A DNA stretch of 49,474 nt, the filler included, from Heptranchias perlo (Eukaryota): the NCBI RefSeq assembly GCF_035084215.1. It is 3 parts of 3 records of this genome, joined end to end, with 100 filler letters (N's around TTAATTAATTAA, not from the genome) between each part and the next. Parts side by side here need not be neighbours in the genome. Positions count along the whole stretch, not along the records: positions 30,060 to 49,474 come from NW_027139268.1; 2 more parts are not named here. The stretch is one strand, 5' to 3'. Within the stretch, counting starts at the first letter, position 1; each line of letters begins with the position of its first letter. The notes below the pieces were generated by a model, which did not search any database, had not been told where the DNA came from, and saw only the letters and a list, made by a program, of their open reading frames with translations. Shown one piece after another: positions 1 to 49,474 of this stretch. Position numbers and translations under genes: made by a program.

Positions 1-200
1 TTTCTCTTCAAATACGTGTCCAATTGCCTTTTGAAAGTTCCTTTGGCATCTGCTCCCACCGCCCTTTCAGGGAGTGCGTTCCAGATCATCACAACCCTCT
101 GTGTGAAAGAATCTCTCCTCGTTTCCCCTCTAGTTCTTTTGCCAATTATTTTAAATCTATGGCCTCTGGAGGAAAGAGTTTCTCCCTTCTTGCTCCATCA
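1..200 (-). mobile_element. CR1 LINE 3' fragment
   Basis: Reverse complement resembles the CR1 ORF2 C-terminus (TRG..FKI....FFTQRVV.IWNAL). Confidence 0.65.
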
Positions 201-734
201 AAAGCCCGGATAATTTTGAGGGATAAATACTGGCCCAGGACACCGGGGAGTAGATTCCGAGGACTATTGAGAGGAGTTCCTGAGACTGACCCAATGATAA
301 TGTCTTCAGAGTGTGAGGTTCACCCATATTGGGGGAGGGCGGGAGGCTTCAGAGTGAGATCCTTCGAAACCCCTCCATCCTGTGTCCTCCCAAGCCCATT
401 CGTTCATTCAGCAGATAGTTCAGATCCTTCCTCGCCGATTGGTGAATTCTAGCTTTGAAGGGAATGGGAAAACCTACCTCATTGGCCAAACCTTTGGTCA
501 CCTGTCCTCATATCTCCCGATGTAGCTCGGTGTCGAATTTACGCTCCTGTATAAATGCAAGTTGTGTTTGGATCTCCCTGACCGAGCTGACACTTGACGA
601 TGCCCGTCCCCTGACTCCCGCTCCCCGCACCATTATCATCCTCCGAGGTGAGTCGTCCTCGCATGTGATGGCGGGAACGTAATCCCATCTTGAATACGTC
701 CCTTCGCCGTGACTGAAGTCTCTTCTCACTGTAG

Positions 735-1019
735 GTTTTGGGCTCCAACCCGCGATACGATTGGACGGTTACCGCAAGGAGGGAATCGGGATCCAGTGCC
801 AATCTTCGGGTTGGTACCCTGCTCCCGTGATGCACTGGGCGAGCGGAGACGCCAAGGACATGACGGCGGAGGCCCAGACTGAGGCGGTGAGGAACACGGA
901 CGGTCTCTACAGGGTCTCGAGCGCCCTGGAGGTGACCAGCCGACCCAGCAACACCTTCAAGTGCCTGATACGCAGCACCATCTTGAAACATTCAGAGGAG
1001 TCCAGTCTGCACATCCCAG
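735..1019 (+). CDS. Butyrophilin-like gene, IgC domain exon (upstream leader/IgV exons lie outside the window)
   Basis: tgtag acceptor at 733-734 and g|gtcagt donor at 1020, phase 1/1. Translation (G)FGLQPAIRLDGYRKEGIGIQCQSSGWYPAPVMHW...DGLYRVSSALEV...FKCLIRSTILKHSEESSLHIP has the BTN/B7 IgC pattern (CxSxGWYPxP, DGLY, second Cys). Confidence 0.93.
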
Positions 1020-1227
1020 GTCAGTGAGGTGACTGCACGCCATTGAACAGAGAGCAAAAAAAAAAACAGTGACCCCCCCCTCCGCGGGATGTGCCAGAGG
1101 TCGACCAGTGCCCAGCTCCAAACGATCGCCTCGGGAGAGGACGGTTAACAGATTGTGGGGGTGAGGGGAGCGAGGACGGATTCGCACTGTGCTCACAATT
1201 GGTGCAAAATAGGTTGCTGCATTCGTC

Positions 1228-1540
1228 ATGGGGGGAATCTAAGACTAGGGGACATAGTCTCAGAATAAGGGGTCGCCCGTTTAAGACGGAAATGAGGAAG
1301 AATTTCTTCTCCCAGAGAATTCTTTACTCCAAAAAGCTGTGGAGGCCGAGCCATTGAATACACTCAAGGCTGAGTTGGACAAATTTTTGATCAGCGAGGG
1401 AGTCAAAGGATAGGGGGAAAGGGCGGGAAAGTGGAGTTGAGGTAAAAATCAGATCTCATTGAATGGCGGAGCAGGCTCGAGGGGCCGAATGGCCTACTCC
1501 TGCTCCTATCTCTTATGGTCTTATGATCTCTTATGATCCA
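1228..1540 (+). mobile_element. CR1 LINE 3' end
   Basis: GESKTRGHSLRIRGRPFKTEMRKNFFSQR plus the 3' UTR hairpin and tcttatg-type tail. Confidence 0.85.
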
Positions 1541-1698
1541 TTCAGTTCCCCGTTTTCCAGTATCTACAGTGGTGTGGGGAGGGCGTTGTTGGTGACACGG
1601 TGAGGCCCAGTTGGAGCGACCCTGAGAACCCGCGGGCGTGGGATCGGAGCCGGGGTCAGTTTAATAATCGGAGACCTTCCTTCTGCTTCTGTTTCCAG

Positions 1699-1818
1699 AT
1701 GAATTCTTCCCTCGGATGTCGGGTTTTTTCACCGCTTTCATCCTGTTTTTACTCTTGCTCCTCGGATTACTCGCGGCTGCGGCGTACTTCATTGTAAAAA
1801 AGTGGAGAATTATAAAAG
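1699..1818 (+). CDS. Butyrophilin-like gene, transmembrane exon
   Basis: tttccag acceptor and g|gtacaa donor, in frame with the IgC exon. DEFFPRMSGFFTAFILFLLLLLGLLAAAAYFIVKKWRIIK: the BTN-typical FFP, a hydrophobic helix and basic stop-transfer residues. Confidence 0.92.
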
Positions 1819-2331
1819 GTACAAGGCGCTGGTCACTGATAATACTCGTGTTATGGTTTGAGAGTGAGGGGGGCGCCATTTTGAGAGTGAGGGGGGCGCC
1901 ACTTTGAGAGTTGAAATGGGGAAAGAAAACACCCAGTTGAATTTAATAGATTTAAATCGCAGCAACTAAACCGTTATATGTGAATGAGTTTTCAGTACTT
2001 GAGTTCTGATGAGAACACAAGCCTTGGGGGCATTTCTCGGGGTGGGTTGGAGCTGAGTTGTGATCCAAGCACTGCTGTCGGAGGAGCTGTGGGTCCAGTC
2101 AGTGACGGGAGATTGTACACTCGGTATTTTACAATACACTTGCTGATTGATCGTAGCAACAGGATAATCTGCTGTGCGTTGTATTGGTATAATGCTGCAG
2201 TCCTTGTTCAATATTGCATCATTCATCTTACCCAAGAGCGATGCCCCCCCTAACAAATATACGTTATGGTATTGTGTGTCTGTACATCGAACAGTTCTTA
2301 CATACGTACAAATCTCTCCGTTGTCTTTCAG

Positions 2332-2358
2332 AGCTTCGCAAATGCCCTACCGAGAACG
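2332..2358 (+). CDS. Butyrophilin-like gene, juxtamembrane micro-exon 1 (27 nt, ELRKCPTEN)
   Basis: ttgtctttcag acceptor, g|gtaagg donor, phase 1/1, open frame. Confidence 0.8.
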
Positions 2359-2849
2359 GTAAGGAATATTCAGTGTAAACGATGCTAATTCCAGCTTCAC
2401 CTTTGACCTCTGCATTCTCTCCACACATATAACCAATGGACAGTCTGTAAAATCGCCTGTCGCCTTTTACCAGCAGTCACTGTTATCAGGGTAGCTGGTT
2501 GGGCCGTGTCGTTGAGTCAAATGCCGTTTTTATCCCATGACGTCTTTAGCGGGTGTTTCTCCCACTCCGTTTTTCCGTGAAAATTGCCAACCAGCGACTT
2601 TGGTCCTTATTTGCGGAACCTTAATTGGAATTACCGTGTAGGATCCAGTCCAATTGAGGATATCAGTGAGCGTAGCACTGGGTTATGATTCCTGCACCAG
2701 CAAACTTGGAGATTGTGAGTTCAAATCCCAACCCCCTACGTTGTGAAATTGAACTCGATAAATCCAGTAATTTGTGGTCTAAATTCGGCCTTGCTAATGA
2801 CGACAATGTCCCGAGACTGAATAAGAAAGACATAGTTACTTGCTGTCAA

Positions 2850-3290
2850 GTCCCATTCACCCATCACCCCTGCGCTCGCTGACCTACACTGGCTCCCAGT
2901 CCACCAACGCCTTGATTTCTCATCCATCAACATCTCTCCGCCCTCCCCACCTCTGTAACCTCCTCCAGCCCCTACAACCCTCCGAGATCTGTGTTCCTCC
3001 AATTCTGGCCTCTTGCCCATCCCCAATTTTAATCGCTCCACCATTGGCGGCCGTGCCTTCAGCCGCCTGGGCCCTAAGCTCTGGAATTCCCTCCCTAAAC
3101 CTCTCCGCCTCTCTCTCCTTTTTAAGACGCTCCTTAAAACCTCCCTCTTTGACCGAGCTTTTGGTCACCTGTCCTAATATCTCCTTATGTGGCTCGGTGT
3201 CAAATTTTGTTTGATAATCGCTCCTGTGAAGCACCTTGGGACGTTTTACTACGTTAAAGGCGCTATATAAATGCAGGTTGTTGTTGTTGG
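2850..3290 (+). mobile_element. L2-type LINE 3' fragment
   Basis: IGGRAFS..GPKLWNSLP-type coding remnant and the tail aggcgctatataaatgcag(gtt)n shared with other copies in the window. Confidence 0.8.
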
Positions 3291-3331
3291 GAATGGCTGA
3301 TCACTAATCTTTGTTTTTCTTTCTATTGTAG

Positions 3332-3358
3332 AGCACAAAACTTTATTTAGGAAACAAG
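3332..3358 (+). CDS. Butyrophilin-like gene, micro-exon 2 (27 nt, EHKTLFRKQ)
   Basis: Long pyrimidine tract ending ttgtag, g|gtaaga donor, phase 1/1. Confidence 0.8.
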
Positions 3359-3579
3359 GTAAGAGGAGTAAATATTCACCCTGTCCCGTCTCAAGCCAAG
3401 CGTGGCTGGTCCTTAAATCTCCACAGTGCTGGTTCCCAATTATCCACAAATCTAGAACATTCCAGAGTACTCTGTGTAATAAATGAGGCACTGTGTAGAA
3501 TGTTCCAGAGTATCCTGTGTGGAAAATAAAGGGGACACCAGAGCACTGAGTTCTAGGGTATCCAGAGTACCCCATGAGG

Positions 3580-4138
3580 TAAATGGGGCACTGCGTTCTA
3601 GAGTACCCCATGAGGTAAATGGGGCACTTGGTTCTAGAATAGCCCCGAAGCAAGTGGGGCGCTGGGTTCTAGAATAGCCCCTGAAGTAAGTGGGGCGCTG
3701 GGTTCTAGAATAGCCCTTGACGTAAGTGGGGCGCTGGGTTCTAGAATAGCCCTTGAAGCAAGTGGGGCACTGGGGTCTAGAATAGCCCTTGAAGTAAGTG
3801 GGGCACTGGGGTCTAGAACAGCCCTTGAAGTAAGTGGGGCACTGGGTTCCAGAACAGCCCTTGAAGTAAGTGGGGCGCTGGGTTCTAGAATAGCCCTTGA
3901 CGCAAGTGGGGCGCTGGGTTCTAGAATAGCCCTTGAAGTAAGTGGGGCACTGGGTTCTAGAACAGCCCTTGAAGTGAGTGGGGCACTGGGTTCTAGAACA
4001 GCCCTTGAAGTAAGTGGGGCACTGTGTTCTAGAACAGCCCTTGAAGTAAGTGGGGCACTGGGTTCTAGAACAGCCCTTGAAGTAAGTGGGGCACTGGGTT
4101 CTAGAACAGCCCTTGAAGTAAGTGGGGTGCTGGGTTCC
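3580..4138. repeat. 36-bp minisatellite, about 15 copies (gggttctagaatagcccttgaagtaagtggggcgct)
   Basis: Directly visible tandem units. Confidence 0.95.
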
Positions 4139-4309
4139 ATGTACCCTCCCGTGGAAAGAGTTTTACTGGGAACCTAATACTGGAAGGACTGGGCTTGTTG
4201 ATGATAGTGAGTCCAATACATGGTGGTTGTTCCATTGCCCGCTCTTGATGTGCCTCAAATGGAGGAGTCCAGAAGGGGCATTTACAATTTCTTGTTGTGA
4301 TGTACCTCC

Positions 4310-4832
4310 AAGGCACAAGTCAGGAGTGTGATGGAATACTCTCCACTTGCCTGGATGAGTGCAGCTCCAACAACACTCAAGAAGCTCGACACCATCCGGG
4401 GCAAAGCAGCCCACTTGATTGGCACCCCATCCACCACCCTAAACATTCACTCCCTCCACCACCGGCGCACAGTGGCTGCAGTGTGTACCATCCACAGGAT
4501 GCACTGCAGCAACTCGCCAAGGCTTCTTCGACAGCACCTCCCAAACCCGCGACCTCCACCACCCAGAAGGACAAGGGCAGCAGGCACATGGGAACAACAC
4601 CACCTGCACGTTCCCCTCCAAGTCACACACCATCCTGACTTGGAAATATATCGTCGTTCCTTCATCGTCGCTGGGTCAAAATCCTGGAACTCCCTTCCTA
4701 ACAGCACTGTGGGAGAACCTTCACCACACGGACTGCAGCGGTTCAAGGCGGCGGCACACCACCACCTTCTCAAGGGCAATTAGGGATGGGCAATAAATGC
4801 CGGCCTCGCCCACATCCCCAGAGTGAATTTTA
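4310..4832 (+). mobile_element. CR1/L2-group LINE 3' fragment (second family)
   Basis: KAQVRSVMEYSPLAWMSAAPTTLKKLDTI...SWNSLP. Other copies at 19060-19440 and 26920-27630. Confidence 0.85.
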
Positions 4833-5038
4833 AAGACGTGTAGGTGGGAAACAAGGAAACTAAGTACAAACTGAGTTTGAACTAAAAGCTTCTCCTGAGG
4901 GTCAGGGGTTGGAGAAGTCGCCGATGATTTAATTTACTATTGGACGGCTCGGTGCCCGCCCGCAGGGACTAGGCCCAGAGCTCGGCCTTTACTTATCATG
5001 TTTTTTGATGCCTCTTTTTTTCTTTTTTTTTCCCCCAG

Positions 5039-5059
5039 AGGAGCTCAAGGTCGAAGTGG
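5039..5059 (+). CDS. Butyrophilin-like gene, heptad micro-exon 3 (21 nt, EELKVEV)
   Basis: T-rich tract ending cccccag, g|gtgagt donor. 21-nt heptad exons are characteristic of BTN genes. Confidence 0.82.
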
Positions 5060-5414
5060 GTGAGTTTTCCAGATAATAAAACACTTTGGCAGATGCTTCC
5101 CATCGCCTCCTTCTCTCAACGGAACTGCTCTGCTCCATTCCCAAACCCCCTAAGCACAGCCCGTAGGTCAATTAACTGTAACGCTGCGGCCAGTCGCACG
5201 GTCAGTACCGTCGAGCGCAGGAGGCCGCGCGGGTTGACGTGCTGACCTACCGCGCGGGGTGGTCAGAGCGGGTTTGGCCGGCTTGCCGTTCTCTACCTGG
5301 TGATCTCCCGAGCTCATTGGGGAAGGAGGGGGAAGAGGCTGGGAGGGAGATACGGGGGCTGCCCCCTAATCAGAGAGAGTTCAAACGGACTATTCCCACT
5401 CCGCCTCCCCACAG

Positions 5415-6233
5415 GTGAGGTTATGCACTTTGGCAGGAAAAATCGGAGAGCAAGTTATTATCTTAATGGCGAGAAACTGGAAAGTACTGCAGTACAAAGG
5501 GATCTGGGGGTCCTAGTGCAAGAAAATCAAAAAGTTAGTATGCAGGTGCAGCAGGTGATCAAGAAGGCCAACGGAATGTTGGCTTTTATTGCTCGGGGGA
5601 TAAAATATAAAAACAGGGAGGTATTGCTGCAGTTATATAAGGTATTGGTGAGACCGCACCTGGAATACTGCATACAGTTTTGGTGTCCATACTTAAGAAA
5701 AGACATACTTGCTCTCGAGGCAGTACAAAGAAGGTTCACTCGGCTAATCCCGGGGATGAGGGGGTGGACATATGAGGAGAGGTTGAGTAGATTGGGACTC
5801 TACTCATTGGAGTTCAGAAGAATGAGAGGCGATCTTATTGAAACATATAAGATTGTGAAGGGGCTTGATCGGGTGGATGCGGTAAGGATGTTCCCAAGGA
5901 TGGGTGAAACTAGAACTAGGGGGCATAATCTTAGAATAAGGGGCTGCTCTTTCAAAACTGAGATGAGGAGAAACTTCTTCACTCAGAGGGTAGTAGGTCT
6001 GTGGAATTTGCTGCCCCAGGAAGCTGTGGAAGCTACATCATTAAATAAATTTAAAACAAATGGACAGTTTTCTAGAAGTAAAGGGAATTAGGGGTTACGG
6101 GGAGCGGGCAGGAAATTGGACATGAATTTAGATTTGAGGTTAGGATCAGATCAGCCATGATCTTATTGAATGGCGGAGCAGGCTCGAGGGGCCGATTGGC
6201 CTACTCCTGCTCCTATTTCTTATGTTCTTATGT
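5415..6233 (+). mobile_element. 5'-truncated young CR1 LINE
   Basis: Long open frame VMHFGRKN...RDLGVLV...LYKVLVRPHLEYCIQFW...RMRGDLIETYKI...; intact 3' UTR and tail. Confidence 0.93.
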
Positions 6234-6528
6234 AGGTATCTCCGAACAGCCAAGAATGTGCTCACCTCCCCGGTAGAGGACGGTACACAGCAGCCTCTCT
6301 ACAGGCCCTTGTAATGGCCGTGACCGCGGGAGGGGTCAGAGGCCGGGCCCCGGGGGGGTCAGAGGCCGGGCTCCGGAGGTCAGACGGGGTGAAAGGTCTT
6401 TCTGCCTCTTTGTGCATAATGAAGACCCCACTCCATCCATTTTGTGTAGATTTGTAAACACAAACCTGAGTATTTGGTTTCTCCGCTATCACAAACTAAT
6501 TTGCTTTTTTTATTTTGTTTTCCTTCAG

Positions 6529-6549
6529 ATAACGCCAAAGTTAATTTAC
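6529..6549 (+). CDS. Butyrophilin-like gene, heptad micro-exon 4 (21 nt, DNAKVNL)
   Basis: ttttccttcag acceptor, c|gtaagt donor, phase 1/1. Confidence 0.8.
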
Positions 6550-6596
6550 GTAAGTCACTCTCAGTCCAATGTGTGAGGGGAGTTGATTTGTTTTCC

Positions 6597-6778
6597 CCCG
6601 ATCGCGCCGTCCCCCGATCGCGCCGTCCCCCGATTGCGCCGTCCCCGGATCGCGCCGTCCCCGGATCGCGCCGTCCCCGGATCGCGCCGTCCCCGGATCG
6701 CGCCGTCCCCCGATCGCGCCGTCCCCCGATCGCGCCGTCCCCCGGCTCGCGCCGTCCCTCAATCGCGCCGTCCCCGGC
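6597..6778. repeat. 16-bp CpG-rich minisatellite, about 11 copies (gatcgcgccgtccccc)
   Basis: Directly visible tandem units. Confidence 0.92.
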
Positions 6779-7039
6779 TATCTATCTATCTTTCTCTCTC
6801 TCTCTCTCTCTCTCTCAAGTTTATGGAGGGTGGAAGATGGGAGGCCGGCCAGGAGATTATTGGAATAGTCCAGGCTGGAGGTCCTGGTAACGGATGAGAG
6901 TTTCAGCAGCAGATGAGCTGAGGCGGAGGCAGAGACGGGCGATGTTACGCAGGTGGGAGTAGGCGGTCTTGGTAGGTTCATTCTGATTGGATGAACTGTG
7001 ATCGGGGACCTTCGGTTGTGTCTGGTTGAATCGAACATT

Positions 7040-8010
7040 GTGCCCGAGGATCCATCCTCGGCCCCTCCTATTTCTCATCTCCATGGTGCCCCTCCGCGAC
7101 ATCATCCGAAAACACAATGTCAGGTCCCACATCTATGGTGACGACACCCAGCTCGACCTCACCACCACCTCCCACCACTCTTCCACTCTCTCCGATTTGT
7201 CTCATTGCTTGTCCGACATCCAGACCTGGATCAGCAAAAATTTCCCCCAATTAAATGTTGGGAAGACCGAAGCCGTTGTCTTCAGTCCCCACCACAAACT
7301 CCGTTCCCTCGGCCCCCGACTCCATCCCTCTCCCCGGCCACTGTCTGAGGCTGAACCAGACCGTTCGCAACCTTGGTGTCCTGTTTGACCCTGAGATGAG
7401 CTTCTGACCCCATATCCGCTCCATCACCAAGACAGCCTACTCCCACCTCCATAACATCGCCCGTCTCCGCCCCGCCTCAGCTCATCTGCTGCTGAAACCC
7501 TCACCCGTGCCTTTCTTACCTCTAAACTCAACTATTCCAATGCTCCCCTGGCCGGCCTCCCATCTTCCACCCTCCATAAACTTGAGCTCATCCTAAATTC
7601 CATTGGCTCCCGGTCCGGGAACGCCTCGATTTTAAAATTCTCATCCTTGTTTTCAAATCCCTCCGTGGCCTTGCCCCTCTCTATCTCTGTAACCTCCTCC
7701 AGCCCTACAACCCTCCGAGATCTCTGCGCTCCTCCAATTCTGGCCTCTTGGGAATCCCCGATTTTCTTCGCTCCACCATTGGCGGCCGTGCCTTCAGCTG
7801 CCTGGGCCCTAAGTTCTGGAATTCCCTCCCTAAACCTCTCCGCCTCTCTCTCTCCTTAAAACCTACCTCTTTGACCGAGCTTTTGGTCACCTGTCCTAAT
7901 ATCCCCTTTTGTGGCTCGGTGTCAAATTTTGTTTGATAATCGCTCCTGTGAAGCACCTTGGGACGTTTTACTACGTTAAAGGCACTGTATAAATGCAAGT
8001 TGTTGTTATT
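7040..8010 (+). mobile_element. L2 LINE RT/3' fragment (a short inverted L2 piece also lies at about 6815-6965)
   Basis: PLLFLI...HIYGDDTQL...CLSDIQTW...LNVGKTEA (degenerate YADD motif) and the L2 tail. Confidence 0.88.
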
Positions 8011-8052
8011 TGGCTTCTTATTAACAAAAGTATCTTTTTTTTTTCATTACAG

Positions 8053-8079
8053 TTCTAGAGAAGCAGCTATCGAAATCAG
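8053..8079 (+). CDS. Butyrophilin-like gene, micro-exon 5 (27 nt, LLEKQLSKS)
   Basis: Poly-T tract ending ttacag, g|gtacgg donor, phase 1/1. Confidence 0.75.
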
Positions 8080-8624
8080 GTACGGTCTCAAATATCACTG
8101 GGCAGCTGCAGTGCCCGGTCTGAGAATGGCCCATCTCCTCAGGCTTTCTCTTTTTTCCCCCCACCCATGTGGTGCAGGGAGTTACAATCGGTTACCAGAC
8201 CCAGGCTTGAAGGGGTACATCTCCTCTCTGAGTGGGGTTCGATAGTAACCACACTATGGTGTAACTACTATGATACGGTGGTTCATCAAAGCCCATTGCT
8301 GTAGAGAGAGCTTCAACACTCCAACACAGCCGGCCGCTGAGTACCAGACCTCGCGAGTCGGGGGGGGGGAAGGTCTCGGAATATTCTGCCCCGTGTGATA
8401 CTGAACGTTCAACACTTCCAATATTTACAAGAGTGGCATTAAGGGATATGGGCCAAAGGCAGGTATATGGAGTTAGATTACAGATCAGCCATGATCTTAT
8501 CAAATGGCGGAGCAGGCACGAGGGGCTGAATGGCCTACTCCTGTTCCTATGTTCCTATGAAATTCAGTGGATTGAATAACTGGTTCTGAAAATCCTTTAA
8601 CCTTTGATCGTTTGTGTTTTTCAG

Positions 8625-8651
8625 CTGTGGAGAGAGTCGTTGCTGATGCAG
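8625..8651 (+). CDS. Butyrophilin-like gene, micro-exon 6 (27 nt, AVERVVADA)
   Basis: tgtttttcag acceptor, g|gtgaga donor. Matches the usual 27-nt exon that precedes a B30.2 exon. Confidence 0.8.
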
Positions 8652-8768
8652 GTGAGACACAAACCGTCCCGTTCCGTGGGTCTGATTCTTCACCTCGATT
8701 CCCAGATCTCAAACTGTGGGGCTCCTCATCTCTCTCACTCCCTCCAGGCTCATCGGAACCTGAACTCT

Positions 8769-9615
8769 CCATTGGATGAGGTCAAACTGGGCAGGACCAT
8801 CCATTGGAGGAGGTCAAACTGGGCAGGACCATCCATTGGATGAGGTCAAACTGGGGCAGGACCATCCATTGGATGAGGTCAAACTGGGGCAGGACCATCC
8901 ATTGGAGCAGGTCAAACTGGGCAGGACCATCCATTGGAGCAGGTCAAACTGGGCAGGACCATCCATTGGAGCAGGTCAAACTGGGCAGGACCATCCATTG
9001 GATGAGGTCAAACTGAGCAGGACCATCCGTTGGAGGAGGTCAAACTGGGCAGGACCATCCGTTGGAGGAGGTCAAACTGGGTAGGACCATCCGTTGGAGG
9101 AGGTCAAACTGGGCAGGACCATCCGTTGGAGAAGGTTAAACTGGGCAGGACCATCCGTTGGAGGAGGTCAAACTGGGGCAGGACCATCCGTTGGAGGAGG
9201 TCAAACTGGGGCAGGACCATCCATTGGAGGAGGTCAAACTAGGGCAGGACCATCCATTGGATGAGGTCAAACTGGGCAGGACCATCCATTGGAGCAGGTC
9301 AAACTGGGCAGGACCATCCATTGGATGAGGTCAAACTGAGCAGGACCATCCATTGGAGGAGGTCTAACTGGGCAGGACCATCCGTTGGAGAAGGTCTAAC
9401 TGGGCAGGACCATCCATTGGAGAAGGTCAAACTGGGCAGGACCATCCGTTGGAGGAGGTCAAACTGGGCAGGACCATCCATTGGAGGAGGTCAAACTGGG
9501 CAGGACCATCCGTTGGAGGAGGTCAAACTGGGCAGGACCATCCGTTGGAGGAGGTCAAACTGGGCAGGACCATCCGTTGGAGGAGGTCAAACTGGGCAGG
9601 ACCATCCATTGGAGC
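8769..9615. repeat. 32-bp minisatellite, about 26 copies (ccattggaggaggtcaaactgggcaggaccat)
   Basis: Directly visible tandem units. Confidence 0.95.
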
Positions 9616-9624
9616 AGCAGCCAA

Positions 9625-10100
9625 TTTGAGAGAGTTCCAGATTCCCACTCCCCTTTGTGTGAAGAAGTGCTTCCTGACATCACCCCTGAACGGCCTGGCT
9701 CTAATTTTAAGGTTCTGCCCCCTTGTTCTGGACTCTCCCCACCAGAGGAAATAGTTTCTCTCTATCCACCCTATCAAATCCTTTAAACATCTTTAAACAC
9801 CTCAATCAGATCACCCCCTTAATCTTCTAAACTCGAGGGGACACAAGCCCAGTCTGTGCAACCTGTCCTCGTAATTTAACCCTTTTAGCCCCGGTATCAT
9901 TCTGGTGAATCTGAGCTGCGCCCCCTCCAAGGCCAATATATCCTTCCTGAGGGGCGGGGCCCAGAACTGAACCCAGTCTCTCTAAATGTGGTCTGACCAG
10001 AACTTTATACAACTGAACAATAATTTCCACCCCTCTTGAGGTGAAGCCCAACATTCCATTAGGCTTTTAAAATGATTTTTTTTGTACCTGTCCACTAGTT
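9625..10100 (-). mobile_element. CR1 LINE fragment
   Basis: Minus-strand LYKVLVRPHLE and ESRTRGQNLKIRARPFRGDVRKHFFTQR. Confidence 0.85.
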
Positions 10101-10178
10101 TTTAGTGATTTCTGTACGTGCTAGTAGTTCGTGTGAATGGTCTGACTCCCCCCCCCCCACCCCCCTTTGTGTTGCCAG

Positions 10179-10699
10179 TTTCTGTGACCTTCGACCCCGA
10201 GACTGCCAACCCCTACCTGGCCATTTCGGAGGACCGGCTGACCATCTTCTTCAACGAGGACTGGCAGGACTTCCCGGACTGCGCAAAGAGATTCAACGCC
10301 CGGCTGTTTGTGGCGGCGACGGAAGGTTACGAGGTCGGGAGCGGGAGCCAGTACTGGGAAGTGAACGTGGGCAGTAAACCGGACTGGGACCTGGGAGTGG
10401 TGCGGGAGTCTGTCTCCAGGAACGACTGGGCCACGCTGGCCCCCGAGAACGGTTACTGGACCATCGGCAAGCGGGGCGAGAGCTACGAGGTCAACGGCGA
10501 GCCCCCCAAACCGATCGAGGGAAAGGCCACGGCCCAGATCATCGGGATTCACCTGGACTGCGACGGGGGAACGGTGGGGTTCTACAACGTCGACAGCATG
10601 GCCCTGATCCACACCTTCACCACGACGTTCACCGAGAAGATCTACCCCTTCTTCAGCCCTTGGGGGTCCAGCGAGGTTATGAAAATCTCTCCCCTTTAA
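10179..10699 (+). CDS. Butyrophilin-like gene, terminal B30.2 (PRY-SPRY) exon
   Basis: ttgccag acceptor, phase 1. VSVTFDPETANPYLAISED...RFN...QYWEVNVGSKPDWDLGV...PENGYWT...IGIHLDCDGGTVGFYN...IYPFFSP carries the LDP/WEV/LDYE-type B30.2 motifs; stop TAA at 10697-10699. Confidence 0.95.
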
Positions 10700-11628
10700 C
10701 TCGAGGCTCCCAGCTCGTTCGAAGCTCAGCAACGCAGAGCGAGGCCTCTCCATTAGTGTCCTCGGACAATAAGGATGGGCAATAAGAGAAGGCCTCAGAC
10801 CCCCAAAAAAATGGTCACGTACAATGGCAATTGACAATGACCAAATCGTTTATTTTGCCAACGTGAAAAAGACTCGATGGGCAACTTCCCCCCCGCTTAA
10901 TTGGGGGTCGTAAACATAAGACTCTCACCAATAAATCCAATAGGGAATTTAGGAGAATTTCAATCAACATGATACAGTATTTGATGGACTGTCAAATTTT
11001 TTTTAACTCCGTGAGTGGTTAGAATGGGGAACTCGTTACTGCAGGGAGTGGTTGAGGTGAACAGCACAGAGACACATTTAAGGGGAAGTTAGATAAACAC
11101 ATGAGGGAGAAAGGAACAGAAGAATATGCTGATAGGGTGAGATGAAGTCGGGAGGGAGGAGGCTCATGTGGAGCATAAACACCGGCAGTTGGGCCGAATG
11201 GCCTGTTTCTGTGCTGTACGTTCTGTGTTCGATGTCAGAGACTGGAACTTTTTTCCAGCACTAATGTAACTAGTCACGATGTGCAGAAAAATTAATAAGA
11301 AAGATAAATGTTAAAGTTGGCCATTGTTTTGATTTATGCTGCATTGTGGGCTTGTACGTCCACACCCTGTCATGGCTTAAAATTCCCAAACGTGCACTGT
11401 GACTAATCTTGGAAATGTGGAGTTTTTTTTAAAGCACAGAAAGAGGCCATTCAGCCCCTCTCGCCTGTGCTGAACCTAAGCTCCTCTCGGGGCCTAATTC
11501 AAAAAAAAGGTCCCAAATTCCAGCTTCTTCCCCAAACTAATCCAAATCTCTTGGTTTTTCTTAACACTCCTGAGATTATTGGTTCCATTTCATACTCTGG
11601 TCTTCGAAGAATCACGGTGTAAATCGTT

Positions 11629-11634
11629 AATAAA
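11629..11634 (+). promoter_or_regulatory. Candidate polyadenylation signal for the BTN-like gene (alternative AATAAA at 10930-10935 inside a CR1 fragment)
   Basis: AATAAA followed by a T/GT-rich stretch downstream of the stop codon. Confidence 0.35.
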
Positions 11635-11736
11635 GTTTAAATGAATTTCCTGAGTTGGGAAATCACCTCTTGCATTCTGTTGTGCTCATTTAAACACAAT
11701 GCTAAGTTCAGTTTGCGGGTGAATTGTGGGGGGGGT

Positions 11737-12117
11737 GGGGGTTGCCAACCCTCCAGGATTGGCCTGGAGTCTCCAGGAATTGAAGATTAATCTCCAGGAC
11801 ACTGCTGGGAGCAAAAAAAAACCCCCCAGGAGACAAGGAATATCCCAGGGGGGGGGCATCTAAAAAAAAAATAATTTCTTTCAACACTTTATTAGTTGTT
11901 ATGACGTTGGGAATGGGGAAGAAAAAGGTGTTTGACTGACAGTCCAGAATCCTCCAATCAGGTAACAAAGAGTCTGTTTGCTTCCTGATTGGCTGTGGGA
12001 AGGCGGGGCATTGTGACGATGGACATGGCGGGTGACCAATGGGGGAACAGCATAGGGGCGGGGCAGTTGGAGGGAGGAAGTCATGTGATGAAGCCTCCAG
12101 GAAGAGTTGGCAACCCC
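11737..12117 (+). mobile_element. Non-autonomous hAT-like MITE (copy A)
   Basis: Terminal inverted repeats ggggttgccaac...gttggcaacccc (RGGGTTGCCA-type ends typical of hAT elements); no coding capacity. Confidence 0.7.
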
Positions 12118-12427
12118 GAAGTTTCTATCCCCCCCACCTCCTTTTGATGAAGACCCCCCCCCCCCGGGCCAGTGGTACTGGGATCCCTCCCACCCCAGGC
12201 CCTGGTCGTATTTCCATACCCGGGGTCCCAGTTACCTACAGGAGGCAGGCTTATCGTGTGCTAGGCCTCGGCCTGGGTGAAGGGAGAAAGAGGTGGCTGC
12301 TTCAAGACTTTTCCTTTCCCTAATTGGGGGGAGGGTCTTTAACAGTTGCACTCTTGATGGTGCTCAGGGAGGCACCGCCTTCAGTTTTCCCACAGGGCTC
12401 CTCCCCTCCACTGTCGCCGAAGGCCGT

Positions 12428-13684
12428 ATTCCTGGAGGCACCGCCCTGTCCCCACACTTCCGCCATTGGCTGCCCAACACGTCCATCCTCGCGGTGCCCT
12501 GCCCCCCAAAACCCCCGCCATTGGCTGCCCAACACGTCCATCCTCGCAGTGCCCTGCCCCCCAAAACCCCCGCCATTGGCTGCCCAACACGTCCATCCTC
12601 GCAGTGCCCTGCCCCCCCCAAAACCCCCGCCATTGGCTGCCCAACACGTCCATCCTCGCGGTGCCCTGCCCCCCCCCAAAACCCCCGCCATTGGCTGCCC
12701 AACACGTCCATCCTCGCGGTGCCCTACCCCCCCCCCCCAAAACCCCCACCATTGGCTGCCCAACACGTCCATCCTCGCAGTGCCCTGCCCCCCCCAAAAC
12801 CCCCACCATTGGCTGCCCAACACGTCCATCCTCGCAGTGCCCTGCCCCCCAAAACCCCCACCATTGGCTGCCCAACACGTCAATCCTCGCGGTGCCCTAC
12901 CCCCCCCCCCAAAACCCCCACCATTGGCTGCCCAACACGTCCACCCTCGCGGTGCCCTGCCCCCCAAAACCCCCGCCATTGGCTGCCCAACATGTCCATC
13001 CTCGCGGTGCCCTGCCCCCCCAAAACCCCCACCATTGGCTGCCCAACACGTCAATCCTCGCGGTGCCCTACCCCCCCCCAAAACCCCCGCCATTGGCTGC
13101 CCAACACGTCCACCCTCGCGGTGCCCTGCCCCCCAAAACCCCCGCCATTGGCTGCCCAACACGTCCACCCTCGCGGTGCCCTGCCCCCCCAAAACCCCCA
13201 CCATTGGCTGCCCAACACGTCCATCCTCGCGGTGCCCTGCCCCCCAAAACCCCCGCCATTGGCTGCCCAACACGTCCATCCTCGCAGTGCCCTGCCCCCC
13301 AAAACCCCCGCCATTGGCTGCCCAACATGTCAATCCTTACCAACCCCAACCCCCCCCCCCAACAAATTCGGCCATTGGTCCCCTGACACATCCACCCTCG
13401 CGGAGCCCACCCCCACCATTGGTCGGCCAATCAGAAAGCGAAAAGACTACTCGATCGAACGATTCCTGACTGTCAGTCAAACGGCACTTTTTCCTCCATC
13501 TCCAATATTTTTTATAATTAATAAACGTGCAAAGAAAATTTTAAAAATCACAAACCATTTTGTTTAAAGCCCCTGTGATTTTTTTTTTCTCCCCCCGGGT
13601 TTTTTTTTGCTCGCAGGAGTGTCCTGGAGATTAATCTTCAATTCCTGGAGACTCCAGGCCAATCCTGGAGGGTTGGCAACCCCC
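12428..13684 (-). mobile_element. Inverted MITE copy B with an internally amplified 55-60 bp minisatellite (about 16 units, about 12455-13340)
   Basis: 13599-13683 is the near-exact reverse complement of 11738-11822. The repeat unit matches an internal segment of copy A (about 12003-12045). Confidence 0.72.
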
Positions 13685-13870
13685 TACATGGATACCAGGC
13701 AGGACGGCCCAAGGGGTCCTGAGGCCAGTGGGGAATCCACGTCCGATGAACTCCGATGGGAAGCATTTCGCACGGAGCTTAACTTCAGCGACTTTGTGAA
13801 AACTGCACCCCTGTCATGGAAAAACAGTTTGGTGAACCAATCTTTGGGGCCAACCATGAGCCTCACTCTA

Positions 13871-13970
13871 NNNNNNNNNNNNNNNNNNNNNNNNNNNNNN
13901 NNNNNNNNNNNNNNTTAATTAATTAANNNNNNNNNNNNNNNNNNNNNNNNNNNNNNNNNNNNNNNNNNNN
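13871..13970. other. Artificial contig spacer N44-TTAATTAATTAA-N44
   Basis: Exactly 100 bp with a palindromic six-frame stop linker; identical to 29960-30059. Confidence 0.95.
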
Positions 13971-16900
13971 CTCTCTCTCTCTGTCTGTCTGCGTGTCTCT
14001 CTCTCTCTGTCTGTCTGCGTGTCTCTCTCTCTGTCTGTCTGCGTGTCTCTCTCTCTCTGTCTGTCTGCGTGTCTCTCTCTCTCTGTCTGTCTGCGTGTCT
14101 CTCTCTCTCTGTCTGTCTGCGTGTCTCTCTCTCTGTCTGTCTGCGTGTCTCTCTCTCTGTCTGTCTGCGTGTCTCTCTCTCTGTCTGTCTGCGTGTCTCT
14201 CTCTCTGTCTGTCTGCGTGTCTCTCTCTCTGTCTGTCTGCGTGTCTCTCTCTCTGTCTGTCTGCGTGTCTCTCTCTCTGTCTGTCTGCGTGTCTCTCTCT
14301 CTGTCTGTCTGCGTGTCTCTCTCTGTCTGTCTGTCTGCGTGTCTCTCTCTGTCTGTCTGTCTGCGTGTCTCTCTCTGTCTGTCTGTCTGCGTGTCTCTCT
14401 CTGNNNNNNNNNNNNNNNNNNNNNNNNNNNNNNNNNNNNNNNNNNNNNNNNNNNNNNNNNNNNNNNNNNNNNNNNNNNNNNNNNNNNNNNNNNNNNNNNN
14501 NNNNNNNNNNNNNNNNNNNNNNNNNNNNNNNNNNNNNNNNNNNNNNNNNNNNNNNNNNNNNNNNNNNNNNNNNNNNNNNNNNNNNNNNCTGCGTGCGTCT
14601 CTCTCTGTCTGCGTGCGTCTCTCTCTGTCTGCGTGCGTCTCTCTCTGTCTGCGTGCGTCTCTCTCTGTCTGCGTGCGTCTCTCTCTGTCTGCGTGCGTCT
14701 CTCTCTGTCTGCGTGCGTCTCTCTCTGTCTGCGTGCGTCTCTCTCTGTCTGCGTGCGTCTCTCTCTGTCTGCGTGCGTCTCTCTCTGTCTGCGTGCGTCT
14801 CTCTCTGTCTGCGTGCGTCTCTCTCTGTCTGCGTGCGTCTCTCTCTGTCTGCGTGCGTCTCTCTCTGTCTGCGTGCGTCTCTCTCTGTCTGCGTGCGTCT
14901 CTCTCTGTCTGCGTGCGTCTCTCTCTGTCTGCGTGCGTCTCTCTCTGTCTGCGTGCGTCTCTCTCTGTCTGCGTGCGTCTCTCTCTGTCTGCGTGCGTCT
15001 CTCTCTGTCTGCGTGCGTCTCTCTCTGTCTGCGTGCGTCTCTCTCTGTCTGCGTGCGTCTCTCTCTGTCTGCGTGCGTCTCTCTCTGTCTGCGTGCGTCT
15101 CTCTCTGTCTGCGTGCGTCTCTCTCTGTCTGCGTGCGTCTCTCTCTGTCTGCGTGCGTCTCTCTCTGTCTGCGTGCGTCTCTCTCTGTCTGCGTGCGTCT
15201 CTCTCTGTCTGCGTGCGTCTCTCTCTGTCTGCGTGCGTCTCTCTCTGTCTGCGTGCGTCTCTCTCTGTCTGCGTGCGTCTCTCTCTGTCTGCGTGCGTCT
15301 CTCTCTGTCTGCGTGCGTCTCTCTCTGTCTGCGTGCGTCTCTCTCTGTCTGCGTGCGTCTCTCTCTGTCTGCGTGCGTCTCTCTCTGTCTGCGTGCGTCT
15401 CTCTCTGTCTGCGTGCGTCTCTCTCTGTCTGCGTGCGTCTCTCTCTGTCTGCGTGCGTCTCTCTCTGTCTGCGTGCGTCTCTCTCTGTCTGCGTGCGTCT
15501 CTCTCTGTCTGCGTGCGTCTCTCTCTGTCTGCGTGCGTCTCTCTCTGTCTGTGTGCGTCTCTCTCTGTCTGTGTGCGTCTCTCTCTGTCTGTGTGCGTCT
15601 CTCTCTGTCTGTGTGCGTCTCTCTCTGTCTGTGTGCGTGTCTCTCTCTGTCTGTCTGCGTGTCTCTCTCTGTCTGTCTGCGTGTCTCTCTCTGTCTGTCT
15701 GCGTGTCTCTCTCTGTCTGTCTGCGTGTCTCTCTCTGTCTGTCTGCGTGTCTCTCTCTCTGTCTGTCTGCGTGTCTCTCTCTCTGTCTGTCTGCGTGTCT
15801 CTCTCTCTGTCTGTCTGCGTGTCTCTCTCTCTGTCTGTCTGCGTGTCTCTCTCTCTGTCTGTCTGCGTGCCTCCCTCTCTGTCTGTCTGCGTGCGTCCCT
15901 CTCTGTCTGTCTGCGTGCGTCCCTCTCTCTCTCTCTCTGTCTGTCTGCGTGCGTCTCTCTGTCTGTCTGCGTGCGTCTCTCTGTCTGTCTGTCTGTGTGT
16001 CTCTCTCTCTGTCTGTCTGTGTGTCTCCCTCTCTGTCTGTCTGCGTGCGTCTCTCTGTCTGTCTGTCTGTGTGTCTCCCTCTCTGTCTGTCTGCGTGCGT
16101 CCCTCTCTCTCTCTCTCTGTCTGTCTGTGTGTCTCTCTCTCTGTCTGTCTGTGTGTCTCTCTCTCTGTCTGTCTGCGTGCGTCTCTCTGTCTGTCTGCGT
16201 GCGTCTCTCTNNNNNNNNNNNNNNNNNNNNNNNNNNNNNNNNNNNNNNNNNNNNNNNNNNNNNNNNNNNNNNNNNNNNNNNNNNNNNNNNNNNNNNNNNN
16301 NNNNNNNNNNNNNNNNNNNNNNNNNNNNNNNNNNNNNNNNNNNNNNNNNNNNNNNNNNNNNNNNNNNNNNNNNNNNNNNNNNNNNNNNNNNNNNNNNNNN
16401 NNNNNNNNNNNNNNNNNNNNNNNNNNNNNNNNNNNNNNNNNNNNNNNNNNNNNNNNNNNNNNNNNNNNNNNNNNNNNNNNNNNNNNNNNNNNNNNNNNNN
16501 NNNNNNNNNNNNNNNNNNNNNNNNNNNNNNNNNNNNNNNNNNNNNNNNNNNNNNNNNNNNNNNNNNNNNNNNNNNNNNNNNNNNNNNNNNNNNNNNNNNN
16601 NNNNNNNNNNNNNNNNNNNNNNNNNNNNNNNNNNNNNNNNNNNNNNNNNNNNNNNNNNNNNNNNNNNNNNNNNNNNNNNNNNNNNNNNNNNNNTGTCTGT
16701 CTGCGTGCGTCCCTCTCTCTCTCTCTGTCTGTCTGCGTGCGTCTCTCTCTCTCTCTCTCTGTCTGTCTGCGTGCGTCTCTCTCTCTCTCTCTCTCTGTCT
16801 GTCTGCGTGCGTCTCTCTGTCTGTCTGCGTGCGTCTCTCTGTCTGTCTGCGTGCGTCTCTCTGTCTGTCTGCGTGCGTCTCTCTGTCTGTCTGCGTGCGT

Positions 16901-16981
16901 CTCTCTGTCTGTCTGCGTGCGTCTCTCTCTGTCTGTCTGCGTGCGTCCCTCTCTGTCTGTCTGCGTGCGTCCCTCTCTCTG

Positions 16982-17012
<31 letters not shown>

Positions 17013-17035
17013 GTGTCTGTGTGTGTCTCTCTCTC
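13971..17035. repeat. Compound CT/CTGT/GCGT microsatellite with internal gaps; perfect 20-bp unit ctctctgtctgcgtgcgtct over about 14589-15550
   Basis: Directly visible; it is the source of the spurious ~1000-aa ORFs. Confidence 0.97.
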
Positions 17036-17544
17036 CACATTTGAAAGCTATAATTATAGGAAACCGAATACTTGCATCACATAATAACGATTAATGTCTT
17101 TGTTTTTCTTGAAATGACTGAAATGAGATCTTTGAGACGTACTAAATTATCAATGACCGCTGTATATCTTCAGGATGGTTTTTTGTGACCTGCTGCCATT
17201 AATCAAGAAAGTCTAGACTTCAGGATGCTTTGGCTGCGGGTTAGTCAGTGCTTGAAGTGGATTTGGGTCATTGCAAAACGGTAAACAGACACACCAACAA
17301 ATAAATCACTGCAGACTCTCTCTTATTCCAGGAGGTAACTCCATCTCTAGTTTCCTCCTCATTGGATAGCTTGATCTGGGAGAAGAAATACATAATAGCT
17401 AATTTTTTAAAAACAATATGTTCTCTTGATGGCTCAGTTGGTAAACGTGTTGCCCACGTGGGTACTTAGCTGTATAGACCAGGAAGGACACGTGTTCAGT
17501 TACCGCTCTGTGCTGAAATGCCCCCCTTACATATTGTATGCAAG

Positions 17545-17935
17545 GTCCCAGTCGTGGCTCAGTGGGTAGCACTCTCTCGCCTCTGAGTCAGAAGGTTGTG
17601 GGTTCAAATCCCAGTGTAGTACTGAGGGAGTGCTGCACTGTTGGAGGTGCCGTCCTTCGGATGAGACGTTAAACCGAGCTCCAGTCTGCCCTCTCGGGTG
17701 GATGTGAGAGATCCCACAGCACTATTTGAAGACGAGTTCTCCCTGGTGTCCTGGCCAACTTTTATCCCTCAACCAACATCACTTTTAAAGAAAAAACATG
17801 ATGTGGTCATTATCAAATTGCTGTTTGTGGGAACTTGTCGTGTTTACATTTCAAAAGTCCTTCATTGGCGATAAAGCGCTTTGGGGCACCCTGAGGTCAT
17901 GAAAGGTGCTATATAAATGTAAATCTTTCTTTATA
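17545..17935 (+). mobile_element. tRNA-headed DeuSINE (SacSINE1-like)
   Basis: A-box tggctcagtggg, B-box ggttcaaatcc, Deu-like core gtactgagggagtgctgcactg...cggatgagacgttaaaccgag, L2-like tail. Confidence 0.8.
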
Positions 17936-18441
17936 TAAAGTGGTAGTGGGGTGACTATCCTGAAGCGGAGATCCATGACCAGCTCTCTCTCCCGTTTACC
18001 TTTCTTCTTGCCTTGCAAGTCCAGGTATCCACGATTTTCATGGGGAAAAGGGAGGGAATGGGCGCCGCCATTTCAGTTTTAATGGGAAGAGTAGTTGAGG
18101 CAAAAATTCTCGAGTCATTCCAGAAGCAGTTAGATGCCGTGATGGGGGAAACAATAGGGTGCTATGGTTAGATGGGCTGAATGGCTGTGCTTATCTTTGT
18201 GAAGGTAGTGGCAGCCCATACAACCGGGGAACATGTACACCTCCAATGGGGAGGGGGGGTCTCCCGAGCTCAGGCCACTTATATCAAACCGTGGCTGTGC
18301 AGTATCACAACCAATGGCCTTCCGTTAGTGTAAATCCGCTGAAATTGACCCATGTAACTTTCACAGCTGAATGTCAAGAGTAGAGTTTTTTTTAATTGTC
18401 TTTCTGGTTTGCTGAGTAAACAGTCCTTGTTTGCTTTCCAG

Positions 18442-18574
18442 TCACACTTAAGAAAACAAGATGCGGGGCTGAAAACTCATCTGCAACACTTGGACCGACA
18501 AATCAGCGAGCTCAAGCTGGACGTCAACAAGGCTTCCACAGACCAGCTGGAGAGTGACAGCAGACCGAGTTCAG
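18442..18574 (+). CDS. DACT2: Dapper homolog 2, exon 2 (leucine-zipper region)
   Basis: ctttccag acceptor, g|gtgatg donor. [45 protein letters not shown]. Confidence 0.93.
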
Positions 18575-18654
18575 GTGATGTATGACTTGTGTCATGGAAG
18601 CGAATGTGTTGGGGCCGTCCAGGACTTTGGAGCCTGCCCTGTTTTATACAGTGG

Positions 18655-18752
18655 TAAACAATTTTACAACACCAAGTTATAGTCCAGCAATTTTATTTTA
18701 AATTCACAAGCTTTCGGAGGCTTCCTCCTTCGTCAGGTGAACGATGTGAAAA
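18655..18752 (-). mobile_element. Penelope-derived mini-insert flanked by a 10-bp direct repeat (tatacagtgg)
   Basis: Reverse complement matches the Penelope terminus at about 43003-43085. Direct repeats at 18645-18654 and 18753-18762. Confidence 0.75.
18703..18741 (-). ncRNA. Minimal type I hammerhead ribozyme motif (Penelope-type)
   Basis: Minus strand UUCAC-CUGACGA-A-GGAGG-aag-CCUCC-GAAA-GC-UU-GUGAA: intact core, perfect 5-bp stems I and II, minimal palindromic stem III. Confidence 0.75.
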
Positions 18753-19059
18753 TATACAGTGGGACAGATTACAGAGAGCCAGCGGTAACTGGGAAAATAA
18801 CTATGCACACTCCCAGGAACGGGGGTAGGCCATTCAGCCCCTCGAGCCTGTTCCGCCATTCAAATTAGATCATGGCTGATCTGTATCTTAACTCCATCTA
18901 CCTGACTTGGTTCCATAACCTTTAATACCCTTGCCTCACAAAAATCTATCATGATTTTGACTTTCATTTTCTAGTCCGAAGCCTTCCCTTATCTTAGGAC
19001 GAGGCATGTACAGACCAGCGATGCACAAACCAGGTTGCTGTCGTGTACACATTATTTTA

Positions 19060-19440
19060 ATATTCATCCTCAGGATGTGGGCGTCGCTGGCAAGGTTGGC
19101 ATTTATTGCCCACCTAGTTGCCCTTGAGAAGGTGGTGGTGAGCCGTCTCCTTCAACCGCTGCAGTCCGTGTGGTGAAGGTTCTCCCACAGTGCTGTTAGG
19201 TAGGGAGTTCCAGGATTTTGACCCAGCGACGATGAAGGAACGGCCGATATATGTTCAAGTCGGGATAGTGTTCCCATCTAGATGGTGGAGGTTACGGGTT
19301 TGGGAGGTGCTGCCGAAAAAGCCTTGGCAAGTTGTCGCAGTGCATCCTGTGGACGGTACGCACTGCAGGAACAGTGTGCCGGTGGTGGAGGGAGTGGATG
19401 TTTAAGGTGGTGGATGGGCTGCCGATCAAGCGGGCTCTCT
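19060..19440 (-). mobile_element. CR1/L2-group LINE 3' fragment
   Basis: Reverse complement of the family seen at 4310-4832. Confidence 0.8.
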
Positions 19441-19544
19441 CTGGTGGGCTGAGAGCCATGGGTCTGAATAAATAGCTGCACATGGCATCCAACAGCGGCC
19501 ATTTATGTACTGCCACCCTCCTTCACCCTCTGACTATGTAGTGA

Positions 19545-19905
19545 AAAATGATGAAGGGGTTTGATCGGGTAGACGCAGAGAAGATGTTTCCACTTGTGGG
19601 GAGTCCAAAACCAGGGGCGATAAATACAAGATAATCGCTAATAATTCCAACAAGAAATTCAGGGGAAACTTCTTTACCCTGAGAGTGGTTGGAATGTGGA
19701 ACTTGATATCACACGGTGTAGTGGAGGCGAATAGCAAAGATGCATTTAAGGGGCAGCTAGATGAGTACCTCGGGGAGAAAGGAATCGAAGGATTTGGTGA
19801 TAGGATGAGATGAAGTAAGATAGGGAGAGGCTCGTGTGGAGCATAAACACCAGCACAGACCTGTTGGACCGAATGGCCTGTTTCTGTGCTGTAAATTCTA
19901 TGTGA
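19545..19905 (+). mobile_element. CR1 LINE 3' end
   Basis: MMKGFDRVDAEKMFPLVGESKTRG...FFTLRVVGMWN and the CR1 3' hairpin. Confidence 0.8.
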
Positions 19906-21689
19906 CCTCCTCATTCTGTAGTGAATGGAATTGGATTTGAACATAAATGGAAGATAAACCACTCCTTGTACAAGATCGCTGTCCCCGTACTTTATTCCTG
20001 TCACATCCTGTTTCAGCGACCATGCTCCAGGACTAGACTCCCTCTGTTGAATACATAACGCAACAGCATGATGTAAGCCTGGAAACTACACAGTGCAATC
20101 TAATTGTATGAATCCTTCAATGCATTTGTATCAGGTTCCTTGTCCCACTGTGCTCGTACAATAGTATCTCCCAGCCTAGTCTATAAGCTCCGGTTTCGAA
20201 CGGTACGCTCAGGTGTGTGTCTCCCTGGCCGCCTGTGGGCACGAGTGAGAGCTCGTTTATATTATTCACACCAGTCAGTGCCATTGCTGCAAATGCAGCC
20301 TAAGAGCTATTTCTATTTTAAGGTTGCTGTGATGCTTAAAAACACCGTTAAGTCCCTTGCACTTCAGGCAAAGAGGCTCAGACACGCAGAATAATCCTAA
20401 TGCTCTCACCCTCCAGGCAGGCAGATTCCAACAAGACTCACTGAAGCAGCAGAACAGCCAGCCGTTCTTTTTTTGTTAGCAGAGCTAACGTACGACACAG
20501 GCGTTGTCGTGTGCACAAGATTTATAGCAACAGTCAGTGCCTTTTACTTGGAGGGTCACATCTCGTGTTTAACAAGCCAGTTTAAGCCTATACTCAATTG
20601 GGGTCATTTTGTGAGACAGCGTTCCCGACATGTGTGGTATTGTCCATCGAAGCCCATCCCTCTCGTACATTAACTCTCCTCATGGCTTCTAATTGTACTT
20701 TGATTAACCCCCAATGTTAGTGCATCTATTGTATCTTCTACCTTGCGTGGCCAATCATTCCAATCACCATCATTCTTCAAGGAGATCGTTTTTCTCCCCC
20801 GACATCTGTTCTGAATTTACTTTTCGCTCGTTTTCCTTTATGTGCTTCTGGTCCCACTTTCTTGGCTGACTCTGAAAGGAAGTAATATTCAGGGTTTATG
20901 TTATCTCTGCCATTTATATACTTCAGTGAGGTCGCTCCCTTTAATAGGTTTCCAAGGCTGCAAAGTTTAAGCTTCTCCAATCCTTCTTCAGTTCACCCCC
21001 TTTATCCATGGGATCCGTCTTGCCTGCAGTCTTCCTAATGTAAGTTTATGTAACGAGGTGACGACCAAACTGGGCAAAGTCCCCTCGGCCTGGTCTGACC
21101 AATTGCATCGTAAAGCCTCAGCATAACTTCTGTACACTTGCATTCTATGGATCAGGCTGTTCCCCTGAATTATATTAGCACCACGTTGTCTGGAAATTGA
21201 AAATGATCTTTCCTTTTTCTTGGGTCCCTTCCAAATTCTCTTGGTGATGATTCAATTCCATAAATTGTTCGACCAACGTGTAATGCTGAGGGAGTGAGAT
21301 GAAGTAAAATGGGAGGAGGCTCGTGTGGAGCGTAAACATGGGCCGAGTGGCCTGTTTCTGTGCTGTAAATTCTGTGTAATACTTTGAATTTCTCGGTCTT
21401 GAATCTTTCTGTCCAATAGCAAAACCGATCCAAATTCTTTTGCAAATCTCTTACTGCATCTTCTGGACGTTACTGCACTCTCTACTTGTCGCTTCCAGTT
21501 CGGTGTCAGTGAGAAACAGATGCTGCTCGGACTTGCATTTTAATGACCAGCAGTAAGGATACGGTAGCCTGGTGGTTATGGTAGCGGATTATTTACCCAG
21601 AGGTTGTGCATTCAAATCCCGGCATGGGATGCTCCTGAATAAATAGGGTAATTTACGGGCTGGTGAAAGAGAGTCCTATAGGGTAGGTA

Positions 21690-21995
21690 ATCAATGGAGA
21701 GTGTTCCACTCAGAGTGTGGCATTTTAATCACTCCTGCTCTCCATCCTATCACAGACCTCTCTCCCTTTTGTTCTTTCCCTCCCTGCCCCCGCCCCCACC
21801 ACATTTTTCCCTGGCTTTGTATTTGCTTAAATACTGTTCATCTCTAACGTCTTCCAGTTCTGATGAAAAGGTCATCGACCTGAAACGTTATCTCTCTCTC
21901 TCTCTCTCTCCCCCCACAGACTCTGCCTGACCCGCTGAGTGTTTCCAGCATTTTCTGTTTTTAATCTCCGATGCCCGGTAATCTGCGGTATTTCG
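21690..21995 (+). mobile_element. Penelope-like element terminal fragment with a degenerate hammerhead motif
   Basis: cagttctgatgaaaaggtcatcgacctgaaacgtta followed by the pLTR-like tail also seen at 26580-26685 and 28880-29020. Confidence 0.6.
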
Positions 21996-22097
21996 CTTTC
22001 TGTGACGTTGTAACCGCGGAGGCCCCGAGATGCTTATTAATCTATTCGGTGCGTCTAATGCGGGCTGTCTAAATCTGACTCTGTTTCCGGTCTGCAG

Positions 22098-22400
22098 GAT
22101 TTTATGAGCTGAGTGACGGGGGCTCCTGCTCCCTGTCCAACTCCTGCACGTCCATGTACAGCGAGTGCATGTCGTCCTCCCAGAGCAGCTTGCTGTACTG
22201 CAGCCAGCAAGCCGAGACCAAGGCCAGCAAATCGGAGTACAGGCCTCGATCTGCCGACGAAACCACCGTGAAGTCAGCAGGCTTCAAGCAGCAAGGGCCG
22301 GGCAAGCGACCTGGGCCGGGGATCAGGACCACCGCTGAACCAGTGCTCACCGTTACCGCTGGGAAGCCAGGAGTCGCCAGGCCGAGACCGGTTTCTACAG
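22098..22400 (+). CDS. DACT2: Dapper homolog 2, exon 3
   Basis: ctgcag acceptor, g|gtagtt donor. GFYELSDGGSCSLSNSCTSMYSE...YRPRSADETTV...RPRPVSTG. Confidence 0.94.
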
Positions 22401-22449
22401 GTAGTTTTGCCTCTCGCTCTTGCATATACCTCGCGTTGTCCTAAAAGAA

Positions 22450-22915
22450 AAGACTTTCATTTATAAAGCGCCTTTCACCGACCTCAGGATGTCCCAAAGC
22501 GCCTTACAGCCAATGAAGTACTTTTTCAAGTGTCGTCACCGTTGCAATGTAGGAAATGCGGCTGCTAATTTGCGCACAGCAAGATCCCACAAACAGCAAT
22601 GTGATAATGATCAGATAATCTGTTTTTCTTTCAATGATGTTAGTTGAAGGATAAATATTGGCCAGAACGCCAGGGAGAACTCTCCTGTTCTTCGAAATAG
22701 TGTCATGGGATTTTACGTCCACCTGAGAGGGCTGATGGGGGGGGCCTCGGTTTAACGGTCTCATCCGAAAGACGGCACCTCCGACAGTGCAGCACTCCCT
22801 CAGTACTGCACTGGGAGCTTCGGCCTAGATTTTGTGCTCAAGTCTCTGGAGTAGGCCTTGACCCCACGACCATCTGACTCGGAGGCGAGAGGGCTACTCA
22901 CTGAGCCACGGTTGT
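22450..22915 (-). mobile_element. DeuSINE (SacSINE1-like), near full length
   Basis: Reverse complement of the family at 17545-17935. Confidence 0.82.
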
Positions 22916-23594
22916 CGCCCGTTGATGGTCAACGGGTCTGATCTGGTCACTTGCACTGGATACGGAAGCGAAGAGGGCATTAAAATCTTGAGGCACGAGA
23001 GAAACGGCGTAGCCTCGGACTCCACCTCCGCTGACGGAAGTGCCTCAGAGTTTAATGGTGTGCAAATGTACATATAAGGGAGATTTTCCCAGTGTGTACT
23101 CCTGACACAGAGCTTTGGGAATTTGTGTTGGGTGGAGGGGTCGCTGGGTCTGTGCAGGATTTTCCACTTGTTAAATAGAAGCCTGAAGACTTTGAGAGCA
23201 CAGTTCGAACTCACAAGAATCTTGAAATTATGCTGCCCGAAAATTGCGATAGCCAGTTTGAAATGGGTAGGTTAATGCCCCCATTAAAGTAATGGGGAGA
23301 GGAATTTCAAATCAACACACTTAAGTGTTTGGGTGCAGTTAACCCACGGTGTCATTTCGAAGTTGTCTGGGTGATGCAGATCCTTAGTGCCTACTTCACC
23401 TGCTGGGGGTGTGTCTATGGGTATAATGAGGTGAAAATATCCATATAATCCAAGGTTTGAAGTCTGTGTGTTTGGGTAACATAGACCCTCAGTGTTCACT
23501 TCATCCAGTGGAGAGGTGTAGAGATACACTTGAGTTCTTGGTGGTTGGGCTCTGCAGCCCAACGGGTCTGCACTTCACGTGATCAGGTGACGAA

Positions 23595-23935
23595 CGCTTC
23601 ACTGTCGGAGGTATCGCCTTTCGGATGAGACGTTAAACCGAGGCCCTGCCTGCCCTCTCGGGAGGACGTGAAAGATCCCAAGCCCACTATTTCGAAGAAG
23701 AGTAAGGGTGTTCTCCCCGGTGTGCTGACCAATATTTATCCCTCAACCAACATCACTAAAAATAGATTATCTGGTCATGCATCTAATTGCTGTTTGCGGG
23801 ATCTTGCTGTGCGTAAATTGGCTGCGCGTTTCCCACGTTGTAAAAGTGACAACACTTCAAAAGTACTTTGTTGGCTGTAAAGCACTTTGGGACGTCCTGA
23901 GGTTGTGAAAGGCGCTATATAAATGCAAATTCTTT
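23595..23935 (+). mobile_element. DeuSINE 3' part
   Basis: ctttcggatgagacgttaaaccgaggccc core and tail. Confidence 0.78.
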
Positions 23936-24301
23936 CTGTCTGTCTTTCCGGGTTTTTTTTCTTTCCTTATCTGTCTTCCTTTCTCTGTGGATATATTCAG
24001 AGCTTCACATTCCTGACTGACAGGGTGACATACCGAGTGGGGGGTAACATACCGAGTGGGGGGTAACATACCGAGTGGGGGGCGACGGAGCGAGTGAGGA
24101 GAAGGTGGACCAAGCGGGGGGGAGACGGACCGAGCGAGGGGGAGACGGACTGACTGACTGGGTGGGGGGGTACCGAGTGACCCACGGGAGACGTGACTGA
24201 CTGACTGACTGACAGACGCACCGGCTAACAGGTGACAGTACAATGAACAACGATTCCCAATATTGTGATGTGTATTTTTCTCCTTCTCACTCGCGATACA
24301 G

Positions 24302-25923
24302 GTGACTTGGAGAGATTCCAGCCGTCGCGGAGAGACCCTCCAACCCCCCCTGGTCTGAATGTTCTTCTGTTCGTACGTGCTGGCGGCGACCTACAGCCCC
24401 CGATTGCAGATCAGAAGTATCGATGCGATCTGGTCTCCAAGAACAGCGGCGACGTTTACAACTACCCTAGCCCCCTCCACGCCGTGGCCCTGCAGAGCCC
24501 TTTGTTCTGTCTGTCTGGGCAGGATGGCAGACGCAGTCTAACCTGCACAGCGCCTCCCAATCCAGCGATAAGGCCAATGCCACTCGAAGCCAGACTTGGT
24601 CACGTAAATAAACCAGCCCAACGTCACGTACATGAGATCAACGAGGCCTCCACCGACCGAGATCCTGAAACGAGTCCAAAAGCTGCCATGCCAGAAAAGG
24701 ACCTCTCTCGACCCGCCGAGGCCATGAGAAATAACAGTAACGGCGACGGAGTGAGGGGGCAATTCGAGAACGCTGCCCTCCCACGACAGGGCTCCAGCTG
24801 GAGACTCCCAGCAGAAACCGCTGCCATCGCTAGACTGAGGCGGCAGGAGGCTACCGGCCGCTCGACAGTCGCGCCCTCGGCTAATCGGTTGGCGGGAGAG
24901 CCTCCGGCCTCCGTCGGCGCTCGTCCGTTCACGCCCGTGGCCAGTGGCTCGGGCCTACCCGTGCGGTCCGATTCCAAACGGCTGACCTACAGCGACCCCA
25001 CCGCACCCGGTGCCGAAGCGCCTCGGAGGAGCGGCCAGAGGTACGGGGGCTCAGCCAGGAGAGGCGGGCAGGCCTGGCCCGGGAACGGTTTTGTGCATGC
25101 TCAGTTTGTGCCGGCAGAACCCCGGCTACGGGTGCAAACCGCACCGGCCGGCAGCAGAACCAAGGTGGTAAAGATCAAGAGGAGGAACGGCGAGAAGGTG
25201 CGAGCCGGGAAGCGGCTGCCCGTCCGAGCCGGCGAGGGCTTTAGGACAACCCCTGATGGAAATGGCGGCTGCAGGCCGCAACTGGGCAGCGGTACGACGG
25301 CAACGGCCGACGCGGGCCCGGAATCGGCGGGCCGCTCGTGCTCGGAGTCCAGCCTTTACCCCATGTGCGGCAGGCGGTCCCCGTCGTGTTACAGACCCTC
25401 CTTCCAGAGCTCCGCCCCCGATGCCAAGGCCCGCGAAGGAGGGACGACGGCAAAACAGCGCAGGTGGCTGTCGTCCGTCGAGATATTCGCCCAGGCCCCC
25501 GCTGCCGGCGAGCTGTGCCGGGGAGCCCACCGGCAGAGAGCGGGGAGGGTTGGGGTGGCCAGGGGCAATGCAGGCTTCAGTCGGCCATCTAGGGACCAGG
25601 CCCGGAGCGAGTCGGACCAGTCTGAGTATTCGGCCGAGTGCGCCTCGCTCTTCCACTCCACCGTGGCCGAGACCAGCGGGGACGAGCGGAGCGACCACAC
25701 GGCCAACTGCTTCGGTGACGGCGAGTCGAGCGACGGAGGCCTGAGCATCCCCGCGGGGGGCAGTAGCTCCCTCGTCTGGCCGCAGGGCTCCGAGACGGCG
25801 GGGGCGACCAGCCGGAGCAGCCATTCCGAGGCCAGGATTTGCCGCATAAAGGCGTCGAAAGCACTGAAGAAAAAGATCCGGAGATTCCAACCCGAGACCT
25901 TAAAGATTATGACCATGGTTTAA
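24302..25923 (+). CDS. DACT2: Dapper homolog 2, terminal exon 4
   Basis: gatacag acceptor, phase 1. GDLERF...KYRCDLVSKNSGDVYNYPSPLHAVALQSPLF...FVHAQFVP...SEYSAECASLFHST...CRIKASKALKKKIRRFQPETLKIMTMV*; the MTMV PDZ-binding end is DACT2-type. Confidence 0.95.
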
Positions 25924-26196
25924 GGGGAAGCGGAGGGGCGTGAACCCCTGGCGTATCCCATGGAGACAGCACATTGGGAACTGTTGTCCCCAGAAACAAA
26001 GGAAATTACCTCCTAAAAGAAGAGCGACATTCAGTCGTGAACTGCAAGTGACCCCTGTGTTAATGCAAGGGCCCTTTTTTATACAAGTGACTAACTGGGC
26101 TCAGTCTTATCTAACTTGCTCTGTTGTCTTTTTACCGTGTATAATAATTCGTTTTCCTATTTCGACCGTTGAAAAGGGCATTTGTGTGAAAATATG

Positions 26197-26202
26197 AATA
26201 AA
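26197..26202 (+). promoter_or_regulatory. Probable DACT2 polyadenylation signal
   Basis: AATAAA about 275 nt after the stop codon, with GT/T-rich sequence downstream. Confidence 0.55.
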
Positions 26203-26919
26203 AATACCACATTGTGATAGCGGACGTGGCCAGTTTCTTTCTCGGTGTAGTGTTCACATAGCGATGGATCGACAGGGCAGCAGAGGTAAACTCGGTGCAG
26301 GGGCTACTGGTTCCAGGTCACTTTGGGCAGTCGACAGTTTCTTGTCCACCATGGTGCAGGGTTAAAATACCAGGGAGCAGAAGATAAACCTCATCGGGGC
26401 GTTGGGAATAAGAGAAGTCAGACTCATCGTCTTAAACCCAAAGGATAATATTGCTGTGGAACAAGTCACCGGGAAGACCTATGAAGCAGGCAGTGTAAAT
26501 AGTTCCACAGTCCGAAGAACAGAAAATGCTGGAAATACTCAACAGTTCAGGCAGCATCTGTGGAGAGAGAAACAGTCAAACGTTAACTCTCTCTCTCTCC
26601 ACAGGTGCTGCCTGACCTGCTGAGTATTTCCAGCATTTTCTGCTTTTATTTCAGATTCCCAGCATCCGCAGTATTTTGCTTTTGACCTAAAACACGTTAT
26701 CTGGCCATTTATCACATTGCTGTTTGTGGGATCTTGCTGTGCGCAAGTTGGCTGCCGCGTTTCCTACATTACAACAGTGACTACACTTCAAAAGTACTTC
26801 GTTGGTTGGAAAGTGCTTCGGGAGGTCGTGAAGGGCACGATATAAATGCAAGTTCATTCTTTAAATGGGTTCAATGGGCAATTGAGTATCTTTTGGATAG
26901 ATGGGAGTTGCTTTTTTTT

Positions 26920-27630
26920 TTATTCGTTCATGGGATGTGGGCGTCGCTGGCGAGGCCGGCATTTATTGCCCATCCCTAATTGCCCTTGAGAAGGTGGTGG
27001 TGAGCCGTCTTCTTGAACCGCTGCAGTCCGTGTGGTGAAGGTTCTCCCACAGTGCTGTTAGGAAGGGAGTTCCAGGATTTTGACCCAGCGACAATGAAGG
27101 AACGGGCGATATATTTCCAAATCGGGATGGTGTGCAACTTGGAGGGGAACGTGCAGATGGTGTTGTTCCCATGTACCTGCTGCTCTTGTCCTTCTAGGTG
27201 GTAGAGGTCGCGGGTTTGGGAGGTGCTGTCGAAGAAGCCTTGGCGAATTGCTACAGTGCATCCTGTGGATGGTACACACTGCAGCCACAGTGCTCCGGTG
27301 GTGAAGGGAATGAATGTTTAGGGTGGTGGATGGGATGCCAATCAAGCAGGCTGCTTTGTCCTGGATGATGTTGAGCTTCTGGAGTGTTGTTGGAGCTGCA
27401 CTCATCCAGGCAAGTGGAGAGTATTCCATCACACTCTTGACTTGTGCCTTGTAGATGGTGGAAAGGCTTTGGGGAGTCTGGAGGTGAGTCACTCGCCGCA
27501 GAATACCCAGCCTCTGACCTGCTCTTGTATCCACAGTAATTATATGGCTGGTCCAGTTAAGTTTCTAGTCAATGGTGACCCCCAGGATGTTGATGGTGGG
27601 GGATTTGGCGATGGTAATGCCGTTGAATGT
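26920..27630 (-). mobile_element. CR1/L2-group LINE 3' fragment
   Basis: RAGQRLGILRRV...IYKAQVKSVMEYSPLAW on the minus strand. Confidence 0.88.
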
Positions 27631-28107
27631 CTATTAAAAAGGGATGGGCTTATTTGAAACTAATGGTCTTTTCCGGTTCCAAAAAAAAATTAATTCTTAT
27701 CTTCTTACCTGATTTATTTATATTGAATTTTTGCTCGTGACTAACAGATAAGAAATGGCCAAAATTACGGTGCACAATCAATCAAACTTCCCTGATTGGT
27801 TAGTTAGTTAGTTAAAGGTTGGAGCTGCTGGTTATTTAGTTAAAGGTTGAAGGTGCTGGTTAATTAGTTAAAGGTTGATGGTGTGGTGCCAAGGCATGTA
27901 AACCAGAAGGCTCCATGTTCCGATTGCTGTGTTAGCTGATTCGAGCTGGGCATGATGTAGAACTGCTATAAACTGTCCTCTGGGCTGAGGTTGGGGGGGT
28001 GCAAAATCAGCCTGGATTCCCAGTCTTGATTGCTTGTTTGGGCGACGAGTAGGGACTGCAATAGCGTCTGTTGTGACGGCCTCCGTGGTTACATAGCCAG
28101 GCTTCCT

Positions 28108-28270
28108 CATAAGAACATAAGAAATAGGAGCAGGAGTAGGCCAATCGGCCCCTCGAGCCTGCTCCGCCATTCAATAAGATCATGGCTGATCTGATCCTAA
28201 CCTCAAATCTAAATTCATGTCCAATTTCCTGCCCGCTCCCCGTAACCCCTAATTCCCTTTACTTCTAGAA
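28108..28270 (-). mobile_element. Short CR1 3' end, apparently identical to 6071-6232
   Basis: Base-by-base reading shows a reverse-complement match over about 160 bp. Confidence 0.85.
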
Positions 28271-29154
28271 CTCATGAAGAATGGTTTCAGGGCCTGCGGT
28301 ACTGAACTGAACCCCAACAAGGAATCAACGCTTTCAGGAGACGAGTAGAGAAAAGGGGAAAGAAAAAGGAAAAAAACAAACTTTAGAAAGATAACACTAT
28401 TCCTAGCCTGAGACTGACTCGCTGGTATTCGCGGGAGGACACCTTGGTATGATGTTCCTATTTTAGCAGAGGCACTAATCCGTTCAAAATAAACAGGTTA
28501 ACTCCCGCATTAAAGTAGTGCTCGGGAATGTCAGACGGATGCGTGAAGTTTTATTTTGTTTGCCAATATCACCAGCAGTCGTTCCTAGGCTCCTAGCTCT
28601 GACTACAGCTGCCACTTCAAGGGCTTTGTATCCATCCCATCATCACCCGTTCCTGCCCATGCTTCAAAGTGCCCTGGTATAACTGGACACGGCACTATTA
28701 ACACTGGGTTTGAGAGCTCCTTTCACTCGCAGGAAGTGATTAAATGGTTAACGGTGCATGAAAGAACTGATCATAAAATCCTTGTGCCTGGAGTACATTC
28801 AGTCAAGTGGACATGTGCAGAAGTTTCCTGTACCAGCTTACTGAAGCACATTAAAAGTAAAGCATAGACGCAGCATCTGAACAGTTCTGACCAAAGGTCT
28901 TCGACCTGAAACATTAACTCTGTCTCTTTCTCCACAGACGCTGCCTCACTTGCTGAGCTTCTCCCGCGTTTTGTGTTTTTATTTCAGATTTCCAGCGTCC
29001 GTAGTATTTTGCTTTTGTTGAAGTAAAGTGTTATGTTGTAATTAGATTTGAGCAGCATTAGTATTTATTTGATTCATTGGTAGTCCTGTTCTCCACTGGC
29101 ATTATTATGGGATATTGTGTTGCAACTGTTTCTGTTAGTGTTTATTTTTTTAAA

Positions 29155-29625
29155 AAACCTTGCATTTAAATAGCACCTTTCACAATCTCAGGATATCCCA
29201 AAGCGCTTTACAGTCAATGACATACTTTTGAAGTGTAGTCACTGTTGTAATGTAAGAAACACAGCAGCCAATTTGCTCACAGCAAGGTCCCACAAACAGC
29301 AACGTGATCATGACCAGATACTCTGTTTTTGTTTTAATGAGTTTGGTTGAGGTATAAATAGTGGCCAGGGCACTGAGGAGAACTCCCCTGCTCTTCTTCG
29401 AAACAGTGCTGTGGAATCTTTTGACGTCCACCTGAGGGGGCAGACGGGGCCTCGGTTTAACGTCTCATCCGAAGGACGACTCGTCCGACAGTGCAGCACT
29501 CCCTCAGTACTGCACTGGGAGTGTCGGCCTGGATTGTGTGCTCGAATATCTGGAGTGGGACTTGAACCCACAATCTTCCAGAATGAGAGGTGAGAGAATT
29601 ACCCAATGAGCAACAGCTGACACTA
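29155..29625 (-). mobile_element. DeuSINE (SacSINE1-like), near full length
   Basis: Same family as 22450-22915. Confidence 0.82.
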
Positions 29626-29959
29626 AGTGGCTCCAGAGGGCCTTAAATAAAAACCTTTGGAAGTAACCAAATGAGAGGCGATGAGGGACAAAACGGCACG
29701 CCCCCCCCCTGCTCTCTCCAATAGTGGATGATGCTGCAAGAATGATCACAGTTCCTTGCTAGGGCCTCTCTTTGTTATTTGCCTAACTAACCGCATTGTA
29801 TTCACCAGGCAGCAGGTACTTAAAGCACGGCCATTGCCGACAGGCAGCATCGACAAATTAATCGCCCGGGGTCAAAAAAAAAAAGAAATGAAACTCTTCA
29901 TGTGTTCGCAGTGCAGCCCCGAGAGCCTCTTCATCCAACAGAAGTGGGCTGAGGGCTTA

Positions 29960-30059
29960 NNNNNNNNNNNNNNNNNNNNNNNNNNNNNNNNNNNNNNNNN
30001 NNNTTAATTAATTAANNNNNNNNNNNNNNNNNNNNNNNNNNNNNNNNNNNNNNNNNNNN
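29960..30059. other. Artificial contig spacer N44-TTAATTAATTAA-N44
   Basis: Identical to 13871-13970. Confidence 0.95.
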
Positions 30060-30980
30060 AGTACTGAGGGAGTGATGCACTGTCGGAGGGGCAGTACTGA
30101 GGGAGTGATGCACTCTCGGAGAGGCAGTACTGAGGGAGTGATGCATTGTCGGAGAGGCAGTACTGAGGGAGTGATGCATTGTCGGAGGGGCAGTACTGAG
30201 GGAGTGATGCACTGTGGGAGGGGCAGTACTGAGGGAGTGATGCATTGTCGGAGAGGCAGTACTGAGGGAGTGATGCATTGTCGGAGAGGCAGTACTGAGG
30301 GAGTGATGCATTGTCGGAGAGGCAGTACTGAGGGAGTGCTGCACTGTCGGAGGGGCAGTACTGAGGGAGTGATGCACTGTCGGAGAGGCAGTACTGAGGG
30401 AGTGATGCATTGTCGGAGAGGCAGTACTGAGGGAGTGATGCATTGTCGGAGGGGCAGTACTGAGTGAGTGATGCATTGTCGGAGGGGCAGTACTGAGGGA
30501 GTGATGCATTGTCGGAGAGGCAATACTGAGGGAGTGATGCATTGTCGGAGGGACAGTACTGAGGGAGTGATGCATTGTCGGAGAGGCAGTACTGAGGGAG
30601 TGCTGCACTGTCGGAGGGGCAGTACTGAGGGAGTGATGCACTGTCGGAGAGGCAGTACTGAGGGAGTGATGCATTGTCGGAGAGGCAGTACTGAGGGAGT
30701 GATGCATTGTCGGAGGGGCAGTACTGAGGGAGTGATGCATTGTCGGAGGGGCAGTACTGAGGGAGTGATGCATTGTCGGAGAGGCAATACTGAGGGAGTG
30801 ATGCATTGTCGGAGAGGCAATACTGAGGGAGTGATGCATTGTCGGAGGGACAGTACTGAGGGAGTGATGCATTGTCGGAGAGGCAGTACTGAGGGAGTGC
30901 TGCACTGTCGGAGGGGCAGTACTGAGGGAGTGCTGCATTGTCGGAGGGGCAGTACTGAGGGAGTGCTGCACTGTCGGAGA
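30060..30980. repeat. 33-bp minisatellite (about 28 copies) derived from the DeuSINE core
   Basis: Unit gtactgagggagtgatgcattgtcggagaggca; the last unit runs on into normal SINE sequence (tgccgtccttcagatgagacgttaaatcgaggccc). Confidence 0.92.
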
Positions 30981-31302
30981 TGCCGTCCTTCAGATGAGAC
31001 GTTAAATCGAGGCCCCGTCTTCCTGTTCAAACGAACATAAAAAGAACCAATTGCTCCCATTTCTCCCTCAATCCACACCAATAAAAACAGATGAACAAAT
31101 CAATCATCTCATTGCCATTTGCTGTGCTGAAAATGTCTGCCATGTTACTCCCAGATAGTGCCAATGACCAGGTCATCCCAAGTCATTTAATGGGTGTAAA
31201 GTGGTTCGGGACATTTCTCCGAGACAGGATAAGGCTCTATATGGATACAAATCCTTTCCTCCTGTCAGTCGATAGCTGCACCGAATCTGTGAGGATACTC
31301 AC

Positions 31303-31563
31303 TCGAGGCACCGTGTTGCTGTCGGTAAAATATCTCGGCGTTTCCTCTGACCAGACCATGGAACCCCGCCATTGTGATGGCGATGGCGTCCCAGTGATGG
31401 TTGTCGAAGGAGTCGGCCATCCACTGCTGTCTGGGCACAGTCCGCTGAAGGGTGCTGTCGAAATACACTATCTCATAGTCATCGAGCATCGCGACCAAGC
31501 TGTACTCGGGCATCTCGGCCCCGCCACGGCTCAGTATGTAGTAAAATGCGAGGATGTGGAAAT
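31303..31563 (-). CDS. MHC class I-like heavy chain, alpha1-domain exon (non-classical)
   Basis: Minus-strand cctgcag acceptor and a|gtgagt donor, 261 nt, phase 1/1. (D)FHILAFYYILSRGGAEMPEYSLVAMLDDYEIVYFDSTLQRTVPRQQWMADSFDNHHWDAIAITMAGFHGLVRGNAEIFYRQQHGAS retains the class I alpha1 landmarks H3, PE, LDD, YFDS, PRxxW and W60. Confidence 0.88.
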
Positions 31564-31651
31564 CTGCAGGATCACAGACAGAAACCAGTCTCAAAAATGA
31601 CGTTAATCATAAGTAACTCAAAGTGGAAACGGCTAATGCTGAGCCTGGTTA

Positions 31652-32460
31652 GACCATAAGACCATAAGAGATAGCAGCAGGAGTAGGCCATTCAGCCCCT
31701 CGAGCCTGCTCCGCCATTCAATGAGATCATGGCTGATCTGATTTTTACCTCAACTCCACTTTCCCGCCCTTTCCCCATATCGTTTGACTCCCTTGCTGAT
31801 CAAAAATTTGTCTAACTCAGCCTTGAATGTGTTCAATGACTCCACAGCTTTTTGGGATAAAGAATTCCAAAGATTCACAACCCTCTGGGAGAAGAAATTC
31901 CTCCTCATTTCCGTCTTAAACGGGCAACCCCTTATTCTGAGACTATGCCCCCTAGTTTTAGATTCCCCCATGAGGGGTAACGTCCTCTCAGCATCTACCC
32001 TATCGAGTCCCCTCAGAATCTTGTATTTTTCATAAGATCTCCTCTCATTCTTCTAAACTCCAATGAGTATAGACCCAACCTGTTCAATCTTTCCTCATAA
32101 GACAACCCTTCCATACCCGGAATCAACCTCGTGAACCTTCTCTGAACTGCCTCCAATGCAAGTATGTCCTTAAATAAGGTCACCAGAACTGTACGCAGTA
32201 CTCCTGGTGTGGTCTCACCAGCACCCTGTACAGTTGTAGCATGACTTCCCTGCTTTTATACTCCATCCCCCTAGAAATAAAGGCCAATACTCCGTTTGCC
32301 TTCCGGATTACCTGCTGCACCTGTATGTTGACTTTTTGTGTTTCATGTAGGAGGACACCCAGATCCCTCTGTACCGCAGCATTTTGTATTATTTCTCCAT
32401 TCAAATAATATTTTGCTTTTTTATTTTTCCTCCCAAAGTGGATGACTTCACATTTTCCCA
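31652..32460 (-). mobile_element. CR1 LINE 3' fragment
   Basis: GKCEVIHFGRKN...RDLGVL...[17 protein letters not shown] and 3' UTR. Confidence 0.9.
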
Positions 32461-32589
32461 TATTAGGCCACAGTGAGGACGTTGCGTCCGATTTTGGATA
32501 CCATGTGTTGAAGAGGATGTCAAGCTCACGGAGAAGGTCGGGAAGAGATTTGCTCGGGCGATCCCAGGGAATCTGGTGGACAGCTACAA

Positions 32590-33210
32590 AAATGGAATGG
32601 CGAATGGAACGTTGGCCTTTATCTCGGGGGCTGGAATACAAAGGGGAGGAAGTTATGTTCCAGCTGTTCAGAGCTCTGGTCAGACCACATCTGGAGATAC
32701 TGTGTTCAGTTCTGGGCACCGCACCTCAGGAAGGATAGATTGGCCTTGGAGATTTAGCAGAATGATACCGGGGCTTAGAGGGTTAAATTATGAGGACAGG
32801 TTGCATCGACGAGGCTTGTATTCCCTTGAGTGTAGAAGATTAAGGGGTGATCCAATTGAGGTGTTTGAGATGATTAAAGGATTTGATAGGGGAGATAGAG
32901 AGAAACTATTTCCTCTGGTGGGGGGAGTCCAGAACAAGGGGGCGTCACCTTAAAATTAGAGCTAGGCCGTTCAGGGGTGATGTCAGGAAACTCTTCCACA
33001 CACAAAGGGGAGTGGAAATCTGGAACTCTCTCCCCCAAAAAGCTGTTGAGGCTGGGGGTCAATTGAAAATTTCAAAACTGAGATTGATGGATTTCTGTCA
33101 GGTAAGGGTATTAAGGGATACGGAACCAAGGCTGGAGATGGAGTTAAGATATGCATCAAGCCATGATGTAATTGAATGGCAGAACAGGCTCGAGGGGCTG
33201 AATGGCCTCC
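32590..33210 (+). mobile_element. CR1 LINE 3' fragment
   Basis: Frameshifted ORF2 C-terminus and 3' hairpin. Confidence 0.85.
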
Positions 33211-33282
33211 TCCAACACCGAGGTTCCGATGAGAGGCTTCAGTTATGAGAACAGACTGGGATTCTTTTCACTGGTACAGAGA

Positions 33283-33945
33283 TAAGAACATAAGAAACAG
33301 GAACAGGAGTAGGCCATCTGGCCCCTCGAGCCTGCTCCACCATTCAACAAGATCATGGCTGATCTCCTACCTCAACGCCATTTTCCTGCACTATCCCCAT
33401 ATCCCTTGATGCCTTTAATATCTGGAAATCTATCGATCTCTGTTTTGAATATACTCAATGACTGAGCCTCCACAGCCCTCTGGGGTAGAGAATTCCAAAG
33501 ATTCACCACCCTCTGAGTGAAGAAATTTCTCCTCATCTCAGTCCTAAATGACCTACCCCTTATTCTGAGACTGTGACCCCTGGTCCTAGACGCCCCAGCC
33601 AAGGGAAACATCCTCCCTGCGTCTGCCCTGTCGAGCCCTGTAAGAATTTTGTATGTTTCAATGAGATCACCTCTCATTCTTCTCAACTCTAGAGAATACA
33701 GGCCCAGTCTACTCAATCCCTCCTCATACGACAATCCCGCCATCCCAGGAATCAGTCTGGTGAACCTTTGTTGCACTTCCTCTACGGCAAGTATATCCTT
33801 TCTTGGGTAAGGAGACCAAAACTGCACACAATACTCCAGGTGTGGTCTCACCAAGGCCCTGTATAATTGCAGTAAGACATCTTTACTCCTGCACTCAAAT
33901 CCTCTTGTAATAAAGGCCAACATACCATTTGCCTTCCTAATTGCT
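33283..33945 (-). mobile_element. CR1 LINE 3' fragment
   Basis: MLAFITRG...RPHLEYCVQFWSP...RMRGDLIETYKI. Confidence 0.9.
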
Positions 33946-35482
33946 AATGGTCAAGGGGATCTGATAGAGGGGTCCAAACTATCAGGGGTTTGGAAAATAA
34001 AGAGAATAAACACTTTCCGTTGGTCAGTAAGTCGGAAACTAGAGGGCATAAATTTAAGGTCAAGAGCAAAGGGAGAGATTAGGGGGAATTTTGTTAATGG
34101 AGAGGGATGTTCGGAGACGGAGGCTGGGATTTCCTGCTTCAATGCTCCAAGCGGACACCACTAGCCCACGTTGGAAAATTCCTCAGCCGTGATTCTCCCA
34201 CCATTCATTTTACTGGCTAGAAGCTCAGAGCTTGGTGAAGTGGCAGCTTCCGTTAGGAGCTCCCAGGAGTTCTGGAGCAGGAAAGCATTGGTCAGACTGC
34301 CCGACCAGAGGGGGGAGCAGGTCCCACAATAGCTGCTCAAAGGAAAGTGGATAAATATTTTTTTTAATTTTTCTTTTTAAAAGAGTCTGGGCAAAGGTCA
34401 GAAGAAAGTGGGTAGCGCTTTCAGAGAGCCAGCATAGCATGATGGGCCAAATGGCCTTCTTCTGTGCTGTACAATGTTATGTTCCTACGATTCCTACTGT
34501 TAACAAGATGGCTCCTGGGCTGGCTGCTCCCTCGGGAGCTCCTTTGCTGGACAATCCTATCCTTGGTCATCCATTGCCATCCTTTGCCCTTTCTCCCCCA
34601 ATCTCCTCTCTTCCACTGGTTAAGTTCCCTGGCTCTAATAGTGGGTGCATTTTACCCCTACCCACAAGTTCAAGCTGCAAGTTTAAACTTACCTGGGCCC
34701 ACTGCCCATTCCCCGACCGGGCCTGCTCTTTGTTTACATCAGTGAAAACTGGATCTTTGCTCAAATTTGGCTTCTAAATTCCTCGACTTCTCAGCACTAC
34801 GCTACTCCACTGGAAGACTCAGCTGCTTAAGAGTTAAGGTAACTTTGTCCAGCCCACAGCCCATCCCCCAGCTATTACCTGCTGAGTTTATGACTGTACT
34901 ACTGGTTTTTCAGCTTTATTTTTCTACAGTCTGGTTCCTGGCCAGAAATTCACTCCCCTGGGCCGAAGTCCATTCCTCCGCTGCTTCTAGATCTTACAGT
35001 GACCTCCATCTTCACCATTGTTCTTCTGCTCTGCGATCGATTCTCCAAACCTCCTGACTCTTCATCCCCACGGAAATCCCCCCCCAGCAGTGCGTCCTCC
35101 GATAATCTACCCTTCAAATAGCTTCTGGACTCACTCACCCTCCACACCCTGTCACCGAACCTGGACATCAGTTGGTTGATGCTCCAAGCTGACTCCACCC
35201 TATCTACATCAACTTTATCCCACCACAGGACCTCTGACTTTAACTGTGGACTCCCTCCTATTGTCTCCTCTCTGTTCCCCGTTTAGTAACAGGTCACATG
35301 GTGCGCCCTATTTATACCCTGCCCGATTTTACGCTCCATTGAAGCTGAACCAAATCCATCCCATTCCCTCTGGACAGGTTAGGTTAAAATCGAGGCTTTA
35401 GCATGAGGAAGATATCATCCTGACGTCTGTCCCAAGTCGCCTTTTACTCGTTTGAACCTAAGTCGTACTCCCACAATTTAGT

Positions 35483-38400
35483 GTGAAGTATTGTAAAAAA
35501 AAAACGGATGAGGTCCTGCAAGCAGAATATCGGGAGTTAGGAAATAAATTAAAAAGCAGGACCTCTGAGGTAGTAATCTCAGGATTACTCCCAGTGCCAC
35601 ATGCCAGCGAGAGCAGAAATAGGAGAATAGACCAGATGAATGCGTGGCTTGAGAGATGGTGTAGGAGGGAGGGGTTTAAATTCCTGAGGCATTGAGACCG
35701 ATTCTGGGAAAGGCGGGACTTGTACAAGATGAAAGGATTGCACCCAAGCAGAACCGGGACCAGTATCCTCGTGGGGACATTTGCGAGTTGTGTTGGGGAG
35801 GGTTTAAACTAGTATGGTGGGGGATGGGAACCAAAGGGCAGGTACAGATAGGACAAATTCAGACCAGGAAACGCAAAGTAGAAAAGCAGTTAGTGACGTA
35901 GTTAGCGACTCAGAAATGCAAAAAAGCAAAGGTTAAATAGTGTTCAGCGCAGGAATTTGACGGGGTTAAAGGGTATATACTTCAATGCAAGGAGTATTAC
36001 AAACAAAGCAGATGAGCTAAGGGCACAGATAGACACGTGGCAGCATGATATCATTGCTATAATGGAAACCTGGCTTAAAGAGGGGGATAACTGGCAGCTC
36101 AATATCCCTGGATATAGAGTGTTCAAGCAGGATAGAGTGGGTGATATAAAAGGAGGGGGGTAGCATTATTGGTTAAATAATCAATTAGAGTTGTGAGAAG
36201 GGATGATATGCTAAATGGATCATCAATCGAGGCCGTATGGGTTGAGCTAAGGAATAAAAAAGGGGCAGTCACACTACTAGGAGTGTACTCTAGACCCCCG
36301 AATAGCGAAAGGGAGATAGAAGAACAAATATGTAGGCAAATTTCTGAGTGCAAAAATAAGAGGGCAATAATAGTAGGGGACTTCAACCACCCTAACATCA
36401 ACTGGGATTCAAACAGTGTGAGGGGCACAGAGGGCGCAAAATTCTTGATTGGTGTCCAGGAGAACTTTTTTAGCCAGTACGTGATAAGCCCAACAAGAGG
36501 GGATGCAATTTTAGATTTAGTCCTGGGAAATGAAGATGGGCAAGTGGGTGAAGTGACAGTGGGTGACCATAATGGGGATAGTGACCACAATTCAGTTAGT
36601 TTTAGCATTATTATGGAAAAGGACAGTGTTAAATCAGGAGTAAATGTTTTAAATTGGGGGAAGGCAAATTTTACAGAACTTAGAGGTGATTTGGCAGAAG
36701 TGGACTGGACACAATTACTTGAGGAGAAATCAGTGGCAAGCCAGTGGGAGGCACTAAAAAGTGAAATTCTACGGGTACAATGCAGACACGTCCCCTCAAA
36801 GAAAAAGGGTGGCACTGCCAAATTTAGAGCCCCCTGGTTGTCTAGAAGTATACGGGGCAAGATAAAGCAGAAAAAGAAAGCTTATGACTGTCACAGAAAA
36901 CTAAATACTGCAGAAAGCCTGGAGGAGTATAGAAAGTACAGGGATGACGTAAAAAAGGAAATAAGGAAAGCAAAGAGCAGGCATGAAGAAATATTAACGA
37001 GTAAGATTAAAGAAAACCCAAAGATGTTTTATCAGTACATTAAGAACAAGAGGATAGCTGAGGAAAAGGTGGGACCTATCAGGGATGATAAGGGTAACTT
37101 GTGTGTAGAAGCAGAGAATGTGGATAGGGTTTTAAATGAATATTTTGTCTTCGTATTCATAAGGGAAAGGGATGATCTGGACGTAGTCGTTAAAGAGGAG
37201 AGGTGTGAAATATTGGATAAAATAAACATAACGAGAGAGGAAGTACTAGAGGGACTGGAATCCTTGAAAGTTGATAAGTCACCAGGGCCGGATGGATTGT
37301 TTCCTAGGCTATTGAAGGAAGCCAGGGAGGAAATAGCGGATGCTCTGAGGATCATTTTCCAATCCTCACTAGATACAGGGGAGGTACCGGAGGACTGGAA
37401 GACAGCAAACGTAGTACCGTTGTTTAAAAAGGGTAAGAGGTAAAGGCCGAACAATTATAGGCCGGTCAGTCTTACCTCGGTGGTGGGCAAACTATTAGAA
37501 TCAATACTGAGAGATAGAATAAACTGTCACTTGGAAAGGCATGGTTTAATCAGGGATAGTCAGCATGGATTTGTTCAGGGAAGGTCATGCCTTACAAATC
37601 TGATTAAACTCTTTGAGGAAGTGACAAGGAGGATTGATGAGAGTGATGTCTACATGGATTTTAGTAAGGCATTTGACAAGGTCCCACATGGCAGACTGGT
37701 CAGAAAGGTAAAAGCCCATGGGATACAGGGAAATGTGGTGAATTGGATCCAAAATTGGCTCAGTAACAGGAAACAAATGGTAAAAGTCGATGGATGTCTT
37801 TGAGAATGGAAATCCGTTTCCAGTGGTGTGTCACAAGGCTCAGTGTTGGGTCCCTTGCTGTTTGTGGTATATATTAATGATTTGGACTTGAATGTAGGGG
37901 GCATGATTGGCAAATTTATAGACGACAAAAATTGGCCGTGCAGTTGATAGTGAAGAGGATAGCTGTAGACTCCAAGAAGATATCAATGGGTTGGTGGAGT
38001 GGGCGGAAAAGTGGCAAATGGAGTTCAACCTGGAGAAGCGTGAGGTAATGCACTTAGGGAGGGCAAACAGTAAAAGGGAATACGCAGTAAACGGGAATAT
38101 ATTGAGAGAGGTAGAGGAAGTGAGAGACCTTGGAGTGCATGTGCACAGGTCCCTGAAGGTGGCAGTACAGGTAGATAAGGTTGTGAAGAAGGCATACGGA
38201 ATGCCCACCGTTATTAGCAGAGGCATAGAATAATAAATCAGGGATGTAATGATGGAACTGTATAAAATGCTGGTCAGGCCACAGCTGGAGTATTGTGCGC
38301 AGTTCTGGTCACCACATTACAGGAAGAACGTAATTGCTCTGGAGAGAGTGCAGAGAAGATTTACAAGAATGTTGCCAGGGCTTGAAAATTGCAGCTCGGA

Positions 38401-38840
38401 GGAGAGATTGGATAGGCTGGGGTTGTTTTCCTTGGAGCAGAGGAGGCTGAGGGGAGACTTGATTGAGGTGTACAAAATTATGAGGGGCCCAGATAGAGTA
38501 GACAGGAAATACCTGTTTCCCCTAGTGGAGAGTTCAAGAACTAGAGGACATAGCTTTAAGCTGATTGGCGGAAGGATTAGAGGGGACATGAGGAAAAACT
38601 CTTTTACCCAGAGGGCGGTGGGTGTATGGAATTCGCTGCCCGAATTGGTGGTCGAGGCAGGGACCCTCAACTCTGTTAAAAAGTACCTGGACCTGCATCT
38701 AAAGTGCTGTAAGCTGCAGGGCTACGGACCGGGTGCTGGAAGGTGGGATTAGAATGGGCACCTGGTTGTTCTTCGAGCCGGCACGGACACGATGGGCCGA
38801 ATAGCCCCCTTCTGTGCTGTATCTTTTGTATGGTTCCATG
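35483..38840 (+). mobile_element. Long decayed CR1 LINE: ORF1 esterase (SGNH-like) remnant plus ORF2 APE endonuclease and RT, with stops and frameshifts
   Basis: VVISGLLPVP..MNAWLERWCRREGFKF; YFNARSI...IAIMETW; IIVGDFNHPNINW; SDHN; KSPGPDG; QHGF; DFSKAFDKVPH; CR1 tail. Confidence 0.95.
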
Positions 38841-39549
38841 CCGTTAAAACCGGAAGTGGTCGGTTTGAAGGCGGGTTTTAGATTTTTACAATTTTTACCT
38901 TCCCACCTGCACCCAAACCCACCCGTTCATGGGGTTAAAATCGACCCCTTAGAGTTCACCTTGGCCTTGACGTGCTCAGAGACTACAATAAACAGGCAGT
39001 GTTTGCCCAGAAATAAATGTCAGTCATGGACACGGATTAACCAGGAGAGAAGCTGCTGTAACAGTAACTTAATCTCTTGCGCTTTTCAACACCACTCGAG
39101 TCTGAAGCTACTTGTTGGTGCTTGTGTGCAGCAGGTCTGATAACCAGATCCAGTTAGAATGGAGGGACTTGTTCTGGTCACTGGGTCCCAGGGAGTGGAG
39201 TCTGAGCCTGCATCTTACAGCAGGGGTTCACACTGAGGCCCAGCCCAGTATTAACACCGAACCATCGCATCTGGTTACACCCCCTGTATTTCAATGGTCT
39301 ATTCCAGACTCCCACTTTCACCCCTCCCATTCTCTTCCCAATGCACCGACTCTCACTGGCAATGGGACCACAAAGAAAAGAGAGACTCACATTCCTATTG
39401 TGATTTCACCACCTCAGGACCTCCCAAAGAGTTTTACAGACAGTGAAGTATTAGTGAAGTGTAGTCACTGTTTTAATGTAGGAAACACGGCAGCCAATTT
39501 GCGCACAGCAAGATCCCACCAATAGCAACGAGTTAATGGCCAGATAATC

Positions 39550-39990
39550 TCCCGACTCGCTCTCCCTCCCCGTCCCCTCCTCCTCCTCTCCCTCCCACCA
39601 TCCCTCTCTCCCTGTCCCACCCTCTCACTCCCATCTCCCTCTCCCTCCCGCTCCTCATCTCCCTTCTTGTCCTCTTCCACTCCCCATCTCCTTTCCCTTC
39701 CTCTCCCTCTCTTCATCCAATTCCCCCCTCCCTCCTCATATCCCCTCCTTCCCCCTCTCCCTGCACAATTCCACCCAATCCTCCACCTCTCTTTCTCCTT
39801 CTCCATCCCCGTCCCCTCTCCCTCCCCATCCCTTTCCCTCCCATCTCCCTACCCCTCACTATCTCCCACTCCCATCTCCTCCCCCTCCCTCTCTCCATCT
39901 CCCTCCCCCTCTCCTTCTCCCTCCCGCTCTCCCACATCCTATCCCTCTGCCTCCCCCACGCTCTCTCCCTCCCTTTCCCCCTCCCCGTCA
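39550..39990. repeat. C/T-rich low-complexity tract
   Basis: Directly visible. Confidence 0.85.
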
Positions 39991-40609
39991 GTTTGAGCAT
40001 GACGTCCACTGACTGGATTTGGTGACATTGTTCAATGTTCTGTTATCCTCATGGATTGCTGTTCTGAGGAGCCTCATGTTAAGCGCGACTCGAAGACGGT
40101 GCATTGAAAATTAACATAAAAATCTGTCTGTGAATTTGCTTCGATGCCAATTTATTCTAATTCACCCAGATCAACATCACTGTGAGTATTTTTTCCTCGA
40201 GCACCAGTTGATTAATGAAGAGTCAGCAGCTCATTCTCCCCACAATCGGACACACAGAGTTCACTTTGGCCTTGACCCGCTCAGAGACTATAATAAACGG
40301 GCAGTGTTTGCTCAGAAATAAAAGTCAGTCGTGGGCCTGAGCAACACATCGGACATCGGACAGTCCAAAGTCCATTGTGTTGCTGTGAGGTGAAGGTGGG
40401 AACGGGGGGACAGGCTTCGAATCTGCTTCGATTTCAGTGTCACCCTGCTGAAGCAGCACAAGAAGGTTCGGAAAGAACAAAAGATCTTTTTATACATCAC
40501 CTTTCACAACCTCAGGATGTCCCAAAGCGCTTCACAGAAAGTGAAGTAATGTGAAAGTGTCATCACTGTTGTAATGTAGGAAACGCCATTCATTATGAGA
40601 AGTACTTTC

Positions 40610-41042
40610 ATACCGGGGGCTGAAAGGGTTAAATTATGAGGACAGGTTGCACAGACTAGGCTTGTATTCCCTTGAGTGTAATTAAGATCACTGAAGGATC
40701 TGATAGGGTAGATAGAGAGAAACTATTTCCTCTGGTGGGAGAGTCCAGAACAAGAGGGCGTCACCTTAAAATTAGAGCCAGTCCGTTCAGGGGTGATGTC
40801 AGGAAGCATTTCTTCACACAAAGGGGAGTGGAAATCTGGAACTCTCTCCCCCAAAATGCTGTTGAGGCTGGGGGTCAATTGAAAATTTCACAACTGAGAT
40901 TGATCGATTTTTGTTAGTTAAGGTTATTATGGGATATGGCACCAAGGCGGGTGGGTGGAGTTAAGACACAGATTGGCCATGATCTAAATGAATGGCGGAA
41001 CAGGATCGAGGGGCTGAATGGCCTCCTCCTGTTCCTTTGTTC
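40610..41042 (+). mobile_element. CR1 LINE 3' fragment
   Basis: DRVDREKLFPLVGESRTRG...FFTQRGVEIWNSLP. Confidence 0.85.
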
Positions 41043-41237
41043 CAATGAGATGCTTTGACTGTGTACAGCAGCTTACAATAACACAGTGTACAGGGAGACA
41101 CCTCAGAGCACAGAGCAGGAGGAAGGAGACCAAAGAGAGGATTTAAGAGGAGCCAGAATCACGGACAGAAGGGGATTCAGGAACTGTGTGGAGACAGGAA
41201 GGAAGAAGACAGGAATCCTGAGGGAGACTGCTGGAGA

Positions 41238-41535
41238 ACCAGAGAGGTTTAGGGAGGGAATTCCAGAGCTTAGCTCCGAGGCAGCTGAAGGCACGGCCGC
41301 CAATGGTGGAGCGATTAAAATCGGGGCTGCGTTAGAGGCCAGAATTGGAGGAGCGCAGAGATCTCGGAGGGTTGTAGGGCTGGAGGAGGTTACAGGGATA
41401 GGGAGGGGCGAGGCCACGGGAGGATTTAAAACAAGGATGAGAATTTTAAAATCGAGGCGTTCCCGGACCGGGGGCCAGTGTAGGTCAGCGAACGCAGGGG
41501 GTGATGGGAGAACGGGACTTGGTGCGAGTTAGAAT
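41238..41535 (-). mobile_element. L2 LINE fragment
   Basis: Reverse complement of the 2850-3290 family. Confidence 0.8.
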
Positions 41536-42139
41536 ACGGATTTCAAGCACTGAAGCGAAAGCAAATTCTCGACACTCCTTCCCTCACCAACTCCCTTCTC
41601 TCCTCCTCCTCCTCTCTTGAATCCATTTACCTCTTGCTGGATAGGGTTCCACAGACAGGGGTCACTCTCCAGTATATCGCCCCAGTGACCATTAAACACC
41701 TGTGAGCCTTGACACTAAGCATCAATAGGCTTTTCAACACAGCCTGGCCAGATCCTGGCCCGTCCGATGTCCAGACACGCACAGTTCCAACACTGTTTGA
41801 TTAAGAGTGGGGATAACAGTCCCCTCCCTAACCCAGGGGCCCTGAGGCCACATGTCGCGGCCCTACAACCATCACCCCAGTTGGGGTCAGTTTAAAGTGG
41901 CTTTTAACCACCCAGCTCAGAGAGTGTCTAAAACAGTGACTGGTGACCCTCTGTGCACAGTCTCTTTGAGTTACAGTCCAGTCTACCTCCAATCCTGAGA
42001 TACCAGCCGAGTCACCCCACTGGCCACAGGTACTGGAGCATCATTCGATTGCTCAAGCCCACTTACTCTTGCTCAGGTGACCATAAAATATGACCCAGAA
42101 ACTACCTAATAGCATCCAGAAAATGTGGTGTCCCCTTCC

Positions 42140-42632
42140 CTCCCTGTCACCCGTTCCCCTCCCACCCCGTGCGAGCTGACCTACATTGGCTCCCGATCCG
42201 GGAACACCTCGATTTTAAAATTCCTCCATGTGTTCAAATCCCTCCCTGGCCTCGCCCTTCCCTATCCCTGTGACCTCCTCCAACCCTACAACGCTCCGAG
42301 ATCTCTGCACTCCTCCAATTCTGGCCTCTTGCGCATCCCCAATTTTAATCTCTCCACCATTGGCGGCCGTGCCTTCAGCTGCCTCGGCCCTCAGCTCAGG
42401 AATTCCCTCCCTGAACCTCTCCGCCTCTCCACCTCTCTCTCCTCCTTGAAGATGCTCTTTCAAACCTACCTCTTTGACCAAGCTTTTGGTCACCTGTCCT
42501 AACATCTCCTTACGTGGCTCAGTGTCAAGTCTTGTTTGATAATCGCTCCTGTGAAGCGCCTTGGGACGTTTTACTACGTTAAAGGCGCTATATAAATGCA
42601 GGTGGTTGTTGTTGTTGTTGTTGTCGTCGTCG
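42140..42632 (+). mobile_element. L2 LINE 3' end
   Basis: STIGGRAFSCLGPQLRNSLP and (gtt)n tail. Confidence 0.83.
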
Positions 42633-42657
42633 TCACAGCGTGCCCCTTTTTTTCCTT

Positions 42658-43125
42658 TGAGACACACAACAACGCAAAATCGTCGAGCAGAAGTTGATAG
42701 CCAAGTTCCGCACCCATGAGGACGGCCTCAACCGGGATCTTGGGTTCATGTCACGTTACACGTACCCCCACCAGCAAAAAGGGGAAAAAAATTATGTTTT
42801 TTAATATTCTCTCTCTCTCTCTCTCTCTGCCATTTTGGGTTTCTTTCTGCCTGTCTGTGTAATTGACACAATGTATATCCAGTGTACTGGGACGTGCTGT
42901 TCTCCGTGACTGGCCTGTTTGAATAACAACGACACCTTTTGATTGGTGTGATGCTGTCCCAGCCTTGTACAAGATATGCGATTTGAGAACCTTTTCACTC
43001 ATTCATCTGACGAAGGGGATAATCTCCGAAAGCTTGTGATTGTAAAATAAATTTGTTGGACTATAACCTGGTGTTGTAAGATTCCTTACATTTGTCCACC
43101 CCAGTCCATCACCGGCATCTCCACA
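42658..43125 (+). mobile_element. Penelope-like element 3' fragment (GIY-YIG C-terminus plus pLTR)
   Basis: RDTQQRKIVEQKLIAKFRTHEDGLNRDLGFMSRY (GLN motif of the Penelope GIY-YIG endonuclease) followed by a hammerhead-bearing terminus. Confidence 0.8.
43003..43039 (+). ncRNA. Minimal type I hammerhead ribozyme motif (Penelope-type)
   Basis: UCAU-CUGACGA-A-GGGGA-uaa-UCUCC-GAAA-GC-UU-GUGA; both stems close, each with one G-U pair. Confidence 0.65.
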
Positions 43126-44244
43126 TTGTTGGAGATAGTCATTGCCTGGCACTTGTCTGGTGCGAATGTTACTTGCCACTTATCAGCCCAAGCCTGGATG
43201 TTGTCCAGGTCGAGCTGCACGCGGGCACGGACTGCTTCATTATCTGAGGGGACTGAGACTACAAAAACATCACCTGGTGTTTACGATGGTCTCCCACAAT
43301 ATTTCAAGGCCTCCTTATCTCTAGCCTTCCAGGCAGTTCGAATAACACTTTTCGAACGTGGCCAACCTGCCCAGCATGCCGCCTTGAACAGTCAGTTCAA
43401 CAGTTCCGATGTTGAATTAATACTTTTAACCAAACTCAGCTCCTTTAGCAGGTAATTAATCCTTAAAACTGGTATTTAAAAGTCCAAAATCCTTCACTGT
43501 AAAGTGCTTTTGGTCACTTCCACGGGGATCTAGTCCTGATACGTTCCCTACAGGAGTACTTAGTGTTGGGGGGCACTGGGGAGCGGAACTGAGGGAGTTC
43601 TGATGGATGGTGCCATGTTTACAGTCCCATCTCTTCCAATGATGTCCGCATGGAGTCGGGGGGTGGAGGGGACGGGGGGGTGGAAAGGACACAAGAGGTG
43701 ACCCCTCACACTCTCGGTGAAATTTCCCAACTTTGGGGAAAAAAGGGATGGAGACCTGGAGCAGCCGGGTCCAGTTCCAGAATCCAGCCCCGATTACATT
43801 GCCTCTGCCACCACCCCACTCCCCAAAGGAATTTCGGGCCCAGATTTTGTGAGGAAAGCAGGGACTTGAGAGAGGGAGAGGTTGGGGAGGGTGTCCGCCT
43901 GGAGAGAGATGGGGGCAGCGGGGCAGCCAAGGATCGTACAGCATAGGAGAGCAAACAGAAGCGGGAGCAGTCGGGAAAAATCAAATGAGGAGCAGTGTGA
44001 GAGACGGAGAGACCAGTAAAGAATGGGGCCCTGGGGTAGAGGTAGGGAGCAGCAGCAGAACGGAGGCCTGAAGAGGGAGGGAGTGGCAAGCAGATCATGG
44101 GCCTAGGAAGGAACTTTTAAATTCAAGTGCCAAGCCAGAAGTCTTGCATTACAGTCTCGTGCAAAACCTCAGCGTCCGGGCACCGGGCTTTTTTTAATGG
44201 ATGAAAGAGACCATTTTTATTTTCCCAACAGTATTCTCCATCTA

Positions 44245-45765
44245 ATTATGTAGGAAACTAATTCTGAATCAGGGACGGGGACTTCCCGTAATTAACAGCA
44301 ATGAAGAAAATAATGGCACTAAAGAGTGACAAATCCCCAGGACCAGATGGTTTCCATCCCAGGGTTTTAAAGGAAGTGGGTGAGAACATTCCAGAAGCCC
44401 TAACTATAATCTTCCAAACTTCTCTCGATTCAGGAACCGTTCCTTTAGATTGGAAAATTGCACACGTCACTCCGCTATTTCAGAAAGGTGAGAGAGAGAA
44501 ACCAGGGAATTAGCCTAACATCTGTTGTTGGGAAATTACTCGAGTCTATAATTAAGGATCGAGTGACTGAACACCTCGAGAATTTTCAGCTGATCAGAGA
44601 GAGCCATCATGGATTTGTAAAGGGTCATGCCTTGAAGAGGTGACTAAAGTAGTGGACGGGGGAATGTCTACGGATGTTATTTATATCGACTTCCAGAAGG
44701 CAATTGATAAAGTCCCTCATAAGAGACTGTTAGCTAAAGTTGAAGCTCATGCAATTGAGGGCAAATTATTGACCTGGTTAGGAAATTGGCTGAGCGGCAG
44801 GAGACAGGGAGTAGGGATAATGGGCAGGTACTCAAATGGGCAGGATGTGACTAGTGGTGTCCCACAGGGATCTGTGCTGGGACCTCAACTATTCACTGTA
44901 TTGATGATGACAGAAAGAAAGACAGCATTGTAAGCAGTGTAGATGGAAGCATAAAATTACAGAGATATTAATAGATTATGTGAATGGGCAAAACTGTGGC
45001 AAATTGATTTCAGTGTAGGCAAGTGTGAGGTCATCCACTTTGGACCTAAAAAGGAGAGATCAGAGTACTTTCTAAATGGTGAAAAGCTGGAAACAGTGAA
45101 GGTCCAAAGAGACTTAAGGGCCCCTGTACATAGATCATTAAAATGTTATGGACAGGTACAGAAAATAATCAAAAAGGCTAATGGGATGCTGGCCTTTATA
45201 TCTAGAGGACTAGAATACAAGAGGGCAGAAGTTATAAAGCTGTACAAAGCCCTGGTTAGACCACACCTGGAGTACTGTTCTGGGCACCGCACCTTAGGAA
45301 GGGAGAGCAGCGTAGATTTACTAGAATGATACCTGGGCTCCAAGGGTTAAATTACGAGGAGTGATTACACAAACTAGAGTTGTATTCTGTGGAATTTAGA
45401 AGATTAAGGGGTGACTTGATCGAAGTTTTCAAGATATTAAGGGGAACTGATCGGGTAGATTGAGAGAAACTATTTCCGCTGGTTGGGGAGTCCAGGACGA
45501 GGGGACACAGTCTAAAAATTAGAGCCAGGACTTTCAGGAGTGACGCAAAGGGCGGTAGAAGTTTGGAACTCTCTTCCGCAATCGGCAGTTAATGCTCGCT
45601 CCATTGTTTTTAAATCTGAGTTTGATAGATTTGTGGTAACCAAAGATATAAAGGGATGTGGGGATAAGGCTGGTGTCTGGAGTCAGCTCACAGATCAGCC
45701 AGGATCTCAATGAATGGCTGAACAGGCTTGAGAGGCGAAATGGCCGATTCCTGTTCCTGTGTCCT
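44245..45765 (+). mobile_element. Decayed CR1 LINE (RT region to 3' end)
   Basis: KSPGPDGFHPRVLKE, DFQKAIDKVPH, SGVPQGSVLGP, RPHLEYC. Confidence 0.92.
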
Positions 45766-46317
45766 GTGTCCCTCGGCGATCAGCGCCCCTGGACTGGGGG
45801 GGAAGCAGGTTGTGTGGGGAGAGGGGGCACATTAGGAAATTACACATTCCAGTCCATGATTTTATGATCGTTAATTGAAATAGATGGAAAGTCACGGGCT
45901 GTTGGGGGACAATTCTCTGACACTCAGAAGGGGAAAGACTCCTTGCTGAGCTGTGAGTTTCAATCACCCACTGATTCCTCTCCAATCAGCCCTGTGGGTC
46001 GCGCATTTACTTTGTGGGAACTTGTTGATTTCCTGAAACTAAAAGTATTTTACAGTTTTCTTTGTAAAAAGAATCTCTGCGTGGAATGGAATTCGAGCTG
46101 CTGAAGAACAACCTGGGCCAAGTGACAATTCCTCATGGAAGCCCATCAGTCTCAAATGTAACGGGGAATCGATGGGGAAACTGGACACTTCCCGGATAAT
46201 AATGTCTCTTGATCGGGAACTGGATTCTCTTTTCTCTCTCATCCAATTCCACTTGGATATTCACGGAAGATCGAGGCATGAAAGCGATCCAGCTTCACAG
46301 CGCATCCCGGCTGATCA

Positions 46318-48695
46318 ATGGTGGGATTCCCCCCTGTCTGTCTGGTGTTTTGGTCAGTCTGGGAGCGGTGATTGATGGTGAGATTCCCCCCTGTCTGTCT
46401 GGTGTTTTGGTCAGTCTGGGAGCGGTCACTGATGGTGAGATTCCCCCCTGTCTGTCTGGTGTTTTGGTCAGTCTGGGAGCGGTGACTGATGGTGAGATTC
46501 CCCCCTGTCTGTCTGGTGTTTTGGTCAGTCTGGGAGCGGTGACTGATGGTGGGATTCCCCCCTGTCTGTCTGGTGTTTTGGTCAGTCTGGGAGCGGTGAT
46601 TGATGGTGGGATTCCCCCCTGTCTGTCTGGTGTTTTGGTCAGTCTGGGAGCGGTCACTGATGGTGAGATTCCCCCCTGTCTGTCTGGTGTTTTGGTCAGT
46701 CTGGGAGCGGTCACTGATGGTGAGATTCCCCTCTGTCTGTCTGGTGTTTTGGTTAGTCTGGGAGCGGTGATTGATGGTGAGATTCCCCTCTGTCTGTCTG
46801 GTGTTTTGGTCAGTCTGGGAGCGGTGACTGATGGTGAGATTCCCCTCTGTCTGTCTGGTGTTTTGGTCAGTCTGGGAGCGGTGACTGATGGTGAGATTCC
46901 CCCTGTCTGTCTGGTGTTTTGGTCAGTCTGGGAGCGGTGACTGATGGTGGGATTCCCCCTTGTCTGTCTGGTGTTTTGGTCAGTCTGGGAGCGGTCACTG
47001 ATGGTGAGATTCCCCCTCTGTCTGTCTGGTGTTTTGGTCAGTCTGGGAGCGGTGACTGATGGTGAGATTCCCCCCTGTCTGTCTGGTGTTTTGGTCAGTC
47101 TGGGAGCGGTGACTGATGGTGAGATTCCCCCTCTGTCTGTCTGGTGTTTTGGTCAGTCTGGGAGCGTTGATTGATGGTGAGATTCCCCCCTGTGTGTCTG
47201 GTGTTTTGGTCAGTCTAGGAGCGGTCACTGATGGTGAGATTCCCCCTCTGTCTGTCTGGTGTTTTGGTCAGTCTGGGAGCGGTGATTGATGGTGAGATTC
47301 CCCTCTGTCTGTCTGGTGTTTTGGTCAGTCTGGGAGCGGTGACTGATGGTGGGATTCCCCTCTGTCTGGTGTTTTGGTCAGTCTGGGAGCGGTCACTGAT
47401 GGTGAGATTCCCCCCTGTCTGTCTGGTGTTTTGGTCAGTCTGGGAGCGGTGACTGATGGCGAGATTCCCCTCTGTCTGTCTGGTGTTTTGGTCAGTCTGG
47501 GAGCGGTGATTGATGGTGGATTCCCCCCTGTCTGTCTGGTGTTTTGGTCAGTCTGGAGCGGTCACTGATGGTGAGATTCCCCTCTGTCTGTCTGGTGTTT
47601 TGGTCAGTCTGGGAGCGGTCACTGATGGTGAGATTCCCCCCTGTCTGTCTGGTGTTTTGGTCAGTCTGGGAGCGGTGACTGATGGTGAGATTCCCCCTGT
47701 CTGTCTGGTGTTTTGGTCAGTCTGGGAGCGGTGACTGATGGTGGGATTCCCCCCTGTCTGTCTGGTGTTTTGGTCAGTCTGGGAGCGGTCACTGATGGTG
47801 AGATTCCCCCCTGTCTGTCTGGTGTTTTGGTCAGTCTGGGAGCGGTCACTGATGGTGAGATTCCCCCCTGTCTGTCTGGTGTTTTGGTCAGTCTGGGAGC
47901 GGTGACTGATGGTGAGATTCCCCTCTGTCTGTCTGGTGTTTTGGTCAGTCTGGGAGCGGTCACTGATGGTGAGATTCCCCCCTCTGTCTGTCTGGTGTTT
48001 TGGTCAGTCTGGGAGCGGTCACTGATGGTGAGATTCCCCCCTGTCTGTCTGGTGTTTTGGTCAGTCTGGGAGCGGTGATTGATGGTGAGATTCCCCCCTG
48101 TCTGTCTGGTGTTTTGTCAGTCTTGGAGCGGTGATTGATGGTGAGATTCCCCTCTGTCTGTCTGGTGTTTTGGTCAGTCTGGGAGCGGTGATTGATGGTG
48201 AGATTCCCCTCTGTCTGTCTGGTGTTTTGGTCAGTCTGGGAGCGGTGATTGATGGTGAGATTCCCCCCTGTCTGTCTGGTGTTTTGGTCAGTCTGGGAGC
48301 GGTGACTGATGGTGAGATTCCCCCTGTCTGTCTGGTGTTTTGGTCAGTCTGGAGCGGTGATTGATGGTGAGATTCCCCTCTGTCTGTCTGGTGTTTTGGT
48401 CAGTCTGGGAGCGGTGATTGATGGTGAGATTCCCCCCTGTCTGTCTGGTGTTTTGGTCAGTCTGGGAGCGGTCACTGATGGTGAGATTCCCTCTGTCTGT
48501 CTGGTGTTTTGGTCAGTCTGGGAGCGGTGATTGATGGTGAGATTCCCCCTGTCTGTCTGGTGTTTTGGTCAGTCTGGGAGCGGTGATTGATGGTGAGATT
48601 CCCCCCTGTCTGTCTGGTGTTTTGGTCAGTCTGGGAGCGGTGATTGATGGTGAGATTCCCCCTGTCTGTCTGGTGTTTTGGTCAGTCTGGGAGCA
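46318..48695. repeat. 57-bp minisatellite, about 41 copies
   Basis: Unit gatggtgagattccccc(c)tgtctgtctggtgttttggtcagtctgggagcggt(g/c)a(c/t)t, directly visible. Confidence 0.96.
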
Positions 48696-48796
48696 GCAAT
48701 GGCGGTGCTCATTACCCACAAGGCCGCGCGGCTCGGAAAGCGGTCCGCCCGCGGCCCCGGTGCACTCTGGGGAGACGGTCAGAGGCTCCGTCACGG

Positions 48797-49474
48797 AGAG
48801 AGAGAGAAGGAGAAAGGAGAGAGGAGAGAGAGAGAGAGGAGGACAGGTGAGGGGGAGAGAGGAGGACAGGTGAGGGGGAGAGAGAGGAGGACAGGTGAGG
48901 GGGAGAGAGAGGAGGACAGGTGAGGAGAGAGAGAGGAGGAGAGAGAGAGGAGAGAGAGGAGACAGGTGAGGAGAGAGAGGAGGACAGGTGAGGGGAGAGA
49001 GGAGGACAGGTGAGGGGGAGAGAGAGGAGGACAGGTGAGGGGGAGAGAGAGGAGGACAGGTGAGGGGGAGAGAGAGGAGGACAGGTGAGGGGGAGAGAGA
49101 GGAGGACAGGTGAGGCGGAGAGAGAGGAGGACAGGTGAGGGGGAGAGAGAGAGGAGGACAGGTGAGGGGGAGAGAGAGGAGGACAGGTGAGGGGGAGAGA
49201 GAGGAGGAGAGAGAGAGGAGAGAGAGGAGGACAGGTGAGGAGAGAGAGGAGGACAGGTGAGGGGGAGAGAGGAGGACAGGTGAGGGGGAGAGAGAGAGGA
49301 CAGGTGAGGGGAGAGAGAGGAGGACAGGTGAGGGGGAGAGAGAGGAGGACAGGTGAGGGGGAGAGAGAGGAGGACAGGTGAGGGGGAGAGAGAGGAGGAC
49401 AGGTGAGGGGGAGAGAGAGGGAGGACAGGTGAGGGGGAGAGAGAGAGGAGGACAGGTGAGGGGGAGAGAGAGGA
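48797..49474. repeat. GA-rich minisatellite (about 24-26 bp unit, gagagaggaggacaggtgagggg)
   Basis: Directly visible; runs off the window end. Confidence 0.93.

Follow-up and report, generated by a model that had tools for sequence, protein, structure and literature searches.

A conserved MHC class I lineage of sharks and rays beside UGA, with an apolar groove that likely takes lipids rather than peptides

In classical MHC class I molecules, from sharks to humans, the ends of the bound peptide are held by Y7, Y59 and R/Y84. CD1-like lipid presentation in sharks, which concerns the non-classical molecules UFA and UGA, is itself a recent finding. Both are stated to bind CD1d-like lipids, on the basis of a crystal structure and mass spectrometry conveyed as a personal communication (PMC12562908, section 2.1), and UFA has been named CD1-like from unpublished work (PMC10751288). 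The nurse shark sequence labelled UGA in the supplement of Verissimo et al. 2023 (PMC10751288) is that of PDB 9CH4, titled 'shark nonclassical MHC class I, UGA' and released 2026-03-18, and PDB 8GM8 was identified as UFA through the match of its chain to the sequence labelled nurse shark UFA in the same supplement. Although CD1-like lipid binding in sharks has thus been reported for UFA and UGA, the lineage described here, which we call lineage X, is apparently unnamed.

UGA is the nearest relative of lineage X in sequence, tree and fold, and it likewise has an apolar groove and occurs in sharks and rays. The two have in common T66, A68, G69, F70, G72, G76, G97 and A123 as well as an alpha2 helix motif (M152-N-x-Y-F-K-x-L159-L-E-K-D163-C). 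They differ at F7, H59, M or I63, M67, C99 and W167 of X, for which UGA has Y7, Y59, a variable residue, a polar residue, F99 and L167; compared with UGA, X has also lost the N86 glycan site, gained one at N107, acquired a more apolar groove, and has no YxxPhi motif in its tail. UFA falls in the same alpha1-alpha2 clade, has lost the peptide anchors and is the other molecule reported as CD1-like, but it has a long branch, a shorter alpha1 end and alpha2, and only ~26% identity to X. The CD1 molecules of mammals, birds and reptiles are probably alike in function, with apolar grooves, no polymorphism and lost anchors, and the human CD1 row of the PMC10751288 alignment agrees with X in G97 and in aromatic or apolar residues at positions 55, 63, 67, 70 and 81. 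Unlike CD1, X has an apparently MHC-linked sawfish ortholog and lacks an endosomal tyrosine motif, and its sequence similarity to CD1 is low.

The alpha1 exon and its gene in Heptranchias perlo

The window, the whole stretch of 49,474 nucleotides from Heptranchias perlo that was analysed, consists of three joined assembly pieces (Table 1). Because the joins are artificial spacers, gene neighbourhoods across them are untrustworthy.

Table 1. Features of the window, with positions counted along its full length
Feature	Position	Strand	Basis or remark
alpha1 exon, non-classical MHC class I heavy chain (lineage X)	31303..31563	-	ORF, splice sites, Pfam/PDB matches
Splice acceptor, pyrimidine-rich tract ending CAG	31564..31600	-	sequence; putative-RNA contig ends at 31564
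Splice donor GTGAGT	31297..31302	-	sequence; putative-RNA contig ends at 31300
Codon F7	31546-31544	-	in alpha1 exon
Codon H59	31396-31394	-	in alpha1 exon
Codon I63	31384-31382	-	in alpha1 exon
Codon Q84	31321-31319	-	in alpha1 exon
Codon H86	31315-31313	-	in alpha1 exon
33-bp tandem array, 28 copies, intron 2	30060..30980	.	assembly piece ends here
57-bp array, 42 copies, intron flank of alpha1 exon	46318-48694		
Array region bounding the exon's piece at its other end	46318-49474		
Artificial spacer: 44 N, 12-base all-frame stop linker, 44 N	29960..30059	.	not part of gene
Second spacer, same N44/12-base stop linker/N44 design	13871-13970		
Butyrophilin-like gene, Ig-C exon	713-1027	+	first piece; Pfam C2-set_3
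Butyrophilin-like gene, PRY/SPRY (B30.2) exon	10109-10699	+	first piece
Dapper/DACT gene, large last exon	24247-25923	+	second piece; Pfam E=1.8e-86

Read from 31563 to 31303, the exon has 261 nt, phase 1/1, and is open across 86 codons; the acceptor on its 31563 side ends in TCTGTCTGTGATCCTGCAG. An intact exon of this length with good splice sites had been proposed, with no strand given, in an earlier sequence-only reading of this DNA, and the minus strand bears it out. The exon scores 27 bits against Pfam MHC_I (E=3.9e-6), slightly below the whole-protein cut-off of 28.3 because it represents half of that domain, and the best PDB match of its translation is at E=1.2e-22. Residues were assigned HLA-A2 numbers manually, and the assignment was verified at 21/21 landmark residues; it is consistent with the HLA-A2/UGA alignment in the supplement of PMC10751288, and the exon aligns to UGA without gaps. 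Under this numbering the five replacements that the earlier reading had listed (Y7 by F, Y59 by H, E63 by I, R/Y84 by Q, N86 by H) are all present, as are the residues that it had named at ten further positions (L5, Y9, Y22, L24, M67, F70, L73, V74, I80 and F81).

At the protein level the exon agrees 100% with alpha1 of P0002, a full-length H. perlo record of 350 aa, which comprises a leader, an alpha1-alpha2 platform (Pfam MHC_I, 96.6 bits), a C1-set alpha3 domain (58.4 bits), a transmembrane segment and a tail; its alpha1 identity with three other sharks is 78-80%. A spliced message was sought in three runs from one sample whose RNA label is a guess, and the exon is covered in one of them. 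In this run (X5), a 1438-base contig matches the window at 31300-31564 only and runs on for 1085 bases towards the 3' end of the message and for 88 towards its 5' end, with zero depth in the flanking intron bins; it thus covers exactly the alpha1 exon and skips both introns. The other two runs (X7 and X8) leave the exon uncovered, which has no bearing on expression. In the DNA run of the X5 sample (X1), the exon and its flanks lie within one contig, and X1 and X5 carry the identical single exon difference from the window, a synonymous change at 31448 in the third position of L38. Since this variant is shared by a contig with intron flanks and a spliced one, the copy of the exon that sits between these introns is most likely the one that is spliced. 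The allele comparison, from these two sources only, amounts to 1 synonymous difference in 261 nt.

Other exons of P0002 were not found in the window by tblastn, a 14-mer scan or a degenerate leader pattern, 17.9 kb upstream included. The same absence of leader, alpha2, alpha3 and transmembrane exons would be expected of an orphan exon or a pseudogene, duplicated away from the true gene. However, the piece ends 1.2 kb downstream of the alpha1 exon, at a tandem array and a spacer, which accounts for the missing alpha2, alpha3 and transmembrane exons, and its upstream end also lies in arrays, so that the leader exon must be >17.9 kb upstream or off the piece. Together with the variant shared between the DNA contig and the spliced contig, this makes a stray exon extremely improbable. 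The lineage X gene in H. perlo is real, intact and probably expressed, the RNA label being putative. The sequence-only reading had called for the recovery of a full-length sequence and had held that a lack of alpha2 and alpha3 exons or of a transcript would speak against it; the P0002 gene model and the spliced, putatively RNA, contig supply the former and remove the latter objection.

Lineage X beside UGA and UFA

Database searches recovered lineage X orthologs in 12 elasmobranch species, including sharks (Heptranchias, Pristiophorus, Scyliorhinus torazame, Mustelus, Hemiscyllium, Chiloscyllium, Stegostoma and Cetorhinus) and batoids (Pristis, Leucoraja, Hypanus and Mobula, the last added by a later profile search). 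Over alpha1-alpha2 the orthologs are 68-79% identical to P0002. Counted as database clusters rather than genome copies, there is one per species in 11/12 species and two in Pristiophorus, where a second model (P0003) lacks the first half of alpha2 and may represent a second copy, an isoform or an annotation error. The next group beyond X is UGA (P0014-P0018), at 45-48% in the same search; its member P0018 matches 9CH4 at E=1e-127. Between the X and UGA sequences at large, alpha1-alpha2 identity is 36-46%, compared with at least 63% within X and at least 59% within UGA, and both lineages are carried by Heptranchias, Scyliorhinus torazame, Cetorhinus and Pristiophorus. The 20 matches of the profile search include no X member from chimaeras or bony fish; this search is word-indexed, and absence from it weighs little.

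Trees were calculated from 46, 27 and 32 rows chosen from 167 extracted alpha1-alpha2 domains, plus three later matches. The reference rows, including those for UAA and UBA, are unnamed proteins that were labelled by eye against the sequence set in the supplement of PMC10751288. This set holds 26 alpha1 sequences, 17 of them from cartilaginous fish, with the labels UAA, UAA-2, UBA, UCA, UDA, UFA, UGA and UHA. Lineage X formed a clade with support of 100/99-100, UGA a separate one (100/99), and UFA stood apart (100/100); a placement of X inside the UGA ortholog clade that includes 9CH4 was rejected by these separate, fully supported clades, and one inside UFA by the position of UFA and its low identity. 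All three were united in alpha1-alpha2 at 97/95 with the mixture model and at 99/94 and 99/91 without it. A sister relationship of X and UGA that excludes UFA was weak (78/52), and the fork is open in the mixture-model tree. As the X and UGA clades each contain shark and ray members, their duplication predates the shark-ray split.

Clustering within classical UAA, which the sequence-only reading had named as grounds for giving it up, is excluded: a clade of X with UAA/UBA was rejected at AU p=3.3e-8. Classical UAA (PDB 6LUP) and UBA resemble X in fold, in domain and exon structure and in the beta2m contact residues, whereas identity is ~30%. The alpha1-alpha2 trees also stand against placing X with UDA, UCA-UEA or UBA, one UCA-like row standing for UCA/UEA. 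On alpha3, X groups with a UCA/UEA-like row (84/88); this discordance is insignificant (AU p=0.28 for X+UGA on alpha3), and domain shuffling in X is not supported.

By eye, X matched none of the labelled UAA, UBA, UCA, UDA, UFA, UGA or UHA sequences within the PMC10751288 supplement. The sequence-only reading had left undecided whether the exon belongs to a described chondrichthyan non-classical lineage or an undescribed one. The first option found no counterpart among the supplement's labels, and the distinct clade beside UGA and UFA is in line with the second. From sequence relationships, X is a distinct, old paralog within the recognised CD1-like group and is possibly unnamed, yet the primary UFA/UGA literature may name it, and earlier literature may have counted it within 'low-copy UGA' or as a second UGA.

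Two observations concern neighbouring groups. The chimaera sequences P0056 and P0121, which match the published 'Cmilii UGA', fell outside elasmobranch UGA and X in the alpha1-alpha2 trees, and the 'Cmilii UGA' label may cover a different lineage from elasmobranch UGA. P0095 and P0131, a supported pair of divergent class I sequences with H59 and few anchors, lay near the UFA/UGA/X clade in a FastTree analysis and are possible bony-vertebrate relatives of it.

Groove, fold and likely ligand

Nine peptide anchors were scored (Y7, Y59, R/Y84, Y/F123, T143, K146, W147, Y159 and Y171), along with 36 positions that we assume, after the HLA-A2 pocket literature, to face the groove and a helix-top list from the same source. 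The groove could be scored in 159/167 domains, eight having been dropped for >3 gaps (the X member P0012 among them), and the register of some divergent rows is off around position 59. Each of the 10 scored X members keeps 1-2/9 anchors and has lost 7-8/9, compared with 8-9/9 kept in UAA/UBA; with this count and the rejected UAA/UBA clade, X does not class as classical Ia. The alpha2 domain has A123, L143, R146 and L159 at anchor positions, and only W147 and Y171 are conserved, which excludes the restoration of a polar peptide groove by alpha2 that the sequence-only reading had foreseen as a refutation.

Groove hydropathy is 1.21-1.55 in X, with 2 charged residues, and places 10/10 scored members within the top 15/159. 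The values are 0.28-0.80 in UGA and, in 57 peptide-type domains (8-9/9 anchors), -0.19 on average with a maximum of 0.38 and 6.1 charged residues. The earlier case for a hydrophobic groove had been built on 12 positions. All 12/12 are apolar here, against a mean of 8.4 and a range of 5-11 in the peptide-type domains, and the 36-position score is extreme; however, eight of the positions listed (5, 7, 9, 22, 24, 74, 80 and 81) usually carry apolar residues in peptide-type molecules too, so the list itself overstates the case. Taken as a whole, the composition and conservation of the groove suggest a molecule whose ligands are likely lipids rather than peptides.

Retention of W147 and Y171, together with a basic residue at 146, would also be consistent with the binding of hydrophobic peptides or short lipopeptides with N-acylated residues, in the manner of chicken YF1, which binds N-myristoyl or N-palmitoyl glycine. 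With UGA excepted, the fold of X is equally near to peptide-binding class I and to YF1 (9EB3/9EB4, Z 27.5). Against such ligands, Y7, Y59, R/Y84, T143, Y159 and F/Y123 are replaced and neither peptide terminus keeps its hydrogen-bond network, and we regard this option as quite unlikely.

The X ectodomain was modelled by AlphaFold2 as a canonical class I fold (pLDDT 94.7). Its best structural match is 9CH4 (TM 0.93, rmsd 1.9, Z 29.7, 41% identity), followed by a peptide-binding bird class I at Z 28.6; with a lead of only ~1 in Z, the fold alone is uninformative on the ligand. CD1 chains are absent from the best 60 PDB sequence matches over alpha1-alpha2 and from the best 50 structural rows, and the MHC_I score of X exceeds that for the CD1-type family MHC_I_3 (29 bits, below the cut-off of that family).

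MR1 chains rank high in the sequence and Foldseek lists, RefSeq names the genes MR1-like, and H59 aligns with the histidine of the MR1 DHW motif in a similar fold, all of which might point to a presenter of small metabolites. Nevertheless, the residue aligned to the Schiff-base lysine K43 of MR1 is T, I, C or A, with lysine in 0/11 X sequences, Y and G stand at positions 9 and 97 in place of arginines, and an X+MR1 clade was rejected at AU p=4e-5 (one MR1-like row). An MR1-like role is therefore very unlikely, and the RefSeq label is misleading. Of the 'CD1/MR1-like' function that had been proposed from the exon, the CD1-like half is the best reading, as a prediction, because the nearest relative UGA is reported to bind lipids (PMC12562908), and the MR1-like half falls away.

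Conservation within X is concentrated in the groove, at 0.83 compared with 0.73 for the remaining positions (0.75 overall; p=0.019). The helix top, at 0.74, is not raised (p=0.61), and UGA has no comparable groove excess (p=0.25). Residues invariant in 11/11 X sequences are H59, T66, N77, Q84, G97, C99, A123, L143, R146, Y155, F156, L159, D163 and Y171. C99 comes in addition to the bonded pair C101-C164; UGA has F99 in 6/6 sequences, and cysteine occurs here in only 5/150 other domains. Nearly all 17 X and UGA rows have A68, G69, G72 and G76 on the top of the alpha1 helix, and the consensus residues of the two lineages are identical at 17/36 groove positions. The loss of the N86 glycan site, noted previously from the exon, holds in 11/11 orthologs, but 11/11 have also gained an N-x-T site in alpha2, at around position 107.

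These patterns bear on whether X holds a ligand at all. HFE, MICA and FcRn are class I-like molecules that act as stress or self ligands or as transport receptors, and a ligand-free class Ib molecule of this kind would have its groove closed by apolar side chains. The bulky residues F7, Y9, M67, F70, W133, W147, M152, Y155, F156 and W167 could close the groove of X, and the strongly conserved helix-top glycines would fit a protein partner. Yet a cavity would remain at the invariant G97, C99 and A123, conservation is higher in the groove than on the helix top, and the sister lineage UGA is reported with lipid (PMC12562908), which together make a closed groove unlikely.

We therefore favor, with reasonable confidence, the reading of X as an intact non-classical class I heavy chain and close UGA paralog, likely paired with beta2m and likely presenting lipids instead of peptides. 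Such a chain would fold as class I with beta2m; it keeps the alpha3 LP motif and Q96, D119, G120 and D122, which we take to be beta2m contact residues. Along the secretory route it would acquire an acyl-chain ligand (a phospholipid, sphingolipid or fatty acyl) and bury it in a cavity that the small residues G97, C99 and A123 open at the floor and that is lined by F7, Y9, L24, I/M63, M67, F70, L73, V74, F81, I114, L116, M152, F156 and L159. The exposed head group would sit close to T66, N77, Y155 and D163, the few polar residues that are invariant. With C in place of F99, F in place of Y7 and apolar residues at 63 and 67, the A-end pocket is predicted to be larger and more apolar than that of UGA, and the flat, invariant helix top (A68, G69, G72 and G76, as in UGA) may be the surface that a conserved receptor recognises, for example a semi-invariant TCR or an NK-type receptor.

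Trafficking, linkage and significance

The YxxPhi endosomal tail motif is present in CD1b, CD1c and CD1d and absent from CD1a, which traffics shallower than CD1b/d. In the gene models, cytoplasmic YxxPhi occurs in 0/12 X tails, compared with a terminal, membrane-near motif in 2/6 UGA tails. The two UGA models concerned, P0017 of Cetorhinus and P0018 of S. torazame, have short tails ending in YxxPhi, like endosome-targeted CD1 isoforms; the other UGA models are without it, perhaps through isoform choice, and a third UGA match sits in a doubtful model extension. Lineage X would be of low polymorphism and, without YxxPhi, would sample a shallower compartment than UGA, unrouted to lysosomes. A more ambitious scenario, which we consider rather improbable, is a three-member CD1-like family (UFA, UGA and X) that predates the shark-ray split and divides its labour like CD1a-d, with X as the surface or early-endosome form whose Cys99 covalently captures acyl chains or electrophilic lipids. 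The invariant, unpaired Cys99 on the groove floor would form a thioester or adduct, as a thiol counterpart of the MR1 Schiff-base lysine; the literature found on shark class I contains no description of covalent thiol capture by a class I molecule.

The H. perlo X and UGA genes (P0002 and P0015) are each recorded on a 529,794-base contig, which suggests that they are linked. P0007, the ortholog from sawfish, comes from a record of 19.91 Mb, and sawfish MHC genes on chr34 reach 19.83 Mb. The table of this chromosome has exactly one gene with the RefSeq name of P0007, LOC127585976, which is marked MHC-Ib and lies in the class Ib cluster directly before three 'F10-like' genes. From name and record size, this gene is plausibly the sawfish X ortholog, and hence MHC-linked. 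Butyrophilin-like genes are present on the sawfish MHC chromosome too, and no dact gene is listed in three elasmobranch MHC chromosome tables. A linkage of the alpha1 exon to the butyrophilin-like and DACT exons of the window was rejected, the three being on separate pieces divided by artificial spacers.

What lineage X would add to the known UFA and UGA is a separate lineage, a free groove cysteine and a tail that differs from that of UGA, and it is directly testable with its sister UGA recently crystallised (9CH4). If the favored reading is true, X would be a third, strongly conserved lipid-type paralog kept in sharks and rays. This would mean that the ancestor of elasmobranchs already had several lipid-presenting isoforms, distinct in their pockets and in their trafficking, a diversification parallel to that of mammalian CD1a-e.
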